Of a stretch of 64,000 nucleotides of DNA, positions 1 to 64,000 are shown one piece after another. Source of the DNA: a phage; assembly GCA_022979955.1 (NCBI GenBank), contig GCA_022979955.1_3642.1; one strand, given 5' to 3'. Positions within the stretch are counted from its first letter, which is position 1. Every line of letters starts with the position of its first letter. The translations under genes and the position numbers were made by a program. The notes under the pieces are model-generated. The model worked only from the letters and a program-made list of their open reading frames with translations. It made no database searches and was not told the origin of the DNA.

Positions 1-27
1 GGGGCCGTTTGGCCCCTTTCTTTTTAT
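1..27 (+). terminator. rho-independent terminator at window edge
   Basis: GGGGCC-GTTT-GGCCCC hairpin followed by TTTCTTTTT; shares the GGCCCCTTTCTTTTT core with the terminator at 45066. Confidence 0.5.
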
Positions 28-29
28 AG

Positions 30-230
30 TTAGTAATACTCCCAACATGCCCCATCTTCAGACGGCTTGACGCGCTTACCTTTATGGTCAACATAGGTAT
101 AGCCACAACCTTCACAAATAACAGGTGCTGCATAGCCTTCCTTCCACTGATCCTCAGTGATCAGACCTTCCAAATCTTTGCAGTCAAAGCCAAACAACTC
201 TTCAGAGCAATCTTTACAAAAATCAGCCAT
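30..230 (-). CDS. small Cys-rich protein (zinc-ribbon-like)
   Basis: 66-aa ORF with two CxxC pairs (CKDC, CEGC); co-directional with neighbouring minus-strand genes. Confidence 0.45.
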   Translation of the reverse strand: MADFCKDCSEELFGFDCKDLEGLITEDQWKEGYAAPVICEGCGYTYVDHKGKRVKPSEDGACWEYY

Positions 231-233
231 TTA

Positions 234-680
234 TCAGTCCTCGCATTTAACAAATTTTTCTACAGATCCACCAAGCACAGCTTGTTGTTTGATGGCACTT
301 TCTTCATCATAGTGGATAGACTTATGTTCCGTACCTCCAAACTTACCTGTGTGGAAGGTGTGCACCCAAATCTCTTTAGGAAGGGATTTATTCTCTTCTT
401 CCACCAACTCCCACATTCCCCATAAGTGATCTGTGATATCTCTGATGAAATATCCCTCGCCGAGGTTTGTATTCACACTATAAGCTGATTCGTGATCTCC
501 ACAAATATAACGGAAGGCGGTGTACTCTTTCCCTGGCGTGAAGTGGGTATCCATTAGTATAGCTGTTAAAGAATTAGGGTCTCGAAATCCCAAAAACTTT
601 AGTTTAACAATTTCGACGTTCACATTTGCAAGATTATCCATGACGATCTCCCCTGTTTGGTTGGTGAGATAATCATACAT
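234..680 (-). CDS. hypothetical protein (weak 2H-phosphoesterase-like HxT motifs)
   Basis: 148-aa ORF packed 3 nt from upstream gene; two H-x-T motifs (THFT, HTFHTG); functional call is inference only. Confidence 0.45.
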   Translation of the reverse strand: MYDYLTNQTGEIVMDNLANVNVEIVKLKFLGFRDPNSLTAILMDTHFTPGKEYTAFRYICGDHESAYSVNTNLGEGYFIRDITDHLWGMWELVEEENKSLPKEIWVHTFHTGKFGGTEHKSIHYDEESAIKQQAVLGGSVEKFVKCED

Positions 681-805
681 AGATCTGATGTTGGGGTCAA
701 GCTTAATTTTAAACGATTTTGGGGAGGTATTTTGTTCAGGAGGGTAATCACATAAGGTAGGGCAATTTAGGAAGGCACAGGCCTCGTTTGAGGCCTTAAA
801 ACAGA

Positions 806-1186
806 TTATGACGCTTTGACGTAGCGCTCTGACAAAGCTGGGAAGCCAAAAGCAGCACCTACACTACCGTACGCTATCCACCATTGAAGTTCATCGTGAC
901 ACCATTTTCCGATCAGAAAGGTGCTTGGGTAGCGGGTCAGTATTTTGGCATAAGCTTTAGGGTCTGCATCTTCTGGGATAATGATGCTTGGAACATCTTT
1001 GTTGTGACCACAGCAGCAGTTTAGAGTTTTCAATCCTGCTGCCCATAGACTCATAATAGGCTTAACCATGCACTTATCAAGGCACACACGTTTTTTGCCG
1101 TCACGGAGCTTTTTAGGCACATCAACGATAACATTTGGATGCTTGGCACCTTTCACTTTCCAATTATAGGATTTACACTTGCACAT
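806..1186 (-). CDS. hypothetical Cys-rich protein
   Basis: 126-aa ORF in minus-strand block; several Cys clusters (CKCK, NCCCGH). Confidence 0.4.
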   Translation of the reverse strand: MCKCKSYNWKVKGAKHPNVIVDVPKKLRDGKKRVCLDKCMVKPIMSLWAAGLKTLNCCCGHNKDVPSIIIPEDADPKAYAKILTRYPSTFLIGKWCHDELQWWIAYGSVGAAFGFPALSERYVKAS

Positions 1187-1489
1187 TTAATCAGTCTCCG
1201 TCTAGAAAGCTATGTAACTAAAAATGACGCACAAAACTACCTAGCAATGCAATCTTATACCTGCGGTGAGTTAAGTGCGCTGCAGGGGCTCCTGTTGCGT
1301 TTTAAGTCATATCTTACTTAAAGTCTTTATCACCTGCCACGATTGCATGAATCCACTCATTGTGATGCTCAATAGCGGTGAGATGTAGCATGATGTAGTG
1401 ATCGTCATTGCCAAACATGGTATGATAGGCTTTGGCAGCATTTTGATATAACTTCCACATCAGGTAATGATATCTTCGCCTCATGGCTC

Positions 1490-1960
1490 TTACTCCGGTT
1501 CAGGATCTGGGTAATCTTCAATAATAAAGGGCCATCCGTTCCGCTTAGCCTCAGACTTATACTCGATCTCCTTCATTGCAAACTCTAACTGATTCTTAGC
1601 CGGAATACATGCCGGAGAATCATCAATCCAGATATCTGGGTAGATATCAAACTGCGCCAGATAGGCTGCCTTCTGAACACCACCAGTATAAAACACACCA
1701 ACATTGAGCTCCTTGCGCCAATACTCGATGTCTACATTGTCTTGAGTAATGAATCGGAAAGTCACAAGGTAGACTGTCCACCCCTCTTTCTTCAGATCCC
1801 TGATCAGGCGGGAGAAGATGAAAGGGCTCGCATTAAACGTTCCATCAAAGTCAATGGCGATGATGTGCGTGCCGTGGCGAGTCTCATATGGATTGCTCGT
1901 GGTAAGATTGCTGTAGTTAAAAGGAACTTCTTCCCCGCAGTAGCTGTAGTCCATATTCAC
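1490..1960 (-). CDS. HAD-superfamily phosphatase-like protein
   Basis: HAD motif I DxDGT (IAIDFDGT) near N-terminus and acidic WIDD motif near C-terminus. Confidence 0.6.
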   Translation of the reverse strand: MNMDYSYCGEEVPFNYSNLTTSNPYETRHGTHIIAIDFDGTFNASPFIFSRLIRDLKKEGWTVYLVTFRFITQDNVDIEYWRKELNVGVFYTGGVQKAAYLAQFDIYPDIWIDDSPACIPAKNQLEFAMKEIEYKSEAKRNGWPFIIEDYPDPEPE

Positions 1961-2232
1961 ACCTTCTCGTTGATAAATTTACGGGCGGTTTGGTGAGTTG
2001 TTTCTGCTGTCTTCAGAATGATATTAATTTTATTGTCAAGATCATTCATCTCTGCAGTTAATTCAGGAATCTCTCCGGCATGCATGGTAAAATCATACAT
2101 AGACATGCCCAGAATCTCATTGATTCGGCGGTTGCATTCTGCAGCACGCTGGTTCATTTTCCAAGCTAACACCAGAGCCTCTTGCGTAGCCTCCAGTGCA
2201 AAGTCTAATACGTCAGCTTCTTCTTTCGTCAT
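1957..2232 (-). CDS. hypothetical protein
   Basis: 91-aa ORF; stop overlaps start of downstream gene (coupling). Confidence 0.4.
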   Translation of the reverse strand: MTKEEADVLDFALEATQEALVLAWKMNQRAAECNRRINEILGMSMYDFTMHAGEIPELTAEMNDLDNKINIILKTAETTHQTARKFINEKV

Positions 2233-2287
2233 CTCAGTCTCTCTTGTTGTATTGTTGGTAGGTGCATGAACACCTTATATCTCACTT

Positions 2288-2854
2288 TTATTCAAACTGC
2301 AATAGCAAGTCCACCACCGCACTAGGCCTGTCAACAAATTCCCCAGGTCCACATGCCCATAGAGGGTATCCATCAACATACCGCCATATCCAACCTGCAG
2401 TGTGAAGCTCAAGCAGGGCAGTGCCGTCCTTACTGTCAACCACCCTTTCCCACAGTGTTGGGCAGCGAAGCTTGAGAATCGGGTCCCCGCCCTTATACCC
2501 GTCCATGTAGATACCCATTGCAAAGTTCAGCATCATCTTTTTGTGCACTGATCTCTTACTGAGGGTGCTCATCACTTCCTCTTTGTGAATGTTTGTAAGC
2601 TTCTCTTTGGCTACCCGCAGATCATTGCAACCATTGTTCAGCAGATCTTCCAGACACTTGATCCGAAGGTCGTGAATGTCTTTGTCGTGTACAGTTGGCA
2701 CGGGGTCGTAGCGGTATAGCACCGTTGATACAAGGTTGCTCGGGTGTGGGTCTGACAGCAACCCATAACCCCAATACTCTTCTGTATCTGAAAGGACAAG
2801 ACACCCAATGTCTCTGTCAAGCTTTCCTGTGTTGTAAGCCACATTGACCGCCAT
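2288..2854 (-). CDS. hypothetical protein
   Basis: 188-aa ORF in co-directional block. Confidence 0.45.
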   Translation of the reverse strand: MAVNVAYNTGKLDRDIGCLVLSDTEEYWGYGLLSDPHPSNLVSTVLYRYDPVPTVHDKDIHDLRIKCLEDLLNNGCNDLRVAKEKLTNIHKEEVMSTLSKRSVHKKMMLNFAMGIYMDGYKGGDPILKLRCPTLWERVVDSKDGTALLELHTAGWIWRYVDGYPLWACGPGEFVDRPSAVVDLLLQFE

Positions 2855-2856
2855 GA

Positions 2857-3102
2857 CTATAGCTCCACTAGCAAAGTGCTTTCAAAGTGCCGTTCATGCA
2901 AACCGTTGTAAGGGACCACTTCTACAACGCCATCACGGACATATGGGGCCATCATGGTGGTATAATCTCCAAACGGGTTGGTATTGTCACTAACCACAAC
3001 CACCTTCTGCCCTTCCTTGGCAGAGTGCCAAATAGATCTGCACTTCATCAGGTGTTCGAGAGCTCCAGGTAAAATTTTGTTACGTTCTTTACGGGTCTTC
3101 AT
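2857..3102 (-). CDS. hypothetical protein
   Basis: 81-aa ORF, 2-nt gap to downstream gene. Confidence 0.4.
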   Translation of the reverse strand: MKTRKERNKILPGALEHLMKCRSIWHSAKEGQKVVVVSDNTNPFGDYTTMMAPYVRDGVVEVVPYNGLHERHFESTLLVEL

Positions 3103-3548
3103 AACAGATATAGCTCCTTATGAAAGTGGTCTTTTAATTTCTCACTGAGAAACTTCTTGATACCTTCCTCTAAAGTGTTTTCGATGTAGTCCAGCTTAAC
3201 TGCTTCGATGGACATATCATAGATTGCCAGCTCTAAGCTGTCAAGTCCCATCATAGCATGAACCATAAGATTTTCATCTTCAGATACATTCAGGGGACTT
3301 CCTATAACATCTGTAGGTAGGATAGTTTCCCAATTATTCTGGGGGGCAGTTCTCCCACCATCCACTTTACGGCGCAGTTCGAAGGTGTTCTTAGTGTAGA
3401 ACACTTCATAAGAAACGATACGACTATCACTCTCATAATAAACGAAGTTCAGGTAGGAGCCTAGCCGCAGTCGGCAAACTTCTACCCCAAACCATTGTTT
3501 CTTATAAGAATTCAGGCTAATGCTGTCGCATTCACGCTTGCTCAACAC
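3099..3548 (-). CDS. hypothetical protein
   Basis: 149-aa ORF, 4-nt overlap with downstream gene. Confidence 0.45.
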   Translation of the reverse strand: MLSKRECDSISLNSYKKQWFGVEVCRLRLGSYLNFVYYESDSRIVSYEVFYTKNTFELRRKVDGGRTAPQNNWETILPTDVIGSPLNVSEDENLMVHAMMGLDSLELAIYDMSIEAVKLDYIENTLEEGIKKFLSEKLKDHFHKELYLL

Positions 3549-3564
3549 GGCTATCTCCTTTTTG

Positions 3565-3798
3565 TTAATCTTCGTAAATCAGGATTTCTGCTTTAGGTTT
3601 TCGTGCTTTCAAGTCCAGCTCTATCCAGTGCACCATAGCTGTTTCAAGAAAAACAGCTTGGATGCATCCGTCCTCAGCGTGCCCCACCAACATAACAAGA
3701 TCTTCACCTTCGTCATCTGCATCACGAACATACAGAATCTCTCCAGATTCAAAGTCTTTCACAACCTGATTGCTGGATAATTTACGAATTTTTGCCAT
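3565..3798 (-). CDS. hypothetical protein
   Basis: 77-aa ORF in operon-like packing. Confidence 0.4.
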   Translation of the reverse strand: MAKIRKLSSNQVVKDFESGEILYVRDADDEGEDLVMLVGHAEDGCIQAVFLETAMVHWIELDLKARKPKAEILIYED

Positions 3799-3799
3799 A

Positions 3800-4063
3800 T
3801 CAGAAACCCTCTAAAAAGCTCTTGTAGAAAATAATTTCAGTATCAACACCAGTCACGATCTTGTCGTTCCTGATTTCATCGGTAAGATAGGTGTCAAAAC
3901 GCAGAACCTGTGTGGTATTGTCGCACATCCACTCAGCTGTGACCATGGCGAAAATCTTAGCATCTTCATTATCTGGTGTAAATGTTACCACCTCACCACA
4001 TTTAAATTTTTCGATAGGTTGCGTGTTAGCTTTCGGTTCTGCAATAGTGATTTTCGTGGTCAT
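3800..4063 (-). CDS. hypothetical protein
   Basis: 87-aa ORF, 1-nt gap to next gene. Confidence 0.4.
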   Translation of the reverse strand: MTTKITIAEPKANTQPIEKFKCGEVVTFTPDNEDAKIFAMVTAEWMCDNTTQVLRFDTYLTDEIRNDKIVTGVDTEIIFYKSFLEGF

Positions 4064-4326
4064 TACTCTTCCTCCATAGTTTCACCAAATACTTCGATAC
4101 GAGCATCGAGCTCGGTTGCTTTCAGCTCCCCAACAAAATATTTTAGTTCTTTCTTGTCCAGATCGTAAGCCCACACACAAGAAGAACATGCAGTCACAAT
4201 CAGCAGCGTAGATACACGACCTGACTCTGTGATCATGCTCACAATGGTTCCCACAGGGAACGTGTTGATAGCTTTTTTAACTGGGCGTTCAGCTTTAATT
4301 ACTACCTCTGTTGCCATAAATAACAT
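4063..4326 (-). CDS. hypothetical protein
   Basis: 87-aa ORF, overlaps neighbour by 1 nt. Confidence 0.4.
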   Translation of the reverse strand: MLFMATEVVIKAERPVKKAINTFPVGTIVSMITESGRVSTLLIVTACSSCVWAYDLDKKELKYFVGELKATELDARIEVFGETMEEE

Positions 4327-4332
4327 CCTCTC

Positions 4333-5826
4333 TTACTTAGCGTACTCGATTAATTCCACAGTTTTCCCAAAGCTAGGGATATAATTTTTATTATACCCTT
4401 CGGTGAGAACCCATAAAGTATCGTACTTTTTCCACTTGTTGTCAACAGCCTTTTGTTCAAAGTTATGCTCAAAGTATAGGTCGGTCAGGACGATGACATC
4501 TTTTGCATTCGGTATGTTGGCATCCAGATACTCGAACACGCAAGCAGCTGTTGTGCCCCATGTTGAGTGTACCTCATAGTTGATCATCTCGTCTATGTTG
4601 CCGCGAGTGTATACTTTAACCTCTCCGACTTCAGTTGACCAACAGAACATTGTAACCTTAAACTCTTTATACAGATTGCACAATCCGGTGATTTCATTGA
4701 ACATTTTCTTTAAAGTTCTTTGAGAGATCGAGCCAGAAACGTCTAAAGCTACCACAATATCTATGGTGTTTTCCGGATTACGACCAGGAACAATAACGTG
4801 CTGGTTCTTGTTTATAGCCCCAACTTTTCGCATTGTGCTGGTCAAAGACCCAGATCGGCGACCAGGTTTTCTGTAGGTCAGTTCAGCCTTTCGTTTAGAC
4901 AACATGCGTTGCTTGATGATGTCTATATAATTAATTACAGGCTTACCTCTATTCTTGACAAACTCACGAACCGCCTCAGGGCAACGGCCTCCGGAAGCTT
5001 GCATTGCTGCCTCCAGCATGTCACCAGAGTCCTGCATGGCCTGATCTTTATCAGATTGACTGATTACAGGTTGTGGCTGATCATACCCCATAGCCTTTCC
5101 AAGATCATCACTAGTGCCACCGTTACCACTCATGTGATCGTCGGTTTGTCGTTTATCTCCTTGAGAGTTCTCGCCTTTACCGTTCTTACTTTTACCGCTA
5201 TTCTGATCTCTTTGCTTATCAAGAACCGCATAGACGTTCTCAGCAATCCATCCATGGAACCTCATGTCACAGTAGCAACTAGCTAAGAAGCCAAAAGGCT
5301 TACCTTTTACAAACGTAGTGCTTTTCCCCTTCGGGAAGAAAACACAAGGGGGCTTGCTAAAGTCAACCACAAGACCTGTGTTGATAACATGATCACAGGC
5401 AATATTGAACAGCTCCGGCTCAAAACTTTTGCCACGGACCAGATGATCACAGATAATATGCCCCACCTCATGCGATAGAAGAAATGCCACCTCTTTCACA
5501 GATTTTGGGGAATAGAAAACCTCAGCCATCTCAAACTGCTTGTCAGTCAAAGATGCTTTAAGAATGGTTTTGCGCTCATCCGCCAATCCCATAATGAACT
5601 CAGGGCTGTAATAAATGCGTTTATGGTCTGTTGCCATGGTGGAGCACCATGTGTGGTTTTCTACGAACTGCAACCCTGACAACAGTGTGCCATAAAACGG
5701 CAGTTTTTCAAGAAGATACATACGTGCTGCCTGCAGCATTCGCAAGGCGTCATCTTTTTGTGCGGCAATGATTTCTGAACTTCTGCTATCCATTAAAACT
5801 CCAGAAGGGGACTTGGCCCCTGTCAT
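4333..5826 (-). CDS. vWA-domain protein with zincin-like HExxH motif
   Basis: HEVGH (HExxH) in N-terminal half; MIDAS-like DxSGS (ALDVSGS) in C-terminal half; a MoxR-type AAA+ ATPase is encoded at 9456. Confidence 0.7.
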   Translation of the reverse strand: MTGAKSPSGVLMDSRSSEIIAAQKDDALRMLQAARMYLLEKLPFYGTLLSGLQFVENHTWCSTMATDHKRIYYSPEFIMGLADERKTILKASLTDKQFEMAEVFYSPKSVKEVAFLLSHEVGHIICDHLVRGKSFEPELFNIACDHVINTGLVVDFSKPPCVFFPKGKSTTFVKGKPFGFLASCYCDMRFHGWIAENVYAVLDKQRDQNSGKSKNGKGENSQGDKRQTDDHMSGNGGTSDDLGKAMGYDQPQPVISQSDKDQAMQDSGDMLEAAMQASGGRCPEAVREFVKNRGKPVINYIDIIKQRMLSKRKAELTYRKPGRRSGSLTSTMRKVGAINKNQHVIVPGRNPENTIDIVVALDVSGSISQRTLKKMFNEITGLCNLYKEFKVTMFCWSTEVGEVKVYTRGNIDEMINYEVHSTWGTTAACVFEYLDANIPNAKDVIVLTDLYFEHNFEQKAVDNKWKKYDTLWVLTEGYNKNYIPSFGKTVELIEYAK

Positions 5827-6815
5827 TATTTAACGTGCTTGAAAATACCAGCCAACTCGGTCATTGTCATGCGGGTGGTCTTCATAAGGTCTGTCATAGC
5901 CTTCTCCATAATTGGAGATACTACCATAAAGTTACCTTTGGTGAAACCTTTATTCCAATCAGTCACTAATAGTGGTTTAAGTCCGGTCCCGAGACGCTCA
6001 CCAGTTAAAGCACAACATTTTCGAATATACGTGCTCTTAAACTGACTGAATGACAGATCAACTTTCATACCTGCATCGTAGAACGTCTGGCAATAGAAAG
6101 TGTAAGCTTTGGCAATCTCAACATCGTCAGGCAGTGCAGGAACCTCTTCTGTAAGCTCTTCTTCGGCCTCTTGAGGCTCTTTTTCCTCTTCGTGATCCTG
6201 TTGCATCATTTCTTCAATCTCTTCTGTTACAGGCTCATTTACGATGTCAGAAATGTGCTTGTTGGCTCCACGATTAGCCATGAAGTTTTTAAAATCCTGC
6301 ATTGGTGACATATCTTCCTCCCATTCTTCGTCAAAGAGTGCTAGTTTATCCTCTTCCGTTCCATATTGCAAGATGAAATCTTCAAAAGTGTAATCACCTT
6401 TCAATTTCTCCATACGCTCTTCGCTCAGGTGGAGCATCATCTGCTGGACAATTTTTCGATCAGTTTTGTCTTTAATCAAGACTGCGGTCTTTTTATCTAC
6501 CAGACAGTCCTTTAGAGAGTTGCATCTCAATCCCACCACACAACAATTATCAACAGCATAAGGACCTTCATCATCTATCCGCTCTAGGGAGGGGTAGAAA
6601 GGATTTCCCAGTCCGTTTTCATCTGTGTGCATATCGAAAGGTATAAGGGTATAGTCGCACACCCCCTCTCCTAAAAGTTTTTTACCAAATAGGAGGTATT
6701 CTTCCCATGACAGGTTGAACTCTATATCTCGTTTCCGTGCATTATTTTGTTTGCGTCTGTATTTTTTGAGCAAGCGCTCTAACTCTTCTGGTGTATAATA
6801 TTTTTCAAGATTCAT
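5826..6815 (-). CDS. hypothetical protein
   Basis: ORF is open to 7004, but ATG at 6815 lies about 25 nt downstream of a minus-strand promoter with AAGAGA SD-like sequence; the longer start would overlap the promoter and start of the divergent plus gene. Confidence 0.45.
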   Translation of the reverse strand: MNLEKYYTPEELERLLKKYRRKQNNARKRDIEFNLSWEEYLLFGKKLLGEGVCDYTLIPFDMHTDENGLGNPFYPSLERIDDEGPYAVDNCCVVGLRCNSLKDCLVDKKTAVLIKDKTDRKIVQQMMLHLSEERMEKLKGDYTFEDFILQYGTEEDKLALFDEEWEEDMSPMQDFKNFMANRGANKHISDIVNEPVTEEIEEMMQQDHEEEKEPQEAEEELTEEVPALPDDVEIAKAYTFYCQTFYDAGMKVDLSFSQFKSTYIRKCCALTGERLGTGLKPLLVTDWNKGFTKGNFMVVSPIMEKAMTDLMKTTRMTMTELAGIFKHVK

Positions 6816-6846
6816 GAGTTGTCTCTTGTGCTCTGTAGGTGAAGAA

Positions 6847-6875
6847 ATCTTATCAAGTGCCTCAACAGATGTCAA
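6847..6875 (-). promoter_or_regulatory. sigma70-like promoter (leftward)
   Basis: TTGACA-17-TAAGAT read on minus strand. Confidence 0.5.
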
Positions 6876-6888
6876 CCTCAAAAACGTG

Positions 6889-6917
6889 TTGACTTTACCC
6901 CAAATCCACGATATAGT
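6889..6917 (+). promoter_or_regulatory. sigma70-like promoter (rightward)
   Basis: TTGACT-17-TATAGT, back to back with the leftward promoter. Confidence 0.6.
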
Positions 6918-6957
6918 GCACCCATTCGAAAGAAAACGAACACAGGAGTACTTAATC

Positions 6958-7857
6958 ATGGCAAATCTTAACAGCTTTAGCACTCGATGGAAACAAGATA
7001 TCACAACTAATCTCTCAGCAGGCGATATCCTTTCTGCAATTTACGAGGCTTTGGATGATAAAGCTACTTCAAAATCGGTTTGTACCAACCCGTTAATTCC
7101 TATGGTAATGAAGGTGATTGAGCGTAGGTTGGTATCCGGATCTGATAAGTGGACATATCTGGATAATGGAGGCCACACTTACTCCAACGGATATGTCGAT
7201 ATAAAAGTAGAATATGCGGTATCATATCGCCGGAGCGGCTCTGTAACTTTCAACTTCTCTGGTGGTTTCCGATCTCTGGCAACTTCACCTTTTGTTTCCT
7301 CAGAGGAGAGGTTTGAACTTCCGTTCCTTTGGATGATGGCTAACGCGACAGGCAAAACCCCTGTAAGCATTCGCGTAAAATACAACTACAACGGATCTAG
7401 TAAGATCTATGCCGAGAGTGTCTCAGCAAGTTTTTATTTTGTGATGGGGGATGGAATCCTCAAACATATAAAGATGTGCGATATGCATGATGTTATAAAT
7501 GAAGTGACTGATAAGAATGTTCTAGTGAAAGACCTCAACAATTTTTATACACCCGGAGACTATTACGTCAGCCGTCCACTGTGCATCTTTAATGCCGCAC
7601 ACCCTCTAGGTGAGTATTTGATCGCCAATAGCGATATTGCCAATAACCGCTTCGAGGTAGCAAGAGTTCAGAATGAGGTATTGACATCTTGCAAGAGCGG
7701 TGATAAGTTTACCGAAGAAGAGATGGGTGTTTTAGAAATGATGGGATATAAGTGTAGCCTTTGGGTAGATGAGGTGTTTAATGATTGCATCTATGGACAG
7801 GATATTTACCCATTAAAGAAGTATACTGATTCCAGTTTAATTTACGCGGAGATTTGA
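6958..7857 (+). CDS. hypothetical protein
   Basis: ATG at 6958 preceded by AGGAG (6944-6948); the longest-ORF start at 6814 would lie inside the divergent promoter region. Confidence 0.5.
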   Translation: MANLNSFSTRWKQDITTNLSAGDILSAIYEALDDKATSKSVCTNPLIPMVMKVIERRLVSGSDKWTYLDNGGHTYSNGYVDIKVEYAVSYRRSGSVTFNFSGGFRSLATSPFVSSEERFELPFLWMMANATGKTPVSIRVKYNYNGSSKIYAESVSASFYFVMGDGILKHIKMCDMHDVINEVTDKNVLVKDLNNFYTPGDYYVSRPLCIFNAAHPLGEYLIANSDIANNRFEVARVQNEVLTSCKSGDKFTEEEMGVLEMMGYKCSLWVDEVFNDCIYGQDIYPLKKYTDSSLIYAEI

Positions 7858-8132
7858 CTATGATGAAGTCATGTGGTAGTGTATATTATGTTGGTGAGAA
7901 TGTTCAGGCAGATAGTGTGTGGAAATCCATTAAGTCCACCACCGATGATGCCTTTCTGAGCGGGTTATGTTTTCCCAGCCCAGGGGACACCCTCCCTTAC
8001 CCTGGAGATTTTGTTGTCAACAAGATGGACGGTTATACCGTGTGCCTGATGGTTGAAAAAATCTTTTTAGACACTAGACACAATCACCGTCTTGTGTTAA
8101 AATTTCAAGAATGTAAAATGACAATTGCCTAA
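7854..8132 (+). CDS. hypothetical protein
   Basis: 92-aa ORF, 4-nt overlap with upstream gene. Confidence 0.4.
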   Translation: MTMMKSCGSVYYVGENVQADSVWKSIKSTTDDAFLSGLCFPSPGDTLPYPGDFVVNKMDGYTVCLMVEKIFLDTRHNHRLVLKFQECKMTIA

Positions 8133-8145
8133 GGAGACCTTGCCG

Positions 8146-8502
8146 ATGTCTAAAGTTACTTATCGTGCAGCTATTTACTGCAATGAACACCCAATCAATA
8201 GTGATGGTCACTGCCTTTTTAAAGAAAATCAATTGGGCTGTATTGTCCTCCCTGATGAAGGGGAAGGTTATCTGATTGCATTGACAGGGTTTGAACCTGA
8301 AGCTCTGGAAGCCAATCTGGACTACCTGGTAGAAGAGGGTGCTGCAGACCTGGTTGCCAATGGCTTCTCCGTAAGCCTTGACGAAGTGGAGCGCTTCATG
8401 GGTAATTACCGTGTAGTGCGTGAGTTTACTATCGAGGTGGAAACTCCAGAGTGGGGTAGCACTGAAACTAATGCCGAAGAAAAAGAAGAGGAGGTAGAAT
8501 AA
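8146..8502 (+). CDS. hypothetical protein
   Basis: ATG 8 nt after AAGGAGA; longer ORF start at 8125 lacks SD. Confidence 0.45.
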   Translation: MSKVTYRAAIYCNEHPINSDGHCLFKENQLGCIVLPDEGEGYLIALTGFEPEALEANLDYLVEEGAADLVANGFSVSLDEVERFMGNYRVVREFTIEVETPEWGSTETNAEEKEEEVE

Positions 8503-8759
8503 TGAAAGTACAGATCTTGACTAATGCCGAGAAGATGTTTATTGAAGATACACCTTTTGAAGCTGGTGAGCTACAGTTTGTTTATTTTGTTGACTTAGAT
8601 AAGGTGTTTCCTGCACTGAATCTGGGTCTGGATGAAGTTCCTCATAAGGTTTTGTGCCAAGTTGTTCGTGCCTTAGCGGCAGAGGGGGAGTTCCACACCC
8701 TTCAAGATGTCCAGACCTACGGGTATCTTGAACTACAACGAGAAGAAGAGGTGGACTGA
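8502..8759 (+). CDS. hypothetical protein
   Basis: 85-aa ORF, stop/start overlap with upstream gene. Confidence 0.4.
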   Translation: MKVQILTNAEKMFIEDTPFEAGELQFVYFVDLDKVFPALNLGLDEVPHKVLCQVVRALAAEGEFHTLQDVQTYGYLELQREEEVD

Positions 8760-8761
8760 TA

Positions 8762-9142
8762 ATGGCACGGTGGAAGACAACAGTTGACCTTCATGATCAG
8801 TGGTTAGGACGCATCACTGAAGACGGGAAACTAGTGGAGTGGGACAATAAGCATGTTAGCGAGTTGGCAAGCATTGTGGCTGGCAAGTTACGCTCCAAGT
8901 TCCCTGAACAACTGGATCCTGATAATTCAAAGTTCGATCCTGAGTTGGAGGATGTTGTATACTACTTCGATACCGTGGATGACTACGATGCGTGGTTTGC
9001 AGCACGGGAGCTTTACCCACAAGGCTCTGCTATGCGCCAGATGGAAGAAGATTATCCTCCGTGTGAGCAATTCAATAGTGCAATGACTTGCCTCTATGAT
9101 TGGGCAGATAAGAACCTTGTCTGGATTCGGACTGCATTTTAG
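8762..9142 (+). CDS. hypothetical protein
   Basis: 126-aa ORF in co-directional block. Confidence 0.45.
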   Translation: MARWKTTVDLHDQWLGRITEDGKLVEWDNKHVSELASIVAGKLRSKFPEQLDPDNSKFDPELEDVVYYFDTVDDYDAWFAARELYPQGSAMRQMEEDYPPCEQFNSAMTCLYDWADKNLVWIRTAF

Positions 9143-9186
9143 TGGGCAGGAATGGCGGCAAGGATGCTGCTTAAGGAGTAGTAGAG

Positions 9187-9456
9187 ATGTTATACCAGCA
9201 ATATGAACTTCGTGCAGAAAAAGAGTTAAATTTTGACAAAGATATTCACAGATATTATTATGGGAAAGTTAGAGGGCAAGCAAGAAAGTGTACTCCAACA
9301 CTCTTTTATGCCAGCAGACGACTAGCGCCAGAAGAGGCAACAGTAGAAAGGGTTGCGTACAACTGGAGAGTCACGTATGATATTGATAGATTCGATGTGA
9401 TATCTGTTTTGGAAAACTTTGAAAACACTTACACACAAGTAGAGGACTTTTACTAA
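9187..9456 (+). CDS. hypothetical protein
   Basis: 89-aa ORF, overlaps start of AAA+ ATPase gene. Confidence 0.4.
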   Translation: MLYQQYELRAEKELNFDKDIHRYYYGKVRGQARKCTPTLFYASRRLAPEEATVERVAYNWRVTYDIDRFDVISVLENFENTYTQVEDFY

Positions 9457-10640
9457 TGTCAAGAAACGTATTTGAAAGTGGTCAAATCACTGTCCGTGAG
9501 TTGCCAGCTATCATTCAGTTTGCCCAGCGTCATAACCGATCTGTCCTGATTTTAGGACCAATGGGTGTGGGAAAGAGTCAGGTGATGAAGCAGATCGCTG
9601 ATAATATGTTCGGTGAGCGAGATGACAACCTGGTTGACGTGCGGCTGTCAGATAAAGATCCTGCCGACTTATCTGGGCTACCTATCCCTGTAGAAGCGGA
9701 TGGGACTACACGTACAGTGTTTGCAATCCCAGAATTTTGGCCTGCGGATCCTGACTGGAGCGGAATTGTCTTTCTGGATGAGCTCACTCATGCAGATAAC
9801 TACCTGCAAAAGGTTGCAATGCAGATTATGCTCGACCACAAGTGCGGCACCTATGCATTCCCTAAGGGCTCTGTTTTTGTAGCTGCAGGTAACCGTTCTA
9901 CAGATGGTGCTGTTCTTTCGGCGCTCGAAGCCCCTCTGGCTAACCGCTTTATCATTGTAGAAGTTACAAGCAACGCAGAGGTGTTTATTGAGGACTACGC
10001 ATTCCTTAATGGGGTGCACTCCTCTGTAATTGGATATCTGAAAAGAGTTCCATCAGCTATTGATAATTATGAGGCCATGGCTGAGATTAATTGTCCATCT
10101 TTTGCCACACCGCGATCTTGGGTTGCTGCATCTGATATCTTGCACGATTTTGACAGCGGTATTATTTCTGACGCTATGGCCCGTGTTCTTCTGCAAGGTG
10201 CTATTGGTCACACTGCAGCGGTAGAGATCTGGACTTACCACACCAAGAAACGCAACTTACCGGAAATCGGTCGGATTATGGCAGGAGGTTGCAAAGAATA
10301 CGTAGGCCCTAAACAGCCAGACATCTTGTGGATTCTTGGATCTGAAGGTTGTATCGCTATTCGTAATATGATGGAAAATGCAAGTATCTCCGACGAAGAT
10401 CTTGTTAGCTGTGTGGCAAACTTCCTCGATTTCCTTTGGGAAAACTTCAAGGACGAGAACCGAGATTTTGTATTCTCAGTCTTTATGGCGATGATGAAAC
10501 CTAATGCCTTAGGAAATGCCTTGCTTATCGGTAAAGGTCGTGACAAGATTGTTGCTCAGCTGATCAAAGCATACCCAAACCTGATGAAGATTGTAAAAGA
10601 GTTTGGTGAAGAGTTTAGCGCCATTTTGGCTAAAGCTTAA
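9456..10640 (+). CDS. AAA+ ATPase, MoxR/CbbQ-like
   Basis: Walker A GPMGVGKS and Walker B IVFLDELTHAD; size and motif spacing fit MoxR-type ATPases that partner with vWA proteins. Confidence 0.75.
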   Translation: MSRNVFESGQITVRELPAIIQFAQRHNRSVLILGPMGVGKSQVMKQIADNMFGERDDNLVDVRLSDKDPADLSGLPIPVEADGTTRTVFAIPEFWPADPDWSGIVFLDELTHADNYLQKVAMQIMLDHKCGTYAFPKGSVFVAAGNRSTDGAVLSALEAPLANRFIIVEVTSNAEVFIEDYAFLNGVHSSVIGYLKRVPSAIDNYEAMAEINCPSFATPRSWVAASDILHDFDSGIISDAMARVLLQGAIGHTAAVEIWTYHTKKRNLPEIGRIMAGGCKEYVGPKQPDILWILGSEGCIAIRNMMENASISDEDLVSCVANFLDFLWENFKDENRDFVFSVFMAMMKPNALGNALLIGKGRDKIVAQLIKAYPNLMKIVKEFGEEFSAILAKA

Positions 10641-10649
10641 GGAGGTTGT

Positions 10650-11030
10650 ATGGCTAAAGTAGGTAAGCGGGGAAACTACCTGGTGGTATTGACCGAGGAG
10701 CCGGAGAAGGAGTACGAATGCAGCTCCACTTGCGTGATCGATATCCGAGAAAAAGATGTAGATGAAATCTGGTTTAAAATATTGGACGCTTGCGATAGCA
10801 GTGATTATTTCTTCATCTATGTCAACGATAAGGCTGGGTTCTTCCATGACGACGGAGAGTTGCCGTATGAAATCTATGAACTTGTAGAGGCTTGCCATCG
10901 TGGAGATGCGGAGTTGTTTGGCTTACGGCTGAAAAGCGGTAAATTCTTCTATCAAGATGAGTGCATGAATCTTCATAACTTTGTAGAGGGAACTTGCAAC
11001 GATGGAGAGATTTTGGCACACTACGATTAA
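10650..11030 (+). CDS. hypothetical protein
   Basis: 126-aa ORF with GGAGG SD. Confidence 0.45.
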   Translation: MAKVGKRGNYLVVLTEEPEKEYECSSTCVIDIREKDVDEIWFKILDACDSSDYFFIYVNDKAGFFHDDGELPYEIYELVEACHRGDAELFGLRLKSGKFFYQDECMNLHNFVEGTCNDGEILAHYD

Positions 11031-11043
11031 TTTCTAAGACCTC

Positions 11044-11070
11044 CCCCGCTTCGGCGGGGATTTTCTATTT
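11044..11070 (+). terminator. rho-independent terminator
   Basis: CCCCGC-UUCG-GCGGGG hairpin (UUCG tetraloop) followed by ATTTTCTATTT. Confidence 0.6.
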
Positions 11071-11079
11071 GGAGTTATT

Positions 11080-11580
11080 GTGAAAATTAAGATCTTTGCT
11101 ATTATTTTGAGCGCATTTTTATCGCTGCCTGTTGTTGCAGCACCAAAACAAAAAGTATACCATACTTGCAAGCCATCAGATACTAAGGAAAACATTTTGG
11201 CATGTAATATCTACAGGGAAGCTAGAGGGGATGGCACGATGGGTATGCTGGCATCTGGGTTTGCCACATTAAACAGGAAATCTCACCCTAAATACCCAGA
11301 CACTATAAGAAAGATTGTCTACCAACCTAACCAGTTTTCGTGGACAAACCACGGCAAAACTTTTAAGGTGACAGAAAAAGATTCATGGGATCACGCTAAA
11401 AGTCTTGCAAAGATGCTTCTAAAGGTCTATAATAACAACCATGTTGCATACATGGCTATGGACATAACAGGTGGAGCAACACACTACCATACAACCAAAG
11501 TACGACCGAAATGGGCAAAAAAGATGCAGAGGACAGCTCAATTCGGGAGCCATATCTACTACAAGGAGCGCAATAAATGA
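11080..11580 (+). CDS. secreted cell-wall hydrolase, SleB/CwlJ-like
   Basis: GTG start after GGAG; N-terminal signal peptide; NIYREARGD, QPNQFSW and THYH motifs typical of SleB-type hydrolase domain. Confidence 0.7.
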   Translation: MKIKIFAIILSAFLSLPVVAAPKQKVYHTCKPSDTKENILACNIYREARGDGTMGMLASGFATLNRKSHPKYPDTIRKIVYQPNQFSWTNHGKTFKVTEKDSWDHAKSLAKMLLKVYNNNHVAYMAMDITGGATHYHTTKVRPKWAKKMQRTAQFGSHIYYKERNK

Positions 11581-13559
11581 TTGTAAACAGTAATGAAACT
11601 AAAGCAGTGCTAACCGGAAATATGGAGGTCACCAGGGGCTCAATTTCTCTTAACAAAGAGACTTTTGGGCTAATCATTAAAGGGATTTACGAAGATAAGG
11701 TGCTGGCAAGCTGCCGTGAACCAATCTTCAATGCTGTGGACTCTCATGTTGAGTCTGGACGGGGTGATGTGCCGATCATTATTCACTCTCCTACAGACCT
11801 TGAACCATACTTCTTTGTGCAGGACGTTGGATTGGGCATGTCAGAAGAGATGGTCCGCAACACTTTCATGAACCTCGGTGAGTCAACCAAGCGCAACAGC
11901 AACGCTCTGGTTGGCAATAAAGGTGTTGGTTCAAAGGCTCCGTTCAGCATGGTGGACACTTTCGATGTTATCAGTGTGCACAATGGTATTGAAAGCACAT
12001 ATCTATTGTTCTTGGATCAGGGTATCCCAAACGTTACCAAGATCCGCGAGCGGAAGACTGAAGAGCACAACGGGGTAAAAGTTCAGTTCCATGTTAAGAA
12101 AGAGCATGTTCTGAAATATCGCACTGCTATTGCGTCATGCCTACGCTATGCAAAGTTTCCGTTTACCGTTACCGACCCTATGACCAGTAAGATGCTGGAA
12201 GGTGACAAGGTTGAGGCGCAGTATCGCTACGAGAAAGATGGTTGGAAAATGACTATCCTGAAAGGTTATACCAGCTCTGATGAGAGCCGTGTGGTGATGG
12301 GACACCAACCTTACCGCTCTAAGTTTCTGGAAACATTGACAGACTACCCTGCAATCTGTGTAGAGATCCCTATCGGGGATTGCAATATTAACCCTGGGCG
12401 CGAATGGACCATAGAGGGGCACGACGATGGTGGATTCCAGGATCGCCTGGAGGCCTTTGTCAAAGAAGGTATACGTCTTCGTGGGGCAGAAGTTGTTGCA
12501 GAACTGGAGACGGCAAAAACCTCCGCAGAAGCACGTGAAATGATGAAGAATAGTGGGGTGTTCGGACACATCTTCGGCAAAAACTTTATGTGGAACCGTT
12601 GGGAAGAAACAGGACTTGGAGACTTAGGCGATTGTGAAATTTTCGCTGGCGGCTTAAATAAAGGCCGCATAGGCTATGCTCGTTATGGAAAGTCAGAGTT
12701 CTTACGGGGAGTCTATTTAGTATTTAACGACGGAGACGGCAAATATAACCGAAATAAGTGTAACTACTTAAGCGAGATCACCGGACGCAACGTTTTCTAT
12801 TGCCGTAACACGGATCTGGTGGAAGAGTTTAAAGAAGCGGCACACCACCCGTTCTTTGCAGATACAGTCAAATTGTTATCAGAGCTCCCTCGCCGACCTG
12901 TCAAGAAAGGTGAAACAAAAACTCGTTATGAGCCAGGCTATTGGGTTAAAAAACTTGAGAAGGATGGTTACTTCCGCCGTGAGCGTATTACTAAGGCAGA
13001 GTTCCGGAAGATTAAACACTGCATCCCTTATGAGGGTGATATCCAACGTGGAAGTTGTTGGCTGGGGCAGATGAGTAACATCTACCAGCAAGATTATGAC
13101 CGTGTACGTGCGGCACTTCAGATTCCTGAAGGTGAAGATCTGTATCTGGTATCTGAATCTCGTCTGCTTTGGACTGATCCTGATTGCCAGTATGTTACAG
13201 AGAAGAATGTGGAGCACCTGTTGAAAGAGGATGCTTGGAAATTCTTACTGACCCGTGCAGCAAATGAGACTTCTTATGACAGCCTGTATAGACAATTAGG
13301 GAAAATTATTCCCATGCAAGATTTTGGAAATTATCGGCCACATTTCCACAAGTGGGAAGGTAACACCACGTGGAAGCACAGTGAGCTAAATCATCGTGCC
13401 AAAATCTTAATCGCCAACCGAGTTAAATGCGGGAAGGCCTATATTGCAAGATTGGAAAAGAAATACCCACTTTTGAAGCATGTAGGCTTGAAATATTGGG
13501 ACACTCCTGCTATGATTGAATACCGTGAACTGATCGATACAAAGAATAACATCAAATAA
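11577..13559 (+). CDS. rIIA: rIIA-like protein with GHKL-type ATPase domain
   Basis: Bergerat-fold motifs: N-box REPIFNAVDS, G1 VQDVGLGMS, G2 GNKGVGSKAPFS, resembling the T4 rIIA N-terminal domain as recalled; followed by rIIB-like gene. Confidence 0.65.
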   Translation: MIVNSNETKAVLTGNMEVTRGSISLNKETFGLIIKGIYEDKVLASCREPIFNAVDSHVESGRGDVPIIIHSPTDLEPYFFVQDVGLGMSEEMVRNTFMNLGESTKRNSNALVGNKGVGSKAPFSMVDTFDVISVHNGIESTYLLFLDQGIPNVTKIRERKTEEHNGVKVQFHVKKEHVLKYRTAIASCLRYAKFPFTVTDPMTSKMLEGDKVEAQYRYEKDGWKMTILKGYTSSDESRVVMGHQPYRSKFLETLTDYPAICVEIPIGDCNINPGREWTIEGHDDGGFQDRLEAFVKEGIRLRGAEVVAELETAKTSAEAREMMKNSGVFGHIFGKNFMWNRWEETGLGDLGDCEIFAGGLNKGRIGYARYGKSEFLRGVYLVFNDGDGKYNRNKCNYLSEITGRNVFYCRNTDLVEEFKEAAHHPFFADTVKLLSELPRRPVKKGETKTRYEPGYWVKKLEKDGYFRRERITKAEFRKIKHCIPYEGDIQRGSCWLGQMSNIYQQDYDRVRAALQIPEGEDLYLVSESRLLWTDPDCQYVTEKNVEHLLKEDAWKFLLTRAANETSYDSLYRQLGKIIPMQDFGNYRPHFHKWEGNTTWKHSELNHRAKILIANRVKCGKAYIARLEKKYPLLKHVGLKYWDTPAMIEYRELIDTKNNIK

Positions 13560-13569
13560 GGAGACCAAG

Positions 13570-14775
13570 ATGATTTTCATCTACGAACATTTCAAAACTC
13601 GTAAAGAAGCACGCGACCGCCGTGCAGAACTTGAGAAGAAAGGTTTCACATGTGCCATTGAGAAAGGTGACACAACCTGGACACTGGCAGTGGGTGCCCC
13701 AGAATTGTTCGATCCTGACCGTGACAGCGTCTGCTACACCCGTGAGGATTTTGAAACCCGTGAAGAGGCCCGTCTATTTCGATATGGGCTGGAAGATAAC
13801 GGTAAGTACGCCATGATCTTAGACTTAGGCGAAGGTTCCGTTAAACGTTGGGGCGTGATATACCCACTGTGTGTTGTTCACGGTGTGGGGTTTACTGGGG
13901 TAGCAATCAAGTCAGAAGAACCTTTAGTAGAAGTCAAAGATCCGGTGCTGGAAGTGGTGAGCAGTGTGTCTCAGCAACAGACTCGAAGCATCGAGCCTTT
14001 GGTAGTTATTTGCGGGGAACTCCTCCAGATCACCTGCAACGAAGGAATTTTTGAAATTCGCCGCAGCGAAAGTGAGGAAGTTTACCAGAAAGTCTTCGAC
14101 CATATCTCTGTTCAGGAATATGATGAGGCAATTGGTGAAATCCTTGTCTGGCTGGAACGCAAGAATGAGTTCACCACACTTGCAGACAACCTGATCATGA
14201 AAGATGGTAAGCTCTACTACTACGGTGTAGAGATGCGATCCACCATTGCAAAGAAAATTGAGAAAGATTATGCAGACGGAACGCTGGATGACCGCTATGT
14301 GAAATTCCTCGTTCGCCTGCTACGCAATCCTTCTGCAAAATCTGTAAACATGCTCTACGATTTTATGCAGGCCAATGATATTCAGATTGCAGAAGATGGT
14401 CGAATCATTTGCTACAAAGGGGTTCAGTTTAACGGCAGCAAGTGGGTGGATTGGCACAGTGGTAAAGTTCCACAATACCAGGGTGCTTTTGTATCCATGC
14501 CTCGTAACTTTGTAGAGGATGATCCGGAAGCTGCGTGCTCCTATGGCTTACACTGCGCCAGCAAAGAGTATGCAAAGAGCTACGGCACTGTAATGACTGT
14601 TATGGTTGATCCTGCAGATGTGGTTAGTGTGCCATACCAACACAATAGCGCTAAGTGCCGTGCATGCCGCTATGAGATTGTGGTAGCTCCGGAAGCACGC
14701 AAGGACGGAGACCCGATTGAATACGTGGTTGACCGAGACGGTAACACTATCGACATTCTTTACGAGGAGGCGTAA
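13570..14775 (+). CDS. rIIB: rIIB-like protein
   Basis: C-terminal region (GLHCASK, DVVSVP, AKCRACRYEIV) resembles T4 rIIB as recalled; adjacent to rIIA-like gene. Confidence 0.55.
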   Translation: MIFIYEHFKTRKEARDRRAELEKKGFTCAIEKGDTTWTLAVGAPELFDPDRDSVCYTREDFETREEARLFRYGLEDNGKYAMILDLGEGSVKRWGVIYPLCVVHGVGFTGVAIKSEEPLVEVKDPVLEVVSSVSQQQTRSIEPLVVICGELLQITCNEGIFEIRRSESEEVYQKVFDHISVQEYDEAIGEILVWLERKNEFTTLADNLIMKDGKLYYYGVEMRSTIAKKIEKDYADGTLDDRYVKFLVRLLRNPSAKSVNMLYDFMQANDIQIAEDGRIICYKGVQFNGSKWVDWHSGKVPQYQGAFVSMPRNFVEDDPEAACSYGLHCASKEYAKSYGTVMTVMVDPADVVSVPYQHNSAKCRACRYEIVVAPEARKDGDPIEYVVDRDGNTIDILYEEA

Positions 14776-16145
14776 TGGAAAAAGGGCAGTATGATGTAGG
14801 CACAGATGCTGCCCTTGTTGCAATCATGAGTGGGGAGAATGTCTTCGTTTCAGGACCCGCAGGTTGTGGGAAGACGTACCTCATCAACATGATCCAGTCA
14901 ATGTATGGAGACTCTTGCATAACGGTTGCCCCGACAGGGGTAGCCGCTTTAAACGTTAATGGAGCAACAGCACACCGAACCTTCGATCTTGCAGCAGGTG
15001 TGAGCATGGAGTCTGACTGGACTGCAATAAGGGCAAAAACAGCAAAGCCTTTGAAAAGCAAGGCATTTACCATCCTAATTATCGATGAAATCTCTATGAT
15101 CCGTGCTGATAAGTTTATAGAGATGGATAGGAAACTCCGCTTCCTTCGAAAAAATGACAAACCTTTCGGAGGCATACAGGTCATATTGTTTGGCGATTTT
15201 TACCAGGCACCTCCTGTTGTCTCTTCTATGGAGAAGGAGGCCTACTTCAACTTCTACCACACAGACCTGTGTTGCTATACCGAATCTTGGAAAGAGCTGG
15301 ACCTTCACAACATAGCCCTAATAGACCAGTTCCGACAGGAGTCTATTCGATTTGCCACAATGCTCAACTGTGTTCGTGAGGGTCGTCGCATAAAAGAGGT
15401 TGTAGCAGAACTTAATGCTCGCTGTTACAAAGGCGGTGTACCAACAGACGCTCTCACAATTTGCGCCACCAACAAACAAGCAGAGGAAGTGAACAGAAGG
15501 TTCTATGATGCCATCAACGCCCCAGAGAAGGTATACACTGGTGAAATGAAGGGTAAGTTTCCCTCCACCCTGCCAGTTGAGCAGGAGATGAAGTTGAAAA
15601 TTGGCATGAAAGTTATGATAACCGCCAACGATGTTGACCCGACGCACAAAGTACCTTATTATGTTAACGGAACACGTGCCACAATTGTTAAATTTAAGAA
15701 CAAGGCGGTGGTGGTAGAGCTTGAAGATGGAACACAGGTTGACATAGAGCAGAGGTTGTGGGAAAATAACGAGTATAAGCCATCTCAGAGATACAACATT
15801 GCAGAAAGGAAGATGGAGAAGTTTATAGAGAGGGTAGTGATTGGGTCATACAGGCAACTTCCTCTGAAATCTGGGTATGCCGTAACATCTCATAAAAGTC
15901 AAGGACTTACGCTAGATTGTTACAACCTGGACCTTGGAAAGAACGGAGCTTTCTCTCCTGGGATGACGTATGTTGCTTTGAGTCGGGTTAAGACAATACA
16001 AGGAATAAACTTGTTGCGTCCACTAAGAGAAGTTGACATTATTGTTGACCCGCGAGTCGTAGAGTTTTACAATACAACATTCCCTGACTTAGACAAAATT
16101 GTCAGGAAAGATTTTGAAACCAGAGCCGAAGAGGGGGACGTATGA
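14775..16145 (+). CDS. dda: Dda/PIF1/RecD-like 5'-3' DNA helicase
   Basis: Walker A SGPAGCGKT, Walker B IIDEISM, GDFYQAPPV motif, TSHKSQGLT motif near C-terminus. Confidence 0.8.
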   Translation: MEKGQYDVGTDAALVAIMSGENVFVSGPAGCGKTYLINMIQSMYGDSCITVAPTGVAALNVNGATAHRTFDLAAGVSMESDWTAIRAKTAKPLKSKAFTILIIDEISMIRADKFIEMDRKLRFLRKNDKPFGGIQVILFGDFYQAPPVVSSMEKEAYFNFYHTDLCCYTESWKELDLHNIALIDQFRQESIRFATMLNCVREGRRIKEVVAELNARCYKGGVPTDALTICATNKQAEEVNRRFYDAINAPEKVYTGEMKGKFPSTLPVEQEMKLKIGMKVMITANDVDPTHKVPYYVNGTRATIVKFKNKAVVVELEDGTQVDIEQRLWENNEYKPSQRYNIAERKMEKFIERVVIGSYRQLPLKSGYAVTSHKSQGLTLDCYNLDLGKNGAFSPGMTYVALSRVKTIQGINLLRPLREVDIIVDPRVVEFYNTTFPDLDKIVRKDFETRAEEGDV

Positions 16146-16483
16146 GTTTGTGGAGAAATATAGTTAACTACGTGTGTGGCAATCCAACTCCTGAAGGGAA
16201 GGATGTTGTGATTCACGATTTTACTAAAAGATCTCGTGAAAAAGATCTACTGCTAACAAAGGTGACTGATAAAGATCCTGTAGTAGGGGACTGGGCAGGT
16301 TTTGCGTTTACATCGGACAAATACACCTTTAACAAAGGTGACTACCTTGTTGTGGATTTTAACGAAGACATTGAGGGTGCTGAACCTTACTATCAAACCC
16401 TTATTGTTGCAGGGTGTGTTAATCTCTCTGCAGGCATGCACAGTTTGATTCTTTTTGAGCTTGACTCTGAAGACCTTGAGTAG
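16142..16483 (+). CDS. hypothetical protein
   Basis: 113-aa ORF overlapping helicase stop. Confidence 0.4.
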   Translation: MSLWRNIVNYVCGNPTPEGKDVVIHDFTKRSREKDLLLTKVTDKDPVVGDWAGFAFTSDKYTFNKGDYLVVDFNEDIEGAEPYYQTLIVAGCVNLSAGMHSLILFELDSEDLE

Positions 16484-16489
16484 TAAGAT
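16461..16489 (+). promoter_or_regulatory. sigma70-like promoter
   Basis: TTGACT-17-TAAGAT, followed by leader hairpin GGGGAGG-CACT-CCTCCCC and AAGGAG before the methyltransferase ATG. Confidence 0.5.
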
Positions 16490-16544
16490 GTGAGTATAAA
16501 GGGGAGGCACTCCTCCCCACAAAAACTAAGGAGAGCACCAAACG

Positions 16545-17870
16545 ATGAGTAAAACCAAATTAGAACTTACCTGGATAGGTAAAAACGAGCGCAAAAAGTT
16601 AGAGCCGCACATTTTGTTAGAAGATTCTAGCAAATCTTACCACAGCCAGAAAGTGACCGAAAACGATATTTTTGATAATAAACTGATTTTTGGAGATAAC
16701 TTATTAGCATTGAAGGCGCTAGAGCAAGAGTATGCAGGCAAAGTGAAGTGTGTTTACATAGACCCACCATTCAATACTGGAAGGGCTTTTGAGCACTACG
16801 ATGATAGCCTGGAGCATTCCATTTGGCTGGGCTTAATGAGGGATAGGTTAGAAATAATTCGTAATCTTCTAAGTGATGATGGGGTAATATTCGTTCACTT
16901 AGATGATTGCGAAATGGCGTATTTAAAAGTTTTGATGGACGAGATTTTTGGTCGTGCAAATCAGTTAAATACCATATCGATGACCACAAATTCCCCTTCG
17001 GGATTTAAGGCAACAGGAGCCACAGTTTTCTCCACAGCAAACTTTTTGCTTGTATATGCAAAAGATCGCACCCAGAAGCCGCTTAACAAAATCTATATAC
17101 CTAAAGGGTATGATACAGGATATAACAAATACCTATTAAACCCGGATGACCATTATAAAAATTGGACGTGGTGCGGTATTGCCGATGCGTTTGCAAAGGC
17201 CAATGGCTATAAAGATGCAAAAGAAGCCAAGAAAAAACTGCCTGATACATTCGATGATGAATTAGCACAATTCGCAATTGATAATGCAGAACGTGTATTT
17301 CAATCTGTTGCAATTGGCGGTGGTGCTAAAATAAAGAGAAAAGAAACTATCGAGAAGTCAAAGAAAGATAGGGATAGGGTTTATGTACATCCAAATGAAG
17401 ATGTTGAAGGATTTTATATCGCAAATGGTAGGCAGATGGTCTTTTACTCCAACAGGCTTTTGGAAATTGACGGTGAGATGCAACCTGCGGAACTAATAAC
17501 TGATGTTTGGACAGACATTAGTTGGAATGGAATAGCAAATGAAGGCGGCGTTAGTTTCAAAAATGGGAAAAAACCAGAAGCGCTTTTGAAGCGGATTTTC
17601 GAAATGTGTACGCGAGAAGGCGATTTGGTATTGGATTCATTCGGTGGTTCGGGAACTACTGCTGCTGTAGCTCACAAGATGAAAAGACGTTGGATCTCAA
17701 TCGAGCTAGGTGATCATTGTCATACTCATATTATTCCGCGCTTGGAAAAAGTGATCGATGGTGAAGATCAAGGTGGTATTTCTAAGTATGTAAACTGGCA
17801 AGGTGGTGGTGGCTTCCGTTATTACAAACTTACTCCGACCTTAATTACGAAAGATAAGTCTGATCAATAA
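16545..17870 (+). CDS. DNA methyltransferase, beta-class (Type III Mod-like; N6-adenine or N4-cytosine)
   Basis: Motif IV DPPF (YIDPPFN) precedes SAM motif I FxGxG (DSFGGSGTT); N-terminal LTWIGK as in Mod subunits; no adjacent Res-like gene. Confidence 0.75.
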   Translation: MSKTKLELTWIGKNERKKLEPHILLEDSSKSYHSQKVTENDIFDNKLIFGDNLLALKALEQEYAGKVKCVYIDPPFNTGRAFEHYDDSLEHSIWLGLMRDRLEIIRNLLSDDGVIFVHLDDCEMAYLKVLMDEIFGRANQLNTISMTTNSPSGFKATGATVFSTANFLLVYAKDRTQKPLNKIYIPKGYDTGYNKYLLNPDDHYKNWTWCGIADAFAKANGYKDAKEAKKKLPDTFDDELAQFAIDNAERVFQSVAIGGGAKIKRKETIEKSKKDRDRVYVHPNEDVEGFYIANGRQMVFYSNRLLEIDGEMQPAELITDVWTDISWNGIANEGGVSFKNGKKPEALLKRIFEMCTREGDLVLDSFGGSGTTAAVAHKMKRRWISIELGDHCHTHIIPRLEKVIDGEDQGGISKYVNWQGGGGFRYYKLTPTLITKDKSDQ

Positions 17871-17883
17871 AGAGTACAATCAA

Positions 17884-18189
17884 ATGATGAAATGTTATAA
17901 ACCATACACTTTTGAAATCGATTTCGAACTTGACGATATGTTCACTGTGGAAGCTCAGGCAGTTGTCCAGTTGCCAGACCCAGAGTGCCGTGATTCTGAT
18001 GTTGACTATTACGGATTTAGACAAATTACCGATGTGCATGTTTACCACAACGGTGAAGAGGTGGACTTCCACAAACTGCCAAACGATATGCGCCACTCAA
18101 TTTACAAACGTGCAGCCCGTGAACTAGAGTCATATCTGGATGCAGCGACGACAGCAGCTGCATTTGCTGAAGAAGTGGGAGGTTTCTGA
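17884..18189 (+). CDS. hypothetical protein
   Basis: 101-aa acidic ORF. Confidence 0.4.
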   Translation: MMKCYKPYTFEIDFELDDMFTVEAQAVVQLPDPECRDSDVDYYGFRQITDVHVYHNGEEVDFHKLPNDMRHSIYKRAARELESYLDAATTAAAFAEEVGGF

Positions 18190-18587
18190 TGATTACAGGT
18201 GTGAAGGTTATCCAATACCACTTAACCAAATTGGAAGATGCTGAAAAAGAGCTTGCAGAAGTTCTGAATAGTGGATATACTTTGCTATCATGCGCCTGCT
18301 CAGACACCTACGTTGTGTGGACACTTATCCGGAAGGAAGAGCCTGCAGGGATCTTGGTGCCAAACCCTAAGATTATTAGTGAGGTGGATGACTATCCCCA
18401 GGACGGCCTGCCAGAAGGCTGGGAAGTATGGGAAGGTGGTGAAAACCCTGCACCAGGTAAGTGGGTAAAATATAAACTACGTAGTGGTGCACAGTACGCT
18501 GACTACTCTGATGACCTAGACTGGAGTCATTCTTCACCAGGATCGTCTGCAAGTTCATATGATATCGTTGCTTTTCAGGAAGAATAA
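18189..18587 (+). CDS. hypothetical protein
   Basis: 132-aa ORF, ATGA-type overlap with upstream gene. Confidence 0.45.
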   Translation: MITGVKVIQYHLTKLEDAEKELAEVLNSGYTLLSCACSDTYVVWTLIRKEEPAGILVPNPKIISEVDDYPQDGLPEGWEVWEGGENPAPGKWVKYKLRSGAQYADYSDDLDWSHSSPGSSASSYDIVAFQEE

Positions 18588-18599
18588 GGAGATAGTGTT

Positions 18600-19082
18600 A
18601 TGTCAGATTTTATGTGGAAAGTAGGTTACGCAGCTCCTGAAATGTGTGAGGCTTGCTTTGTGAAAATAGGTCGCGAGGATATCGACAAAGTGATCCTTAA
18701 GTTTCGTGATGTGGCTGTGATCGGCAACCGAGTGCTTAAGCACTTAAAGAATCTGAAGCTCACCAAAAAGAAATTCTTCGGGCTTTTCGAAGAGAAAGTT
18801 GATGCTTGGACCCATTGCATTCAGGAAGCTAAATCTCACTACAGTGCTATCGTTACCCCAGAACGGGTAGCCAAGATGGAAGGACTCATCAACAGCACAG
18901 AGTTCGAGTGTCTGAAAGCTGCACTCGATAGTTATCCGAAATGCCTCAAGCACTTGGACAAGTATGTAGAAAAGGATGGGGAAATGTATCTCACCCTGGA
19001 CGCATATTATGAGATGCAAGAAATTTTAAATTTAGATTTGACATTGGTATCCACCGAGTATACAATAGGTATCCGGGTTTAA
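18600..19082 (+). CDS. hypothetical protein
   Basis: 160-aa ORF with GGAG SD. Confidence 0.45.
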   Translation: MSDFMWKVGYAAPEMCEACFVKIGREDIDKVILKFRDVAVIGNRVLKHLKNLKLTKKKFFGLFEEKVDAWTHCIQEAKSHYSAIVTPERVAKMEGLINSTEFECLKAALDSYPKCLKHLDKYVEKDGEMYLTLDAYYEMQEILNLDLTLVSTEYTIGIRV

Positions 19083-19089
19083 CACTAGG

Positions 19090-19116
19090 CCCTGCCCGAA
19101 AGGGTGGGGCTTTTTG
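19090..19116 (+). terminator. rho-independent terminator (repeated motif)
   Basis: CCCTGCCC-GAAA-GGGTGGGG hairpin (two G-U wobbles) followed by CTTTTTG; same hairpin recurs at 30172. Confidence 0.6.
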
Positions 19117-19133
19117 CATTAGGAGACAGCAAA

Positions 19134-19895
19134 TTGAAATTTATCTACAAAGAACACTACCACAAAGGTGTTGTGTGGAGCCTATTTGACGGATCTGGTG
19201 GTGCAGTCATTGACTGGGCAAAAGCTGGATATCTGTGCCTGTGCTTTAACGCAGAAGGTGCTGACCACGGCAGTTATGCAGAGGTGATCACCGATCATCC
19301 AAATATTCACTATGTAGATTATTGGATTGATCCATGGTTCCCTCAGGAAACTTTCTGCATGTACCCAGCTCCGGACTTTGTTCTTGCATTTCCTCCGTGC
19401 ACCCACTTAGCGGTGTCAGGTGCTGCACACTTTAAGAAGAAGCTGGCTAAGGACCCGTTGATCCAGATTAATGCTGTAAAGGATGCTCGGGTTGCAGAAG
19501 AGTTGGGAGAGATTTACGATTGCCCGTGGCATGTAGAGAATCCTGTGGGTGTTATGTCCACACTGTGGCGCAAACCTGATTACCGTTTTCACCCTTCTGA
19601 CTATGGCGGGTATTTACCGGAGGATGATGTAAACCCCTGGTTTCCTGAATTTATAGCTCCACGTGATGCCTATCCAAAAATAACTTGCGGCTGGATAGGT
19701 AATGGATTTATAATCCCGGCCACAAAACCTGTCCCGCAAATAGTTGACGCGGTTAGCGGGTATTCCATGCAACACGCCAAGCTGGGTGGAAAGAGTGCAA
19801 GAACGAAGATGATCCGAAGCCTCACACCACGTGGCTGGGCAAAAGCCGTATTCTTAGCAAACGAGCCTGCAGTAAGGAGAAGGGCAAATGGTTGA
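19134..19895 (+). CDS. C5-cytosine methyltransferase-like protein (short, PCT variant)
   Basis: TTG start 7 nt after AGGAGA; motif I FDGSGG, motif IV PPCT (in place of PCQ), motif VI-like HVENPVG. Confidence 0.55.
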   Translation: MKFIYKEHYHKGVVWSLFDGSGGAVIDWAKAGYLCLCFNAEGADHGSYAEVITDHPNIHYVDYWIDPWFPQETFCMYPAPDFVLAFPPCTHLAVSGAAHFKKKLAKDPLIQINAVKDARVAEELGEIYDCPWHVENPVGVMSTLWRKPDYRFHPSDYGGYLPEDDVNPWFPEFIAPRDAYPKITCGWIGNGFIIPATKPVPQIVDAVSGYSMQHAKLGGKSARTKMIRSLTPRGWAKAVFLANEPAVRRRANG

Positions 19896-20559
19896 CTGGA
19901 GCAAGTATTTCACCTATAGCGACGGCAAACTGTTCTGGGCGTATACCGCAAAAGCCGGAAGGGGTAGGATCATACATTACGCAGGTGAGGAGGCCACAGG
20001 CACAGATAAAGATGGCTATAGAGTAATAAATGTGTCAGGTGTTGGAAGTGTTCGTAGGCACAGAATAATTTGGGAGATGCATTACGGAGAGATACCTGAA
20101 GGTCTTGTTGTTCGGCACAAGAACGACATAGCAGGGGACGACAGGATAGAGAACCTAATCCTGGGGACACAAGGTGATAATGCACGAGACATGATCTACA
20201 GTGACAAGCTAAACATTAACAATACCTCAGGGTATCGTGGCGTGCGCTATCATAGAGGTATAAAAAGATGGACTGCATCTGCTGGAGACATATACTTAGG
20301 GTGTTTTAAGACAAAAGAGGATGCAATTGCATGCAGAAAGTTATGGGAGAAAGGAAAATTCGTCCCGCAAGAATTAGATGTTAGAAACACTAGCGGTGTA
20401 ACAGGGGTGTTCTATGTGCCGAGCTCTGGAAGGTGGAGAGTCCGAGTGCAAAGCGGCAAAAAGAGAAAGAGCTATGGCACTTACAACACTTTAGAAGAAG
20501 CAAAAGCTGTAAGGGATAAAGTGATGAAAGAGATTGAGGAGTTTAAAGATGGGGAATAA
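19888..20559 (+). CDS. HNH homing endonuclease with AP2 DNA-binding domains
   Basis: HNH region RRHRIIWEMHYG...VRHKNDIAGDDRIENL; two AP2-like repeats (SGYRGVRYH...GCFKTKEDA and SGVTGVFYV...YNTLEEA). Confidence 0.75.
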   Translation: MVDWSKYFTYSDGKLFWAYTAKAGRGRIIHYAGEEATGTDKDGYRVINVSGVGSVRRHRIIWEMHYGEIPEGLVVRHKNDIAGDDRIENLILGTQGDNARDMIYSDKLNINNTSGYRGVRYHRGIKRWTASAGDIYLGCFKTKEDAIACRKLWEKGKFVPQELDVRNTSGVTGVFYVPSSGRWRVRVQSGKKRKSYGTYNTLEEAKAVRDKVMKEIEEFKDGE

Positions 20560-22627
20560 GTTTATACCCTCTGCATATAGCCGCTATGGAGAACCTAACC
20601 CAGTTGCAACAAGATACAAAAGCGGAGGTAGTATGAAACGAGACTATCGCGATGAAAAAGAGGTTGAAACTGTAGAGACCGTTTTAGAAAATACTAAAAT
20701 TGTCCCTGTCCCACAACAAAATATCGGTCTGATGGCTGCACAATATTTTGGTGTGCGATCAGCATTGTCCCAAGAGGACGGTGTGACAGTAACTGCAACA
20801 TATTTCCCATATTACGACCGCTACGGAAATCTATCTGGCTTTAAAAAGCGTGATTGGTCTAAGCCAAAAGAGCAGAAAGGGCACTGGTCTGTAGTGGGCA
20901 TAGTAAAGGCTAACTCCCAGATGTTTGGTCAAAAGCTGTGTGCATCTTCCAACAACCGTAAGCAGATTAATGTTTGTGAGGGAGAAGGTGATGTTATTGC
21001 AGCATGGCAGGCTGCATATCAAATACAAGTAAAAGGGATTCTCACCAACGCTAAAGCCCCGGCAAAGGTGAAACAGTGGGCTAAAGAGGTCCAGGACGGG
21101 ATCGATGCAGTTATCAACGGGGGTGATTTGGCAGGAAAACCCTGCCTGCCTTTTGTTGGAATTAACTGTGGATGTGCAAACGCAGTAGATACTTTTGCAA
21201 ACAATGAGAAATTTATCCGTAGCTACGGAACAGTGGTCCTTGCAATGGACAACGATGCGGCTAACGAGGTAGAGAAGCAAAAACACGTTATAAAAGGTGT
21301 TGAAGCCACACATAATATTGCAGCATTTTTGATGGCTGACAACGTTTACCACGTGGAATATCCTGGCGAGGTAAACGACCCTGATGGTGTAAAAGATATC
21401 CGTGACATGCTGAAGGCTAAAAAGCTGGAAGATATTGTAAACATGTTCCGGCATCCTGTTAAGTATGTGCCTGATGCTGTGTCGGATTTAGAAGACTTCT
21501 CTATCGAATCTTTGCGGAAAAAGACTTCCAACGGGGTAGATATCAGCGCAGAGTTTCCAAAACTGCAAAAAATGCTAAAAGGCTTGCACAAAGGGACACT
21601 CGTAATGCTTACAGGTCCATCAGGAGGTGGTAAAACAACTGTAGCCAAAAAACTGGAACACTGTATTGCAAGATACCTAATGGACCCGACATGTCCAAAG
21701 GCCGATGACTACGAAGAGGATGATCGTCTATGCATGATTCATCTTGAGGAGGACCCAGAGGAAGCAATTAACTCCTTGTATGCAAACCAGTTAGGGTTTG
21801 ATGTTAAAGAGTTTGTTGAAGATCCTAGCCAGTTTTTAACTGATCAAGAACATGCAGAGATTCACCAATCATGGGCAAAAGCTGGAAAAATCAAAGTGTT
21901 CAAACATTTCGGGTCTATTCCAGTGGACGAGTTGATTACCAAGCTTAAGCAAATGGTCTGCCTGTACCATTGTCGCTATATTGTGCTGGATCACCTGTCT
22001 ATGGTAATTTCAGGGCTTAATGTTAAAGATGAGCGAAAAGAACTGGACATGGCTATGACTCAGCTGGCTGCGTTTTGTAAGCAGTTTAACGTGTTTATCT
22101 TGGTGATCGCTCACCTCAAACGTACAGAGATTGTGCCTCCTAAGGACAAGGATGGTAACCCATTACCTTTCTGGTATCCTGTGCGAAAAGAGAATTTGCG
22201 AGGATCGGCTGGGCTTGAACAGTTGAGTTGGGTAGTCATAGGTGTCGAGGCCGAAGAAATGGTGGATCGTTCTCGTGGACGTGTCCGTCTGGTAGGTCTT
22301 AAAAACCGTCCAGCAAAAACTCTAGGTATTGCTGACACTTTGGTTATGGACCCGCACACAGGTAAGTTCCATGATGCCAGTAATTGGTACTGGGACAAAG
22401 AAATGCAAATGTTTACAGACGGAGAAGGTGGGGAGGTTGTTTGGAGACCTCAGGCTATGTTTGAGGATCAGGAGCATGCAGTTGTAGAAACACCTATGGG
22501 CAAGGTTGTGGCTGATAAGGTTGTAACTCCTACTGTTAAGCCTGTTGACACGCAGGAAGACCTCCAGTACGATGATCCATCCTCTGACCCGGTCCCTGGT
22601 TTTGAGGATGATGAAACGCCTTTTTAA
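20549..22627 (+). CDS. DNA primase-helicase (TOPRIM + DnaB-like)
   Basis: ATG 7 nt after GAGGAG; TOPRIM motifs CEGEGD and MDNDAA in N-terminal half; helicase Walker A GPSGGGKT and Walker B-like VLDHLS in C-terminal half. Confidence 0.8.
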   Translation: MGNKFIPSAYSRYGEPNPVATRYKSGGSMKRDYRDEKEVETVETVLENTKIVPVPQQNIGLMAAQYFGVRSALSQEDGVTVTATYFPYYDRYGNLSGFKKRDWSKPKEQKGHWSVVGIVKANSQMFGQKLCASSNNRKQINVCEGEGDVIAAWQAAYQIQVKGILTNAKAPAKVKQWAKEVQDGIDAVINGGDLAGKPCLPFVGINCGCANAVDTFANNEKFIRSYGTVVLAMDNDAANEVEKQKHVIKGVEATHNIAAFLMADNVYHVEYPGEVNDPDGVKDIRDMLKAKKLEDIVNMFRHPVKYVPDAVSDLEDFSIESLRKKTSNGVDISAEFPKLQKMLKGLHKGTLVMLTGPSGGGKTTVAKKLEHCIARYLMDPTCPKADDYEEDDRLCMIHLEEDPEEAINSLYANQLGFDVKEFVEDPSQFLTDQEHAEIHQSWAKAGKIKVFKHFGSIPVDELITKLKQMVCLYHCRYIVLDHLSMVISGLNVKDERKELDMAMTQLAAFCKQFNVFILVIAHLKRTEIVPPKDKDGNPLPFWYPVRKENLRGSAGLEQLSWVVIGVEAEEMVDRSRGRVRLVGLKNRPAKTLGIADTLVMDPHTGKFHDASNWYWDKEMQMFTDGEGGEVVWRPQAMFEDQEHAVVETPMGKVVADKVVTPTVKPVDTQEDLQYDDPSSDPVPGFEDDETPF

Positions 22628-22685
22628 TGTTTAACAAAGAGTGGGAGGGGTAGTACAACCGCCTCCCCTTTAAGGAGAACTGTAT

Positions 22686-25049
22686 ATGAGTATGTGGTCT
22701 TTCGATTTTGAGTCATCCGGTTTGCTGGAAGACCCAGATCTTTATTATCACTGCGGTCTGTTTAAAGAGCTGAATAAGAACCGTTTTATGCTGTTCCTTC
22801 CTCTAAATGACCGCACACACTACTCCGAGGAGGATATAGAAAAGGCTAAGAACTTCATTCTGGCAAAGAAAACTCTTTATAAAGATTTTGAAGTTCGCAT
22901 AGCAGATTTTTCGGAGTTGGAAGGTTGGCTTACAGGCAATTCTGACTGGTCACCAACAGCTTTGAACTGCCATAACTGCTACAGTTATGACTTTATGCTG
23001 ATGGAAAGATTATCCGGTATTCATTTTGACATGTTCCGTGATCCTAAATGCATGGGGACTATCAACGACCACCAGGTTAACCTGTTTGATACGTTGGCGA
23101 TGAGTCGAATCTTGTGGCCTGATCGCCCTTTACCAAAAGGTTGTCCGGACTCTGTATTCAACCCGGTCACTAAGAAAATGCAGCCTGTTGGTCCTCACGG
23201 CCTTATGGCATGGGGCTATGCTCTTGGTAACCAGAAAGTTCAAATTGATGACTGGCGCGATCTTCCGTTATGGAAGTATGTGGATCGTGTATTTGAGGAC
23301 GTTATCATCCAGGAGCTGCTCTGGAAAGAACTGGTAGCGGAATCAAAAGGTGTATTCTACGGCAAGTCTGACATGCAGAACTTTATGTACGATCCTGCCA
23401 AAGAGAAGCCGAAAGGGTTCAAGAAGATCACCTGGAAGAACGCACTACGCCGAGGCATGCTGCAGCACTTCCTGATGGAGCTGCAGGCCCGTCAGGGTGT
23501 GTATTTTGACATAGATGGAGCTATTGCTTTACGTGACCGTTGTGATGCGTGGATGAAAGAAATAGCTGATCGTGTTGAACCACAACTACCTTTAAAAGAG
23601 CTGTCAATGTCTCAGCGGCCCAAGTTCCCTGAAAAGCCGTTTAACCAAGATGGGACAATCTCCAATAATGGTTGGAAATGGTTAAAAGATAAGCTTGGCT
23701 ATCCTGTAGACATGAGCGCTTTAGAGTTCAAAGCCCCGCCTAAGCGAGCATTTACCTCCACAGGAGATGTCAGTAAGATGGGGATAAAATGGTGTGAAGA
23801 GATGGGCTGCAAAGACCCTGATAAGATGGCTGATTTCTTGAGAGGCTATATTAAGGGCACTTCCACACCACAACCTTTACCTAAAGAGCTGATGGATCAG
23901 GCAATAAGTGATCTACAGCAGAAGCGAATGCCGGACTGCAAGATACCTATGAAAATCAGCAATCAGGACGACATTAAGCGATACCTGATCAGTGCTGGTT
24001 GGCTTCCGACAATGTGGAGAACTAAGGATGTAACTAAAGACAGCAAGAAGAAAGCTCTACCTGATGCAGATGTTGATGCACGAGTATATGCATATATGGA
24101 CGAGCTTTTAGAGTCAGAGTATTGTGACCTGATTATCAACTTCTGGAACAAAACTGATGCTAAGTTCCAGACAACCGTGCACAAGTTCCGAAGCTTTCCT
24201 AACTCCGAAAGGATTAAAAAGGAAGTATTCGGGAAAATACGTAGAAAAGCTAGGGCACTTATTACTTCTCCGCAACTGAAAGATACGTTTGGACACCTAT
24301 GCCCTAATCTTGAAAAATTGAACGGAGAGATGGCTAAAGATATCGTCTTGTGGTTATCATTGCGAAACCGCAGATCGGTCCTTGATCCAATCAAGGAGGA
24401 TAAGGTTGATACTGGTCTTCTTAATCACCCACGTTTGAAGATTGACCATAAGCTTCCTGCTAAAAGTTCTGGATTAACAAACACTTCCCGACAGAAACAC
24501 AGTATTTGTGCAAACATGCCTAAACCATCTCCTAAAGTGGTTATGGGTAAAGAGATGCGTAGTCTGTGGGGTGTTCCTCCAGGATACTTTGAGATCGGTA
24601 TTGACGGGTCCAACTTAGAGCAGCTTATCGGGGCTTGGGGTGCCTTTGAGTTCGACAACGGCCTGTATTACGATGTTGTAAGTAACGGAGACGCACACCA
24701 AAACAATGCTGAGGCATATACAAAAGTAGCAGGCAGAGAGGTGTCCCGTAACGACGGTAAACCTATCACGTATGGGGTTATGTACGGAGCACAAAAAGAT
24801 AAAGTTGCAGATATGCTGGACATCTCTCCAGAGTTGGGACAAAGGGTAATCGATGCGCTTTGGGATGCCAACCCTGGTCTTAAGGGCCGTAAAGAGGATC
24901 TGGAGAAATTCTGGGAAGCAACGGGTAAGAAGTTTATCTACTCTTTTGATGGTCATGCCATCTGGACCAGATCTAAACACTCTTTACTTAATGCATACCA
25001 ACAGAATGGTGGTGCATCGCTGTGTGACTTGGTTGGGATACTCATGCAC
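22686..25049 (+). CDS. DNA polymerase family A (T7/Pol I-like), exon 1
   Basis: N-terminal 3'-5' exo motif SFDFESSGL...HCG; motif A-like IDGSNLEQL; motif B RNDGKPITYGVMYGA; reading frame continues to a stop at 25115 inside the putative intron. Confidence 0.7.
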
Positions 25050-25385
25050 CACCAAATGGTGAAGCGTGGGTGGTACGATGAAGGTGTTCGCCGTATTATT
25101 TATTACCATAAATAACATTGTGGCTTCATAGAGTAATCTATGTCGAATAACCTCTTTAACTGCGGGAAGCCTAAACCTTATGGCAAGGTAATCCGCAACG
25201 AAGCGCTCAAAAGAGCGAACGCTCAGAGGCCATTCCGAAAGGAAGTAGACCAGCAAGTGCGGTCGAAATGGGAGGATTCCTGTGGTTGCTTATCATAGGA
25301 ATATGAGATGGTCCGATCCTACGTGAAAACGTATGGCTATGCACGTAATGGTGCGGGGTAGCTTAACGACCTACCTGAACTATTG
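25050..25385 (+). ncRNA. putative group I self-splicing intron, ORF-less
   Basis: 336-nt insert between in-frame polymerase segments; P-like AACUGCGGGAAG (25159-25170), Q-like AAUCCGCAAC (25190-25199), R-like GUAGACCA (25245-25252), S-like GAGAUGGUCC (25305-25314), GNRA-capped hairpin UUCC-GAAA-GGAA; ends in G at 25385; exact junctions uncertain. Confidence 0.5.
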
Positions 25386-25739
25386 GATGAGTACCAACTT
25401 CAAGTGCCTGACACGCCTAAGTATAAGACTGTGTACACCTTCGACACAATTGAAGAACTGGAAGCATTTAAGGCAGAACAGGAGGCCAAACTTCATGTGT
25501 TCGACGGTCATAAGTACAAAAAGGCACGCAAAGATGAGGACGGAAACGAAGTAGTTGACAGGGACGGAAACACGGTGTACGATCCTATCCTGAACGATGA
25601 CGGAAAGCTTGAGCTTATCTGGAGCCCTGTGGGTGAAATGGTGGTGCATTGCTTCTGGCAAGCTTCTAAAATGATGGGAGTCCCGTTCCAGATCACAGGT
25701 GAATACCTGTGTGGTCGTAATTGGGGTGATTGTCACTAA
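25386..25739 (+). CDS. DNA polymerase family A, exon 2 (C-terminal segment)
   Basis: Begins DEYQLQV, which joined to ...GILMH gives motif C LMHDEYQ; ends GRNWGDCH like the T7 DNA polymerase C-terminus as recalled; no SD upstream. Confidence 0.55.
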   Translation, partial: DEYQLQVPDTPKYKTVYTFDTIEELEAFKAEQEAKLHVFDGHKYKKARKDEDGNEVVDRDGNTVYDPILNDDGKLELIWSPVGEMVVHCFWQASKMMGVPFQITGEYLCGRNWGDCH

Positions 25740-25788
25740 TGTAAACTATCAACACATGGAAGTGTTGTTGAGCAAAGAGGAGACTTTT

Positions 25789-26073
25789 ATGGTAGTAGAA
25801 CCAACAAAAACATTTACATCCATGACTATCCCTGTTATTATGCAGGTGGAGTGTGTTCAGGTATCTCAAGTGTGGCCAGGCACTAAAATCCCAACAGGGC
25901 CTGATTTCTTTCAGGTTGGGAAAGTGTACAATGTCTGGAAGGCACCAGATTGTCACCCTTTCATTAAAGATGACCGTGGAATGCTGTGGTATCTTGGAAA
26001 TGATTTGACACTGCACCTTGGGAATGCTATTATTGCAGTATTCAGACTTAACAAGAAGGAGACTGATCAATGA
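25789..26073 (+). CDS. hypothetical protein
   Basis: ATG 7 nt after GAGGAG; longer ORF start would overlap polymerase exon 2. Confidence 0.45.
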   Translation: MVVEPTKTFTSMTIPVIMQVECVQVSQVWPGTKIPTGPDFFQVGKVYNVWKAPDCHPFIKDDRGMLWYLGNDLTLHLGNAIIAVFRLNKKETDQ

Positions 26074-26297
26074 CGACTTTGGTTAAAGCTACCTTTGTAG
26101 AAGAAAAGATGACAGACCTGTCATTCTTTAAAGAAGGAAAGACCTACGAGGTTTATTACGATAAAGCTCGTGCAAACAAGATGATTAAAGACGAGGAAGG
26201 GATTGCCTGGTTTATCTCCCATCTGGCAAACGGTGAGTATCATATCTACGGAACCACCCTGCTTGCCAAGTTTGTAGCTGTTGAAGAGGACCTATGA
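26070..26297 (+). CDS. hypothetical protein
   Basis: 75-aa ORF, ATGA overlap with upstream gene. Confidence 0.4.
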   Translation: MTTLVKATFVEEKMTDLSFFKEGKTYEVYYDKARANKMIKDEEGIAWFISHLANGEYHIYGTTLLAKFVAVEEDL

Positions 26298-26488
26298 AAG
26301 TAAAGTATCTTGCTGAAGGTATGAATAGGTATTTTACCCTTGGTGAAGAATATTGGCCCTTTACAAACAACGGCGATGTCTACGTGAAAGATAATTTCGG
26401 CACGCCGTGGTTTCTGCACTCTAATGGGCTGGGATACTCTATTTACTGCGGTGCAGTGAACAACACAACTCTTGCAGAGTTCGTTTAG
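26294..26488 (+). CDS. hypothetical protein
   Basis: 64-aa ORF, ATGA overlap with upstream gene. Confidence 0.4.
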   Translation: MKVKYLAEGMNRYFTLGEEYWPFTNNGDVYVKDNFGTPWFLHSNGLGYSIYCGAVNNTTLAEFV

Positions 26489-26498
26489 AGGAGGTAGG

Positions 26499-26870
26499 AT
26501 GCTAGTAAAAGGTACCCACACAGTCAAACAACGTATTGAAGTTGAGATTGATGATTGTGAGCTGAAGCATATTTTACGGTCATGCTCCAACGTTTTGCTC
26601 CTTAGTATTCTTCAGGAGCGAGCGGAGAACGAGTTCTTAAATGCATTGGCAGGCCGTCCAGGTGACTTTTGTGTGCGTAAGCGTGGTGACAACAAGTCAT
26701 GGTTGTGGGAAATCGATGCCGACTGGGATTACCACAAAAATGAGGGCATAGATGAGCCTATTCGTGAACTGACGGACAAAGAGATTCAGATGTACAATGA
26801 AGTTTGTCATTGGGCAACACGCCAACAAATTTACCTAGACCCTGTGTGGCTGATTGAAAATAGCCATTGA
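26499..26870 (+). CDS. hypothetical protein
   Basis: ATG after AGAGGAGG. Confidence 0.45.
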   Translation: MLVKGTHTVKQRIEVEIDDCELKHILRSCSNVLLLSILQERAENEFLNALAGRPGDFCVRKRGDNKSWLWEIDADWDYHKNEGIDEPIRELTDKEIQMYNEVCHWATRQQIYLDPVWLIENSH

Positions 26871-26895
26871 CAAGAAGTAAGATTAGATATAAGAT
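26867..26895 (+). promoter_or_regulatory. sigma70-like promoter
   Basis: TTGACA-17-TAAGAT, then AAGGAG and ATG at 26947. Confidence 0.5.
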
Positions 26896-26946
26896 GCTTC
26901 CCACAAACAAAGCGTTGATTTTTAAATAACTAAGGAGACTGCCAAG

Positions 26947-27177
26947 ATGAAAATTACTTTGAAGCCAGAATGCGTTGCAAATGACCGAGCTTTTAAAGAT
27001 TGCACAGTCGGTGCAATCTATGAAGCAGAGTTTTGTGAGAACCCTCTGGTAAAAGCCCTTCTGGAAGAAGGGGCCCTTTATCACAAGAAGAGATTGATGA
27101 GCTGGAAAACTCAGCACAGTGCCTTACCTTTAAAGATGACGAAGGAGACTCTGTCTGGTGCACTGTTAATGAAGTAG
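26947..27177 (+). CDS. hypothetical protein
   Basis: 76-aa ORF with AAGGAG SD. Confidence 0.45.
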   Translation: MKITLKPECVANDRAFKDCTVGAIYEAEFCENPLVKALLEEGALYHKKRLMSWKTQHSALPLKMTKETLSGALLMK

Positions 27178-27203
27178 TTTTTGTAAAACCTGAACATTAA
27201 TAC

Positions 27204-27241
27204 TTGACAACAGTGATAGGGCCTAATATAATGGCCCTATC
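27204..27241 (+). promoter_or_regulatory. consensus sigma70 promoter with overlapping operator-like palindrome
   Basis: TTGACA-17-TATAAT; 9-bp inverted repeat GATAGGGCC/GGCCCTATC (27215-27223, 27233-27241) brackets the -10 hexamer. Confidence 0.6.
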
Positions 27242-27263
27242 AAAACGAAAGGGGACCACAGCA

Positions 27264-27536
27264 ATGACCAAACAATATCAACGAATTAAAGCCAAGGTTA
27301 AGCCAGACTATCTGGAGAAAGACTCTGCTTTTCGGGACTGCACAGCTGACAAAGTTTACACAGGGGCCGTCCTGTTGAACGATGAACTTGAAGTAGATAT
27401 TCTGGGTAAAGAGGCCACTATTAAGGACGACCAAGGCGATTATGTTTGCTGCACCACACGTGAGCTAGAAATCTTAGAATACTTCGGTGAAATCTTCACC
27501 TCTCTTGATGATTACTTAGATGATGAGGAAGCGTGA
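27264..27536 (+). CDS. hypothetical protein
   Basis: ATG downstream of promoter with AAAGGGGA SD-like; longer ORF start at 27204 lies within the promoter. Confidence 0.45.
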   Translation: MTKQYQRIKAKVKPDYLEKDSAFRDCTADKVYTGAVLLNDELEVDILGKEATIKDDQGDYVCCTTRELEILEYFGEIFTSLDDYLDDEEA

Positions 27537-27925
27537 TGAAAAATATTTGGGATATTGATATCTTTGAAGCCTCTAAGCTTGATGGTGCTGATGGAGTGAT
27601 TATGGTATCTGATGGCAAGGCAACACTAGCTTCCGGAGATATCATCTATGCCTTGGACGAGCTGGCGCTTCTGAAATCTACCGGTAACACTCTAGAGGAG
27701 CGTCTTCAAGGCTTCGCCTTCAAAGAAGGTACAAATACAGCCATGATGTGCACCACACGGACAGTTCAGATGGGTAACGGTGTCTATATGATTATTGCTG
27801 TGTGTCCTAAATTCAGCAACGTCAACAAAGATGATGCTGACGCGGTAAACGATGTGGTTGTTCTCTTCGTGGGTGACGCTATGGCAGATCTGATGAATGC
27901 GGGAGAAGCAGCAAATGAAGACTGA
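27533..27925 (+). CDS. hypothetical protein
   Basis: 130-aa ORF, ATGA overlap with upstream gene. Confidence 0.45.
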   Translation: MMKNIWDIDIFEASKLDGADGVIMVSDGKATLASGDIIYALDELALLKSTGNTLEERLQGFAFKEGTNTAMMCTTRTVQMGNGVYMIIAVCPKFSNVNKDDADAVNDVVVLFVGDAMADLMNAGEAANED

Positions 27926-28217
27926 AAACATCACCCCAGCAGGGTTCTTAAAAGTATACCGTGAACTGCTGTATACTACAGAGGACAGTGTTCTAGAGTA
28001 TCCAGAATATCTCTTGCTGTATAAGTATCTGCAGGAGGCTGGTGAAAATCTGCCAGTTAGTGCAGAAGGCGGTCCGAACTGGGTATACAGCGCATGGAGA
28101 AAGGTTGACATTCTCCCAGACCCAGGCAAAGATATGGTAGTTTGGCAGCTTATCAACAACATCGGGATTCCAATCTTTGATGAAGCTGTTAAAATCTATT
28201 TTGAACTTGACGATTAA
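27915..28217 (+). CDS. hypothetical protein
   Basis: ATG after GGGAGAAG; overlaps upstream stop by 11 nt. Confidence 0.4.
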   Translation: MKTENITPAGFLKVYRELLYTTEDSVLEYPEYLLLYKYLQEAGENLPVSAEGGPNWVYSAWRKVDILPDPGKDMVVWQLINNIGIPIFDEAVKIYFELDD

Positions 28218-28234
28218 TATCAGGAGACCTTAAG

Positions 28235-28480
28235 ATGACTGAAGTAGTTGCTCGCGCAGGACAGAAAGTACGTTGTGTTGAAGTAGGTTTTGGTGGCAAA
28301 GGGTGTCAAAACTTGACTCAAGGTAAGGAATACGCTGTTATCTCTGGTGGTGGCGACGAAAGTATTGTGTTTGAGGGCCACATCCTGGATGCTGAAAACT
28401 TTGAAATCTTTGACGACGATGGGGATCCGATCACCTGCCTGCTGGACGGGAATTGGGGAACTTTCGAAGTGATTGGCTAA
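28235..28480 (+). CDS. hypothetical protein
   Basis: 81-aa ORF with AGGAGA SD. Confidence 0.45.
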   Translation: MTEVVARAGQKVRCVEVGFGGKGCQNLTQGKEYAVISGGGDESIVFEGHILDAENFEIFDDDGDPITCLLDGNWGTFEVIG

Positions 28481-28563
28481 CAAATATCTATTGTAATTTG
28501 CAGAAGGGGATGCTAAAATAGTGTCTCCTTCTATGTTGTTCAAATAAAATCGGAGATTCCATA

Positions 28564-28929
28564 ATGGAACAAATGAACGATCAAACGTCGGTTGCAATGA
28601 ACGAGCAAGAACAACCTCAAGAATTTTTCTTAGGGTTAAGTAAAGATCAAGTGTCTCTTTTGCTAGTGCTTTCTTCTTTCATGGGAAGACTTCAGGAGCT
28701 CACACAACAACCGGAGGCTGAACAATTATTTCAGGCTCTGCGCGAAGAAGAAAAATATCGTCGTTTGGACTATGCCTTAGGTTGGGTAGCTCAACAACGA
28801 GATATGCTGATGGCTCTCTCTGGGACCACAAGTTTTGCAATGGGCCTGTTGGCTCAAGTTCAGGACAAATTAATTCAGGCAGGGTTTGCACACACGGCAA
28901 ACACTAACGAAGAACAAGGAGACAAATAA
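28564..28929 (+). CDS. hypothetical protein
   Basis: 121-aa ORF with GGAG SD; possible promoter TTGTAA-17-TAAAAT upstream. Confidence 0.45.
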   Translation: MEQMNDQTSVAMNEQEQPQEFFLGLSKDQVSLLLVLSSFMGRLQELTQQPEAEQLFQALREEEKYRRLDYALGWVAQQRDMLMALSGTTSFAMGLLAQVQDKLIQAGFAHTANTNEEQGDK

Positions 28930-30155
28930 TGAGCGTTATTCAACAATTCGCTAACCCGATGAATCCGCGTGAAACTGTTTTACTGGCTCACGGCATGATT
29001 AAACGTGTCAGCATCAAGCCTATCAAAGGTGCTGATCCTACAACAGGTATTAAAACCACTGTGTGGCAAGGTAAGAAAATTGAATCCAGCCACACCATCT
29101 CTTTACTGATTTCTGAACTGGATTCCTCTGATAACCTGCTTCAAGGTGGTGAAGAAGTTTGGATCAGTATGGGTGATAAGCTGCTTAAACCTGGTCATCA
29201 AGACTCTGTCTCTGTTAAAATTGATGACAAGTGGGAAACCGTAACGCCGGGATGGATCGTAAATATCCCTTTGAAGGCAAACGAGCATAACGGTAAGACC
29301 TATTACAAAGGCTCACTAGCTAAGATGGTCAAGCTGGGTGCAGGAGAGGCTCCAGCAGCGACCCAGCAGCAAAAACAGCAACAAGGTGCACAATCACAAG
29401 GCCAGAAGCAGAAACCTCAGCAGAATGCCAATCAGGACGTTTTACGCATCTATGGTGATGTGACTCAGATTGTTGGCAACGTGGTTACTGTCAATGACCA
29501 CAAGATTGGCGAAGGTGCTATGGTTGTCACCGATGAGCAGCTTAAAGATCTGGTGGTAGGTGGTCGTGTTGCAGCCATTGTTGACAAAGACACCGGAAAC
29601 ATTATCAGTGGTTTCAAAGCCTATCCCCCTAAGGCAGAGAACGGCACTCAAGGCTCCGGTGGCAAGCGTAAATCCTCTTACGACCCTATCGGTGTGGAAA
29701 CGGGGCATAGCATCAATGCGTTGCAGATTATCCTGGATCGCGGGTTTAAGGTAGACGACCCCCTAGGCGTGGCTAAAACACTGCACGTAGTCACCATCGA
29801 GCTTAAGAAAGAGTATGCTCAAGCCACCAACCGAACTGAAGATGAAGTAGGTGCCAGTGTCGGTAATGCGGTGTTGAACGCTTGTCGCCGTATTGACAAG
29901 AAAACGAAAGTTGATGATTTTGCAGCGGCAATTACTGCAGAAGCAAAAGATGTCTTGACTAATCTGGCTGAGCCGTTGTACGATTGGATCAAGAACGGTG
30001 CTGGGTCAACTGACCATCAAGAACCTCAGGCTGCCAAACAGGAAGCAGCTCCACAGCAAAACACTGTAGACGCTCCTCCTGTAAATGATGGGGAAGATGA
30101 CCCAATGGATCAGAATCCAGCACAGTACTCCTTTGATGATGACATCCCTTTTTAA
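28929..30155 (+). CDS. putative ssDNA-binding protein with SSB-type C-terminal acidic tip
   Basis: C-terminus ...YSFDDDIPF matches the bacterial SSB tail DDDIPF; Gln-rich linker; sits in replication module. Confidence 0.5.
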   Translation: MSVIQQFANPMNPRETVLLAHGMIKRVSIKPIKGADPTTGIKTTVWQGKKIESSHTISLLISELDSSDNLLQGGEEVWISMGDKLLKPGHQDSVSVKIDDKWETVTPGWIVNIPLKANEHNGKTYYKGSLAKMVKLGAGEAPAATQQQKQQQGAQSQGQKQKPQQNANQDVLRIYGDVTQIVGNVVTVNDHKIGEGAMVVTDEQLKDLVVGGRVAAIVDKDTGNIISGFKAYPPKAENGTQGSGGKRKSSYDPIGVETGHSINALQIILDRGFKVDDPLGVAKTLHVVTIELKKEYAQATNRTEDEVGASVGNAVLNACRRIDKKTKVDDFAAAITAEAKDVLTNLAEPLYDWIKNGAGSTDHQEPQAAKQEAAPQQNTVDAPPVNDGEDDPMDQNPAQYSFDDDIPF

Positions 30156-30171
30156 CAATTAGTTAACATAG

Positions 30172-30199
30172 CCCTGCCCGAAAGGGTGGGGCATTTTTG
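30172..30199 (+). terminator. rho-independent terminator (repeated motif)
   Basis: CCCTGCCC-GAAA-GGGTGGGG hairpin followed by CATTTTTGT; same hairpin as at 19090. Confidence 0.6.
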
Positions 30200-30217
30200 T
30201 ATAAGGAGATCTGAAAA

Positions 30218-30634
30218 ATGACATTAGAAGATATCATTGTTAAACCTGAGAACTATGACCAATACAACCTGTCAACTCAATCTGTAGACCTTGGATGCGC
30301 CACGGTCAGTGCGTGGCTGGTTAACGGAAAAGAGCTAGATAAATGCTTAGAAGCTCACATGTCTGTTAACAAGTTTCTAGATGAAAATACTCACTGGCTT
30401 GAGGGTGCAGGAGTATATGCTTCATGGTTGGAGAGTATGGGATTCGACTACCAATCTGAAGAGGGGTGGTGGAGCTATTTAGCTATCTGCCCAGAGACGC
30501 TGCAATGCTTCATGAAATATTCTGAAGATTTGGAGTACCGGGCGGTGGTTGACAGTGCTATTGCCCGTTATAGCCGTAAACCTTTTTCCCACGACATTAA
30601 AACTGTGGAAGAATTTGTTGAAGTTTTCTGTTGA
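30218..30634 (+). CDS. hypothetical protein
   Basis: 138-aa ORF with AAGGAGA SD. Confidence 0.45.
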   Translation: MTLEDIIVKPENYDQYNLSTQSVDLGCATVSAWLVNGKELDKCLEAHMSVNKFLDENTHWLEGAGVYASWLESMGFDYQSEEGWWSYLAICPETLQCFMKYSEDLEYRAVVDSAIARYSRKPFSHDIKTVEEFVEVFC

Positions 30635-30730
30635 CACAGGTTGAAAGGTGTGCAATTATAACTTCATATAACGGGAGGACGCGATGAACGAAGAAAACTG
30701 GGATGTATAACTAACAGGAGGCCACTGCCC

Positions 30731-30928
30731 ATGATTTATCGAATCCGTGTAAGAGAAGATGCACCAGGCTGTTACTTTGACTGGCGTGGGTGGTGGTTTC
30801 TACACCCAATGGATGGACTCACAGATAGAATGCTGGATGCTGCCCTTTATACAGATACCGACATAGAATATAATCTCTATCTGAAGGACGGTATAGATAA
30901 CGGCCTGTTTGAAGCAATTCCTGTGTAA
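30731..30928 (+). CDS. hypothetical protein
   Basis: 65-aa ORF with AGGAGG SD. Confidence 0.4.
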   Translation: MIYRIRVREDAPGCYFDWRGWWFLHPMDGLTDRMLDAALYTDTDIEYNLYLKDGIDNGLFEAIPV

Positions 30929-30996
30929 GAGACTGTGATAGCTATGTTTTATGATCTTCCTGTAGCACCACCACCTGTTGAACCTGGAGAACTAAG

Positions 30997-31422
30997 ATGA
31001 TCTATGAAATGCCAAAACTGATTCGTGACGATGCCCAAAACGCCCACACCTTTATCATGGGCAAGCGCATGGATATTATTTGTCATAAAGATTTCTGGGA
31101 AGGGAGTTACTTCACGGAATATTTTGGTAAACTGGATAATGGTCTGCTGATCCAGTTCTACACCGATGCGGAAAACAATATCTGCTGGGAGTTCGAAACT
31201 GAAGATATCCATAAACTTTTCACCTTCCTAGGTATTAAGGTTGAGGCCAAGTTCGAAGAAGGTGAGTGCGACGATTGTGGATTCTACGAGGTAACAGATT
31301 TCTATCTCCCAAGTGGTGAGAACCTTTACTATGAAAGCCACTTCGGCAACTCAAATATGCCACAAGGTTGGGATGAGTTTTTTGAAATTGTGGAAGAGGA
31401 GCTGGCATACCGTGATTATTGA
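30997..31422 (+). CDS. hypothetical protein
   Basis: 141-aa acidic ORF. Confidence 0.45.
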   Translation: MIYEMPKLIRDDAQNAHTFIMGKRMDIICHKDFWEGSYFTEYFGKLDNGLLIQFYTDAENNICWEFETEDIHKLFTFLGIKVEAKFEEGECDDCGFYEVTDFYLPSGENLYYESHFGNSNMPQGWDEFFEIVEEELAYRDY

Positions 31423-31870
31423 TACTGTAGAGGGAGATTTAATCTCCCTTTTTAAGAGCGGCGCTGGTCACCTGATCCACGGTTGTAACTGCTTCCACAC
31501 AATGGGCAAGGGGATAGCAAAACAGATTGCCCGTGAGTTCCCTCAAGCATTGGCAGCTGACAAAGAGACCAGACATGGTTGCCTAAGTAAACTGGGTGCG
31601 TTCTCCCGATGGGAGCACTTATCTCCGAGAGGTATTGTCTACGGAATCAATCTGTATACTCAGTTCTACCCAGGACCTAATGCTGAATATTTCTCAATCC
31701 TGAAAGGCTTTGAGCTAGTCAATGAGGTATTCAGTGGATCGACTTTACCATTCTACATCCCTAAGATCGGGTGCGGCATAGGCGGTTTGAAGTGGGAGCA
31801 CGTAGAGGACGTTATTAACCTTGCCACTTTTGATATGGATATTATCGTGGTGGAGTACAAAAAGTGTTGA
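31412..31870 (+). CDS. macro-domain protein (ADP-ribose binding/hydrolase-like)
   Basis: HGCNCFHTMGKGIAKQI and IGCGIGGL resemble the two glycine-rich macro-domain motifs; GTG start after GAGGAG (alternative ATG at 31373). Confidence 0.5.
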   Translation: MIIDTVEGDLISLFKSGAGHLIHGCNCFHTMGKGIAKQIAREFPQALAADKETRHGCLSKLGAFSRWEHLSPRGIVYGINLYTQFYPGPNAEYFSILKGFELVNEVFSGSTLPFYIPKIGCGIGGLKWEHVEDVINLATFDMDIIVVEYKKC

Positions 31871-31895
31871 CAGCTGGTTTTTGAGACGGTATAGT
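31867..31895 (+). promoter_or_regulatory. sigma70-like promoter
   Basis: TTGACA-17-TATAGT. Confidence 0.55.
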
Positions 31896-31923
31896 CACCA
31901 CAACGATTGAGAGAGGGAGCACT

Positions 31924-32094
31924 ATGGAGACTAAAATCTTAATTCTGGCTGTGATAGATACAACCGAAGGGGCTGTGTTCGAATCTGCAGGAGGGTATTT
32001 CTACCTACCTTACGGAAAAAGAACTGCTGAACCAGGTAAAGATTCAATCATCAAAGTGTTCCCGTGTGCTTTCTGGCTGGAGATTTTGGTATAA
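31924..32094 (+). CDS. small hypothetical protein (56 aa)
   Basis: ATG after GAGGGAG, downstream of promoter; below the 60-aa ORF-track cut-off. Confidence 0.4.
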   Translation: METKILILAVIDTTEGAVFESAGGYFYLPYGKRTAEPGKDSIIKVFPCAFWLEILV

Positions 32095-32120
32095 GATTGC
32101 AGAGGATTTGGGAGAGAATT

Positions 32121-32315
32121 ATGAGAAACAAGAGAGAGCTTTACTCTGGCGAGTGGATCAACGATCAACAAGTCGGAGAGGTAACCTGCTTCCGGTGTTT
32201 TACTCGGTACAATCTTAAAACTGCACCAAAAAGTGTTCCAAAGACTGATGGTTATTACATAAAAGAACCTCATTGCCCAAAATGTAAATGCCGATTGTAC
32301 TGGAGCAATCTATAA
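32121..32315 (+). CDS. small zinc-ribbon protein
   Basis: ATG after GGGAGAG; CxxC...CxxC (CFRC, CPKCKC). Confidence 0.45.
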   Translation: MRNKRELYSGEWINDQQVGEVTCFRCFTRYNLKTAPKSVPKTDGYYIKEPHCPKCKCRLYWSNL

Positions 32316-32319
32316 GAGG

Positions 32320-32347
32320 TTGACATCTGAAAACTGCAGTGTATAGT
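32320..32347 (+). promoter_or_regulatory. sigma70-like promoter
   Basis: TTGACA-16-TATAGT with TG immediately upstream of -10. Confidence 0.5.
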
Positions 32348-32378
32348 ATACGCATAAACTAAAAGAGAGCGATGTATT

Positions 32379-32570
32379 ATGGTAATTTTTAACCGGGATG
32401 GTATCATAGTTAGACAGCACCCGTTCCTTGAATACTATCAAATTGAGCAATGGTGCTACGGAGATTGCAGTCACTCCTATGGGCAAAGTTGGGGATATCG
32501 CACAGTTTTTGAATCAACAGACCTTGACAAAGTAAGACAGAAAGTTTTAGAACTTATTAACAACAAGTGA
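32379..32570 (+). CDS. hypothetical protein
   Basis: 63-aa ORF downstream of promoter. Confidence 0.4.
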   Translation: MVIFNRDGIIVRQHPFLEYYQIEQWCYGDCSHSYGQSWGYRTVFESTDLDKVRQKVLELINNK

Positions 32571-32579
32571 GTATGATAT

Positions 32580-32912
32580 ATGGTAACATTAGAAAGACGT
32601 AAAGCTATCGCCGCCACACTGGCAGACATCTTTTGGGATTGCAACTTAAAAGATACCAGAAATTGTGGCGCATCTGTAGATGTATTATTCCCACGGCCCA
32701 CCATTGTTGCAATGGGAAACCTGTTAAACGTAGTGTACGGAGCATGGGACAAAGAAGGTGGATTCTATATCTGGCAACCTGACTACGGAGCCTGGAAAGA
32801 GGTAAGGGGTGCGGTTGACTTTGGGCCTACAAGTGCTAAGATGGATGGCTGGGAAATTTATGTTGGAAACGACATGAAGCTGAAAGGCGAGATTGTTTAC
32901 TGGTTGCCTTAA
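32580..32912 (+). CDS. hypothetical protein
   Basis: 110-aa ORF. Confidence 0.45.
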   Translation: MVTLERRKAIAATLADIFWDCNLKDTRNCGASVDVLFPRPTIVAMGNLLNVVYGAWDKEGGFYIWQPDYGAWKEVRGAVDFGPTSAKMDGWEIYVGNDMKLKGEIVYWLP

Positions 32913-32932
32913 GAACGTGCAGGAGATAAAAT

Positions 32933-33178
32933 ATGAGCAAAGGGTGGACATTTGTAGACGGCGTTAAAAACATGCCTCTTGGAAAGTATATCGTAGCCAT
33001 GGCTGATGAGGATGGCAATGTAGATTTCGGAGCTTGCGAGGTTGTTCTTGCAGGATCTGGTAACTATGTGGACAAAACCGGGATAATTAACGGTCAGTTC
33101 TACTTTGATCACAACCCTGTTGTAGCGTATATGGCTATGCCAGAGTTCAAGTTCCCAAAGGAGGGTGCAGATGTTTAA
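32933..33178 (+). CDS. hypothetical protein
   Basis: 81-aa ORF with AGGAGA SD. Confidence 0.45.
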   Translation: MSKGWTFVDGVKNMPLGKYIVAMADEDGNVDFGACEVVLAGSGNYVDKTGIINGQFYFDHNPVVAYMAMPEFKFPKEGADV

Positions 33179-33368
33179 GCTTAAATCTGCATGGAACATC
33201 GCTGTGGGGGACGAGATCCGTATCCCAGGTGGAAAGACCATTATGAAGATATCTCGTATTGAGTACGAAGGTGACCGTGTATTCCACATCTTCGCAGAAG
33301 ATGGTCGAGAAATTTATATACAGGCAGGTTCTCACATCTATATCCGTAAGAAAGGGGACGACAAATGA
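33165..33368 (+). CDS. hypothetical protein
   Basis: 67-aa ORF overlapping upstream stop. Confidence 0.4.
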   Translation: MQMFKLKSAWNIAVGDEIRIPGGKTIMKISRIEYEGDRVFHIFAEDGREIYIQAGSHIYIRKKGDDK

Positions 33369-33697
33369 CAGAGATCATCGTTTCAACTGCAGGGTATGTA
33401 TTCCTGACAATCATTGCGCTGGCTATTCTGGTGGCGGTGTATGGATTTGTTATCCTGCCTATTCTTGAGACATTTAGTTTGTGTCGGTGTTGGAGAAAAG
33501 CTTACGGACCACAACCGTGGAAAGACTGGTTCCATTTGGTGCGTATAGCGTTCTCTTATGCCTATGACCACTCTAGCAGTGCATGCGTAACCGGGTACCA
33601 TGCCTACAACTGGAACTGGGAAGGGCTGGGGAGATGGACTGTTACAAAAACTATACCCTTACGGTTGTACAAAGGAAAGAACACACTGGGAGCCTGA
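33365..33697 (+). CDS. small membrane protein
   Basis: ATGA overlap; N-terminal hydrophobic helix. Confidence 0.45.
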   Translation: MTEIIVSTAGYVFLTIIALAILVAVYGFVILPILETFSLCRCWRKAYGPQPWKDWFHLVRIAFSYAYDHSSSACVTGYHAYNWNWEGLGRWTVTKTIPLRLYKGKNTLGA

Positions 33698-33740
33698 TAT
33701 TTTAAGTTATCAGGTTGCCAGAGATCAGGAGGATTTCTAA

Positions 33741-34190
33741 AATGGATTTCCTCCTTTTGATATTTCACCGGGCCGGATATTTTAAAATTCTTAGAAAATC
33801 AGAAAATGGATCGAAAACTAAAATGGATTTTTCAGAGTAGGCGCGACAAGCTGAATAACTCATCCTATCGTTTGCACCATATTCCAGGCCACCATTATAG
33901 ATTTCCCACACATGCTAACCTCTCTCTACTAGAACTTCCTCCACTTACCCTTGACCTTCTATGGTAACAATCTAACCGCTATCTTGAAGTTGCGGTGCAG
34001 CTTTCCAGGTACTCGATCTACTTTTCATTTCAGGGCTTGGATTTTCTGAAAATTTTTCTCGATAAATTTCTCAGTACTCGATCTGTTTTTCGTTTTCTGA
34101 ATCGGATTTTCTGGAAATCGTTCCGGCTCTCAACCTGAAATTTTGGGGACGAAATCGATTTTTCGTTTTCAGAAATGGATTTTTAAAATT
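33741..34190. repeat. iteron-like short direct repeat cluster
   Basis: Recurring AAAATGGAT(T), GGATTTTCTG, GTACTCGATCT and TTTTCGTTTTC units in an ORF-free, AT-rich stretch. Confidence 0.5.
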
Positions 34191-34331
34191 TCTATATGGG
34201 AATATTTTAGTGGATACTATTTTATAGTAAATTGTTACGGAGGGTAATTAGCGTGCTAATTAAATTTATTAAATGCGAGGAGTTCTCATTTAGAATTTTG
34301 AATGATAATCATTCTCGTTTGCAGAATAATG

Positions 34332-34354
34332 GGCAGGCCCGGTGATTGTCTCCC
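34332..34354 (+). repeat. 23-nt repeat GGCAGGCCCGGTGATTGTCTCCC, copy 1
   Basis: Exact reverse-complement copy at 43757-43779; degenerate copy at 34471-34488. Confidence 0.6.
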
Positions 34355-34470
34355 GGCCCCTGCTGCCCCGGCTTGTTATTATAGTATCACACAGGACAAA
34401 GAAAGCAAGGATTTTTTGCATAAACTTTTAAATGATAATGATAACCGTTCTCATTTTATGCAGCGCCCAT

Positions 34471-34488
34471 CCCCGGTGGTTGTCTCCC
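34471..34488 (+). repeat. degenerate copy 2 of the 23-nt repeat
   Basis: CCCCGGTGGTTGTCTCCC preceded by the same AATGATAA...TTCTC context as copy 1. Confidence 0.5.
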
Positions 34489-34711
34489 CCGTCACCGGTG
34501 CCTGCCGTCCTTTCGATAGGTATATTGTGCCACCTGGCGGGGCCGCTGTCAACACTTTTCAAAAAATTTTTCTAACCTGATGCGCTAACCGCTGCAACCT
34601 GGCGGGGCCAGCCTGGCAGGACCTAACTGACCAGGTAGGAGAGAATGAAGGCTTGTAAACCTGGTGGGCCTATGCTATAGGAGAGGTAACAATTGAAGAG
34701 GAGGTACAAAA

Positions 34712-34888
34712 ATGGAAGGTAATATGATCCCCCTGGAAAATGTAGCTATTAATGACGCTGAGGCTATCGCCCTGGTTGAAAAGGCTATGGCGGGAGCGTT
34801 GGAATATAAAGAAGAGTACGAAAAAATGATGGTTAACCTGGCAGGGGCGGCGGCTGGAGAATTCCGCCCAAAAAATAATTTTAACTAA
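34712..34888 (+). CDS. small hypothetical protein (58 aa)
   Basis: ATG after GAGGAGG; first gene of the small-gene array. Confidence 0.4.
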   Translation: MEGNMIPLENVAINDAEAIALVEKAMAGALEYKEEYEKMMVNLAGAAAGEFRPKNNFN

Positions 34889-34891
34889 TGG

Positions 34892-34920
34892 TTGACAGCT
34901 CGGACAGTTCTTGTTATTCT
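34892..34920 (+). promoter_or_regulatory. sigma70-like promoter
   Basis: TTGACA-17-TATTCT. Confidence 0.5.
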
Positions 34921-34973
34921 TATCCTCACAAGGTGAACAACACCACACTAATTAACAGAGAGGATAAAAAATC

Positions 34974-35171
34974 ATGAACGCCTACGGAATCAAAGTACGT
35001 CGCAGCACTCGCCAGGTGGTCACCGATCAAATGGTTTGCCAGGTGGATGTAACCATCAACAACGGGCAAGGCCTTTATAAATTTCGTCGCGGTCATAGCT
35101 ATACCCTGCAACAGCTTAATCGTTGCGCCCTGACAAAAGGCCAGATCAACCACTGGTTTAATAAAAAATAA
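34974..35171 (+). CDS. hypothetical protein
   Basis: 65-aa basic ORF with AGAGGA SD. Confidence 0.45.
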   Translation: MNAYGIKVRRSTRQVVTDQMVCQVDVTINNGQGLYKFRRGHSYTLQQLNRCALTKGQINHWFNKK

Positions 35172-35174
35172 ATA

Positions 35175-35203
35175 TTGACATATAGTCTGACACAAAATAT
35201 ACT
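35175..35203 (+). promoter_or_regulatory. sigma70-like promoter
   Basis: TTGACA-17-TATACT. Confidence 0.55.
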
Positions 35204-35235
35204 GAAATCACAAAAGACACTAAGAGGATAAAATC

Positions 35236-35634
35236 ATGAAAACCACAACCTTTAATTTTGATAATGCCGACTTCTCTTTTTCTGATGTCAAGAACTGCCG
35301 CCGTGATCGTGGATTTTACAAGGCTTATAATCTGGTTGGCCTGGACGATGATAATAATTTGCACGAAGTAGCGGAGATCCGGTACTATGCCGCCGCCAGC
35401 GGTAACACTAACTATTGCGTTTTTTGGATACACGACAACAAGAACAATAAGTACGGTTATACTGGCGGCAAGGCGAGCGGTCACGGTTATGATAAAGCTA
35501 ACGCAGCACTTGAGAGCGCATTAAATGCTATGGGGATCACTGCCAACGGCTGGGTCTATGAAGAAGAGTTTTTGTCGGCACTTGCTGACCATCTAGGCTA
35601 TAAAAAGCACATTGTAACATGCGCCCACGAATAA
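35236..35634 (+). CDS. hypothetical protein
   Basis: 132-aa ORF with AAGAGGA SD. Confidence 0.45.
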   Translation: MKTTTFNFDNADFSFSDVKNCRRDRGFYKAYNLVGLDDDNNLHEVAEIRYYAAASGNTNYCVFWIHDNKNNKYGYTGGKASGHGYDKANAALESALNAMGITANGWVYEEEFLSALADHLGYKKHIVTCAHE

Positions 35635-35640
35635 AAATCA

Positions 35641-35668
35641 TTGACACGCTGCAAAATTTAAGTAAACT
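35641..35668 (+). promoter_or_regulatory. sigma70-like promoter
   Basis: TTGACA-16-TAAACT followed by leader hairpin GGGAA-TGT-TTCCC. Confidence 0.5.
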
Positions 35669-35716
35669 AGGCACAAAAGGTGGGAATGTTTCCCGCCAAC
35701 ACGAAGGAAAAAGATC

Positions 35717-36121
35717 ATGAATAAGAACATACGCCGCATCATGAACGAACTGGCAAACGATGAAAAAATTATTGACATGCATTTAGTCAACATTTGCCGC
35801 CGTTGTGTAACATATAACAACCGCGCCGCAAAAGCGCGTGAGATGAACGCAAAAGGCACCTTAAAGCCATTCCAGGTGGTGGTAAAGGCCATTAAAGATG
35901 TAACTAATACGGCAAACCAGGTACAGGGGAACACCAACGAGAGTACCAATATTGATCCGGCTTACATCATGAAACGGATCCGGACCTGCAAGAACAAAGA
36001 GCAAGTGTATAATGTCATAGACTGGTTGGATTCTATGGGCGATGTGGTTTACAATAGGTTTTCTGCAGCTATCGAGATCCAGCTTGACAGGTTGGACGGT
36101 AAAGTACTGAAAACTTACTAA
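35717..36121 (+). CDS. hypothetical protein
   Basis: 134-aa ORF with AAGGAAAAAG SD. Confidence 0.45.
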   Translation: MNKNIRRIMNELANDEKIIDMHLVNICRRCVTYNNRAAKAREMNAKGTLKPFQVVVKAIKDVTNTANQVQGNTNESTNIDPAYIMKRIRTCKNKEQVYNVIDWLDSMGDVVYNRFSAAIEIQLDRLDGKVLKTY

Positions 36122-36139
36122 GTTTATTTTTAGATGGCC

Positions 36140-36169
36140 TTGACTCCAGGGTCATCAATAAAGTAAACT
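36140..36169 (+). promoter_or_regulatory. promoter within repeated 50-nt cassette (copy A)
   Basis: TTGACT-18-TAAACT inside TTTATTTTTAGATGGCC-TTGACT-CCAGGGTCATC cassette. Confidence 0.5.
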
Positions 36170-36202
36170 AATCTCAACTAAGCGAAAAAGGGGGGCTTTA
36201 AG

Positions 36203-36322
36203 ATGAGCACTACACGCCAATACACAAAGGTAACTATTATCGTTTGCGTTGTCGGTTACATCCTGGCGCAAATGTTAATGAGTAGCGCTAACAGTTTTGC
36301 AAAATTTTTCTTAAATTTTTAA
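36203..36322 (+). CDS. small hydrophobic peptide (39 aa)
   Basis: ATG after AAAGGGGGG; predicted single TM helix; below ORF-track cut-off. Confidence 0.35.
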   Translation: MSTTRQYTKVTIIVCVVGYILAQMLMSSANSFAKFFLNF

Positions 36323-36350
36323 TTGACAAACTAACTTAGATCGATATACT
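36323..36350 (+). promoter_or_regulatory. sigma70-like promoter
   Basis: TTGACA-16-TATACT followed by leader hairpin GGGAAAACTTCCC. Confidence 0.55.
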
Positions 36351-36401
36351 TAAACACGTAAACGGGAAAACTTCCCAGAGCACACAAAAGGAGAAAACAC
36401 C

Positions 36402-36743
36402 ATGACTACTATGACCGCCGCAGAAAAAGCTATGCAGATCGCCGCGCTGAAAAAACAGATCGCAGACCTTGAGAATAAGATCGATAACTTTGAAATCGAC
36501 GAGGACAAGTACGACGAAAACTATGATGAATGGTTAGACGAGATCTACGGCGAAATCATGATCGGAAACATTTCTTTTCTTCCGTCGCGTATCCTCAAGG
36601 AGCTAGATCCTATCGCTTACCGCTGCGGATTTAGCGACTACATCGACAGCCTGGATATTGAGGACGATGAAGAATACCAGGAATTACAGACAGAGCTCGA
36701 AGAAGTGAAAGAAGAGCTTGCAGAACTGGAAGAAAACGAGTAA
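36402..36743 (+). CDS. highly acidic coiled-coil-like protein
   Basis: 113-aa ORF rich in D/E with AAGGAGA SD. Confidence 0.45.
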   Translation: MTTMTAAEKAMQIAALKKQIADLENKIDNFEIDEDKYDENYDEWLDEIYGEIMIGNISFLPSRILKELDPIAYRCGFSDYIDSLDIEDDEEYQELQTELEEVKEELAELEENE

Positions 36744-36761
36744 ATTTATTTTTAGATGGCC

Positions 36762-36791
36762 TTGACTTCAGGGCCATCAATAAAGTAAACT
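36762..36791 (+). promoter_or_regulatory. promoter within repeated 50-nt cassette (copy B)
   Basis: TTGACT-18-TAAACT; -35 hexamer sits between inverted repeat GATGGCC/GGCCATC. Confidence 0.5.
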
Positions 36792-36832
36792 TTAGACTGT
36801 TAACACTTAACCAATACAGAGGAGTTAAAACC

Positions 36833-37078
36833 ATGGCCGCACTAATTACCAAATATTATGCCCCTACCAACACCAAAAGCGCCCGTATCATGGTAAAAGG
36901 CTTCGGACGTAAAAAGGTTTACACCTGGGATTATGCCTTAGACACGGAAGACAACTACACCAACGCGATGACCGATTTTATTAATGATCTGAACACGCGG
37001 ATCTTAACAAATTATAAAATTACCGACATTGCTTATATAGGTGAAGGCGGGATCTGTTTTGTAGGCATTGTGAAATAG
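36833..37078 (+). CDS. hypothetical protein
   Basis: 81-aa ORF with GAGGAG SD. Confidence 0.45.
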   Translation: MAALITKYYAPTNTKSARIMVKGFGRKKVYTWDYALDTEDNYTNAMTDFINDLNTRILTNYKITDIAYIGEGGICFVGIVK

Positions 37079-37152
37079 TTATTTTTTCGGTGGTCCTGGC
37101 TGCAGGGCCATCTATAAAGATAATTTATTAACACAATGAAAGGAGAAAGTAC

Positions 37153-37506
37153 ATGATCAGCGGGGCAAGTTTTATTATTGGCGCTATTGCTACGGCTTTA
37201 ATTGTAAACAAGATCCAATCTAAAAACGAAAAAGAGAGCAACGCGCTCACAGAATACCCATTTTGGGTATTCAACGACAATGAAGACTACATTATCAAGT
37301 ACAAGAATGAGAAGGGCGACCAGGTAACACCGCGACCGATCCCAGCTTACAAGATGCAAGAAACACTATACCGCCTAAAGGCTGGAGGCGCAAAAATCGT
37401 AGACTTTTGGGGATATGATTGCAAGGATCAGGAGGTTATAAAACGGCGTATCCGGGCGATTCAGGCAAATATTGAAGTTAGCAAGGGGGGAATATATGAA
37501 GATTAA
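37153..37506 (+). CDS. hypothetical protein with N-terminal TM helix
   Basis: 117-aa ORF with AAAGGAGA SD. Confidence 0.45.
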   Translation: MISGASFIIGAIATALIVNKIQSKNEKESNALTEYPFWVFNDNEDYIIKYKNEKGDQVTPRPIPAYKMQETLYRLKAGGAKIVDFWGYDCKDQEVIKRRIRAIQANIEVSKGGIYED

Positions 37507-37693
37507 TTTTGAGAAGATTGTAAAGCGATCTCATGATTCCGAAGAGTTGCCGGAACGCCGCCAGCGCAACAATAAATTGAATAAGCCAAAAAGATTTGGG
37601 AAGATCTGGCGGAATCATTATGATCGTAAATTGCCGGGCCTACTTTTGGAACGTGAACGACAGGCGGAACGATACCGCCACAAAGGCAAATAA
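37496..37693 (+). CDS. small basic protein
   Basis: ATG after AAGGGGGG; overlaps upstream stop; Lys/Arg-rich. Confidence 0.4.
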   Translation: MKINFEKIVKRSHDSEELPERRQRNNKLNKPKRFGKIWRNHYDRKLPGLLLERERQAERYRHKGK

Positions 37694-37701
37694 CAACCAA
37701 C

Positions 37702-37730
37702 GCCCCGCCATTGTGCGGGGCTTTTTATTT
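37702..37730 (+). terminator. rho-independent terminator
   Basis: GCCCCGC-CATTGT-GCGGGGC hairpin followed by TTTTTATTT. Confidence 0.65.
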
Positions 37731-37851
37731 CTATCATACGAATAGCGCCCCTGGTTGGCCCTGTAAGCGCCAAAAAGGCCCCCACCTATGCAATCGCCCC
37801 CTTTAACCTGAAAACATCGCCCAGGGCCGTTTTATGGCGTTAAAAATATCA

Positions 37852-37879
37852 TTGACATCGTCAACAGGTTAGCTATACT
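37852..37879 (+). promoter_or_regulatory. sigma70-like promoter
   Basis: TTGACA-16-TATACT. Confidence 0.55.
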
Positions 37880-37911
37880 AACCACATCAAAGAGAGGAAG
37901 GAGTAAACGCC

Positions 37912-38172
37912 ATGCGTAAATTAAAAAATTTTGATAAAGTTGATGTTATCCTGAATAATTTTTACTACTGCAACAACAAGGCTATTTGGTGGCGTGATAG
38001 TTCCACCGATAAAGTCAAGGCGCGCTTTCTCCAAGGGCACTGGCAAGGCCGCCCAGTGATTAAAATCATGGGGCAATTGGTAGCGTTTAAAAATTGCCGC
38101 CGTGTTGATGACGTTGAGGAGATTTTAAACATTTTGCGCCACAATAATTTAAAAAATAGTGTTGACAAGTAA
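37912..38172 (+). CDS. hypothetical protein
   Basis: 86-aa ORF with GGAAGGAG SD. Confidence 0.45.
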   Translation: MRKLKNFDKVDVILNNFYYCNNKAIWWRDSSTDKVKARFLQGHWQGRPVIKIMGQLVAFKNCRRVDDVEEILNILRHNNLKNSVDK

Positions 38173-38189
38173 ATCTCAATAAGTATACT
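38162..38189 (+). promoter_or_regulatory. sigma70-like promoter
   Basis: TTGACA-16-TATACT followed by leader hairpin GGCGGGAA-AACT-TCCCGCC. Confidence 0.55.
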
Positions 38190-38246
38190 TAAACACACAG
38201 GCGGGAAAACTTCCCGCCACTAACAAAGAAAATAGGAGAAAATATC

Positions 38247-38870
38247 ATGACCACCGTTAACATTACCGCAGGTTACAATTTATCTTTCGACGTGCTGACC
38301 GACGAACAAAAAGAAAAAGCTATTGAAATGGTCCGCGAAAGAGAAGAACACAGTGGGGATAACTTTTTTGCAGAAAGTGTAATTGAATACTATAAAGAAT
38401 ATGTTTTTCCAGAGTACGGGCTTGAAGATACAAAAGTACATTGGTCAGGCTTTTGGTGCCAGGGTGACGGCGCGTCAATCAGTGCGGAAAACGTGGATTT
38501 AGAAAAATTCTTGCGTAAAGTCAAGTCTCTGACTAAATTCCGCTCAATTCGTCGCTTGTTCGGCACAATGCACGATGGCGAACTATCCGCAAGTGTTGAG
38601 CGTGATCCATATAGCCGCTATAGTCACGAAAACACTGTAAGCGGGTACATCGATACTACATGGCTAGACCTGACCGCCAAACAAGAAAATAAAGTGGAAG
38701 ATCTGGAAGAGCTGATCACCGAGACGGTACGGGAGCTATCCCGCAAGGTTTACGTAGACCTGGAGGAGGCCTATCTAGAACAGTTCACTACCGAAAACCT
38801 GATCGGCCTTATTGAGGCCAATGATTGGCGGTTTGATGTAGATGAATATGGAGAGATGAGTTTTTCATAA
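38247..38870 (+). CDS. hypothetical protein
   Basis: 207-aa acidic ORF with TAGGAGA SD. Confidence 0.5.
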   Translation: MTTVNITAGYNLSFDVLTDEQKEKAIEMVREREEHSGDNFFAESVIEYYKEYVFPEYGLEDTKVHWSGFWCQGDGASISAENVDLEKFLRKVKSLTKFRSIRRLFGTMHDGELSASVERDPYSRYSHENTVSGYIDTTWLDLTAKQENKVEDLEELITETVRELSRKVYVDLEEAYLEQFTTENLIGLIEANDWRFDVDEYGEMSFS

Positions 38871-38959
38871 ATAAAGTGTTGCAATAATCTAAAAACCTGC
38901 TATATTAAAACTCAAGGGGCAAGACGTTTGCCCCCACACAAAACAAAGAGGAAAACATC

Positions 38960-39340
38960 ATGAAAAACACTACTAAAGCTATTGACACCGTCATGTTTAA
39001 CCTAGTTACCTTTCGCGAGGATATGAAAGATCTTCCACGTGAAACAGTGTGCGATCACATTGAAAACTATCGCAAACTAATCAAAGAGTTGCCTTTAAAA
39101 CGTGATCAGTATGCGGCTAACGCCATGCTTAATGCCATGATCAAAAAGATGATCCAGTGTGATTTAACTCTGGCCTATGACTATGCGGGTGGTCGTTTTG
39201 CAGTATACAATCAGCCCGTGCCCGGTATGGGCACCACCGAAGAATTGCACGCGTTAAATCTGAAGCAAGATGTATGGGATAACATGCCCCGCGTGGTGGT
39301 GTGGGCAGAAAGCGGAAAGATTTACGGCGATAATTTTTAA
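38960..39340 (+). CDS. hypothetical protein
   Basis: 126-aa ORF with AAGAGGA SD; leader hairpin GGGGCAA-GACG-TTTGCCCC upstream. Confidence 0.45.
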   Translation: MKNTTKAIDTVMFNLVTFREDMKDLPRETVCDHIENYRKLIKELPLKRDQYAANAMLNAMIKKMIQCDLTLAYDYAGGRFAVYNQPVPGMGTTEELHALNLKQDVWDNMPRVVVWAESGKIYGDNF

Positions 39341-39350
39341 TCAGGTAACA

Positions 39351-39376
39351 GGCGGCATATTTGCCGCCTTATTGTT
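39351..39376 (+). terminator. rho-independent terminator
   Basis: GGCGGCA-TATT-TGCCGCC hairpin followed by TTATTGTT. Confidence 0.55.
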
Positions 39377-39404
39377 AAACAGAACTGCAAAAGAGGTACA
39401 TAGA

Positions 39405-39776
39405 ATGGAATTTATTATTTTGGCTGTAGTAGTTGCCTTGTTCAACGCCTGGATCGCTGGCAAGATAGGTAGATCCGCTTTTCTATGGTTTGTTATATCT
39501 ATTTTCCTGGGAGTGGTTGCAACTATTGTATTGGTTATCCTTGCAATTGTTGACAAGGGCGATAATAGAAAGGGTAAAGTGTTTTCCGACCTGTATGACG
39601 CACAAACGTTTGTCAACGCCTATTATAGTGATCTTCCAGTCTCCCTACGCTGCAGCCTGGCACAACAGGTTTTTGATGAGGCTAAAACCAGAGACCAAGC
39701 CCATGAGATATGTTTAACTGAGGCGGATCGCCTATTTGAGAGGAATAGAAAATATGTGGACCAGCCGTTTAAATAA
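39405..39776 (+). CDS. membrane protein (two predicted TM helices)
   Basis: ATG after AAAGAGG; longer ORF start at 39270 would overlap upstream gene and terminator. Confidence 0.45.
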   Translation: MEFIILAVVVALFNAWIAGKIGRSAFLWFVISIFLGVVATIVLVILAIVDKGDNRKGKVFSDLYDAQTFVNAYYSDLPVSLRCSLAQQVFDEAKTRDQAHEICLTEADRLFERNRKYVDQPFK

Positions 39777-39999
39777 CGCCACGTTAATTAATCCCTTTAG
39801 TGAAGATTTGAAGCCAGCCGCCTGGCGTGACGGATTCAATAACGAACGCTTTATTTTCAGGCCTGATCTTGAGGAATTTTATAACAATGGATCGAACAAC
39901 AGCGGAGATAATTTTTCTTGTGATGTGCGTGGTGATGGTACTCCTGGGGGCCATTGTAAACCACGTCACTACTACCAGGAGGAAAGGGGGAGACGATGA
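39754..39999 (+). CDS. hypothetical protein (uncertain frame choice)
   Basis: ATG after GAGAGGAA; an alternative overlapping frame encodes a 41-aa TM peptide. Confidence 0.3.
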   Translation: MWTSRLNNATLINPFSEDLKPAAWRDGFNNERFIFRPDLEEFYNNGSNNSGDNFSCDVRGDGTPGGHCKPRHYYQEERGRR

Positions 40000-40040
40000 C
40001 AACCAAGGATAAGCCCCGCACCGATAAGGTGCGCCAGGTT

Positions 40041-40115
40041 ATGGTATGGCTTGAGATCATCGCCCTTGAAATATTGTTAGGGGTAGGAATGTACTTTATT
40101 GCTATAAGTAACTGA
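40041..40115 (+). CDS. small hydrophobic peptide (24 aa)
   Basis: ATG 9 nt after AAGGTG; followed by terminator. Confidence 0.3.
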   Translation: MVWLEIIALEILLGVGMYFIAISN

Positions 40116-40120
40116 TAACG

Positions 40121-40148
40121 CCCCCGATCATGGGGGCTTAACTTTTTC
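40121..40148 (+). terminator. rho-independent terminator
   Basis: CCCCC-GATCAT-GGGGG hairpin followed by CTTAACTTTTTC. Confidence 0.55.
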
Positions 40149-40254
40149 AAAAAATTTTTCTTCCAGGGTGTTGCAATCTGGTCCGCAATATGGATAATAA
40201 CAATCAACGGGGAAACATCCCCACCAACACAAAAACCAGAAAGGAGAAACAAAA

Positions 40255-40455
40255 ATGAGCAACAATATCCGCGTTATTAACTTCAAAAAAGAAGAAAAAA
40301 TTGCCGTGCTGATTGACGGTCAAGAAATATTCAAGGGGTATTATGAAGATCATCAAACGGCGATTAGTATCACTCGCGTGATTGGTTACCATAATTTTTA
40401 CCCTCAAGGCGCTGAGGCAGCAGTAAAACGAATTAAAGAGATTGTAGGCCTGTAA
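40255..40455 (+). CDS. hypothetical protein
   Basis: 66-aa ORF with AAAGGAGA SD; leader hairpin GGGGAAACATCCCC; promoter-like TTGCAA-17-ATAATA upstream. Confidence 0.45.
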   Translation: MSNNIRVINFKKEEKIAVLIDGQEIFKGYYEDHQTAISITRVIGYHNFYPQGAEAAVKRIKEIVGL

Positions 40456-40474
40456 AATTTATTTTTAGATGGCC

Positions 40475-40504
40475 TTGACTCCAGGGCCATCAATAAAGTA
40501 AATT
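40475..40504 (+). promoter_or_regulatory. promoter within repeated 50-nt cassette (copy C)
   Basis: TTGACT-18-TAAATT; identical GATGGCC-TTGACT-CCAGGGCCATC core to copy B. Confidence 0.5.
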
Positions 40505-40546
40505 TAAACCCTGTTAAAATAATCAGTGCAAAAAGGAGTAATGATC

Positions 40547-40846
40547 ATGTTTATCCAGGCTAATAATCTTTATTTCTTTGATGGTCAGATCGTAGACGGC
40601 GTGGAGGTGGAAATCACCGGGTGCCCTGGCGGTCAGGTTATGACTTTTCGGAATAATGCCTTTGATGATTCTCATATCGTTATGAGAATGGAAGTTAGTA
40701 AGCTGGATGACAAGAAAACACTTATCGACTATTCCGTCAAAGATCATCCAGACTACCACATGATCTATGGTGATTTGTGCATTGTTGACCGTGACAAGGT
40801 GAACGGCATTGTTATAGCCATTGTGAACGATGTTTTCTCTGAATAA
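40547..40846 (+). CDS. hypothetical protein
   Basis: ATG 8 nt after AAGGAG. Confidence 0.45.
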   Translation: MFIQANNLYFFDGQIVDGVEVEITGCPGGQVMTFRNNAFDDSHIVMRMEVSKLDDKKTLIDYSVKDHPDYHMIYGDLCIVDRDKVNGIVIAIVNDVFSE

Positions 40847-41069
40847 TTCCGGCAAATGATGCAAAATAAGGCCCCTAGCAGGGCCTGCAGCGATATAATC
40901 ACATAAAGGCTATGCGGTTGCATGTCCTTTATTATTTTAGCGTTACAGCGGCCCCAAGGCGCTTAAAAAAATTTTTAAAGAAGTACTTGCATCAAGCCCT
41001 ACAATATGGATAATAGGACGTGTCAGGGGGAGGCCCCAATCATTAACCGGATAGATAGGAGTTAAAACC

Positions 41070-41354
41070 ATGGCTATTGTTACCGCTGGCGATGTAGTAG
41101 AAATGGAAGCAAAATACTTAAAAGCGGGTATGCATATCCTACGCAACGATCTTGAACTGGTCCTGACAATGGTTGACTATAACCCAGGGCAAGATTATCC
41201 AAGTGTTGACTACTTTTTTGAGTATGTTGATGAAGAGTTGAAAGAGGATGAGGCCTATTGCGGTGAGTTCTGCAACTTCTTTTGTCCTGATGAGGTTGTA
41301 AAGGTTATCTATCAACCTGGCGTAGCTTTCCCGCTGCACGCTATCAATAAATAA
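41070..41354 (+). CDS. hypothetical acidic protein
   Basis: 94-aa ORF with TAGGAG SD. Confidence 0.45.
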   Translation: MAIVTAGDVVEMEAKYLKAGMHILRNDLELVLTMVDYNPGQDYPSVDYFFEYVDEELKEDEAYCGEFCNFFCPDEVVKVIYQPGVAFPLHAINK

Positions 41355-41416
41355 ACCTGGCGGGGCCGAAAAGGCCCCCGCCTGAAATTATGAAAAATAA
41401 AAAGAGGCAAACTATC

Positions 41417-41650
41417 ATGATGGAACAAATTAAACGCGCTGAGGCTATTAATGGCAATGTGATCTATTTTGTCAGCAAAAACGAAAAAGGCGTACCCTAT
41501 GCGGCGGTAATAGTACAGCCTGACGGCGATTATTGGTGCACTGTGTACGGCGCTTATTCTTTTGGGCGTCCAGTGCATGATAAAATTTTGAAAGTAGCGA
41601 ACCCTACCGGGAAAAATATTACAGCAGAAAAATTTTTTGAAAATAGTTGA
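41417..41650 (+). CDS. hypothetical protein
   Basis: ATG after AAAGAGG; longer ORF start lacks SD. Confidence 0.4.
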   Translation: MMEQIKRAEAINGNVIYFVSKNEKGVPYAAVIVQPDGDYWCTVYGAYSFGRPVHDKILKVANPTGKNITAEKFFENS

Positions 41651-41674
41651 CATGACCATATAAAACTGTAGTAT
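41647..41674 (+). promoter_or_regulatory. sigma70-like promoter
   Basis: TTGACA-16-TAGTAT with TG upstream of -10; leader hairpin GGGGGC-AACAA-GCCCC follows. Confidence 0.5.
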
Positions 41675-41725
41675 ATAAATCAAAGGGGGCAACAAGCCCC
41701 ACCAACCACAAAGAGGATAAAAATC

Positions 41726-41905
41726 ATGGCTATTATTGCAAAGACTGAGATCGTAGGCTTAGATTCTATTCTCCTCGCATATGAGGAAGCTATAGAAATG
41801 TATGTAGTTTCCTATGGTGAGTATATCCGTGAATATAAATCTATTGATCTGGCTTTTGAATGTTATATTCGCCAGGTAAATAAAGCATATGATGATTATC
41901 GTTAA
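41726..41905 (+). CDS. small hypothetical protein (59 aa)
   Basis: ATG after AAGAGGA; below ORF-track cut-off. Confidence 0.4.
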   Translation: MAIIAKTEIVGLDSILLAYEEAIEMYVVSYGEYIREYKSIDLAFECYIRQVNKAYDDYR

Positions 41906-41911
41906 AATAGT

Positions 41912-41939
41912 TTGACAACAATTACAAATCGGGTAGAAT
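41912..41939 (+). promoter_or_regulatory. sigma70-like promoter
   Basis: TTGACA-16-TAGAAT. Confidence 0.5.
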
Positions 41940-41996
41940 GTATTTCGTAGGGGAGACAAGCGCCCCATTAAACGCAACAGGAAGAGGATAAACACC

Positions 41997-42242
41997 ATGA
42001 AAAGCAATAAAGGTTATAACGGTTACAAAAACAAAACTCATTGGAATGTAAGCCTTTGGATTAATAACGATGAGTCATTGTACCGGTTGGCCCAAGGCTT
42101 TATTAACGCTAATGCTAATCGTAATGATGCGGCGCGGGATATGATGCTTTTTCTGGAGCTAACCGGACAAGATAAGACCCCGGACGGCTTCAAGTACAGC
42201 ACTACGGCGATCCGTTCCGCGATGGTTGGAATGAAACACTAA
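41997..42242 (+). CDS. hypothetical protein
   Basis: 81-aa ORF with AAGAGGA SD. Confidence 0.45.
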   Translation: MKSNKGYNGYKNKTHWNVSLWINNDESLYRLAQGFINANANRNDAARDMMLFLELTGQDKTPDGFKYSTTAIRSAMVGMKH

Positions 42243-42319
42243 AAGCACATAGCCGCCTTACCCTGGGGCTGTAGTAGCGGCCCCATGAATAAGGTTACTA
42301 ACAGAAGAGAATAAACACC

Positions 42320-42424
42320 ATGAAACAGAAATTAATCGATGCAGTGATCTTGGTTATTGCCCTTGGTATTGGCCTGATTGCAACCATGTCTAATATGATC
42401 TTGTCTTCCAACGGTATCGGGTGA
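42320..42424 (+). CDS. small hydrophobic peptide (34 aa)
   Basis: ATG after AGAAGAGA; single predicted TM helix. Confidence 0.35.
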   Translation: MKQKLIDAVILVIALGIGLIATMSNMILSSNGIG

Positions 42425-42433
42425 GGTTGGCAA

Positions 42434-42649
42434 ATGATCACTAACAAAACAGGCAAAACAGAATTTTTACGCGGCTTGCAAATAGGTAAGCCTGAGATCT
42501 GGCATTGCACTAAAACACCACGCGACGAAATGAAAGACTTTACCGCCACGCTGAAGCGGGTAAAGATATCCATTACGCAGAAAAAAGCCTTGATAGTGGT
42601 GGAAGGTGAGATCCCTCAAGCCGTTGTTATAGTTGAGCGTACAGCATAG
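42434..42649 (+). CDS. hypothetical protein
   Basis: 71-aa ORF with GGTGAGG SD. Confidence 0.4.
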   Translation: MITNKTGKTEFLRGLQIGKPEIWHCTKTPRDEMKDFTATLKRVKISITQKKALIVVEGEIPQAVVIVERTA

Positions 42650-42740
42650 TTTAATTTATACCGATACCCGAAAATTAACCAACAAAGCATAAACAGGCGG
42701 TTGCCGCCGCCTTAAACGTAGCAGAAAGAGGATAGATACA

Positions 42741-43025
42741 ATGAAAAAGATGATCGCAGTGGTTGCCCTGGTTGTTGGACTTAATGCGCCTGTAATGGCC
42801 AAAGAGCTGGCAAAAGAGGTAGATCTAACTGATATCCATGCCGTCAATCAAATCGGTGTTACTTATCGCCTATGCCTTGCCGCTAAAACTTTCCAGGATG
42901 GCACGACAGAGTACTACGGATTCGAGGGCGTTCGGTGCGGTGAACTTGCTCACGACCTTAAAGAAGATCCAGACCTGGAGGATCTGCCGATAACCGTAAA
43001 CGGGAAAACTTACGTGAACCGTTAA
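42741..43025 (+). CDS. secreted small protein (signal peptide)
   Basis: N-terminal MKKMIAVVALVVGLNAPVMA signal-peptide-like sequence; AAGAGGA SD. Confidence 0.45.
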   Translation: MKKMIAVVALVVGLNAPVMAKELAKEVDLTDIHAVNQIGVTYRLCLAAKTFQDGTTEYYGFEGVRCGELAHDLKEDPDLEDLPITVNGKTYVNR

Positions 43026-43027
43026 CC

Positions 43028-43162
43028 ATGAGAAAGATAATTATTACCATTGGGATCGTGGCGGCAATGTTGGCGATCTTTCCCTTTATGGTTAGGTATG
43101 TGCTGATTAATGTTGTCCTGGTAGTCAGTGATCTGGTGTTATATATTAACTCATTGTTTTAG
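43028..43162 (+). CDS. small hydrophobic peptide (44 aa)
   Basis: ATG 2 nt after upstream stop; no clear SD; two hydrophobic segments. Confidence 0.3.
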   Translation: MRKIIITIGIVAAMLAIFPFMVRYVLINVVLVVSDLVLYINSLF

Positions 43163-43170
43163 GCGCGATA

Positions 43171-43362
43171 ATGACAGCGGAAGAAGTTAAAAAAGTACTG
43201 GCGGTACTGCGTTATCATAATCATTGCAAGGTGAAGAATGATCCTGATTATCTTGATTCATCCCTTGAAGAGGATACACTACAAGCCATAAGCAACATGC
43301 AAGAATTGCTTAAGCGTATGACAGAGAAAAACCGACCGGACTACATAGGGGGTAAAATATGA
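43171..43362 (+). CDS. hypothetical protein
   Basis: 63-aa ORF. Confidence 0.4.
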   Translation: MTAEEVKKVLAVLRYHNHCKVKNDPDYLDSSLEEDTLQAISNMQELLKRMTEKNRPDYIGGKI

Positions 43363-43670
43363 TCGCTATTACGCCAACCGTTTTAGATTGGTATCGGCAA
43401 CGCATAGCGCCTCCGCTGGCTATCTTCAAAGATGCGGAAGCAAAACAACGCCGGATCTCAATACATGAGATCATCAACCTTAACGCCGGAGGCACACCAT
43501 ACCGCCCAGGACCTGGCCGTGAGATGGACAATACGTTAGCGATCCTGAAGATACGCCGTAAACGGTCCTCCCTTACTCTGGACTCATTACACACAATGCA
43601 GCCTCCGTTCCAGGTGACCGGGAAACGGATCGCCAGGTCCTGGACAAAGGCCAATGATCGGACCGTATAA
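43359..43670 (+). CDS. hypothetical protein
   Basis: 103-aa ORF, ATGA overlap, GGGGG SD. Confidence 0.45.
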   Translation: MIAITPTVLDWYRQRIAPPLAIFKDAEAKQRRISIHEIINLNAGGTPYRPGPGREMDNTLAILKIRRKRSSLTLDSLHTMQPPFQVTGKRIARSWTKANDRTV

Positions 43671-43699
43671 ATAAAAGTGTTTTGGTACTGATTTTGGGG

Positions 43700-43728
43700 T
43701 TGACTTGTTCGGCCCCTTTTGCTATTCT
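43700..43728 (+). promoter_or_regulatory. sigma70-like promoter
   Basis: TTGACT-17-TATTCT, immediately upstream of repeat copy 3. Confidence 0.45.
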
Positions 43729-43756
43729 TATTAAACGGGCGGCACTTGGGAACAGG

Positions 43757-43779
43757 GGGAGACAATCACCGGGCCTGCC
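43757..43779 (-). repeat. 23-nt repeat, copy 3 (inverted)
   Basis: GGGAGACAATCACCGGGCCTGCC is the exact reverse complement of 34332-34354. Confidence 0.6.
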
Positions 43780-43804
43780 TGTCATATAAGAACTATAAAA
43801 ACCG

Positions 43805-43833
43805 TTGACATCTGCCATGGGGTGAGGTAACAT
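43805..43833 (+). promoter_or_regulatory. sigma70-like promoter
   Basis: TTGACA-17-TAACAT followed by leader hairpin GGGCA-AAAG-TGCCC. Confidence 0.5.
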
Positions 43834-43887
43834 TTATCTTGAAGGGGCAAAAGTGCCCACACAACAACCAGGAGAGAGGAAAACACT

Positions 43888-44160
43888 ATGTCAAGCTGGA
43901 TTAATCAAGAAGTCGAATCACGTTTTAATGCTATTTGGGATCTCATCGAAAAAGAGGACGGAACATCAAGCCCCTATCTCAACAATTTGGAATTCCATTT
44001 TGTGGAAGCGATGAACGCAGAACATGATCACGAAGGTGGCGCGGATGAGTTCGCTAAAGGTTATGGCTTTAACAATGCCAACGAAATGATCGAGGCGGTC
44101 GTACTCCAAGCTGAGGAAGATTATCAATTAAAAACGCTTGAATTCTGCCGCCATAAGTAA
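43888..44160 (+). CDS. hypothetical protein
   Basis: 90-aa acidic ORF with GGAGAGAGGA SD. Confidence 0.45.
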   Translation: MSSWINQEVESRFNAIWDLIEKEDGTSSPYLNNLEFHFVEAMNAEHDHEGGADEFAKGYGFNNANEMIEAVVLQAEEDYQLKTLEFCRHK

Positions 44161-44220
44161 TAAGATAATGACACGGGCCAAAAGGCCCACTAATCAGAAC
44201 CGCACAAAGAGGTAAACATC

Positions 44221-44484
44221 ATGAAACGTCTTGATCAGCTCAAATTAGTTCAATATATGGCTTATCGTGTTCTTGAAGTCCAGAAAGGTAGCAAAAAAGA
44301 GGTTTGCGAGAAAGCTTATAAGATCTTCACTCGCAAAAAAGATGACTGGATGCTACGCCAGACTAAAAAGGCTGACATCTTGGGGTACCTGGAAGAAGAG
44401 ATCCGCCTTGAAGAGCAAGAAGAGATCCGCCGTAGTGAGGCAGATTATCAGGCAGCTTGGGAAAACTGGATGAGCAACAAATAA
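44221..44484 (+). CDS. hypothetical protein
   Basis: 87-aa charged ORF with AAGAGG SD; leader hairpin GGGCC-AAAA-GGCCC. Confidence 0.45.
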   Translation: MKRLDQLKLVQYMAYRVLEVQKGSKKEVCEKAYKIFTRKKDDWMLRQTKKADILGYLEEEIRLEEQEEIRRSEADYQAAWENWMSNK

Positions 44485-44540
44485 TACAACAAGTTACATG
44501 GTCAGGGGCAATAAAGCCCCTTGATCACATAAAAATTATG

Positions 44541-44569
44541 CTATCCCTGGTTGACAGGGATCGGCAGTT
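44541..44569 (+). promoter_or_regulatory. sigma70-like promoter with palindrome around -35
   Basis: TTGACA-17-TATATT; TCCCTG/CAGGGA inverted repeat flanks the -35. Confidence 0.5.
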
Positions 44570-44627
44570 TTGCTATATTCTTTTTGAAGGGAAGTTGTAA
44601 GAAAATTAACTAAGAGGTAAAAACACC

Positions 44628-45047
44628 ATGAACATTAAATCTAATAATCCGGCATATAGCTTTGATAACGCTTTTTGTCACGGTCCGGCGGCGAAAGGAT
44701 TCGAAATCGATGGTAAACTAATTATTGTCAATGTTGACGGGGAAGAGGTTGCAGTATATCCGGTGGCAGACGTAAAAAGCCGTTTACAATGCCGCATGGA
44801 TGTTACCGCCTATCAGCTTGATCCGGTCCGCATAGTTGCCCTGGTCCTGGAAGAAGAAATTAAAGCCATGCACCATAGCAACAGATTTATTGGTGACGCG
44901 CAGGATAATATGAAAGTATGCCGCCATAAAGTTAATGAAGTGCTTAAAGAGTACGGCTATAGAGATCTTATGATCAAACGTGAGGAAAAATTCCGCTACC
45001 GTAACGACCTGGCAAATCGGATTTTTGAAATATACGAATCATTATAA
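44628..45047 (+). CDS. hypothetical protein
   Basis: 139-aa ORF with AAGAGG SD; last gene of plus-strand array. Confidence 0.45.
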   Translation: MNIKSNNPAYSFDNAFCHGPAAKGFEIDGKLIIVNVDGEEVAVYPVADVKSRLQCRMDVTAYQLDPVRIVALVLEEEIKAMHHSNRFIGDAQDNMKVCRHKVNEVLKEYGYRDLMIKREEKFRYRNDLANRIFEIYESL

Positions 45048-45065
45048 TTTTTTAACTGAATTATC

Positions 45066-45092
45066 AAGGGGCTTAGGCCCCTTTCTTTTTGT
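45066..45092 (+). terminator. rho-independent terminator
   Basis: AAGGGGC-TTAG-GCCCCTT hairpin followed by TCTTTTTGT. Confidence 0.65.
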
Positions 45093-45689
45093 CTGCTCTT
45101 CTCCTACCATAAACGGCCCTACCTGGCAAGTGGAATAATTGACTAGCCATCAATCCCACATACTGTACAAATATACATGGAAAATAACTATTGCATAATT
45201 TTTCATTGTGTGGTAGCAAGTCCATTTTTACCCGTTTTCTCTCCCAAAAGTGCACGTAATGCCGCTATTGCACAAATTTTAACCTGATGCACATCTCTAA
45301 TATCTTGTCAACAACTAAAAATCTTTATAAGTCATACACTTACACAGCATCGAAAGCGTGTTCTACGCGAAAAATCGAGTATAACTATAGCCGCCAGATC
45401 TCAGAATTCACGTACGCACGCCATTCTATAGCCTGCAAAGTATTTATTCCAACCACAGAATAACGGAATAGTCAATACCTGCATAAAATAATTATTCGTG
45501 TAAACTGCATAACATAAATCAGCTCAGGTGTCAACATTTTTCGTAAACAGTTCGAAATTGTCACGGTAAGTTATTATACACAGAGAAATCTTTAGTCGTC
45601 TAATGGTTACTATACATTACTAATCTGACTGGAATCATTAGATGACTAATAGAAAGATAAGAAATAATTAACAGTCTAATTATATTAAC

Positions 45690-45970
45690 GATAACAATAA
45701 CAGCGGTTAAAGTCATGGCGCGACGGAGTCGCGACATAATAACACCGAGTAACCCTCACCCCCGTGAGCGTTGCGAATGTTATTATGCCATGACTAAATC
45801 ATTTCAACACGTAACTATAGGCATAACAACATTCCCTCGGTGTTATTATGTCGCTAGTTATTATATAACTGTTAACAATAACGCCTCGGGAATAGTTCTG
45901 CCTGCACGATGTTTATAACAGCAAGTTATGATCAACATTTCACAGATTATAATAACAGCGGTTAAAGTCA
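45690..45970. repeat. direct-repeat pair flanking a 19-bp inverted repeat
   Basis: AATAACAGCGGTTAAAGTCA exact at 45696-45715 and 45951-45970; inside, GCGACATAATAACACCGAG (45731-45749) and its reverse complement (45836-45854). Confidence 0.6.
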
Positions 45971-46597
45971 GGCGTAGAAACAGTGGAAGTGTAAACAGTC
46001 AATCATGTAAATGATAAGTATGTGAACAGTTATCCATGTAAACTATTAGACATGTAAACAATCAGGTGTGCAAAAGTGTCAAGGGTGTCACCATTGTGTC
46101 TAAAGTGTCGTATGTCATCAGTATGTCAGACAAGTTTTTCTCCTCTTTGTCAAGTGCTGCATGAAAAATTTACAATCTTGTATGGTAGCATTTTTGCGGT
46201 CCTGTTTACATTCAGAGATGTATGTATAATCCTTGTTGTGTGGGCGTTTAGACGTCTAGACGGTCAGAAGTCTGCAGGTCAATATCTAATCTATTGGCTG
46301 CTAACTATATCCCACACAAATAGTAAGAAATATAATTGTTATATGCGTAAACAGTAACCCATGTTATCAATCCCTGTATGGATCGCCAGTGGTGCGCATA
46401 ATGGGTATTATGTTAAATTGCCCGTAATGATAATGGTTCTCACAATGATATGTATTCTCATTCCCCCACACAAAATAGATTGCAAATGTTGTGCCACTAT
46501 GTGAACGGCCTCACCTATTAATTTGCCTCACTGCCTCGATATTTGAGAATTATTATAAGAATGAGAAGTATTCCCATTTCGTCCGCCTGGCAGCGCT

Positions 46598-46657
46598 CCT
46601 GTAGGTCCTGCAAGGACTCTAGCTGAAAGCTAGACCCTTCGGGCCTCCCTGTAGGTC
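46598..46657. other. three consecutive tetraloop hairpins bracketed by CCTGTAGGTC direct repeats
   Basis: GTCCT-GCA-AGGAC, CTAGC-TGAAA-GCTAG, CCC-TTCG-GGG; CCTGTAGGTC at 46598 and 46648. Confidence 0.4.
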
Positions 46658-46705
46658 AGGTCAAAATCGTGGTAGAATTGGGCCTATTCAGATATTTCTG
46701 GCTGG

Positions 46706-46900
46706 CTCTTCAGGTCTGTGTGGGAAAAGCCAACCTCTCCGGCGGGGCAGGGGGAGGTAAATTAAAAAATTTACGGGGTATATGAAGCGCTCTTCAGGTA
46801 AGGCATGTACTATGGGATGAAACCCTCTTCAGGCAATGATATTTGTGGGTGTGATATTTGCTGGAAAGCCAGATATGACGGGACTCCCGGCGGGGCAGGG
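46706..46900. repeat. degenerate tandem unit CTCTTCAGG...CCGGCGGGGCAGGG
   Basis: CTCTTCAGG at 46706, 46790, 46825 (also 47238, 47886); CCGGCGGGGCAGGG at 46739 and 46887. Confidence 0.55.
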
Positions 46901-47596
46901 GTAGTACAGACAGGGAAAATATGAGAATGTAGTTGGGGAAATTGATCAGACAGGTAGAGTATGGAATATGTTACAAGTATGTTAAATATGGAGGTTGAAT
47001 ATCTGTAGGATTTGTGTGTAAAATCAAAGACTTAAGGGGTGTTGTGGTATTTTCTATAAATAATTCAAGTTTAATAGGCAATATTTGTCTCTATCCGCTT
47101 TGTGTGGTAAACAGATTCAGATTAGATTGGTTTACAAGTGTATACATAATATACAAATTAAAGATACAAGAAACCCCCCTCCCCCTTCGGCTACCATTCA
47201 CCTTTTCCTCTGACTGGTACTTAAACACTTATTCAGACTCTTCAGGTTATCACCCATATATCATATGGCAGTGACTGGTGTCCTCCGGCCCCTCTTTCGT
47301 CACCCGTCCGCTTCGCCATGCTAATGCCATAGCTAATGGTTCGGTTGTTCACCCTGTTCACTCAGGTGTATCTCTATACCCCTTCAAACCGAAGAGAACA
47401 GAAAACCCGAATTACTCGGTAAAAGAAAAGAGAAGAACTTAATTTTATCAGGATAGGCAAGAATGTCAAGGCATGACTGCTCACTAAACAAGCAAACAGT
47501 CATGTGTGGGAGGTAAGTGATTGTGGTGGTAGGAAATTTAGTTGAAAGATGTGTTATAGGTGCTTCCAGCACTTTAGCCTGGCAGCTAATTGTGTG

Positions 47597-47812
47597 TCAG
47601 TCCAGCGGTTCATCCTCTACTTCACTGAAATCAATGTTCATGGTCTCTTCCCAACCATCGATCTCAGCACAAGAGTGGAGTTCTTTAGGGTTTACTCCCA
47701 AAGCCTCAGCAACAGAGTCTATATTTAACACCTCTGGCAGGTATGTTTCATCGAATTCAAGGTAAATCAGGCCACGAGTGTTGTCAGCTCCACCAAATAT
47801 TTCTATCTTCAT
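47597..47812 (-). CDS. hypothetical acidic protein
   Basis: 71-aa ORF; last gene of minus-strand block. Confidence 0.4.
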   Translation of the reverse strand: MKIEIFGGADNTRGLIYLEFDETYLPEVLNIDSVAEALGVNPKELHSCAEIDGWEETMNIDFSEVEDEPLD

Positions 47813-47933
47813 GAAATCTCCTCTGGAAATGAGAGTGTGAACAGGGTTTTATACGTTCCAATGCACTGGAATTATACACGTTTGCCTCTTCAGGCCATGC
47901 TTTAGCATGAGGAGCCTGTGTGGGCTCGGTGCT

Positions 47934-48347
47934 TCATAGTCTACCACCTCTGAACTCTTCGTGCTCAGGCATAATAGAGAACCAGATATCTACGATGTCT
48001 TCCCACGTTAGGTCATCAGCCTCAGGATCTGTCTGGGACGAAGATGGAGAATCTTCAGAATCGAAGTTTTCCTCTTGCACTGGCTCAGTCAAGGGACATA
48101 TAGTCACTCCTTTGGATGTCTCTTCAGATGCATGTGTGTTTATCATGTTCCACCCGTGAGTATTCCGGCAACAGCCACTATGGACGTAATGATCATCAGG
48201 ATCACCACCAAAACCTCTGACAATGTTTTCATTGTGTATCCCATATTCTCCAAACGATGTGTGGATACTATCACTGGAGCGGCAATGTGTCAACAGAAAC
48301 GCCGCGAGGGTTTGGTTAAAATCCGAGCGTATGGTGATTTGGGTCAA
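47934..48347 (-). CDS. hypothetical protein
   Basis: 137-aa ORF. Confidence 0.45.
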   Translation of the reverse strand: MTQITIRSDFNQTLAAFLLTHCRSSDSIHTSFGEYGIHNENIVRGFGGDPDDHYVHSGCCRNTHGWNMINTHASEETSKGVTICPLTEPVQEENFDSEDSPSSSQTDPEADDLTWEDIVDIWFSIMPEHEEFRGGRL

Positions 48348-48506
48348 AACGGACGTGCGTTCTCGCTACGCTCGAAAGAGAGACTTGTTTGTAGAAAGCT
48401 CTTAAACGCTCTGTAACGAGATTATCTGTCCAAGGTATGCAATCGTGCACCAGATAAAGAAAAGGACGCCACAGAGCGTCCTAGGTGTCTTAAATTTGAT
48501 ATTTTG

Positions 48507-48818
48507 CTATACCCATGAGGGCTTATCAAGGTTGGAGTAGCTGAAAGGTGTCAAAAGGTGACTGTCAAAATCCCTCAAACTATCCAAATCTTTTTCCTCG
48601 TCCTGACACCATCTGTGCCTACATTTATTGTTGTAGTGCATAGAATGCATAGCGTTCTGCAACTTAACAGGTACAAGTGATTCAGGAGTAGATAGTATTG
48701 TTGGGTATGCCAGAATCACCTCAAACAGTGGAAACACATCGAAACTAAAGTCTACCTCTGCAGAGGTTGATGGCATATAGGAGTATTTAGCCGCCTTTGT
48801 AGACATAATCCACCTCAC
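48507..48818 (-). CDS. hypothetical protein
   Basis: 103-aa ORF. Confidence 0.4.
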   Translation of the reverse strand: MRWIMSTKAAKYSYMPSTSAEVDFSFDVFPLFEVILAYPTILSTPESLVPVKLQNAMHSMHYNNKCRHRWCQDEEKDLDSLRDFDSHLLTPFSYSNLDKPSWV

Positions 48819-49141
48819 ACAGGTTTGATAATACCTTTACCGAATAATTCTTCGTATCTAATCTTATCCGGATCCCACTCTTGGATAATTTCGAAGACAA
48901 TATCCAACCCAGGGATAATCACTTCTCCAGTGTCAAGTTTGGCAAGAACAAAACCAGAAGGCTGAATGGTTTCCCAGTTGCGCCGATTGGAATAGAAGAC
49001 CTCGAAAATATCGCCGACCTTTATCTGTTGATCAAGATGTTCAAGATTCTCTTTCATATAGACGCAGCGGATTTTTCGTGCAGGCCATAGACCACCTGCA
49101 TCACGTTCATTTAGCTCTTTTACAGTAATCGGTATACCCAT
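48815..49141 (-). CDS. hypothetical protein
   Basis: 108-aa ORF overlapping downstream gene start. Confidence 0.45.
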   Translation of the reverse strand: MGIPITVKELNERDAGGLWPARKIRCVYMKENLEHLDQQIKVGDIFEVFYSNRRNWETIQPSGFVLAKLDTGEVIIPGLDIVFEIIQEWDPDKIRYEELFGKGIIKPV

Positions 49142-49168
49142 CTCAAATCTCCTTCATAGATAGTAAAA

Positions 49169-49193
49169 AGAGGGGCCCAAGCCCCCCTCTTTG
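49169..49193 (-). terminator. rho-independent terminator (possibly bidirectional)
   Basis: AGAGGGG/CCCCTCT stem with 8-nt loop; U-rich run on minus strand (TTTTACTATCT). Confidence 0.5.
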
Positions 49194-49196
49194 TCA

Positions 49197-49502
49197 TTAT
49201 TCTACAGAGCGTTTGAACAGAATGTCTGCCTCAGACATGTGCTCAACCTCTTCTTCGATTTTAGCGCGACGTTTTTCAGCCTCATAGCGAATATCGAACT
49301 CGGTAGCCACCAGAGATTTGATGAATTTAGGAGAATACAGGTGATCCTGCTTCTCAACGAGAATGATATCCTTAATGGCATCTTTCAGATCTTTAATCTG
49401 AAGTTGGAGTTCTACCAGTTCTTCGATTGTTTTGCGAAGGCGATCACGCTCTGCAGTGTCAGAAGGAAGAGAGGTGAACAGTTCAACTTTAGATTTAGCC
49501 AT
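49197..49502 (-). CDS. hypothetical charged protein
   Basis: 101-aa ORF. Confidence 0.45.
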   Translation of the reverse strand: MAKSKVELFTSLPSDTAERDRLRKTIEELVELQLQIKDLKDAIKDIILVEKQDHLYSPKFIKSLVATEFDIRYEAEKRRAKIEEEVEHMSEADILFKRSVE

Positions 49503-49530
49503 AGTAAGAGTCTCCTTATGTTGTTTTAAA

Positions 49531-49782
49531 TTAACGTTCTACAAAAATACCGTTCAGTTCAATAACCAGGAATTTCTGGTCTTCACTATCGTCTCGTGCC
49601 AGCACCTCACAGACGTATCGGTCATCCCCATCATCATCGCAGTCAAATACAAGACTGAGGACTTTATCATGGTAAACCTTCGCCACTACCGCCTCGTAAG
49701 TATTGCCGATTGTGAATCCAAGATAATCTCCGATGCATTTGACAACAACATGGTCTCCAGCATTTAAGTCAATCTTCGTCAT
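49531..49782 (-). CDS. hypothetical protein
   Basis: ATG at 49782 lies 7 nt after AAGGAG; longer ORF start at 49848 lacks SD. Confidence 0.45.
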   Translation of the reverse strand: MTKIDLNAGDHVVVKCIGDYLGFTIGNTYEAVVAKVYHDKVLSLVFDCDDDGDDRYVCEVLARDDSEDQKFLVIELNGIFVER

Positions 49783-49937
49783 TACTGCGCTCCTTGGGTA
49801 ATAATACTGTATGTAAAACTTTAACCAGAGATGTGAATAACGCCCCAAAACACACCGATAGCGCTAAAACAGACAAGGCCATCATTAAAGCTTCAGTAAA
49901 ATCAGTCATTCCTCACCTCTTGTTAGTCACTATACTA

Positions 49938-50201
49938 TCATTTATCCTTGTCGTCAAGAACTTTTTTAAATCTTTCAGGGATATCTCCCGTTCTTAGATA
50001 GTTCATGACCTCGCAAGGTTCCCACTTGAATTTCTTACAGAGCAGGGCGGCTGAGATTGTTTCATTGCGAAAAGAAAGGATATTAATATCCCACTCTGAG
50101 AACCCCAACTTCCGAAGGGTAGCTACAGAAATCCTCACCGCAACCCAGCAGCAAAAACATGCAACAAACGCCACTGCTACAACCCACATCAGGATGTTCA
50201 T
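49938..50201 (-). CDS. small protein with N-terminal TM helix
   Basis: 87-aa ORF with hydrophobic N-terminus. Confidence 0.4.
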   Translation of the reverse strand: MNILMWVVAVAFVACFCCWVAVRISVATLRKLGFSEWDINILSFRNETISAALLCKKFKWEPCEVMNYLRTGDIPERFKKVLDDKDK

Positions 50202-50290
50202 ATAAGCACCTTACTGAAATACAAGACACAGTGTTAAGGTTACTGACCAGCAAATAATTAACAGTGCCGTTGCAACCTTGGCAAGATTTA

Positions 50291-50578
50291 TCATAGTGCC
50301 TCTAAGATTTCATATCCTTCGGGTCGGAATACAAGCCACTCTGTGGCTCCGTTTGGTCGATACGCTTTATACAGAACAACCTGGTCTCGGCACATGCACA
50401 TGGCTACATAGTTTTCATCCACACCTGCAGCCTGCATTGTATCTTCTTCTCCGGCAACTGCTTTGCTTACAACCTCCTTGGTAGGCAGGTGTGCGATCAG
50501 CTCGTCACCATCATTAATTCCAAAATGGCTGAGTTCTCCATTGGTATCTTTAATCTTAATCTTAACCAGATCTTTCAT
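50291..50578 (-). CDS. hypothetical protein
   Basis: 95-aa ORF. Confidence 0.4.
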   Translation of the reverse strand: MKDLVKIKIKDTNGELSHFGINDGDELIAHLPTKEVVSKAVAGEEDTMQAAGVDENYVAMCMCRDQVVLYKAYRPNGATEWLVFRPEGYEILEAL

Positions 50579-50907
50579 TAGTCTTCCTCCAGGTTCAAAG
50601 GTCCTAAGATTTCATATGCCAGATTAGAAGTTACCAGAGGGTCTTCTGCATCTTTAGTATTATACCACCCGTGAATAACCAGAGTCCCACTCTGTTTCAT
50701 ATCTAACTGGAACTGTTCTGCAGTTTCCTCATCCATCTCTAAGATCTCCATAAGGTACTTGATGTTAGGAAGGTATGCAGCTGTTACAGTTCCCTCTACC
50801 AGACCTTCGGGCCAACCTACATCCGGATGACAAGTAGGAACCAGGTTGGTCAGCTTAATGGTGTACGCTTTTTCTGCACGAGCCTTCAGTAACGGGTCAA
50901 TTTTCAT
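50578..50907 (-). CDS. hypothetical protein
   Basis: 109-aa ORF, 1-nt overlaps with both neighbours. Confidence 0.4.
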   Translation of the reverse strand: MKIDPLLKARAEKAYTIKLTNLVPTCHPDVGWPEGLVEGTVTAAYLPNIKYLMEILEMDEETAEQFQLDMKQSGTLVIHGWYNTKDAEDPLVTSNLAYEILGPLNLEED

Positions 50908-51257
50908 TATTCGTCCTCCTCTTCGGTGCCTGCTTCCAGTAATAAGTTAAGAATATCTTCTGCACAAGGCTCATAGAACTCTTGGCCTTCATTATCGATG
51001 ATTTTGTAGTCATCTCCACGAATAATCAGGGGATCACTCTCAAAATTATCGAGACCTTTAACAACGACAACACGATCGATTGCCATCATTGTAAGAACTT
51101 TATCGACATTTTCCTCTGCTACACCATACTGCAGCAGAATGTCTTTGGTAGGAGGAACAGCATCCACAACAACACCGTTACCAAAACCTTCCGGAAGTTT
51201 AACTAAAATATCTTCCGGAACAACATTCACATCAAAACCAGTAATTTCTACTTTCAT
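50907..51257 (-). CDS. hypothetical acidic protein
   Basis: 116-aa ORF starting MKVEI, acidic C-terminus. Confidence 0.4.
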   Translation of the reverse strand: MKVEITGFDVNVVPEDILVKLPEGFGNGVVVDAVPPTKDILLQYGVAEENVDKVLTMMAIDRVVVVKGLDNFESDPLIIRGDDYKIIDNEGQEFYEPCAEDILNLLLEAGTEEEDE

Positions 51258-51518
51258 TTACAGCACCTCTTCGTCAACTACTTCATAAAAATGGCTTGGG
51301 ATTGCAATAGCGTTCTCACCTTCACCCAAGAACACTGTCCCACTAACGATTAACATTAGAAGAACGTCTGCGATACCTTCCTCGGGGACGTTGCCAAAAC
51401 CTTTAATCAGCTCGTAGGTTGGAATATTTACCTCTAAGATGTCACCATCTTTAGAACGGAAATCAACACCGTCCTGAATCTCTGCCGTTTCAAGGTTTTT
51501 CAATTTAATCTTCATCAA
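51258..51518 (-). CDS. small acidic protein, paralog family A
   Basis: MMKIKL... ending ...YEVVDEEVL; shares N- and C-terminal pattern with 52685, 54211, 54455, 57972. Confidence 0.45.
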   Translation of the reverse strand: MMKIKLKNLETAEIQDGVDFRSKDGDILEVNIPTYELIKGFGNVPEEGIADVLLMLIVSGTVFLGEGENAIAIPSHFYEVVDEEVL

Positions 51519-51594
51519 TCGGTCTCCTATCTTGTTAAGATGAAGGTATTATTTCACACAGGGTTGGCGTTGTCAACACCTGTGTGCAAGAAAA

Positions 51595-51990
51595 TTACTG
51601 AAACAGTGCGGATAAATTACCTTCTGGTGGGAACTTATCTGCCAAAAACGGTGTTAGCACAGTAGCCTTCTGAAGATCTGGGGTCCACTCGTTGTTCAGA
51701 ACATCCCAGTAGTACGCAATGTTACTGTGTGGGTGCCGCATTACGAACTTTTTCCCCTCGTAGTCATCTGAAACCTCTACAGAAGAAATAACAACAGAAT
51801 CTTCAAGGGTTTCTTCATAGAAAGATCCGCCTTCAAATTTCCAACGAGATGCAAGAGCCCCTGCCTTGAACGCTGCAGATAACGGACTGTCGGCAAGAAC
51901 ATACATTTCTTGCACTCTGTCGCTGCGATCTTTGCTTCTTACGTTGTATACAGTATCTGAGCTATACTCAACACGGTATAGGCTTACCAT
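51595..51990 (-). CDS. hypothetical protein, paralog family B
   Basis: Shares KFVMRHPHS...YW...EWTP with 53800..54198. Confidence 0.45.
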   Translation of the reverse strand: MVSLYRVEYSSDTVYNVRSKDRSDRVQEMYVLADSPLSAAFKAGALASRWKFEGGSFYEETLEDSVVISSVEVSDDYEGKKFVMRHPHSNIAYYWDVLNNEWTPDLQKATVLTPFLADKFPPEGNLSALFQ

Positions 51991-52322
51991 TACCGCACCT
52001 CCTCAATAACTTCCACATCTGAACCCACCACAAATGCAAAAGGACAGGTTTCATGAAAGACATCCGGATCGCCGCCAAGCTTGCTAACAATTTCTCCACC
52101 ACTAATAAACACAAGCTCACCGATATTCATCAGATTGCTGAAATAGTATCCATAATGATTAAAGAATGCAGCAGGGTCAGGTAGACTAGTAGCCTCAAGT
52201 TCTACATCGGTTGAGATTACTTTCTTATCATAACCTCTCGCCTTCTGAGATGCAAGATCTGCAGAATCTTCAGGCGACCGGAGATGCACAGGAATTGTTT
52301 CACCAATAAATCGTACTTTCAT
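51990..52322 (-). CDS. small acidic protein, paralog family A
   Basis: ATG at 52322 (MKVRFIG...); ends ...DVEVIEEVR; the track start at 52349 is a TTG without SD. Confidence 0.4.
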   Translation of the reverse strand: MKVRFIGETIPVHLRSPEDSADLASQKARGYDKKVISTDVELEATSLPDPAAFFNHYGYYFSNLMNIGELVFISGGEIVSKLGGDPDVFHETCPFAFVVGSDVEVIEEVR

Positions 52323-52326
52323 ATTC

Positions 52327-52590
52327 TTACCCAACAACCATAGCTTCAAAAGGAGTCATGAACGAATAAACGGCATCATCATCTGCTTCAGGAAATGCTC
52401 CCAAAGACTTCATATCTGAGCCCTTGACAAATACAAGGTTTTGATCAAAAGCTTCTTGAGGGTCAATCCGATACATATCTCGTAGGATATCGCTTACCTC
52501 CTCATCAAGAGGTGAGTATGCTGTGCACGTTTTTCCGATCAAGCTTTGAGAATCAGGGTATCCACCTGAAGTTTTAAAATAAACAATCAT
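52327..52590 (-). CDS. hypothetical protein
   Basis: 87-aa ORF. Confidence 0.4.
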   Translation of the reverse strand: MIVYFKTSGGYPDSQSLIGKTCTAYSPLDEEVSDILRDMYRIDPQEAFDQNLVFVKGSDMKSLGAFPEADDDAVYSFMTPFEAMVVG

Positions 52591-52684
52591 ATAGTATCAC
52601 CTCTGGCAAGAGATGGGGATTCCTTTCCCACAAATAATTACAAACTTTTCTTTTTATTGAGGGAGTATGCTAATCAAAGCAGGA

Positions 52685-52954
52685 TTACTCTTCTACAATC
52701 TCATACACATCAGGAGTTACAATCAACTCTTCTCCGTTACCTGGTGCAACAAACACCACCAAGCCTTCAGGTGTGTGCTTTTTAGCCATCTCGATGACAT
52801 CTTCTCGCAGAGCTGGCTCCATCAGATCAAAGCCTTCACCCAGTGCATCACGAACTACCTTCATGTAGTCCACTGGTTGTGCTTCAACGATCATGCCTTC
52901 AACCAGTCCGCAGTTTTTGTCTGCCAGCTCAGTTTTGAATAATTTAATTTTCAT
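52685..52954 (-). CDS. small acidic protein, paralog family A
   Basis: MKIKLF... ending ...YEIVEE. Confidence 0.45.
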   Translation of the reverse strand: MKIKLFKTELADKNCGLVEGMIVEAQPVDYMKVVRDALGEGFDLMEPALREDVIEMAKKHTPEGLVVFVAPGNGEELIVTPDVYEIVEE

Positions 52955-52980
52955 TTAGAGGTCTCCTCGATTATTTGATA

Positions 52981-53082
52981 TTAATAGCCGTAACCTAACA
53001 CATTAACTACAACTGCGATTGCAAACATAATTTCAAAGCATGCAATCTCTACATTTGGGACTAATTTCTTAATCATACCCAT
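52981..53082 (-). CDS. small hydrophobic peptide (33 aa)
   Basis: ATG after GAGGTG on minus strand; hydrophobic core. Confidence 0.3.
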   Translation of the reverse strand: MGMIKKLVPNVEIACFEIMFAIAVVVNVLGYGY

Positions 53083-53091
53083 TGTAGCACC

Positions 53092-53409
53092 TCAATCCCA
53101 AAAGTCAATCTTTACTTTACCTTTTCCCTTACCTTTCTTTCCACCGCATTTAGCCAACTGGCGTGCTGCAACATCCACCATACGGTCAGTTGCCTCGTAA
53201 GCATCGCTACCTTTAGCTTTGGCGATAACTTCTTTCCCAGAATTGTCAAAAATAAAAGCCATAACTTCCTGGTGATCATTTTCAACTTTTACACTCACAC
53301 GTGCATAGTTGGCAGAGGGGTGCAAGCGCTCCAGCTTGGACATTTTGTGGGAAATGAAAGACACCATACCTTCAGTGATCTCTACGTTGCCAGTGATTTC
53401 AATCTGCAT
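53092..53409 (-). CDS. hpf: ribosome hibernation promoting factor (HPF/RaiA family)
   Basis: MQIEITGNVEITEGM...KLER...VKVE...AKGSDAYEATDRMVDVAARQLAK closely follows bacterial HPF/YfiA sequence pattern as recalled; Lys/Gly-rich tail. Confidence 0.8.
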   Translation of the reverse strand: MQIEITGNVEITEGMVSFISHKMSKLERLHPSANYARVSVKVENDHQEVMAFIFDNSGKEVIAKAKGSDAYEATDRMVDVAARQLAKCGGKKGKGKGKVKIDFWD

Positions 53410-53456
53410 AACGTGCTCCTTTTAAAGAAGAGGGAACCAAACCCTCTTTGAAAATA

Positions 53457-53485
53457 ATGATACTAAAGATCAAATGTTGTGTCAA
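53457..53485 (-). promoter_or_regulatory. sigma70-like promoter for hpf
   Basis: TTGACA-17-TATCAT on minus strand, then leader hairpin AAGAGGG-TTTGGTT-CCCTCTT and AAGGAG. Confidence 0.55.
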
Positions 53486-53491
53486 CAGTTT

Positions 53492-53782
53492 TTACAGCTT
53501 GTCGTCGATAGTTTTTAAAATATCTACTGCAAGATCTGCCATTTTACGAACATACTCTGCAAACTCAACAGGATCCTTGATCAATGAGTTCACAGGGTCA
53601 TACCCTAAAGCGTTTAAAATGGCTACAGCATCCACAACCTTCTCATCATTTGCGAAGATCTCACCGTCAAACTTGTAGGTCCATTTTGAGTCAATCTTGG
53701 CATGGCAGGATTGGTCCATGCTTATTACACCATCTTTTTTAAACGATTCGGTGTTATCAGTGTCCAAAACTAAATCCATCAT
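53492..53782 (-). CDS. hypothetical protein
   Basis: 96-aa ORF. Confidence 0.4.
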   Translation of the reverse strand: MMDLVLDTDNTESFKKDGVISMDQSCHAKIDSKWTYKFDGEIFANDEKVVDAVAILNALGYDPVNSLIKDPVEFAEYVRKMADLAVDILKTIDDKL

Positions 53783-53799
53783 GTAAGTACCCCACTATT

Positions 53800-54198
53800 T
53801 CAGCTTATTTTTTCTTCAACAACCCCGTAGCTCGGGGCAGAGTCAAGAGCTTTCTGGTTTAAAAGTGGTGTAGCAGAATCTGCAAACGGTGTCCAAGTTT
53901 TTGTTCTGGCATTCCAGTAATGCTTCACTCTGGAATCCGGATGCACTATAACAAAAACTTTTTCACTTGTCAACACATTAATTTCTTCTACACCCTTGCT
54001 GATAATTTCTCCGTCATAGCCCCCAGTCTGGTATCCTTCGTACCAGGTTCTTGCATAGGCATAGCCAGCCTGCCAGCATGCAGCCTCCTCCGAGGTGGAG
54101 ACTACGTAGAAGTCTTTCTCAAATTCCGGAATACGCCCTTGCTTTACGCTCCAAGCTCCGCGAATTTTCATTGTAACTTTGAACAGTTTATTTTTCAC
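53800..54198 (-). CDS. hypothetical protein, paralog family B
   Basis: Shares KVFVIVHPDS...YW...TWTP with 51595..51990. Confidence 0.45.
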   Translation of the reverse strand: MKNKLFKVTMKIRGAWSVKQGRIPEFEKDFYVVSTSEEAACWQAGYAYARTWYEGYQTGGYDGEIISKGVEEINVLTSEKVFVIVHPDSRVKHYWNARTKTWTPFADSATPLLNQKALDSAPSYGVVEEKIS

Positions 54199-54210
54199 AA
54201 CGGTTACCCA

Positions 54211-54465
54211 TCACAGCTCTACAATATCTGCATCTGACCCTGCCCCAAAGGCATAATAGGACTCTTCCCCGAAATAATATTCAGGTGCACCAGCGGTGAT
54301 CAGGTCTGCTCCTAAGATAAACACCACGTTGTGGCCTACATAACTGTGATGTTGCCGCACAGGATCATCCCACGGCAACCCTTCGAAGTATACCGCAGGA
54401 ACGACCTTTCCATTCAGGAAGGATTGTCCCAAGTAGACGTTAGAATCAAGAATTTTAACCTTCAT
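54211..54465 (-). CDS. small acidic protein, paralog family A
   Basis: MKVKILDSNVYLGQ...GADLITAGA...; tandem with 54455. Confidence 0.45.
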   Translation of the reverse strand: MKVKILDSNVYLGQSFLNGKVVPAVYFEGLPWDDPVRQHHSYVGHNVVFILGADLITAGAPEYYFGEESYYAFGAGSDADIVEL

Positions 54466-54682
54466 GATCGTCCTCCACTACCTCTACATCCTCACCTAGG
54501 GCAAAGTTGTAGGTCCACTGACTGTCAAAGCATTCCTGAGATGCACCAGCGGCAATAAGATCTGCTCCTTTTATTTTTAAAAGGTCATGGTAATCTTCGT
54601 TAGGGACAGCAGTAAACACTTTTCCTACTAAAGGATCCTGACCAATATAGAAGCTTGAATCTAAAACTTTAACTTTCATCAA
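54455..54682 (-). CDS. small acidic protein, paralog family A
   Basis: MMKVKVLDSSFYIGQ...GADLIAAGA...EVVEDD. Confidence 0.45.
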   Translation of the reverse strand: MMKVKVLDSSFYIGQDPLVGKVFTAVPNEDYHDLLKIKGADLIAAGASQECFDSQWTYNFALGEDVEVVEDDHEG

Positions 54683-54963
54683 CGGTCTCCATCAGGTGGT
54701 TGTGGGACGTAAACACTGTTACGAATATCGTCCGCAGTATAGTAATAAGTGTCTCCAACCCTATCTCTGGCTGCAATGTACTCTGCTATACCAATAAGTG
54801 CCATTGATTTGGTGGCGTATCTTCCCCATTCGTTAGCTCCCCAGCAAAATCTCTGCCAAAACGGTATGAAACCGAATAGGTACACCTTCTGTTTCACTAT
54901 CCAATAAGTTCCTTTACAGATCACTTTAAACTCTGCAGCACTGTTACTGACACCATTGTTCAT
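54679..54963 (-). CDS. hypothetical protein
   Basis: 94-aa ORF. Confidence 0.4.
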   Translation of the reverse strand: MNNGVSNSAAEFKVICKGTYWIVKQKVYLFGFIPFWQRFCWGANEWGRYATKSMALIGIAEYIAARDRVGDTYYYTADDIRNSVYVPQPPDGDR

Positions 54964-54975
54964 TATCTTCTCCTT

Positions 54976-55260
54976 TTATTTTTCTGGGTTTGGCAGATAT
55001 TGCACATTGGCAGGAGGAACACCGGATAGCTCCCAAACAACCATAGTGCTGTACCCTGGCACACTTCTAACATTTAAAAGAGTAGGAGCACCAACACATT
55101 TAAACTTCCTTTTCCCAAATCCGTTCTCCATCATAACCCAGTATCCGGTATCCTGATCACCTGGAATTTGTGTTCCATCATCGTCCACCCAGCGGACGGT
55201 CCATTTTGATACAGCAACGGCTCGGTATTTAAACTTTTTAAACCACTCAAACAGTTTCAT
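54976..55260 (-). CDS. hypothetical protein
   Basis: ATG at 55260 lies 8 nt after GAGG; longer ORF start overlaps upstream gene. Confidence 0.4.
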   Translation of the reverse strand: MKLFEWFKKFKYRAVAVSKWTVRWVDDDGTQIPGDQDTGYWVMMENGFGKRKFKCVGAPTLLNVRSVPGYSTMVVWELSGVPPANVQYLPNPEK

Positions 55261-55444
55261 CTTCAGCCTCGCTTGGCAGCTCTTCCATTTTGACATACCG
55301 GAAAGTGTTGCCGTAATAGTTGATCCATGACATCAGCTCGCTTTCTTGCTCTTCCTCTGGGATTGACTCTCGGATGCTGACAAGTTTTAAGAAAATCCAA
55401 TCACAATCTACACCCATCCTACCAGACAGGCAATAGTGCTTCAT
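55247..55444 (-). CDS. hypothetical acidic protein
   Basis: 65-aa ORF. Confidence 0.35.
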   Translation of the reverse strand: MKHYCLSGRMGVDCDWIFLKLVSIRESIPEEEQESELMSWINYYGNTFRYVKMEELPSEAEDETV

Positions 55445-55462
55445 AGAACCCTCCCGACTGGT

Positions 55463-55657
55463 TTAGAATATTGCTTCTTCCATTGCACCTGAGAGCAACA
55501 AAGAGGTAATATGGCTAACATTCATCTCAGACTCTACTTCCTCCCCTTTGAAAGGTTCGCGGCAGAATAGGACTGTTTCAGGACTTTTACTTCGAACAAT
55601 ATAATACAAATCATTCAAAGTGTTGTAGTAATAAGTGTTAAAACGTAAGTTTTTCAT
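55463..55657 (-). CDS. hypothetical protein
   Basis: 64-aa ORF. Confidence 0.4.
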   Translation of the reverse strand: MKNLRFNTYYYNTLNDLYYIVRSKSPETVLFCREPFKGEEVESEMNVSHITSLLLSGAMEEAIF

Positions 55658-55941
55658 TTTCTAGTCCCCTTCTTAGATTTTTGTGCAGAAACGCTTTCTG
55701 CAATACGAGACAGGCGTTCTTCTGAAGCTTTACCTACCCCAGGTTTCTTGAGCGGGTTATCTTTATGACCGCAATCCAATTGGATGCTAGATACCTCCCC
55801 AACCTTGTAAGTCAATTCTAACAAAAGGTTGTCGTCCTTGTCAAATGTTTTTACGATAAATTTTTTATCGTCCTCCTGAACCTCATATCGGGTACCTGCA
55901 GTATACAGCATGGTGCCATCAGTATAGGATATCCAGATCAT
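55654..55941 (-). CDS. hypothetical protein
   Basis: 95-aa ORF, overlaps neighbours by 4 nt. Confidence 0.4.
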   Translation of the reverse strand: MIWISYTDGTMLYTAGTRYEVQEDDKKFIVKTFDKDDNLLLELTYKVGEVSSIQLDCGHKDNPLKKPGVGKASEERLSRIAESVSAQKSKKGTRK

Positions 55942-56285
55942 TGAGCCTCCTTCTGCTGCAACAGCATTAACTCTTTGTTAGAGATCTTTACTGCTGTTTT
56001 TATTGTTCCATCTTCACGGAACCACGACCAGAACTCTACAGTGTCACCACTATCAAGCAAAGCATGCCCATGGTAAAAATCCTTGTCCTTAGACAGTTTC
56101 TCATCTATATCTGCATCAACACATTCGTGATCCATAGCATTTTGCCTGAATGCATCGGTTATGCCAATGCATGCCTTGCTCTCAAGACTGGTATATCCGA
56201 TATCTTTTAATTCAGTTTCCCAAGTCCAGTATCCTACAAAAGCTACAACAGCTGCCCACATTAATACCGACTTAATCTTTGGCAT
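55938..56285 (-). CDS. protein with N-terminal signal/TM segment
   Basis: N-terminus MPKIKSVLMWAAVVAFVGYWTW. Confidence 0.4.
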   Translation of the reverse strand: MPKIKSVLMWAAVVAFVGYWTWETELKDIGYTSLESKACIGITDAFRQNAMDHECVDADIDEKLSKDKDFYHGHALLDSGDTVEFWSWFREDGTIKTAVKISNKELMLLQQKEAQ

Positions 56286-56345
56286 TCTCTCTACCTCTTT
56301 CTTAGTTTATTTAATCATGGCACATCCTTTGTGCCTTGTTGCACA

Positions 56346-56807
56346 CTACTTGAACAACAGTTCAAGATAGTGCAAAATTAACAGAAGTTGAATTACGCCT
56401 AGCACAACGGCGAGTATGTTAATCTTAGAATCAAAAAACTTCTTAACTTTTACCCTAAAAGGCTCTTTAATGTCCTTTACGATCCTATTTATAGATGATT
56501 TCATATCCCTGATTACCATCCTAAACATTAGAGACGGATCCTCCTTCTCTGTAACAGAATCGAAAACATACTCTCTTCGGTCATAAGGCCCTCCAGATCT
56601 GCGTATTAACCTCTCCACAGAGACCTCGTACGACACACCTGTAACGTAATCATCTATGACAAGTAGTGACGGGTCTTTATCATCCAAGGGTATCAAAGTT
56701 ATCTTTCCAGATCTTGTTAAAATTTCTCCTTTTTCAAGCAAGGTGTACCAATGCTCTCTACCAAGGTTGTTGAGGCACGTTTTTACATATTTAACAAACA
56801 TCGTCAC
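56346..56807 (-). CDS. protein with C-terminal TM anchor
   Basis: C-terminus ...ILAVVLGVIQLLLILHYLELLFK. Confidence 0.45.
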   Translation of the reverse strand: MTMFVKYVKTCLNNLGREHWYTLLEKGEILTRSGKITLIPLDDKDPSLLVIDDYVTGVSYEVSVERLIRRSGGPYDRREYVFDSVTEKEDPSLMFRMVIRDMKSSINRIVKDIKEPFRVKVKKFFDSKINILAVVLGVIQLLLILHYLELLFK

Positions 56808-57007
56808 CCCTCATCACACGTCTGATATAACCATTCTATGAAATCTTGATACCACTCTCCCTCTGAGCGCTCCGTAGGCCAATAATCTTCCCCCTCTCTT
56901 GCATTAAAATCTGAGTATTCGACTTTCCACTCCTTTACCAGCTCGTGGAGAAGGTTTTCAGCCTGTTCTAAGGATTTATTTTTTGTCATTACTGTCCCCT
57001 TTTTCAA
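56804..57007 (-). CDS. hypothetical protein
   Basis: 67-aa ORF. Confidence 0.4.
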   Translation of the reverse strand: MKKGTVMTKNKSLEQAENLLHELVKEWKVEYSDFNAREGEDYWPTERSEGEWYQDFIEWLYQTCDEG

Positions 57008-57209
57008 GATAATTATACATTAGTGCCGCACCACCCAAAATGGCTACCAGCAGTAATACTCCGGAGAGCATTTCAATAAACATGGCTTGAAACATTAGAA
57101 GGTCCCCTCTAATTTCACGCACCATTTTAAATACACACTCTTTTCCCATGAAGATACTGAACTAAGGTCTGTATAGAATGCAATCTCCCTAAGAACAGTA
57201 TAAACAGTT

Positions 57210-57446
57210 TCAGTCACTGTTACCATTCTTATCTTCCTCCTTCATTTTTCTGACGGTTTTACAGTGATCTACCAAGCACATAACAACAATGAAGAGAACG
57301 ACAGGCCAAAAAGGTGCGGCAGTGATTATAGTTATAAAGTCGTCAAACTTAATTTTTCTACAAGATATGATGCAAAGAGTTGCTAAAACAACCATTGTCA
57401 GAAAGGTCAATGCGCAATACCAAACCAACACAGTATCTATGGCCAT
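57210..57446 (-). CDS. small membrane protein (two TM helices)
   Basis: 78-aa hydrophobic ORF. Confidence 0.4.
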   Translation of the reverse strand: MAIDTVLVWYCALTFLTMVVLATLCIISCRKIKFDDFITIITAAPFWPVVLFIVVMCLVDHCKTVRKMKEEDKNGNSD

Positions 57447-57447
57447 A

Positions 57448-57975
57448 TTACATCTCCTGGTTCAAACTGTTAAGAAAGGATACTCTGTCTTCGCTATTTT
57501 TCTCTGTGATATACCCTCCAAACATGGAAAGAATCACATGCTTCAAGTAATCTTTTTCTGGGTCGCTTAGATGATTGCGTGGCTTTATTTCCACATCATG
57601 GTAGTCATACAATCCACAATCATGATACCCCCAGTATCGACACACCTCAATACTGATCGGGAGTTTTTTGTCACACGAAACTTTCCAACGGGTTACGTTG
57701 TTACCAGGGGATAAATCCTCGCCCACCTTCACGAATGACAAATCGTAATTCATAAACTTTTCGTGCAGTTTAAGTACAAAACCCTCTACCTGTGGAGAAA
57801 CACCAGCCACTAGCTGGGCGTATCTATATTTACTTTCAATAATTTTTCGGCGCTTTGCTGTAAGGTTTATTGCAGCAATTTGACTCTCTGAGTATCTCCA
57901 AGGCTTATATATAAATGCTTTCGGGTCTTTATCGCCATAAAAATCTTTCCAATCAACCAGTAGCATACCTGTCAC
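57448..57975 (-). CDS. hypothetical protein
   Basis: 175-aa ORF. Confidence 0.45.
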   Translation of the reverse strand: MTGMLLVDWKDFYGDKDPKAFIYKPWRYSESQIAAINLTAKRRKIIESKYRYAQLVAGVSPQVEGFVLKLHEKFMNYDLSFVKVGEDLSPGNNVTRWKVSCDKKLPISIEVCRYWGYHDCGLYDYHDVEIKPRNHLSDPEKDYLKHVILSMFGGYITEKNSEDRVSFLNSLNQEM

Positions 57976-58205
57976 TCCTCCACAACTTCAAGGCCTTTGC
58001 CGCCTCGTTCTGGTAGATTACTTAAAGACAGGTAATACGTATAGTCAGGAGAGATCCTGCCAGACTCTGCACCTGCAGATAGTAAATCTTTTCCCTTAAC
58101 CATGACAACATTATCGTTTGCAGATAGTCGTTTTGCTTCCACAATTTTACCAACGCAGTCAACCAAGGAAGGGTACCCTAAATCTGTAAGAAATTTAACT
58201 TTCAT
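57972..58205 (-). CDS. small acidic protein, paralog family A
   Basis: MKVKFLTDLGY...GKDLLSAGAE...LEVVEE. Confidence 0.45.
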   Translation of the reverse strand: MKVKFLTDLGYPSLVDCVGKIVEAKRLSANDNVVMVKGKDLLSAGAESGRISPDYTYYLSLSNLPERGGKGLEVVEE

Positions 58206-58244
58206 GCTACCTCCTACTTCTACCGTCCCTGGTAAGATAAATTA

Positions 58245-58643
58245 TTACTGAACAGAGCGCGGAGCTGGGAAGGATAACTCTTCTAAAGAGAAGATTTCAT
58301 TCCCCACAATCCATGTTGCAGGATCATCTGGGTTGACTGGATAGATAATCATCACCTCGTCAGTGTTACATACCCGCTTTTTACCTGTGGAGTCATCAGC
58401 GACCAGCATGCGCGGTTCTTCAGAAATGCACAGGTAGCCTCCTCGGCCCACTGTTCCTTCCACAGGATCTTGTCCTTTGATCACGATGATTATCTTCTCT
58501 CCTGAGGTGATATTACCTTGCACACTCACCGTTTGACCAACTTTAGATGTGCCGAACTTGGTGGTTTCAAACATTAAATCTCGAATTACTGTTGCATAGT
58601 CTCCAGACACTTTCTTACCTTCTTTAGTGATCTCAATCTTCAT
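58245..58643 (-). CDS. hypothetical protein
   Basis: 132-aa ORF starting MKIEIT. Confidence 0.45.
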   Translation of the reverse strand: MKIEITKEGKKVSGDYATVIRDLMFETTKFGTSKVGQTVSVQGNITSGEKIIIVIKGQDPVEGTVGRGGYLCISEEPRMLVADDSTGKKRVCNTDEVMIIYPVNPDDPATWIVGNEIFSLEELSFPAPRSVQ

Positions 58644-58906
58644 ACACTGGGCTCCTTAAATGAATCTATGTAATCAATTAAATCCCAAGCATCCCTATGA
58701 CCTGTCAGAGGGTATACTTCTCCAAGAGGGATCATAGCAATAAGTCTATCAAAAACCCAATCTGGGCGCAACATTTTATGGTGATACTCCCACTCACCTT
58801 CTACAGATTTTTTCTGAGTAATCAGGATCTCTGTGTAGTGTTTCGCCTGTCTTGAGTAAATTGAAAATGACTTGTACATAAATGACCCCCTTGTTGAGAA
58901 CAACAA
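58640..58906 (-). CDS. hypothetical protein
   Basis: 88-aa ORF. Confidence 0.4.
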   Translation of the reverse strand: MLFSTRGSFMYKSFSIYSRQAKHYTEILITQKKSVEGEWEYHHKMLRPDWVFDRLIAMIPLGEVYPLTGHRDAWDLIDYIDSFKEPSV

Positions 58907-58913
58907 TACATAA

Positions 58914-59198
58914 CTACCAGGTTACTGTCAAGTAGGCAACCGTGTTATTTTTCTCTGGAGAGATGCCAACAACATCTACCTGCAGACCTCCTGCCCTCAA
59001 ATCCCCAACAATATGCGGGAAGTAATCTGAGAGATGTGAGGGTAGATTTATCGAAAATCCGCATCCCAGAAAGCCTGCTAACGCTTTATTTTGTATCTCC
59101 CCTACAATCGCATCATAAATGGAGTTAAGCTCGTCAGGGAGCGTTACAGGACGTTTTAGCGCTAACTGGTGCAACTTGTCCTTAGCACTCATTTTCAT
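58914..59198 (-). CDS. hypothetical protein
   Basis: ATG at 59198 forms ATGA overlap with the Dam-like gene stop; the longer ORF to 59267 would overlap that gene by 73 nt. Confidence 0.4.
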   Translation of the reverse strand: MKMSAKDKLHQLALKRPVTLPDELNSIYDAIVGEIQNKALAGFLGCGFSINLPSHLSDYFPHIVGDLRAGGLQVDVVGISPEKNNTVAYLTVTW

Positions 59199-59728
59199 TT
59201 CAAATCTGCCTCTGGTGGTGCCAACCACATAAATGGCGGCAAGTTTAGACGGTTTTTCTTGTCCCATACAAAATATGCATATGCCTGCCCATCCGTTCTA
59301 CCATTGGATTGGAATGACGGGCGCTTAGATATTGTGATCACAGTGGTAGGTGCATTATCAAGCCACCATTCAAATCTGGCCTTGCTTTCCAGAAAATTAA
59401 GACGCAAAAGCATAATAACTACGTCAGCATCTTTCAACGCCTTGTCTACAAACTCACGAGCCAGGCTGTATGGTGGGTTGGTGATAATACAGTCAACATG
59501 GTTGTATTCTGTATTCAGATAGTCAACACCTTCTTGGATTTCTCCCCATGCAGATCCTAACGGCATACGGGAGTAGAACACACCTGAGGCACTATTCCTG
59601 CAAGGCTCTAAGTAGGTCCAGTCTTCTGGGAACGGAATAAGGTCATACAGCCCTTCTGCACACCACTCCGGTGTCACATACTCATCGTAGGCGTTACGTT
59701 GTTCATCAGGTTTTCTAGCACAAGTCAT
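59195..59728 (-). CDS. phage Dam-like N6-adenine DNA methyltransferase
   Basis: Catalytic NPPY motif (DCIITNPPYS); N-terminal YVTPEW motif. Confidence 0.65.
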   Translation of the reverse strand: MTCARKPDEQRNAYDEYVTPEWCAEGLYDLIPFPEDWTYLEPCRNSASGVFYSRMPLGSAWGEIQEGVDYLNTEYNHVDCIITNPPYSLAREFVDKALKDADVVIMLLRLNFLESKARFEWWLDNAPTTVITISKRPSFQSNGRTDGQAYAYFVWDKKNRLNLPPFMWLAPPEADLK

Positions 59729-59779
59729 GCAAATCTCCAGATCATAAAAGCCCTCCGAAGAGGGCTTTAGAATTAATGT

Positions 59780-60826
59780 TTAAGCTTCTTCGACAATTCC
59801 TGCACCCAGGATTTTTTCATTGAGCTCTTTTGCTGTTTTAATAATATTGTCCACCAGACGCTTGCGAGTCTTATCTTTCACCTTAACCTCTTCACCGCCG
59901 TTCAGAGTAGTCTTCAATTGAGACAGAATATCCTGAAGTTCAACGACAGAGAATCTCTGCAGATCTTCTGAAGTAATCTCACCTAGGGCAATTCTGACGG
60001 TCTCGCCACTTTCCATCTGCAGATTCAGGAACACAGTGTGAACATCACCTTTCGAACCAACCGCTTTCGCAGATTCAACAGCATGAACTAACTCATCTAA
60101 AGAGGTGCACTGGTGAATCTCAGGAAGACCTGCTTCACCTAACACTCCTTCATCACCTTTTGCCAGAAGCTTTTTAGGTTTTTGTCCGTTCTGGATGCGT
60201 TGTATGTTACCTTCATCCAGAATAATAGCTCCAGTGCGTGCTGCCAGCTCTTCTCCGTCCAACCACACTTCGCCACCAGCTGTGATGGATGCGATCTCAT
60301 CTTCTGTCAGCACCCCACCGTAGTATTTTTCGATCAGGCGTTCGAAACGTTTTTTCCAGTAGCTGACCTGAGTATTCATGTTCACACCGTTACCATAAGT
60401 GCCGCCTTGATAGTAGTGGAACATAAACTCTGTGTCCGGAGCCACGGTGCGTTCTTTGCAACCCAGCCATAGGATTGTTCCAGCAGAGCAGCACATCCCT
60501 TCAGCATGTGCAACAACGCTTGCCTGAGATTCGCGGAATGCCTGCAGATAAGCCATTGCAATGTGCACGCAACCCCCAGGGCTATTGATGATTACCCGAA
60601 TGCTTTCTTCCGGCTGAGCCATACGGATCGTCTGCAGACGAGACATATGATCCTGCAGGTCTTCCAAATCGTCGATATAAAGAACGTGGTCAACAACAGG
60701 TGTTGGGTAGCTGTATGTTTCCATGATACCGCCCGGCATACCAAACATTTTATTACTCATAGGTTCGAAACCGTTCTGTTTTTCTTTCATGCCGTGTACC
60801 ATGGTGCTGCGAGGTGTTAAATTCAT
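59780..60826 (-). CDS. ClpP-like serine protease (S14 family) with C-terminal extension
   Basis: INSPGG, catalytic Ser context GMCCSAGT and His context FMFHYY in N-terminal ~180 aa; ~170-aa charged extension; ATG 7 nt after AAGGA. Confidence 0.65.
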   Translation of the reverse strand: MNLTPRSTMVHGMKEKQNGFEPMSNKMFGMPGGIMETYSYPTPVVDHVLYIDDLEDLQDHMSRLQTIRMAQPEESIRVIINSPGGCVHIAMAYLQAFRESQASVVAHAEGMCCSAGTILWLGCKERTVAPDTEFMFHYYQGGTYGNGVNMNTQVSYWKKRFERLIEKYYGGVLTEDEIASITAGGEVWLDGEELAARTGAIILDEGNIQRIQNGQKPKKLLAKGDEGVLGEAGLPEIHQCTSLDELVHAVESAKAVGSKGDVHTVFLNLQMESGETVRIALGEITSEDLQRFSVVELQDILSQLKTTLNGGEEVKVKDKTRKRLVDNIIKTAKELNEKILGAGIVEEA

Positions 60827-60886
60827 GAGAAATCCTTAATATTGGAAGTTGAAAGCTATTTATTTAAACCTGATTCACATTTACCT

Positions 60887-61198
60887 TTATTTAGCAATCA
60901 CTATGGAATACTTACGATTGTCAGAAGCATCACAACTCAATGATTGCCAGTCTACCACATACCACGTATCATTGTCAACAATTACTTTATCGCCTGTTCT
61001 GTAGCAGGTGCTGCTTTCAATAATCCGAGACTCGATAAAGAATCTGTGTCGGCGCTCACGTAGCAACGCTAAGTTGATTATATTACCACCACTGTCCTTG
61101 ATCCACACATTCTTGGATCCTTTATTTGCCAAAATTGTCTCGCCGTTATAGACAAACAGGCAGTATATTTTATTCAGTTTCTCTTGTATTGTAGCCAT
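60887..61198 (-). CDS. hypothetical protein
   Basis: ATG at 61198 after GGAGGAGG; longer ORF start at 61321 overlaps phoH and lacks SD. Confidence 0.4.
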   Translation of the reverse strand: MATIQEKLNKIYCLFVYNGETILANKGSKNVWIKDSGGNIINLALLRERRHRFFIESRIIESSTCYRTGDKVIVDNDTWYVVDWQSLSCDASDNRKYSIVIAK

Positions 61199-61299
61199 AC
61201 TGTCCTCCTCCTTGTTTTGTCCGATAATAATATCTAAAGCTTGCCTATTTGTCAACAACTGTTTTAGATATTTAAGGGTGGAATAACCACCCTTCTGTA

Positions 61300-62088
61300 T
61301 TACTCGGAAACAGGGGTCCAAATATGATTTGCACGATCCTCAATAAGATTGAGTGCAATCTGACGACCCAACCCGGAACGAACGACATCATCTGGACTAT
61401 CAAAGCTGATCATTCCAACCTCAGGATCTGGATGACGAGTAAAGAAATCCGTCACCCATGCAAGGCCAGATTTACCAGGGATGTCACGTTGGCTATTATC
61501 GCCCATAATTACAAGGGTTGCCTGATCAGAGATCCTTGTGATAATTGACAACATTTCTTCAGGGTTAGTTTGCTGTGCCTCGTCAATCAGGACAAAGCAT
61601 CGCTCATCGAAACTACGACCACGAATGCTTTCAACTTCACAAATCTCGATACGGCTGTTCTGACCGTCTCCCAGCATTGCGGCAAAAGCACCTTTACCAA
61701 CACGACGACAAATCGTGTCCATCATGCTTCGAAGATAGGGCCACAGTTTCTGCATTGCATTTCCGGGTTTAAATCCTGAAGTCTTTCCTGTCTGGACGTA
61801 AGGACGTGCAACAATGATCTTATCAATCTCGTTCTTACGCAGAAGATCACCTGCATATGCAGATGCCATGAATGTCTTACCGGATCCAAACACACCGTTT
61901 ACAATAATAATCTTACGTGACCCTAGATAATCAAGATACTTTTGCTGCTTCTTATTCATTGGTCGGAGAGCTGGAGCGGTGTGCTCTCGTTCGTCAGCAA
62001 ATTTCTCAGCAGCCTTACGCAGGCGATCAGATTTGCGAGCCTCTCTAGCTTCATCACGCATGCGTTTTGTTTCTTTAGCTCGACCCAT
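61300..62088 (-). CDS. phoH: PhoH-like ATPase
   Basis: Walker A GVFGSGKT, Walker B FVLIDEAQ, GDNSQRD motif, matching PhoH family pattern. Confidence 0.85.
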   Translation of the reverse strand: MGRAKETKRMRDEAREARKSDRLRKAAEKFADEREHTAPALRPMNKKQQKYLDYLGSRKIIIVNGVFGSGKTFMASAYAGDLLRKNEIDKIIVARPYVQTGKTSGFKPGNAMQKLWPYLRSMMDTICRRVGKGAFAAMLGDGQNSRIEICEVESIRGRSFDERCFVLIDEAQQTNPEEMLSIITRISDQATLVIMGDNSQRDIPGKSGLAWVTDFFTRHPDPEVGMISFDSPDDVVRSGLGRQIALNLIEDRANHIWTPVSE

Positions 62089-62126
62089 GTTGGGACTCCT
62101 TTCAGATTGAGATGTGCCAAGTACTT

Positions 62127-62477
62127 TTACTGCAACAGTTTTTCAATAGCCGCTTCCATGCTGCTTGCAACAGCCTGAACTCGGATATTCATCTCTTCTT
62201 GGTGGATCAGCTCCTTAAGCTCTTTAATGGTAAATTCTTTAGAGAAACCTTCCACCATAATCTTGTGTAAGGCTTCTTGCGTATCTACTTGCAAGAACTT
62301 TTCCAGTTTGTTGGCAGAGGCTTCTAAATCAGCCCGAATACGAGGGTCATCTGTGCGATTCAGCATTAGGCGTAAGCCATCAAGATTAGTAGAAATAGCA
62401 TCTGCATGTTGAGTAACTAACCGTGGCAAAATGAGATCTACAAACTTATTAGCCAAATCGATACGTTCTTGTGTCAC
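62127..62477 (-). CDS. hypothetical protein
   Basis: GTG start after GAGGGGGTG. Confidence 0.45.
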   Translation of the reverse strand: MTQERIDLANKFVDLILPRLVTQHADAISTNLDGLRLMLNRTDDPRIRADLEASANKLEKFLQVDTQEALHKIMVEGFSKEFTIKELKELIHQEEMNIRVQAVASSMEAAIEKLLQ

Positions 62478-62587
62478 TGTTGCACCCCCTCTTCATCTTC
62501 ATGATGTTTCTTTTCACGCTTGTGTTTTTTCTTAAGCTCAAGCGCAATCTCTTTCTTGTACGCCTTCTTCAAGGCTTTTTTAGCCAT
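62474..62587 (-). CDS. small basic peptide (37 aa)
   Basis: ATG after GAGGAGGTG; Lys-rich; stop overlaps downstream GTG start. Confidence 0.35.
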   Translation of the reverse strand: MAKKALKKAYKKEIALELKKKHKREKKHHEDEEGVQQ

Positions 62588-62649
62588 TTGGCACCTCCTC
62601 TGCTTTCATTACGGCAATTATAACCAACTCAACAAAGCTTTGTCAACAA

Positions 62650-63123
62650 CTAGTCCACCTGAACCCAACCGCCTGATACTTTTTTAAACATTCTTTGGTT
62701 ATCACTGCCTCGGAACGGTTTCTTGGTTGGTAAATCTTTTACATACTTACCGTCAATGATGATATCAGCCAGTTTAAGAACATCACTAGAGATATGGTCA
62801 AATGTGAACCCAGTATATACAAGAATAGTTTTCTTGTCACCAAATTTTTCCTTAATTTTCTCCATCAGGCTAATAATATCTGGCTCATTATAGTATGCTA
62901 AGGGTTCTCCACCCAGTAGAGAGATACCGCACACAGACGGGTTATCTAAATCTGACAAGATTTTTTGCAAATCTTCTTCAGTGAACTCTCTCCCCTTATC
63001 CTTTGACCAAAATGCCTGATTAAAGCAACCAGGGCAAGCGTGTGGGCACCCAGATACCCACAAGGCAGTTCTAATACCTGGCCCTTCGATGTAAGATATT
63101 TCTGTATATCCGGCAATGTTCAT
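62650..63123 (-). CDS. nrdG: anaerobic ribonucleotide reductase activating protein (radical SAM)
   Basis: VSGCPHACPGCFN cysteine motif and overall similarity to NrdG pattern; adjacent to nrdD. Confidence 0.85.
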   Translation of the reverse strand: MNIAGYTEISYIEGPGIRTALWVSGCPHACPGCFNQAFWSKDKGREFTEEDLQKILSDLDNPSVCGISLLGGEPLAYYNEPDIISLMEKIKEKFGDKKTILVYTGFTFDHISSDVLKLADIIIDGKYVKDLPTKKPFRGSDNQRMFKKVSGGWVQVD

Positions 63124-63236
63124 AGATACTCCGCATCACATTTGGGGCAATGCCAAATAAAATCGTCCAGTGCCTTGCACCAACGAAGATTGCAATGACA
63201 ACCACACTTGCAAATTTTATAAATACCTGATGACAT
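63120..63236 (-). CDS. small Cys-rich zinc-ribbon-like peptide (38 aa)
   Basis: ATG after AGGAGGTG; seven Cys (CKCGCHC...CPKC); TGA stop overlaps nrdG ATG. Confidence 0.5.
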   Translation of the reverse strand: MSSGIYKICKCGCHCNLRWCKALDDFIWHCPKCDAEYL

Positions 63237-63299
63237 ACTGCACCTCCTAGCTCGCTGTGTGTCAATAATATGCCACATCCTTGTGGCTTTTGTCAAGAA

Positions 63300-64000
63300 T
63301 CAGCAACCACAACTTCCGTAGTGCTTAACTCGCTCGATAACTTCCGCTTGCTTACCTTTATTGTAAGGACGGGAGTTAGGACTGGAAAGATATCCAGACA
63401 CTCTTCGGATCACTGAGATATATTGTTCATCGTGGCATCCACACGCAGGGCAGCAGAACCCTTTAGCTGTTGCACTGAACTCACCAGAGAAACCGCACTT
63501 AAGACATTTATCCACAGGCTGGTTAATACCAAAATACATAATGTGTTTATATCCGAAATCAACAAGAGCTTCCAAAGCATCTAAGTTGTTTTTCAGATTT
63601 GGTGTCTCTATGTACCCAATGTTGCCACCAGAGGAGATCATAGCAAAACCTTCCTCATACTTCCACTTATCAAAAGGCGAGCTATTTATCCATACTGGCT
63701 GATGGAAACTGTTGGTGAGATATTCATGCTCATGCTTCAACACTTCAGGATATTCACGATCCAGACAGGTTGCAGCTTTATAGCATAGACTCTCAGAAGG
63801 GGTGCCGTACAAGCTAAACGCTAGTCTACTTTCCTTCTTGTATCGCTCACAAGCATCTCTCATGTGCTGAAGGATTCCAAGAGCTAAAGCCTTGTCACCC
63901 TCTCTGCCCAAAATCTGACAGGTTTCATACACACCAATATACCCAATACTGATGGAAGCGTACCCGTCATAGAAGAGTTTATCAATACTCTCTTCAGGAT
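63300..64000 (-). CDS. nrdD: anaerobic ribonucleoside-triphosphate reductase, C-terminal part (5' end beyond window)
   Basis: Zinc-ribbon CLKCG...CPACG and glycyl-radical-type motif RRVSGYL near C-terminus; reading frame open to the window edge. Confidence 0.8.
   Translation of the reverse strand, partial: PEESIDKLFYDGYASISIGYIGVYETCQILGREGDKALALGILQHMRDACERYKKESRLAFSLYGTPSESLCYKAATCLDREYPEVLKHEHEYLTNSFHQPVWINSSPFDKWKYEEGFAMISSGGNIGYIETPNLKNNLDALEALVDFGYKHIMYFGINQPVDKCLKCGFSGEFSATAKGFCCPACGCHDEQYISVIRRVSGYLSSPNSRPYNKGKQAEVIERVKHYGSCGC

Follow-up and report, generated by a model that had tools for sequence, protein, structure and literature searches.

A candidate SSB with a host-type C-terminal tip in rV5-like phages

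We propose that rV5-like phages encode a replicative SSB of an uncharacterised family, a 408-aa protein whose tail would dock phage partners, host partners or both. This assignment, which we regard as probable, is drawn from predicted folds, conservation of the tail, genome context and the lack of any other SSB. What is claimed is that the protein works like an SSB and not that it is a member of PF00436; membership is not claimed because the sequence models fail, and agreement with the canonical family is limited to the predicted fold and the tail. New here are a conserved helical domain that is an orphan, the combination of two OB folds, a tip of exactly the host type and a polymorphism between capped and uncapped forms. 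rV5-like, phi92-like and related myophages of ~140-150 kb are in wide use for phage therapy, biocontrol and screens of defence systems (e.g., BASEL Bas48-57). The replication machinery of these phages has so far been without an identified SSB, a gap that the assignment would fill. An unrecognised SSB family would also matter for the reading of escape mutants, since phage SSBs are described as known triggers of some anti-phage systems in a preprint (bioRxiv 10.64898/2026.01.26.701840).

Gene, family and predicted domains

The gene lies in a 64,000-nucleotide stretch of phage DNA (GenBank assembly GCA_022979955.1, contig GCA_022979955.1_3642.1), called the window throughout, which is of the rV5-like Vequintavirus (E. 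coli myophage) type (Table 1). The initial annotation had singled out a 408-aa protein ending in DDDIPF and far longer than a typical SSB. Both points are borne out: the ORF and its translation end in ...SFDDDIPF and a stop codon (...NPAQYSFDDDIPF, within the longer stretch ...DQNPAQYSFDDDIPF, then TAA), and the protein is more than twice the length of E. coli SSB (178 aa). The reverse strand across 28929-30155 has stops throughout and is closed to translation. From residue frequencies we estimate that a given C-terminal hexapeptide is expected by chance in ~1 in 10^7-10^8 proteins. Because of this rarity, and because the tip is also kept across the phrog_4477 family, a chance occurrence of DDDIPF at the C-terminus is not credible. 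A terminator-like hairpin begins 16 nt past the stop codon. On the upstream side, the overlapping phrog_7310 ORF keeps its place next to the gene across Vequintavirinae-type clades (25-29% identity in loci L011 and L013), and its product is a possible partner of the 408-aa protein; phi92-like phages have a different small gene in its place.

Table 1. Positions of the candidate SSB gene, its predicted domains and associated features (window coordinates unless a locus is named)
Feature	Position	Strand	Residues	Remarks
PIF1-like helicase	14775-16145	+		Pfam and CarlMeissner annotation
gp4-like primase/helicase (DnaB_C)	20534..22627	+		Pfam
Family-A DNA polymerase	22686..25739	+		Exon 1, 22686-25115; exon 2, ~25383-25739
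121-aa ORF, phrog_7310 ("unknown function")	28564..28929	+		Stop overlaps the ATG of the 408-aa ORF (ATGA)
408-aa CDS, phrog_4477 member	28929..30155	+		ATG start, TAA stop; ORF listing and translation
N-terminal OB-fold domain, proposed ssDNA-binding core	28929..29345	+	1-139	pLDDT 80-92
Disordered Gln-rich linker	29346..29435	+	140-169	13 Q in 30 residues; pLDDT 25-34, composition
Small five-stranded beta-barrel, second minimal OB-like domain	29436..29627	+	170-233	pLDDT 82-87
Four-helix bundle, family hallmark	29685..29993	+	253-355	pLDDT 86-96
Disordered acidic tail	29994..30152	+	356-408	pLDDT <50, net charge -11, pI 4.05; aa 362-408 disordered in the model
DDDIPF tip, same as the E. coli SSB-Ct hexapeptide	30135..30152	+		TAA directly after; uncapped allele
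Intrinsic-terminator-like hairpin and T-run	30171..30199	+		9-bp stem, 7 GC pairs
Cap at SSB gene 3' ends	L009:6421-6468; L011:3671-3718; L016:1525-1572			Also in L017, L019, L020 and L021

The protein is 99% identical to "hypothetical protein" entries in more than 100 rV5-like E. coli phages. Its counterpart in CarlMeissner/Bas48 is gene bas48_0087, and by position the rV5 counterpart should be gp214. Distant homologues at 27-40% identity occur in Seunavirus-, CR3- and phi92-like phages and in other 140-150 kb phages. The match to phrog_4477 is full-length (E 3.1e-173; residues 1-408 against profile positions 1-393), and this group takes in both short and long relatives; it is listed as "unknown function" in PHROGs v4, so that membership merely names the group. 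When 1.84 billion representatives were searched exhaustively with a profile, only 247 clusters came up, most of them short forms of 260-310 aa. We take the family to be uncharacterised and restricted to phages. Some 20 "Campylobacter phage" records (MG0656xx, host given as C. jejuni) also have the gene, 98-99% identical to that of E. coli rV5-like phages, and their host assignment looks doubtful.

Structure prediction, the check proposed with the initial annotation, gave an SSB-type five-stranded OB barrel at the N-terminus in an AlphaFold2 model built on a 27-sequence alignment. This domain is basic (pI 9.1), with conserved aromatic positions H55, W78, W102 and Y126 and conserved basic positions K97 and K123. 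Judging from its fold, charge and aromatics, it would coat ssDNA at the phage fork. The Gln-rich linker named in the initial annotation is present as QQQKQQQGAQSQGQKQKPQQ (aa 146-166), but it does not adjoin the tail: it lies ~240 residues upstream, as the connection between beta domains one and two. What immediately precedes the tip (aa 356-402) is Q/P/A/E-rich, has a net charge of -11 and is predicted to be disordered. Foldseek matched the second, small barrel over 65-71 residues to IF1, RPA14 and the proteasome Rpt OB (prob 0.99-1.0). This barrel is missing from the 260-310 aa short forms (an alignment gap in members P0052-P0056); in the long forms it may assist ssDNA coating on its flexible tether.

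The four-helix bundle, modelled alone, reached a pLDDT of 92.6 and a pTM of 0.85. Near-invariant residues (G255, G259-H260, N263, G308, G312) and a VGASVGNAVLNAC motif mark it across the family, and no known structural relative was found for it. We infer a role in self-assembly or partner binding, in which the bundle would drive self-association and cooperativity or touch a phage replisome protein. Canonical SSBs differ in this respect, as it is the 408-aa protein that has a small beta-barrel and a conserved four-helix bundle between the OB fold and the tail. Alignment members P0040-P0043, compared with P0033/P0034, have a divergent N-terminal OB domain together with a linker, middle domain and tail near-identical to those of other clades. 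As judged from the alignment, this mosaicism implies recombination at the disordered linkers.

Sequence comparisons and conservation of the tail

Canonical SSBs (E. coli SSB, bacterial and phage PF00436, TIGR00621) have no detectable sequence homology to the OB domain of the 408-aa protein. Pfam gave no SSB match at E<=10, either to this protein or to any of 112 family members. TIGR00621 scored 12.3 bits against a cut-off of 53.95, from tail positions alone. Likewise, the PHROG SSB families and NCBIfam gave no match beyond the tail, the only part that the curated SSB models reach, and PDB sequence searches with the single protein and with the profile found nothing outside it. HHalign of the N-terminal domain against six canonical SSB OB domains returned a non-significant probability of 0.3% (E 0.21), a weak negative given so shallow an SSB profile. 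Membership of the canonical family (PF00436/TIGR00621), whose models do not recognise the OB domain, is therefore not established by sequence. The SSB-like reading of the initial annotation is partly supported, by predicted folds, tail and genome context, and falls short on the sequence models of the canonical family. Neither a T7 gp2.5-type OB fold nor a match to its family HMM (DUF2815) was found. A literature search on an rV5/Vequintavirus SSB and on SSB-tail mimics returned nothing specific.

An OB fold combined with a helical domain could also belong to a recombination mediator, annealing or helicase-loading factor following RecO-like or PriB/DnaT-like logic. Such a protein would act on ssDNA together with host SSB, and its tail would enter it into the SSB interaction network. 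We consider this quite unlikely. Matches of that kind were generic and ranked under the SSB matches, and Pfam and PHROG gave no recombination-family matches to the 408-aa protein, which has neither a Zn-finger nor an ATPase. Moreover, RecO-type proteins bind the SSB-Ct and do not carry it, and the RecO pattern (family HMM; OB, helical and Zn-binding architecture) was not found here.

The tail, in contrast to the OB domain, has the canonical form of an acidic disordered linker with a C-terminal [DE][DE][DE][IL]PF. In tblastn, residues 140-178 of E. coli SSB align to aa 364-408 (E 0.017), the only match of E. coli SSB anywhere in the phage genome. Many family members share the C-terminal 11 residues of E. 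coli SSB (PPMDFDDDIPF). In 98 out of 150 family representatives the C-terminus is [acidic/polar]-[IVLM]-P-F; many others finish with x-P-F, P-W or D-F, and several of the remainder are truncated fragments. Across 112 diverse members P407 is conserved in 96% and F408 in 95%, while the ~45 residues ahead of the tip, an otherwise unconserved disordered segment, vary freely. The tip is kept down to ~20% identity over ~250 family clusters. As read from these alignments, the tail tip is under selection, because its Pro-Phe is conserved while the remaining tail varies.

The replication module and its acidic tails

Genes for a PIF1-like helicase, a primase/helicase and a family-A polymerase lie upstream of the 408-aa gene and share its strand. 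The polymerase matched Pfam DNA_pol_A at E 1.5e-6, under the gathering score, and is also annotated as such in CarlMeissner. This gene order (helicase, then polymerase, a few small ORFs and the phrog_4477 gene) recurs in the phi92-like phage ESCO9 and in KP2025. A Pol A homologue lies 1.5-4.5 kb upstream of the phrog_4477 gene in 9 of 14 diverse loci, the CR3-like phages being excepted. The complete 137.6-kb CarlMeissner annotation lists a ligase, exonucleases, EndoVII, helicases and the polymerase, but no SSB. No other SSB was detectable in the ~137-kb phage genome, and the rV5 genome paper nowhere mentions one.

A group I intron that contains no ORF (25100-25335; Rfam RF00028, 64.7 bits, E 5.6e-15) splits the polymerase gene of the window and is seen as a 276-bp insertion (25110-25385) relative to CarlMeissner. 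An HNH_3 and AP2 homing-endonuclease gene (19888-20559) stands between a Dcm-like methyltransferase and the primase/helicase; it is missing there in CarlMeissner, where BLAST leaves a gap from window position 19879 to 20552.

The primase/helicase has an acidic tail of its own, ending in ...GFEDDETPF (22601-22624; C-terminus ...DPVPGFEDDETPF). Its homologues end in acidic-x-PF in 66 of 120 cases and in another aromatic residue after an acidic stretch in 44, so that 110 of 120 are aromatic-ended. A genome-wide scan for acidic, aromatic-ended ORFs added only three to the SSB candidate: the primase/helicase, the RNR beta subunit and an ORF of 141 aa. This last ORF (30997-31422) ends in ...EEELAYRDY. 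The ORF after it (31313-31870) is 185 aa long from an upstream GTG and 152 aa (~31412-31870) in annotated relatives; it (...HGCNCFHTMGKGIAKQI...) looks like a macro domain, with a faint Pfam PF01661 match on the homologue in locus L004.

An acidic Phe-ended tail, a Pol A polymerase and a gp4-like primase/helicase with an acidic aromatic tail of its own make up a T7-like set. T7 likewise combines an SSB (gp2.5) with a family-A polymerase (gp5/thioredoxin) and the gp4 primase/helicase, and in both phages the SSB (a candidate here) and the helicase have acidic Phe-ended C-terminal tails. In T7 the polymerase has a front basic patch on which gp4 and gp2.5 both dock through their acidic tails ending in Phe, the last Phe of gp2.5 being indispensable (PMC12339929, references therein). 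By analogy we infer that the family-A polymerase is the docking target of the acidic tails. The disordered tail of the candidate SSB would offer its free ...DDDIPF-COOH tip to basic and hydrophobic pockets of partners, the first docking candidates being the phage polymerase and the gp4-like primase/helicase. The assignment thus predicts a T7-style replisome, with the tails of helicase and SSB both directed at the family-A polymerase. A precedent for a tail that serves the phage's own machinery is HK620 SSB: this divergent phage SSB requires its last six residues to recruit the phage annealase Sak4 (PMC5928155). Unlike the 408-aa protein, that SSB is a recognisable remote SSB homologue (~21-kDa, tip NDYPPF), and rV5-like genomes have neither Sak4 nor any other annealase annotated.

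Host proteins may be addressed as well. The E. coli SSB clients chi, ExoI, RecQ, RecO and DnaG have a hydrophobic pocket for the ultimate Phe with basic flanks (PMC3632105). The tip being identical to the host SSB-Ct, E. coli SSB-interacting proteins (chi, PriA, RecQ, ExoI, RecO, DnaG, others) are plausible additional clients. The protein offers a natural setting in which to ask whether an exact match to the host SSB-Ct lets a phage SSB enter the host SSB interactome.

Taken further, the same likeness could make the protein an SSB-Ct decoy or hijacker. Many copies of the host tip would then titrate or re-target E. coli SSB-interacting proteins (e.g., ExoI, RecQ, PriA, UDG, chi), so that host replication restart or repair is shut down or phage DNA is protected, and the OB domains would merely localise the protein to ssDNA. 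Indeed, the tip is the host hexapeptide, many family members match the last 9-11 residues of host SSB, and the SSB clients all use similar pockets (PMC3632105). The likeness also exceeds any phage-internal need, the tail of the phage primase/helicase being merely ...DDETPF. We nonetheless hold this reading to be unlikely: the location in a replication module, the lack of another phage SSB and the conserved OB fold fit a bona fide SSB better, canonical phage SSBs bear the same tip without being decoys, and capped alleles (below) are common and viable. The decoy and SSB roles are not mutually exclusive and may coexist.

The C-terminal cap and its endonuclease cassette

Some relatives of the candidate SSB have 15 extra residues past IPF (…DDIPF-APVGLQYGKSRIHAL). 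The consensus of this cap is A-P-[IV]-G-L-Q-Y-x4-[IL]-[HY]-x-[IL], and its length is nearly always exactly 15 aa. In rV5-type phages a ~620-bp insertion begins exactly past the IPF codons (4228-4867 in L004, an rV5-type metagenomic contig; the site is window position 30153). It encodes a 207-aa Cys-rich, Zn-finger/HNH-like protein that matches phrog_1035 ("endonuclease VII"/HNH) at E 6e-40, with its start codon within the 15-aa extension. The cassette is found in 52 phage records, as against 116 rV5-like records. Carriers include rV5 and the cultured phages Bas49, JES2013 and ECML-10, and a 423-aa form is annotated in the last three. The window holds the uncapped, endonuclease-free allele with a candidate cassette target (...GATGATGACATCCCTTTTTAACA...), and the terminator-like hairpin is kept downstream of the insertion in relatives. 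Bas48 is likewise uncapped. Endonucleases related to this one take up the equivalent place after SSB genes of unrelated type (morffagbaw), and also in P0050, a distant clade (L013).

The cap also follows DDDIPF on phage SSBs whose cores belong to at least four unrelated types, frequently without a nearby endonuclease. It is seen on canonical E. coli-type SSBs of lambdoid, Vibrio and Hafnia phages (mEp235, ECP1, V039C, Pocitis76, 1.243.O), on the non-canonical SSBs of morffagbaw and Torfinnsbu, and, with the endonuclease absent, on phi92-like phrog_4477 members and likewise on P0048. In endonuclease-free loci its conserved A, P, G, L and H use different synonymous codons, and for this reason the cap peptide itself appears to be selected. 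A mere by-product or scar of endonuclease insertion is thus insufficient to account for it, given the caps without an endonuclease (phi92-like phages, P0048, several canonical SSBs), the constant 15 aa and the synonymous codons. The searchable literature held no description of the cap peptide strings or of the endonuclease at ssb 3' ends.

We tentatively raise the possibility that the cap is a functional mobile C-terminal module that switches or masks the SSB tip, and that the candidate, with its orphan bundle, represents a new SSB family with a regulated tip. The module would often be delivered by a Zn-finger/HNH homing endonuclease. Loss of the free carboxylate could shift partner recruitment, introduce a degron or shield the tip from host factors, and the gene would toggle between capped and uncapped forms in nature, the window representing the uncapped state. 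The conserved helical domain and the endonuclease-associated cap would provide new handles on SSB-tip regulation.

With the cap in place the terminal Phe no longer has a free carboxylate, and a free tip therefore cannot be essential for viability. This dispensability, the alignment of the tail region with E. coli SSB and the mosaic family with N-domain swaps such as those in P0040-P0043 would also suit a recent or neutral appendage, acquired for example by recombination with an ssb gene, on a functionally unrelated protein. We judge this very improbable, as retention of the tip at such low identity across the family, next to a variable remaining tail, is a signature of selection.

Capping extends to the tail of a helicase as well: the primase/helicase of Klebsiella phage K54_rec5 ends in …DDDTPF-APIGLQYAKHAIYVI and is followed by an HNH endonuclease (L015).

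What the first reader, a model, noticed from the sequence alone, without database searches (positions are those of the whole stretch)
31412..31870. Macro-domain protein within the replication module
Two glycine-rich motifs (HGCNCFHTMGKGIAKQI and IGCGIGGL) fit a macro domain. Macro domains bind or hydrolyse ADP-ribose adducts, so a phage copy next to SSB and polymerase genes could reverse ADP-ribosylation-based host defences. This role is inferred, not demonstrated.
Basis: inference. Interest (0 to 1): 0.5.

Follow-up and report, generated by a model that had tools for sequence, protein, structure and literature searches.

The report
Phage macrodomain, likely anti-DarT enzyme

Summary
The ORF at 31412-31870 (+) is real. 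It encodes 152 aa from a conserved GTG start, dN/dS is 0.09-0.17, and both quoted motifs are present. It matches Pfam Macro above the gathering score. The AlphaFold model (pLDDT 96.7) is closest to TARG1, Poa1p, DarG and SCO6735, the ALC1/TARG1-like macrodomain class.

The window is a Vequintavirus (rV5/FFH2-like). Public records already call this gene "macro domain protein" or "phosphatase". It is 39% identical over its full length to T4 Tk.4, in the same PHROG. A 2025 preprint named Tk.4 AdfM because deleting it sensitises T4 to DarTG2.

The family lacks the catalytic Lys of DarG and TARG1. An invariant Gln (Q84) sits there instead, as in Streptomyces SCO6735, whose Gln85 is essential and which cleaves thymidine-linked ADP-ribose on DNA.

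The most likely function is a free-standing hydrolase that removes DarT2 ADP-ribose from phage ssDNA. This is inferred, not shown for this protein. The Bas54 orthologue is dispensable in the laboratory.

"Within the replication module" is only loosely true. The polymerase gene ends 5.7 kb upstream, and the "SSB" is a plausible but unproven candidate.

This is an ordinary new member of a known kind, of low to moderate interest.

The parts
31412..31870 (+). Coding sequence of a 152-aa single-domain macrodomain protein (GTG start, TGA stop), in the T4 Tk.4/AdfM family.
   Evidence: ORF and translation. Pfam Macro hit above the gathering score. phrog_335 E=2e-59. Model pLDDT 96.7. Fold matches TARG1, Poa1p, DarG and SCO6735. 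39% identity to T4 Tk.4. dN/dS 0.09-0.17 and start-codon evidence.
31396..31401 (+). GAGGAG ribosome-binding site, 10 nt upstream of the GTG start and inside the 3' end of the upstream gene.
   Evidence: Sequence. The Murica record annotates an RBS at the equivalent position.
31478..31528 (+). Loop-1 motif HGCNCFHTMGKGIAKQI (residues 23-39). It contains H23, G24 and N26 (codon 31487-31489), equivalent to DarG N22 and SCO6735 H24/V25/N27.
   Evidence: Alignments. G24 and N26 are invariant and H23 is present in 87 of 88 homologues.
31649..31663 (+). NLYTQ motif (residues 80-84). Q84 (codon 31661-31663) occupies the position of the catalytic Lys of DarG (K80) and TARG1 (K84), and of Gln85 in SCO6735.
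   Evidence: HMMER and MAFFT alignments. Q84 and N80 are invariant in 88 of 88 homologues. All 142 further cluster representatives carry Gln. The role of SCO6735 Q85 is from PMC9411070.
31766..31789 (+). Loop-2 motif IGCGIGGL (residues 119-126), the diphosphate-binding glycine loop. G125 sits where TARG1 has the catalytic D125.
   Evidence: Alignments. G120 is invariant, G122 is present in 87 of 88 and G125 in 86 of 88 homologues.
31432..31453 (+). Hairpin GGGAGAT-TTA-ATCTCCC followed by TTTTT, inside codons 7-14 of the gene. It may be an attenuator or other regulatory structure; its function is unknown.
   Evidence: Annotated as a terminator in phage Murica. Equivalent covarying hairpins occur in RB49 and T4. 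It is more stable than 97.8-100% of synonymous recodings in Vequintavirus, RB49, T4 and Z31, but is absent in four other lineages.
30997..31422 (+). Upstream 141-aa acidic ORF (phrog_8157, function unknown). Its stop codon overlaps the macro gene start by 11 nt, so the two are probably co-transcribed and translationally coupled. This is context, not a demonstrated partner.
   Evidence: ORF list and PHROG match. pI 4.2. The same arrangement occurs in all Vequintavirus records examined. It lies outside the divergence island.

Best explanation
The gene encodes a free-standing macrodomain of the ALC1/TARG1-like class. It is the Vequintavirus member of the phage Tk.4/AdfM family. It is probably expressed early, from sigma-70-like promoters upstream and together with the preceding small ORF (inferred). 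The protein binds the ADP-ribose moiety in the cleft formed by the two glycine loops. It then hydrolyses the N-glycosidic bond between ADP-ribose and thymine on single-stranded phage DNA modified by the host toxin DarT2. This restores replication and transcription and neutralises DarTG2 defence.

Catalysis is not by the Lys of DarG/TARG1, which is absent. It most likely follows the SCO6735-type route. There the invariant Gln (Q84 here) positions the distal ribose, and a backbone-held water (G24 carbonyl; H23 and N26 nearby) initiates cleavage.

Shown here: the gene is real and under purifying selection, it has the macro fold, it belongs to this class and family, and its active-site residues are as described. 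Shown elsewhere for relatives: the T4 tk.4 deletion is DarTG2-sensitive, and SCO6735 cleaves dT-ADP-ribose with an essential Gln85. Inferred: that this protein has the same substrate, chemistry and anti-defence role.
For: Macro profile, fold and class. The closest solved sequences are DarG macrodomains, Poa1p, SCO6735 and TARG1. DarG models in NCBIfam and PADLOC match the macro part at E=1.5e-12 and 7.6e-14.

Family with T4 Tk.4: 39% identity over 150 of 152 residues, E=2e-40, tblastn E=2e-30, both best in phrog_335. T4 tk.4/adfM was the single DarTG2-specific hit in the screen, and a clean knockout is DarTG2-sensitive (preprint 10.1101/2025.11.20.689424).

Q84, N26, G24 and N80 are invariant in 88 homologues, and Gln is present in all 142 further representatives. 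T4 Tk.4 has the same NLYTQ motif.

SCO6735 has Gln85 at that position. Q85A and Q85E are inactive. The enzyme removes DarT-made dT-ADP-ribose in vitro and in cells (PMC9411070). It is inactive on 5'-phosphate-linked and 2'-OH-linked ADP-ribose (PMC11833690).

The Bas54 orthologue (82% identity) took insertions at 31 of 31 TA sites and is non-essential on a host without the defence, as expected of an accessory counter-defence gene. The gene is a local divergence island in an otherwise 93-99% identical backbone, yet remains under purifying selection, which fits exchange of arms-race alleles. Homologues occur in 2,783 of 50,697 phage records, and the three metagenomic contigs carrying two distant homologues that were inspected looked phage-like and carried replication, nucleotide-metabolism or RNA-repair genes.
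Against: No experiment has been done on this protein or on any Vequintavirus. For T4 AdfM only genetics and structural similarity are reported, in a preprint, and no enzymology.

The catalytic Lys of DarG/TARG1 is missing. The biochemically proven phage AdfM (PhiKZ gp104, which keeps the Lys as K78) is only 21% identical.

The SCO6735 features linked to DNA handling are not conserved. Its longer mobile loop with K89/K94 is absent. The K34 equivalent (K33) is Lys in this allele, but only in 9 of 88 homologues in total. The protein's pI is 6.3.

The family is very large (1,309 50%-identity clusters at E<=1e-30; about 5% of phage genomes), so some members may serve other ADP-ribose substrates.
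Confidence: 0.6

Rival explanations
1. The protein is an eraser of ADP-ribose on proteins or RNA rather than DNA. It would reverse other host ADP-ribosyltransferase toxins or defence effectors, or modulate ADP-ribosylation during takeover, as TARG1 and SCO6735 can do on glutamate-linked protein ADP-ribose.
For: The fold is closest to TARG1 (TM 0.78-0.85). SCO6735, which has the same Gln, also hydrolyses protein ADP-ribose by a different mechanism. The family is far more widespread than any single defence system is known to be.
Against: The TARG1 K84/D125 dyad used for protein substrates is absent; this protein has Q84 and G125. None of the 20 larger ORFs of the window scanned against Pfam matched an ADP-ribosyltransferase family. 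T-even phages carry Tk.4 yet are strongly restricted by the mRNA ADP-ribosyltransferase system CmdTAC (abstract of PMC11618068), so that modification is evidently not reversed. SCO6735 is inactive on phosphate-linked and 2'-OH-linked nucleic-acid ADP-ribose.
Confidence: 0.15
2. The protein is a small-molecule enzyme of the Poa1p type, which is the origin of the 'phosphatase' annotation. It would be an ADP-ribose-1''-phosphate phosphatase or an O-acyl-ADP-ribose deacylase, clearing NAD-derived metabolites or feeding ADP-ribose into nucleotide or NAD salvage.
For: Yeast Poa1p is among the best sequence and structure matches. H23 and the loop motifs are shared (IHSCNC versus IHGCNC; INSGIFG versus IGCGIGG). 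Some distant homologues sit next to ribose-phosphate pyrophosphokinase genes (Vibrio phages Ceto and Pylo) or next to RNA-ligase/kinase genes.
Against: T4 Tk.4, a much closer relative than Poa1p, has a specific DarTG2 phenotype. From my own recollection of the Poa1p sequence, not from any alignment made here, Poa1p seems to have Ser rather than the family-invariant Gln at this position. No ADP-ribose-1''-phosphate-generating pathway gene was found among the 20 larger ORFs scanned in this window; small ORFs were not scanned.
Confidence: 0.12
3. The protein is a binder or degrader of ADP-ribose-containing immune signals (His-ADPR or gcADPR of Thoeris), or a stoichiometric inhibitor of DarT by binding, without needing hydrolysis of DNA adducts.
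For: Macrodomains are the natural receptors of His-ADPR in type II Thoeris. Catalytically dead SCO6735, DarG and TARG1 still inhibit DarT by interaction.
Against: The invariant Q84, N26, H23 and G24 fit a conserved catalytic centre. No phage macrodomain sponge was found in the papers read here. The protein lacks the DarT-binding C-terminal domain of DarG, being 152 aa and matching only positions 3-141 of the 338-position model.
Confidence: 0.08

Closest known systems
Phage T4 Tk.4 = AdfM (anti-DarT factor Macrodomain), preprint 10.1101/2025.11.20.689424
   Same: It is a single-domain protein of about 150 aa. It is 39% identical over the full length and falls in the same PHROG (335). It has the same NLYTQ, HGCNC and G-x-G-I-G motifs. 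It is non-essential in the laboratory. A similar 5' intragenic hairpin is present.
   Different: It comes from a different phage family (Straboviridae versus Vequintavirinae) and has different neighbours (vs and tk versus small ORFs downstream of replication genes). The anti-DarTG2 phenotype is shown for T4 only.
Streptomyces coelicolor SCO6735 (PDB 5E3B), TARG1-like macrodomain that cleaves thymidine-linked ADP-ribose on DNA
   Same: It belongs to the ALC1/TARG1-like fold class. Gln replaces the catalytic Lys (Q85 there, Q84 here). The His-x-x-Asn of loop 1 and the GCG glycine loop are shared.
   Different: Identity is only about 23-27%. The five-residue-longer mobile loop with K89/K94 is absent here. 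SCO6735 is a chromosomal, DNA-damage-induced bacterial gene rather than a phage gene.
DarG2 antitoxin macrodomain (T. aquaticus 5M31/5M3E, M. tuberculosis 5M3I)
   Same: It is the best solved-structure sequence match (E=3e-7). It has the same fold, the conserved Asn (N22 there, N26 here), and Gly at the TARG1 D125 position.
   Different: The catalytic Lys80 is replaced by Gln. There is no C-terminal DarT-binding domain and no adjacent darT gene. The score against the NCBIfam DarG equivalog is 47.5 bits against a cutoff of 250.
Chimallivirus AdfM (PhiKZ gp104), PMC13309987
   Same: It is a phage-encoded free-standing macrodomain of the same class. It was shown biochemically to remove DarT2 ADP-ribose from DNA. 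The profile-profile probability of homology is 97.5%.
   Different: It is only 21% identical and keeps the DarG-type Lys (K78, motif FPTK). It is imported into the phage nucleus. It represents a separate lineage of the same solution.
Human TARG1 (C6orf130; PDB 4J5R/4J5S)
   Same: It is the top structural match (TM 0.78-0.85, rmsd 2.4-2.8 A). The C-terminal PxIGCG..L.WE.V motif is shared.
   Different: Both residues of the TARG1 K84/D125 catalytic dyad are absent here (Q84, G125).
Yeast Poa1p ADP-ribose-1''-phosphate phosphatase (PDB 6LFQ)
   Same: It is the source of the 'phosphatase' and 'Poa1p_like' annotations. The IH(S/G)CNC motif and the loop-2 motif are shared.
   Different: Only the two loop regions align by sequence, and the structure carries extra insertions (TM 0.66-0.73). 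Its substrate is a small molecule from tRNA splicing, a pathway not evident in this phage.

Membership tests
Macro domain superfamily (Pfam PF01661) | Profile match above the curated gathering score. | tested here: met
   28.3 bits against a gathering score of 22, E=1.9e-6.
Macro domain superfamily (Pfam PF01661) | Three-layer alpha/beta/alpha macro fold with two glycine-rich ADP-ribose-binding loops. | tested here: met
   The model has pLDDT 96.7. 167 PDB matches have E<=1e-3, and 39 of the top 50 are macrodomains; the other 11 are computationally designed serine-hydrolase variants. Both loops are present and nearly invariant.
ALC1/TARG1-like macrodomain class (TARG1, DarG, SCO6735, Poa1p) | Closest sequence and structure neighbours belong to this class rather than to the MacroD, PARG or viral X-domain classes. 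| tested here: met
   The top 18 Foldseek hits are TARG1, Poa1p and DarG; BT1257 and SCO6735 follow, interleaved with designed serine hydrolases from rank 19 on. MacroD-type and viral macrodomains score lower. The sequence search gives the same set.
Phage Tk.4/AdfM family (phrog_335) | Full-length homology to T4 Tk.4 with shared family-invariant residues (H23, G24, N26, N80, T83, Q84, G120, G122). | tested here: met
   39% identity with E=2e-40. phrog_335 gives E=2e-59 here and 1.3e-65 for T4. Invariant columns are listed.
Phage Tk.4/AdfM family (phrog_335) | Confers resistance to DarTG2. | not testable with these tools
   This is shown only for T4 tk.4. No Vequintavirus data were found.
DarG type II antitoxin (NCBIfam NF048014) | Equivalog score above the cutoff; macrodomain plus a C-terminal DarT-binding domain; encoded next to darT. 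| tested here: not met
   The score is 47.5 bits against a cutoff of 250, and only model positions 3-141 of 338 are matched. The protein is 152 aa. Its neighbours are small phage ORFs.
DarG/TARG1 catalytic type | Catalytic Lys (DarG K80, TARG1 K84), plus Asp125 in TARG1. | tested here: not met
   Gln84 and Gly125 occupy these columns, and Gln is invariant in the family.
SCO6735-type (lysine-independent) thymidine-ADP-ribose hydrolase | Gln at the Lys position, together with the His and Asn of loop 1. | tested here: met
   Q84, H23 and N26 align with SCO6735 Q85, H24 and N27.
SCO6735-type (lysine-independent) thymidine-ADP-ribose hydrolase | Extended mobile loop with Lys89/Lys94, and Lys34, for DNA handling. 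| tested here: not met
   The loop after Q84 is five residues shorter and lacks the lysines. K33 is present here, but Lys occurs at that column in only 9 of 88 homologues.
Poa1p-type ADP-ribose-1''-phosphate phosphatase | Phosphatase activity on ADP-ribose-1''-phosphate. | not testable with these tools
   Only the loop motifs are shared. The structural paper on Poa1p was not in the library.

The most novel reading that the evidence does not exclude
The Gln-type Tk.4/AdfM macrodomains may form a distinct, very large phage lineage that uses lysine-independent chemistry. The sharply diverged alleles swapped into otherwise near-identical Vequintavirus backbones may reflect adaptation to different DarT variants or to a wider set of ADP-ribose adducts, such as other base-linked DNA/RNA modifications or ADP-ribose-derived immune signals. 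The conserved hairpin in codons 7-14 may act as a regulatory attenuator of this counter-defence gene.
Probability: 0.15. Interest if true: 0.55.

Novelty: new member of a known kind. Interest (0 to 1): 0.27.

Why it matters
If the inference holds, rV5-like phages, which are candidates for therapy and biocontrol of E. coli O157 and other strains, carry a ready-made counter to DarTG2. That would help predict host range. It would also add a third phage group, after T-even phages and chimalliviruses, that uses orphan antitoxin-like macrodomains. The one point that goes slightly beyond the literature is that the whole T4 Tk.4 family has Gln instead of the DarG catalytic Lys, as in SCO6735. That predicts lysine-independent chemistry for T4 AdfM and its relatives and gives a simple mutational test (Q84A or Q84K). 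Otherwise the finding is ordinary: the gene is already annotated as a macro domain in many public genomes.

Tried and rejected
1. A longer ORF from 31313 (185 aa), or the 179-aa form annotated in MH752840, is rejected. Murica has an in-frame stop, the codon-phase pattern of variable sites follows the upstream gene, and homologues start at the equivalent Met.

2. A TARG1-type Lys/Asp or DarG-type Lys mechanism is rejected, because the residues are absent.

3. Membership of the DarG antitoxin family is rejected: the score is far below the cutoff, there is no second domain and no darT neighbour.

4. Identity with the biochemically characterised PhiKZ AdfM lineage is rejected: 21% identity and a Lys-type active site.

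5. Confirming the neighbouring 408-aa protein as an SSB was inconclusive. There was no Pfam or PDB sequence hit. The model (pLDDT 73.9) shows two beta-rich domains, a helical domain and a disordered tail. Only non-significant OB-fold matches (RPA, SSBs, IF1; E>=0.03) were found.

6. A Pfam scan of 20 larger ORFs of the window returned no ADP-ribosyltransferase, NADAR or NAD-salvage family. Small ORFs were not scanned.

7. A phage macrodomain acting on Thoeris signals was sought in 10.64898/2026.06.04.730250. The macrodomain there is the host ThsA, so it is not relevant.

8. The Poa1p structure paper and LeRoux et al. 2022 could not be read.

9. The simple terminator scan did not flag the intragenic hairpin. 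It was found through the Murica annotation and by folding.

Full report
**Observation**

The window is part of a Vequintavirus (rV5/FFH2-like E. coli myovirus). The 1.5 kb around the finding is 96-98% identical to many such genomes.

The frame containing the finding is open from 31313 to the TGA at 31868-31870.
- RB49 and T4 homologues begin with ATG at the equivalent codon (ATGATTATTGATACTGTA versus GTGATTATTGATACTGTA).
- The GTG is conserved in nine Vequintavirus sequences.
- The upstream in-frame extension contains a stop codon in phage Murica. Its variable sites fall in the third codon position of the upstream gene (4/3/14), not of the macro frame (3/14/4).
- RefSeq FFH2, rV5_ev146 and five other records annotate the same 459-bp CDS. 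MH752840 over-extends it.
- A GAGGAG ribosome-binding site lies 10 nt upstream.

The translation contains both quoted motifs. The gene evolves as a protein. Variable sites are 34/17/82 by codon position, and dN/dS is 0.09-0.17 against alleles with dS of about 1.

**What it is**

- Pfam Macro matches above its gathering score (28.3 against 22 bits).
- PHROGs places the protein in phrog_335, labelled "phosphatase", with E=2e-59.
- DarG models in NCBIfam and PADLOC match the macro portion only. The NCBIfam score is far below the equivalog cutoff (47.5 against 250 bits).
- Against solved structures, the best sequence matches are the M. tuberculosis DarG macrodomain (E=3e-7), yeast Poa1p, S. coelicolor SCO6735, Bacteroides BT1257 and human TARG1.
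- An AlphaFold2 model built on 88 homologues is very confident (pLDDT 96.7, pTM 0.91). Its best Foldseek matches are TARG1 (TM 0.78-0.85), Poa1p, the two DarG macrodomains, BT1257 and SCO6735, ahead of MacroD-type and viral X-domain macrodomains.

So this is a single-domain macrodomain of the ALC1/TARG1-like class.

**Family and known function of relatives**

A tblastn search finds homologues in 2,783 of 50,697 phage records. These include T4 Tk.4 (38.6% identity over 99% of the protein, E=2e-30) and RB49 tk.4 (68%). A pairwise BLASTP to T4 Tk.4 gives 39% identity and E=2e-40, and both proteins fall in phrog_335.

A 2025 preprint screened a T4 transposon library on a DarTG2 host. tk.4 was the single specific hit, and a clean deletion became DarTG2-sensitive. 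The authors renamed the gene adfM (anti-DarT factor Macrodomain). Enzymatic removal of ADP-ribose was proposed but not shown.

Independently, a chimallivirus macrodomain (PhiKZ gp104, also named AdfM) was shown biochemically to remove DarT2-made ADP-ribose from DNA. That protein is only 21% identical to the one here and keeps the DarG-type lysine.

In the same preprint the Vequintavirus Bas54 was mapped. Its orthologue bas54_0092 is 82% identical, has the same 11-nt overlap with the upstream gene, took insertions at 31 of 31 TA sites, and is classed non-essential.

**Active site**

Alignment with DarG, TARG1 and SCO6735 shows:

| Reference residue | Residue here | Note |
|---|---|---|
| DarG Asn22 | N26 | conserved |
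| DarG K80 / TARG1 K84 (catalytic Lys) | Gln84 | motif NLYTQ |
| TARG1 Asp125 | Gly125 | |

Q84, N26, G24 and N80 are invariant in 88 homologues. T4 Tk.4 has the same motif. All 142 additional cluster representatives from a search of 1.84 billion proteins carry Gln at this position. That search found 1,309 50%-identity clusters at E<=1e-30.

SCO6735 has Gln85 at the same position. Q85A and Q85E abolish its activity. The enzyme efficiently reverses DarT thymidine-ADP-ribosylation in vitro and in cells, by a proposed water-mediated mechanism positioned by the peptide backbone. It is inactive on phosphate-linked and 2'-OH-linked nucleic-acid ADP-ribose.

The phage family therefore resembles SCO6735 in chemistry rather than DarG or TARG1. 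It lacks SCO6735's longer lysine-bearing mobile loop, and Lys33 is not conserved across the family.

**Context**

Upstream on the same strand lie:
- a PIF1-like helicase;
- a DNA methylase;
- a DnaB-like helicase (20534-22627);
- a family-A DNA polymerase (22686-25115, plus a second exon ORF at 25383-25739).

The macro gene starts 5.7 kb after the end of the polymerase gene, with about 15 small ORFs between. It is followed by tens of small hypothetical genes.

Strong sigma-70-like promoter matches (TTGACA-N17-TATAGT) occur around it, including one overlapping its stop codon. This is typical of early regions, although such pattern matches are not evidence of function.

- It ends in DDDIPF, the tip motif of E. 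coli SSB (my own knowledge).
- Its Bas54 orthologue is essential.
- Its model shows two beta-rich domains and a helical domain.
- It has no significant family, sequence or fold match. The best fold hits are OB-fold proteins at E>=0.03.

It is therefore only an SSB candidate. "Within the replication module" is loosely correct. The gene sits at the boundary between the replication genes and a long array of small accessory genes.

**Mechanism proposed**

The most likely function (confidence about 0.6) is a free-standing ADP-ribosylglycohydrolase that strips DarT2-installed ADP-ribose from thymines in phage ssDNA, which neutralises DarTG2. Catalysis would depend on Q84 and not on a lysine.

The rival explanations are:
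- erasure of protein- or RNA-linked ADP-ribose;
- Poa1p-like hydrolysis of small ADP-ribose derivatives, which is the origin of the "phosphatase" label;
- binding of ADP-ribose-based immune signals, or stoichiometric inhibition of DarT.

None is excluded, but each has weaker support. T-even phages carry Tk.4 yet remain sensitive to the mRNA ADP-ribosyltransferase system CmdTAC.

**Novelty**

Public records already annotate this gene as a macro domain protein, a phosphatase or an O-acetyl-ADP-ribose deacetylase. The anti-DarT role of phage macrodomains was published in 2025-2026.

The assignment of the Vequintavirus gene to the Tk.4/AdfM family, and the observation that this whole family is Gln-type like SCO6735, are incremental. 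I rate it a new member of a known kind, with interest about 0.27.

**Side observations**

- The macro gene is a local divergence island. DNA identity to Bas54 is 71-82% across the gene, against 93-99% in the flanks.
- A hairpin in codons 7-14 is more stable than synonymous recodings in several lineages.
- An ORF-less group I intron splits the DNA polymerase gene.
- Sixteen near-identical records are labelled as Campylobacter phages.

Noticed in passing
window 25100-25335 (+), within 22686-25739: A group I intron (Rfam RF00028, 64.7 bits against a gathering score of 50, E=5.7e-16) interrupts the family-A DNA polymerase gene. This leaves ORFs of 809 aa (22686-25115) and 118 aa (25383-25739). Phage Pr121LW has an uninterrupted 925-aa gene. 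FFH2 carries an HNH endonuclease ORF at this site, whereas the intron here has no ORF.
   Followed up: partly
window 31432-31453 (+): A hairpin GGGAGAT-TTA-ATCTCCC followed by TTTTT lies inside codons 7-14 of the macro gene; the Murica record annotates it as a terminator. Covarying equivalents exist in RB49 (GGGCGAT/ATCGCCC) and T4 tk.4 (GGGCGAT/GTCGCCC). It is more stable than 97.8-100% of 1,000 synonymous recodings in Vequintavirus, RB49, T4 and Felixounavirus Z31. It is not significant in Pseudomonas phage Kat or the two Vibrio phages, and is absent in Klebsiella Roth68, Klebsiella Tauntaun and IME13. It may be an attenuator.
   Followed up: partly
window 31350-31950 compared with L012 (Bas54/MaxBurger): The macro gene is a divergence island. 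DNA identity to Bas54 is 71-82% across the gene but 93-99% in the 3 kb upstream and 0.3 kb downstream. Amino-acid identity is 82%, against 99% for the neighbouring 408-aa protein. dS is about 1 with dN/dS about 0.12, so this looks like allele replacement by recombination. Two allele classes exist in Vequintavirus. RB49 (Krischvirus) is 68% identical, much closer than T4 (39%).
   Followed up: partly
window 28929-30155 (+): A 408-aa protein (phrog_4477, function unknown) ends in DDDIPF, the C-terminal tip of E. coli SSB. Its model has two beta-rich domains, a four-helix domain and Q-rich or acidic disordered linkers. The Bas54 orthologue is essential. No significant Pfam, PDB sequence or fold match was found (the best hits are OB-fold proteins at E>=0.03). 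It is a candidate divergent phage SSB that may recruit host SSB-interacting proteins.
   Followed up: partly
window 30997-31422 (+): A 141-aa acidic protein (pI 4.2; phrog_8157, function unknown) is encoded immediately upstream. Its stop codon overlaps the macro gene start by 11 nt (GTGATTATTGA). The arrangement is conserved in all Vequintavirus records examined, but no counterpart precedes tk.4 in T4 (where the upstream gene is vs).
   Followed up: no
window 31867-31895 and 32320-32347 (+): There are two 11-of-12 matches to the sigma-70 consensus (TTGACA-N17/16-TATAGT). The first overlaps the macro stop codon. They suggest a series of early promoters in front of the downstream small genes.
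   Followed up: no
public records MG065655-MG065682: Sixteen GenBank records named 'Campylobacter phage' (host C. jejuni), 128-141 kb long, match this E. coli Vequintavirus region; the seven shown are about 97% identical and one other (phage C2) is 86% identical. They are unannotated and their host labels look doubtful.
   Followed up: no
phage records H74, H76 and H80 (Vibrio phages Ceto, Pylo, VPMCC14); L014/L015: In some distant homologues (33-37% identity) the macro gene lies next to a ribose-phosphate pyrophosphokinase gene. In two metagenomic phage contigs it lies near RNA-ligase and kinase genes. This hints that some family members may be linked to ADP-ribose/NAD salvage or to RNA repair.
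   Followed up: no

Follow-up and report, generated by a model that had tools for sequence, protein, structure and literature searches.

A conserved repeat-rich gap in rV5-like phages: a candidate Fur-gated control region bordering a terminal small-gene block

The T7 promoters phi1.1A and phi1.1B are arranged in tandem, and HK022 put and lambda nut are short conserved elements that sit just downstream of several early promoters with differing directions. In T4, an A+T-rich unwinding element lies downstream of the promoter at oriF and oriG, and at oriE direct repeats accompany an early promoter (PMC3016281). In T5, the injection stop signal is placed at 7.9% of the genome, in a large untranslated region that contains repeats, inverted repeats, palindromes, and DnaA boxes and is conserved among relatives (bioRxiv 10.1101/866236). 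On the host side, the Fur operator of ryhB is a 25-bit site that is shifted with Fur in gel assays (PMC2189734).

We analyzed a 64-kb window (the whole stretch of DNA under study) from an rV5-like E. coli phage (Vequintavirus), in which a cluster of repeats sits in a ~1-kb gap, 33698–34700, without a conserved ORF. As predicted from sequence, this gap resembles T4 oriF/oriG and the T7 primary origin in having a host-RNAP-type promoter with an AT-rich tract downstream, and T4 oriE in placing direct repeats beside a promoter. It departs from the T4 origins in that its repeats are composite modules of 65–73 nt rather than evenly spaced 12-nt iterons, and from both the T4 and T7 origins in carrying putative Fur-type operators between promoters and AT-rich tract and in having promoters that oppose the flanking genes. 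Like the T5 signal, the gap is a large untranslated stretch rich in repeats and palindromes, with a structure kept among relatives; it lies ~8% of the way in from the left end, borders a block of small, presumably early, genes on its inner side, and carries candidate host-protein boxes. Unlike in T5, these are Fur-like rather than DnaA boxes, and the gap is not part of a long terminal repeat, the terminal repeat here being 459 bp. The searched literature contained no origin, transcript map, link to Fur, Fur-binding data, or genetic data for these phages.

Repeats, composition, and conservation of the gap

The initial annotation had described at least four families of direct repeats, and each of the four it listed was recovered in its place within 33730–34260. 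The features of the left part of the gap are as follows.

33696, 33759, and 33776 (33696–33783), plus strand: GATATTT(T/C) direct repeats
33728–33758, plus strand: terminator-like hairpin read from the sequence, GGAGGA, 15-nt loop, TCCTCC, then TTTT
33739, 33803, and 33820, plus strand: AAAATGGAT, with no other copies in the 64 kb
33838–34005: variable spacer, mean pairwise identity 0.65–0.74
34009 and 34074: GTACTCGATCT
34039 and 34104: GGATTTTCTG
34087 and 34160: TTTTCGTTTTC
34009–34073, 34074–34150, and 34151–34200, plus strand: composite repeats R1, R2, and R3
34048–34058 and 34184–34192: A/T tracts of the modules, GAAAATTTTTC and TAAAATTTC
34151–34270: AT-rich tract, 25% GC, overlapping R3
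34245–34262: palindrome TAATTAGCGTGCTAATTA within the AT-rich tract

The GGATTTTCTG, GTACTCGATCT, and TTTTCGTTTTC families are not independent, being sub-parts of the three composite repeats. The interval 33730–34260 contains 22 repeated 9-mers; doublet-preserving shuffles averaged 1.4 and never exceeded 10. Among 531-nt tiles of the window, the one starting at 33656 has the highest repeat density (the median tile has 1), and the homologous tile ranks first in the complete 137-kb Gotham genome. The AT-rich segment, originally placed at 34200–34300, exists but sits slightly to the left, at 34151–34270; this is the lowest GC content of any 120 nt in the window, and the second least stable 60-mer lies inside it. 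Both the repeats and the AT-rich tract are real and far beyond chance. In 9 of 14 loci from several genera, an AT-rich minimum lies 80–150 nt to the left of the core Fur-like box.

The modules are about 65–75 nt long, with start-to-start spacings of 65 and 73 nt, and each reads in the order box A, a T-rich stretch (TTTTCRTTTYC), box B (GGATTTT), and an A/T tract. Box A is GTACTCGATC in R1 and R2 and GAAATCGAT in R3, with box B 21–22 nt past it. Module identity is 0.82–0.975 among Vequintaviruses. The three-module layout, with a fixed 21-nt gap from CTCGATC to (T/G)ATT(T/C)T, is also present in Seuna-, Certre-, and Mydovirus and in a 121-kb relative, and two 147–149-kb relatives carry ACTYGAR variants of box A; CTCGATC boxes are absent in ukendt (Phapecoctavirus). 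In the complete genomes of Gotham and SSE121 the modules are confined to this region, a single location that led us to reject them as a dispersed promoter class.

The hairpin at 33728–33758 probably ends the upstream plus-strand operon, whose last gene spans 33365–33697, and it carries the first AAAATGGAT copy in its loop. Among 12 relatives, slur12 has both arms changed with pairing kept (GGAGAA/TTCTCC), and three read GGGGGA/TCCTCC, which keeps a G-U pair. A terminator scan missed the hairpin because its loop exceeds 8 nt. The first GATATTT(T/C) copy overlaps the TGA stop codon of the upstream gene, and in Seuna-, Certre-, Mydo-, and Phapecoctavirus and other relatives two to five GATATTT(G/T) copies lie past the stop codon of the upstream gene; three GATATTTG copies lie in the terminus region, at 46538, 46838, and 46853. 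Triplets related to AAAATGGAT, (A)AAATGG(A/T)TTT, are present in other genera. Mean pairwise identity in the block 33719–33837 is 0.84–0.97 among 12 Vequintaviruses.

The original statement that the cluster holds no ORF is true in substance: short ORFs are present (33715–33840, 33806–33967, 33995–34138, and 34302–34580) but are annotated inconsistently in relatives. Among 12 relatives, 33838–34014 contains 1- and 2-nt indels, which together with the low identity of 33838–34005 argue against the ORFs that some relatives annotate there. We rejected a coding reading of 33742–33840, 33806–33967, 34302–34580, and minus-strand 34290–34421 given inconsistent annotation, frameshifting indels, and substitutions not concentrated at third codon positions; the 34302 ORF also has no ribosome-binding site. 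The 33742 ORF has a good ribosome-binding site, and its first 29 codons are possibly coding. Several gap ORFs annotated in public records are probably spurious.

The best Rfam match in the gap scored 21 bits (E = 0.4), with nothing at or near gathering score, four other-genus loci gave no Rfam match, and a tRNA scan of the gap found none. The window as a whole gave one Rfam match that reached gathering score, a group I intron at 25.1 kb. A stable structured RNA was rejected, as predicted leader folds are no better than those of shuffles and the conserved block of other genera shows little covariation. A GGA-rich protein-sponge RNA was likewise set aside, with GGA exceeding the tile mean only mildly; GGAT shows strand-specific enrichment. 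The phiTE pseudo-ToxI (type III antitoxin-like) is no homologue, as it occupies a different locus near tRNAs and the terminase gene.

Among 12 Vequintaviruses, the conserved parts of the gap are conserved at least as well as the flanking coding sequence. The segment 34284–34552 is nearly invariant among Vequintaviruses, and 34284–34313 is invariant in 12 relatives. The layout is common to at least six genera in two subfamilies and is found in the same order in Vequinta-, Seuna-, Certre-, Mydo-, and Phapecoctavirus and further relatives. Its shared parts are the GATATTT and AAAATGGAT repeats, three modules, the AT-rich tract, one to four Fur-box-like palindromes, and two opposite-strand sigma70-type promoters. 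A protein search of IMG/VR added only two close loci, and a pattern search 15. Judged by sequence comparison, the gap is a real, widely conserved control region.

Predicted promoters, Fur-box-like palindromes, and the partner region at the genome end

The right part of the gap carries two predicted promoter-leader units and three palindromes, and a third unit lies elsewhere in the window.

34271–34291: Fur-box-like palindrome 1, 16/21 against AAATGAGAATCATTCTCATTT
34300–34320: Fur-box-like palindrome 2, 18/21, inside a 30-bp nnGAAT hexamer array at 34298–34327
34408–34403 and 34383–34378, minus strand: predicted sigma70-type promoter P_L1, -35 TTGCTT, 19-nt spacer, -10 TATAAT
Complement of 34354–34332, minus strand: P_L1 leader motif GGGAGACAATCACCGGGCCTGCC (P_L1 unit 34332–34408)
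34436–34456: Fur-box-like palindrome 3, TAATGATAACCGTTCTCATTT, 17/21, between P_L2 and P_L1
34552–34547 and 34529–34524, minus strand: predicted promoter P_L2, -35 TTGACA, 17-nt spacer with TGn, -10 CACAAT
Complement of 34488–34473, minus strand: second copy of the leader motif (P_L2 unit 34473–34552)
43700–43728 and 43751–43779, plus strand: third promoter-leader unit, TTGACT-17-TATTCT and GGGGGAGACAATCACCGGGCCTGCC, pointing to the genome end

Across 13 sequences, promoter-like sites number 30 on the minus strand, at two conserved offsets, and 8 on the plus strand; shuffles gave a mean of 3 and a maximum of 8. At the P_L1 offset and strand, a promoter-like site is present in 10 of 11 other-genus sequences scanned, with -35 elements TTGCAA, TTGATC, or TTGACC, spacers of 16–19 nt, and -10 elements TATATT, TATTAT, or GATAAT. 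In Vequintavirus, P_L1 combines a weak -35 with a spacer of 19 nt and fell short of the scan threshold. P_L2 scored 10/12 and has a TG extension; its natural -10 variants CAAAAT and CATAAT preserve A at -11 and T at -7, and a promoter at its offset is also present in other genera. The predicted transcription starts are near 34371 and 34517 on the minus strand and, for the third unit, near 43736 on the plus strand. The inverted repeat flanking P_L1 and the leader hairpin have modest covariation support. P_L1 and P_L2 oppose the direction of every neighbouring gene and are the sole features we found that point from the small-gene block into the remaining genome.

The leader motif is preceded by a promoter in all three genomic copies, and Gotham has exactly three genome-wide. 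The third unit is found at a matching position in JeffSchatz, EdH4, and Gotham; its promoter there reads TTGCAA-16-TATACT. The motif is placed similarly to put and nut, with no sequence similarity, no Rfam match, and folds that are not unusually stable; its two variable positions do not co-vary between copies. We had considered a plus-strand, Fur-controlled promoter (TTGAAT-18-CAGAAT, which would enclose a Fur-like box) driving a small RNA that would pair with a target at 43.75 kb. This was dropped: each motif copy follows a promoter of the same sense, so the RNAs would not be complementary. Across genera, the plus-strand element is not consistently -10-like. A ryhB-style minus-strand promoter overlapped by a Fur box was also rejected, being unconserved outside sequences that read GATAATCATTC.

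Against the 19-bp Fur consensus GATAATGATAATCATTATC, the boxes match at 15–16 of 19 positions, and Fur-like matches are more numerous than in Markov simulations. In E. coli, the palindromes match best the Fur operator of the ryhB promoter, with which 21 of 23 nt are identical in the window and in SSE121; the likeness extends to two inverted 7-nt half-sites around one base (TGAGAAT-C-ATTCTCA) and to the nnGAAT hexamer array. The ryhB box overlaps the -35 and -10 elements, whereas the boxes in the gap sit roughly 50–100 nt past the predicted starts of P_L1 and P_L2, and others lie by the genome end. The invariant stretch 34284–34313 falls in the sole part of the gap that blastn detects in other genera, and palindrome 3 is kept in 12 relatives with one position varying C/T.

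The other Fur-like boxes belong to a second non-coding region. We placed the physical end by mapping position 1 of Gotham and EdH4 onto the window; terminal repeats of 458–459 bp have been reported (PMC7471380, PMC6563267).

45030–46587: partner non-coding region, holding the direct terminal repeat at about 46129–46587, with the physical end at 46587
45030, 46425, 46443, and 46559: Fur-like palindromes of the partner region

The arrangement of the partner region is the same in SSE121. Palindromes matching at least 16 of 21 positions fall in the two non-coding regions in 5 of 7 cases in Gotham, 5 of 5 in SSE121, and 5 of 5 in the window. Fur-like boxes are thus almost confined to the gap and the terminus region and bracket the small-gene block; at the terminus one lies 9–29 nt from the physical end. 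The gap itself lies 8–9% into the genome of ~137 kb, at 11.9–12.9 kb from its physical left end.

Candidate functions of the region

We propose tentatively, with a probability of roughly 0.4, that the repeat cluster is the left half of a ~1-kb control region that bounds the terminal small-gene block and produces Fur-gated, outward, non-coding transcription. The terminal block is presumably an early block. P_L2 and P_L1, of host sigma70 type and, we infer, active, would fire on the minus strand, each followed by a leader motif and then a Fur-type operator. Their non-coding transcripts would enter the AT-richest DNA of the window, cross the three modules, and reach the AAAATGGAT and GATATTT repeats, where they would meet the hairpin terminator of the incoming plus-strand operon. 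The short repeats and modules may be arrays of binding sites for some phage or host protein. The palindromes would bind host Fur, which, downstream of the promoters, would probably gate the reach of outward transcription. Together with the Fur-box cluster at the terminus, the element could thereby insulate and regulate the early block, giving the region its putative boundary role. This proposal builds on the repeats, their uniqueness in the genome, the common layout, the strand and position of the promoters, the ryhB match, and the bracketing of the block, all of which sequence comparison establishes. It also agrees with the original suggestion of a multi-site regulatory region, which is supported by the cross-genus layout, the putative binding-site families, the operator-like palindromes, and the two conserved promoters. 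Counting against the proposal are the Fur-like boxes, which lie past the predicted starts and not over the -35 and -10 elements as in classical Fur repression, the weak P_L1 of Vequintavirus, and the leader RNAs, whose folds do not surpass those of shuffles.

We consider it unlikely that the region is instead a transcription-primed origin, in which P_L1 and P_L2 transcripts would form an R-loop in the AT-rich tract and prime the leading strand, the modules would load or position proteins of a T7-like replisome, and Fur would gate firing. The predicted tandem promoters are followed, ~100 nt on, by the least GC-rich tract of the window, and a promoter with an AT tract behind it is what defines T4 oriF/oriG. 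The phage encodes a gp4-like primase-helicase and a family A polymerase, the modules are unique in the genome, and the layout recurs in every genus examined, whereas the initiator-like protein of a rival locus was detected only in Vequintavirus. In addition, the rV5 authors could not place an origin by skew. That locus, at 96.7–97.0 kb in Gotham, is nevertheless a more canonical origin candidate, with four dyad iterons and a 20%-GC tract: four 22-nt repeats with a spacing of 21–22 nt lie at 96,860–96,945, and the locus carries a winged-helix gene in the PHROG 'replication initiation protein'. In rV5 the iteron locus lies near 65.1 kb. At the matching position of SSE121 (138.9–139.6 kb), dyad repeats and an AT-rich tract lie beside a metallophosphoesterase gene.

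Skew also counts against an origin in the gap: at 34 kb neither GC nor AT skew changes sign, and the modest shift there runs opposite to the prediction for a bidirectional origin. DnaA boxes (TTWTNCACA), which iteron origins often though not always have, are absent from 33.7–34.7 kb. The initial annotation had located the cluster just downstream of the helicase, primase, and polymerase genes; this description is loose, as the PIF1 helicase, DnaB-type primase-helicase, and PolA genes lie at 14.8–25.1 kb and ~8 kb of small genes of no known function intervene. Searches of E. coli chromosomes, plasmids, and satellites returned no copies of the region apart from a plasmid record that is in fact an entire phage genome; no copy on a satellite turned up.

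By analogy with T5, the region might act as a DNA-entry checkpoint, which we regard as quite improbable: the left 8–9% of the genome would enter first and pause at the protein-bound repeat region, and transcription from P_L1 and P_L2 or early proteins would then pull in the remaining genome. The position of the repeat-rich gap at 8–9% from the left physical end, the inward orientation of the two promoters, and the Fur-like boxes close to the physical end are all in keeping with this scheme. Against it, the terminal repeat is 459 bp, not ~10 kb, DnaA boxes are missing, and PVP-SE1, phiTE, and CB7 are reported to be circularly permuted, yet their genera keep the region.

A classical iteron origin served by the initiator of an adjacent gene, as in lambda or iteron plasmids, appears very improbable: direct repeats do adjoin an AT-rich tract, but their period of 65–73 nt contrasts with helically phased iterons of 17–22 bp, neighbouring ORFs match only unknown-function PHROGs with no Pfam match where tested, and the one initiator-like gene of the genome has its own iterons elsewhere, with no DnaA boxes here. 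A packaging site or a terminal repeat is equally hard to credit, as are decaying genes whose repeats arose by chance: the gap is repeat-rich and non-coding and has small ORFs annotated in some relatives, but the physical end and the 459-bp repeat map to 46129–46587, which refutes packaging for this genus, the near-invariant blocks and cross-genus layout are incompatible with decay, and the repeat excess far surpasses that of shuffles.

Fur and the biology of the clade

A broader proposal, which we hold as doubtful, is that Vequintavirinae and Stephanstirmvirinae, together a large group of virulent enterobacterial phages, use host Fur as a built-in regulator or structural factor. Fur would then play a part in these phages akin to that proposed for DnaA boxes in the T5 injection stop signal. 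Strong candidate operator clusters bracket the presumed early block and lie in the path of predicted outward transcription by host RNAP, so early development, origin firing, or completion of DNA entry might respond to iron. Their genomes also contain genes for iron-dependent ribonucleotide reductases.

rV5-like phages and their relatives rank among the coliphages most often isolated, and their use in biocontrol and therapy is under study. What had been an unannotated gap can now be described as two putative promoters, three putative operators, and three modules, conserved across genera and matched by a putative partner region where the genome ends. Should the Fur-like boxes prove functional, an entire strictly lytic clade would sense or exploit the iron status of its host, and this would bear on how well the phages work where iron is limited, as in the gut or infected tissue.

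A conserved non-coding region between gene blocks

The repeats at 33730-34260 form a genuine cluster, which belongs to a non-coding control region that is widely conserved and previously undescribed. This region occupies a gap of about 1 kb (33698-34700) in an rV5-like Vequintavirus, whose stretch 33300-34900 shares 94-96% identity with many phages of this kind. We propose that the region is the boundary and control element of a terminal early-gene block, the best-supported account of its sequence, to which we assign a probability of about 0.42. As a separate observation, PLSDB record CP057073.1, a 137,565-bp "plasmid" from an E. coli culture (source: pooled cattle faeces), is the complete genome of an rV5-like phage.

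Features of the gap and the genome end (window coordinates; identity is mean pairwise among 12 Vequintaviruses)
33365-33697, plus: left flanking gene
33719-33837: conserved, identity 0.84-0.97
33728-33758: hairpin GGAGGA ... TCCTCC, then TTTT, far left of the gap
33838-34014: variable spacer, identity 0.65-0.74
34009, 34074, 34151: modules R1, R2 and R3, composite repeats of 65-73 nt
34015-34200: module segment, identity 0.82-0.975
34151-34270: AT-richest 120 nt of the window, 25% GC
34271, 34300, 34436: Fur-like palindromes
34284-34552: near-invariant, identity 0.94-1.0, tighter than the flanking gene
34408-34378, minus: predicted promoter P_L1, TTGCTT-19-TATAAT
34552-34524, minus: predicted promoter P_L2, TTGACA-17-TGnCACAAT, also reported by an automated promoter scan
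34553-34700: variable, with deletions
From 34712, plus: next small ORF
43700-43728, plus: third predicted promoter, sigma70-type, preceding a GC-rich motif
45030, 46425, 46443, 46559: Fur-like palindromes, terminus region
45571-45690: second AT-richest tract
About 46129-46587: direct terminal repeat, physical end at 46587

The gap is thus a mosaic among the 12 Vequintaviruses. All four repeat families described in the initial annotation are present where it placed them, and three are sub-parts of the modules. The repeat region holds 22 repeated 9-mers (shuffles: mean 1.4, maximum 10) and is the top tile for repeat density in both the window and the complete genome of the relative Gotham (MT682716). 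Several families share a strand-specific core, GGAT(T/A)T; GGAT occurs nine times on the plus strand and once on the minus strand of 33700-34300, against a mean of 2.55 and a maximum of 8 in other 601-nt tiles. The AT-rich segment also exists, although it lies slightly left of the stated 34200-34300, at 34151-34270, and the reported lack of an ORF holds in substance: relatives do not agree in annotating the small ORFs of the gap, and indels of lengths not divisible by three break these ORFs.

In other genera, the part of the gap detectable by blastn is limited to about 34265-34417. Loci read directly have an ordered layout common to Seuna-, Certre- and Mydovirus and partial in Phapecoctavirus and other relatives: GATATTT(G/T) repeats from the upstream stop codon onward; (A)AAATGG(A/T)TTT repeats and a spacer; three modules, each with box A, G(G/T)(T/A)CTCGATC, a fixed 21-nt gap, box B, (T/G)ATT(T/C)T, about 10 nt and GAAAAAATTTTT; an AT-rich tract; one to four copies of the 21-bp palindrome AAATGAGAAT-C-ATTCTCATTT; and the GC-rich motif. 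This arrangement supports the multi-site regulatory region initially suggested, in which the modules would act as binding-site arrays. Within them, TCGATAAATT at 34059-34068, which equals the high-affinity H-NS nucleation motif reported by Lang et al. 2007, is kept in 12/12 Vequintaviruses; modules of other genera carry TCGAAAAAATTTTT there.

Predicted promoters, leader motif and probable terminator

The hairpin at 33728-33758, with a compensatory change in one relative, probably terminates the incoming plus-strand operon. Across 13 sequences from several genera, promoter-like sites number 30 on the minus strand, at two fixed offsets, versus 8 on the plus strand (shuffles: mean 3, maximum 8); their hexamers vary between genera yet remain promoter-like, and key bases are kept in natural -10 variants. 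Two tandem predicted promoters therefore oppose all neighbouring genes. Transcription from P_L1 and P_L2 would pass the Fur-like boxes and then enter the AT-rich tract and the modules.

The GC-rich motif has three copies in the window and exactly three in Gotham, each aligned copy lying 3' of a co-oriented sigma70-type promoter. An inverted repeat around it is paired in 70.6% of cells (33-52% in slid controls); covariation support is modest, its score being reached by 3 of 500 shuffles, and predicted fold energies around the motif are unremarkable.

Elsewhere, the predicted P_L2 transcript of Certre-, Mydo-, Seuna- and Phapecoctavirus contains a near-invariant block, ...ACGCCACCCCACGGCGwAAAGGCGGGGCTAACGTACC...GGAAGGTGGATCGCCGGTAG, right of the core box (relatives' loci L012-L017, L019, L020, L025 and L028; e.g. 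L014:2640-2760, minus). An Rfam search gave no match to it and its covariation is weak; the Vequintavirus sequence differs at this place. Within the gap of Mydo- and Seunavirus there is also a minus-strand ORF of 61 aa (L013:2826-3011, BIS47_204; L015:2790-2975); because a leftward promoter of its own and a GAGACAACAACGG leader accompany it, the leftward unit is partly coding in these genera.

Replication origin and other readings

That the cluster is a replication origin appears unlikely. In favour, promoters followed by an AT-rich element reproduce the layout of T4 oriF and oriG, T4 oriE combines direct repeats with an early promoter (PMC3016281), the phage replisome is T7-like, and the modules are unique within the complete Gotham and SSE121 genomes. 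However, the repeats differ from phased 17-22-bp iterons, no neighbouring gene matches an initiator family, the region contains no DnaA box, and the skew keeps its sign at 34 kb. The cluster does lie downstream of the replication genes, but not "just" downstream: PIF1 helicase, DNA methylase, DnaB-type primase-helicase and family A polymerase occupy 14.8-25.1 kb, and about 8 kb of function-unassigned small genes intervene.

A more canonical origin-type locus also exists outside the window. Gotham 96,860-96,945 holds four dyad-symmetric 22-bp repeats at 21-22-bp spacing (GTGTCCGTATCACGGACAGTTA), adjoining the AT-richest 120 nt of that genome (20% GC) and about 70 nt beyond a 116-aa winged-helix gene (Pfam HTH_36; PHROG 12838, 'replication initiation protein'). 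This locus (Gotham 96,700-97,370, L034:700-1370; rV5 about 64,990-65,660) is a textbook iteron-origin candidate; some records label these repeats simply 'repeat_region'. SSE121 (Seunavirus; 138.5-139.7 kb, L039:38500-39700) has, at the corresponding position next to a metallophosphoesterase gene, three copies of dyad repeats ATTCCnnnTTGGGAATAATTAG and a 21.7%-GC tract, coinciding with a divergent transcription switch. The rival locus does not settle the question, because the initiator-like protein was detected solely in Vequintavirus.

Among the replication genes, a group I intron (25100-25335; Rfam RF00028, 64.7 bits) starts where the 809-aa ORF for the family A polymerase ends (ORFs concerned: 22686-25115 and 25383-25739). 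Since the polymerase of the close relative JeffSchatz is uninterrupted at 925 aa, the gene appears to be intron-split here.

A further reading, a DNA-entry checkpoint, draws on an analogy alone, that with the injection stop signal of T5. The T5 signal is a large, untranslated, conserved region rich in repeats and palindromes, 7.9% from the left end (bioRxiv 10.1101/866236); our region lies at 8-9% and likewise borders a block of small genes, but carries Fur-like boxes where T5 has host DnaA boxes. A terminal repeat or packaging site, known RNA families, tRNAs, a ToxI-like locus, and host or plasmid homologues were all excluded.

Putative Fur-type operators and the terminal gene block

The first nucleotide of the Gotham and EdH4 genomes corresponds to window position 46587, so the cluster is not the terminus; direct terminal repeats of Vequintaviruses are 458-459 bp (PMC7471380, PMC6563267). 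The cluster sits 11.9-12.9 kb inside the left genome end, and the array of function-unassigned small genes downstream of the gap spans from it toward that end. The first of these (34712-34888; 58 aa, phrog_21957) has 1-nt indels, conservation of 0.67-0.78 among relatives and no conserved promoter, and is possibly in decay; good conservation of a rightward promoter is first seen with TTGACA-17-TATTCT at 34892-34920. Another large non-coding region dense in repeats, 45060-47500, shares Fur-like palindromes and GATATTTG repeats with the cluster region and has several other repeat families.

At a threshold of at least 16/21, palindromes are almost confined to these two non-coding regions in Gotham (5/7) and SSE121 (5/5); in two genera the small-gene block is therefore flanked on both sides by Fur-like boxes. 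The site at 46559, 9-29 nt from the physical end, is kept in EdH4 and Gotham. Among sequences of E. coli genomes, the consensus fits best the ryhB promoter (21/23 nt shared with the window as well as with SSE121), whose 25-bit site is shifted by Fur in gel assays (PMC2189734). By this resemblance, Fur may bind the phage palindromes.

The proposed control element would combine binding-site repeats in arrays with a terminator, an AT-rich tract and Fur-type operators; its two outward host-type promoters would make non-coding transcripts, and the genome end would hold a matching Fur-box cluster. Gotham (113.9-120.4 kb) and SSE121 (113.2-119.9 kb) have genes for ribonucleotide reductases of class Ia (NrdAB) and class III (NrdDG), which use a di-iron centre and an iron-sulfur cluster, respectively. 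These phage-encoded, iron-dependent enzymes could be one reason for a connection with the iron regulator of the host.
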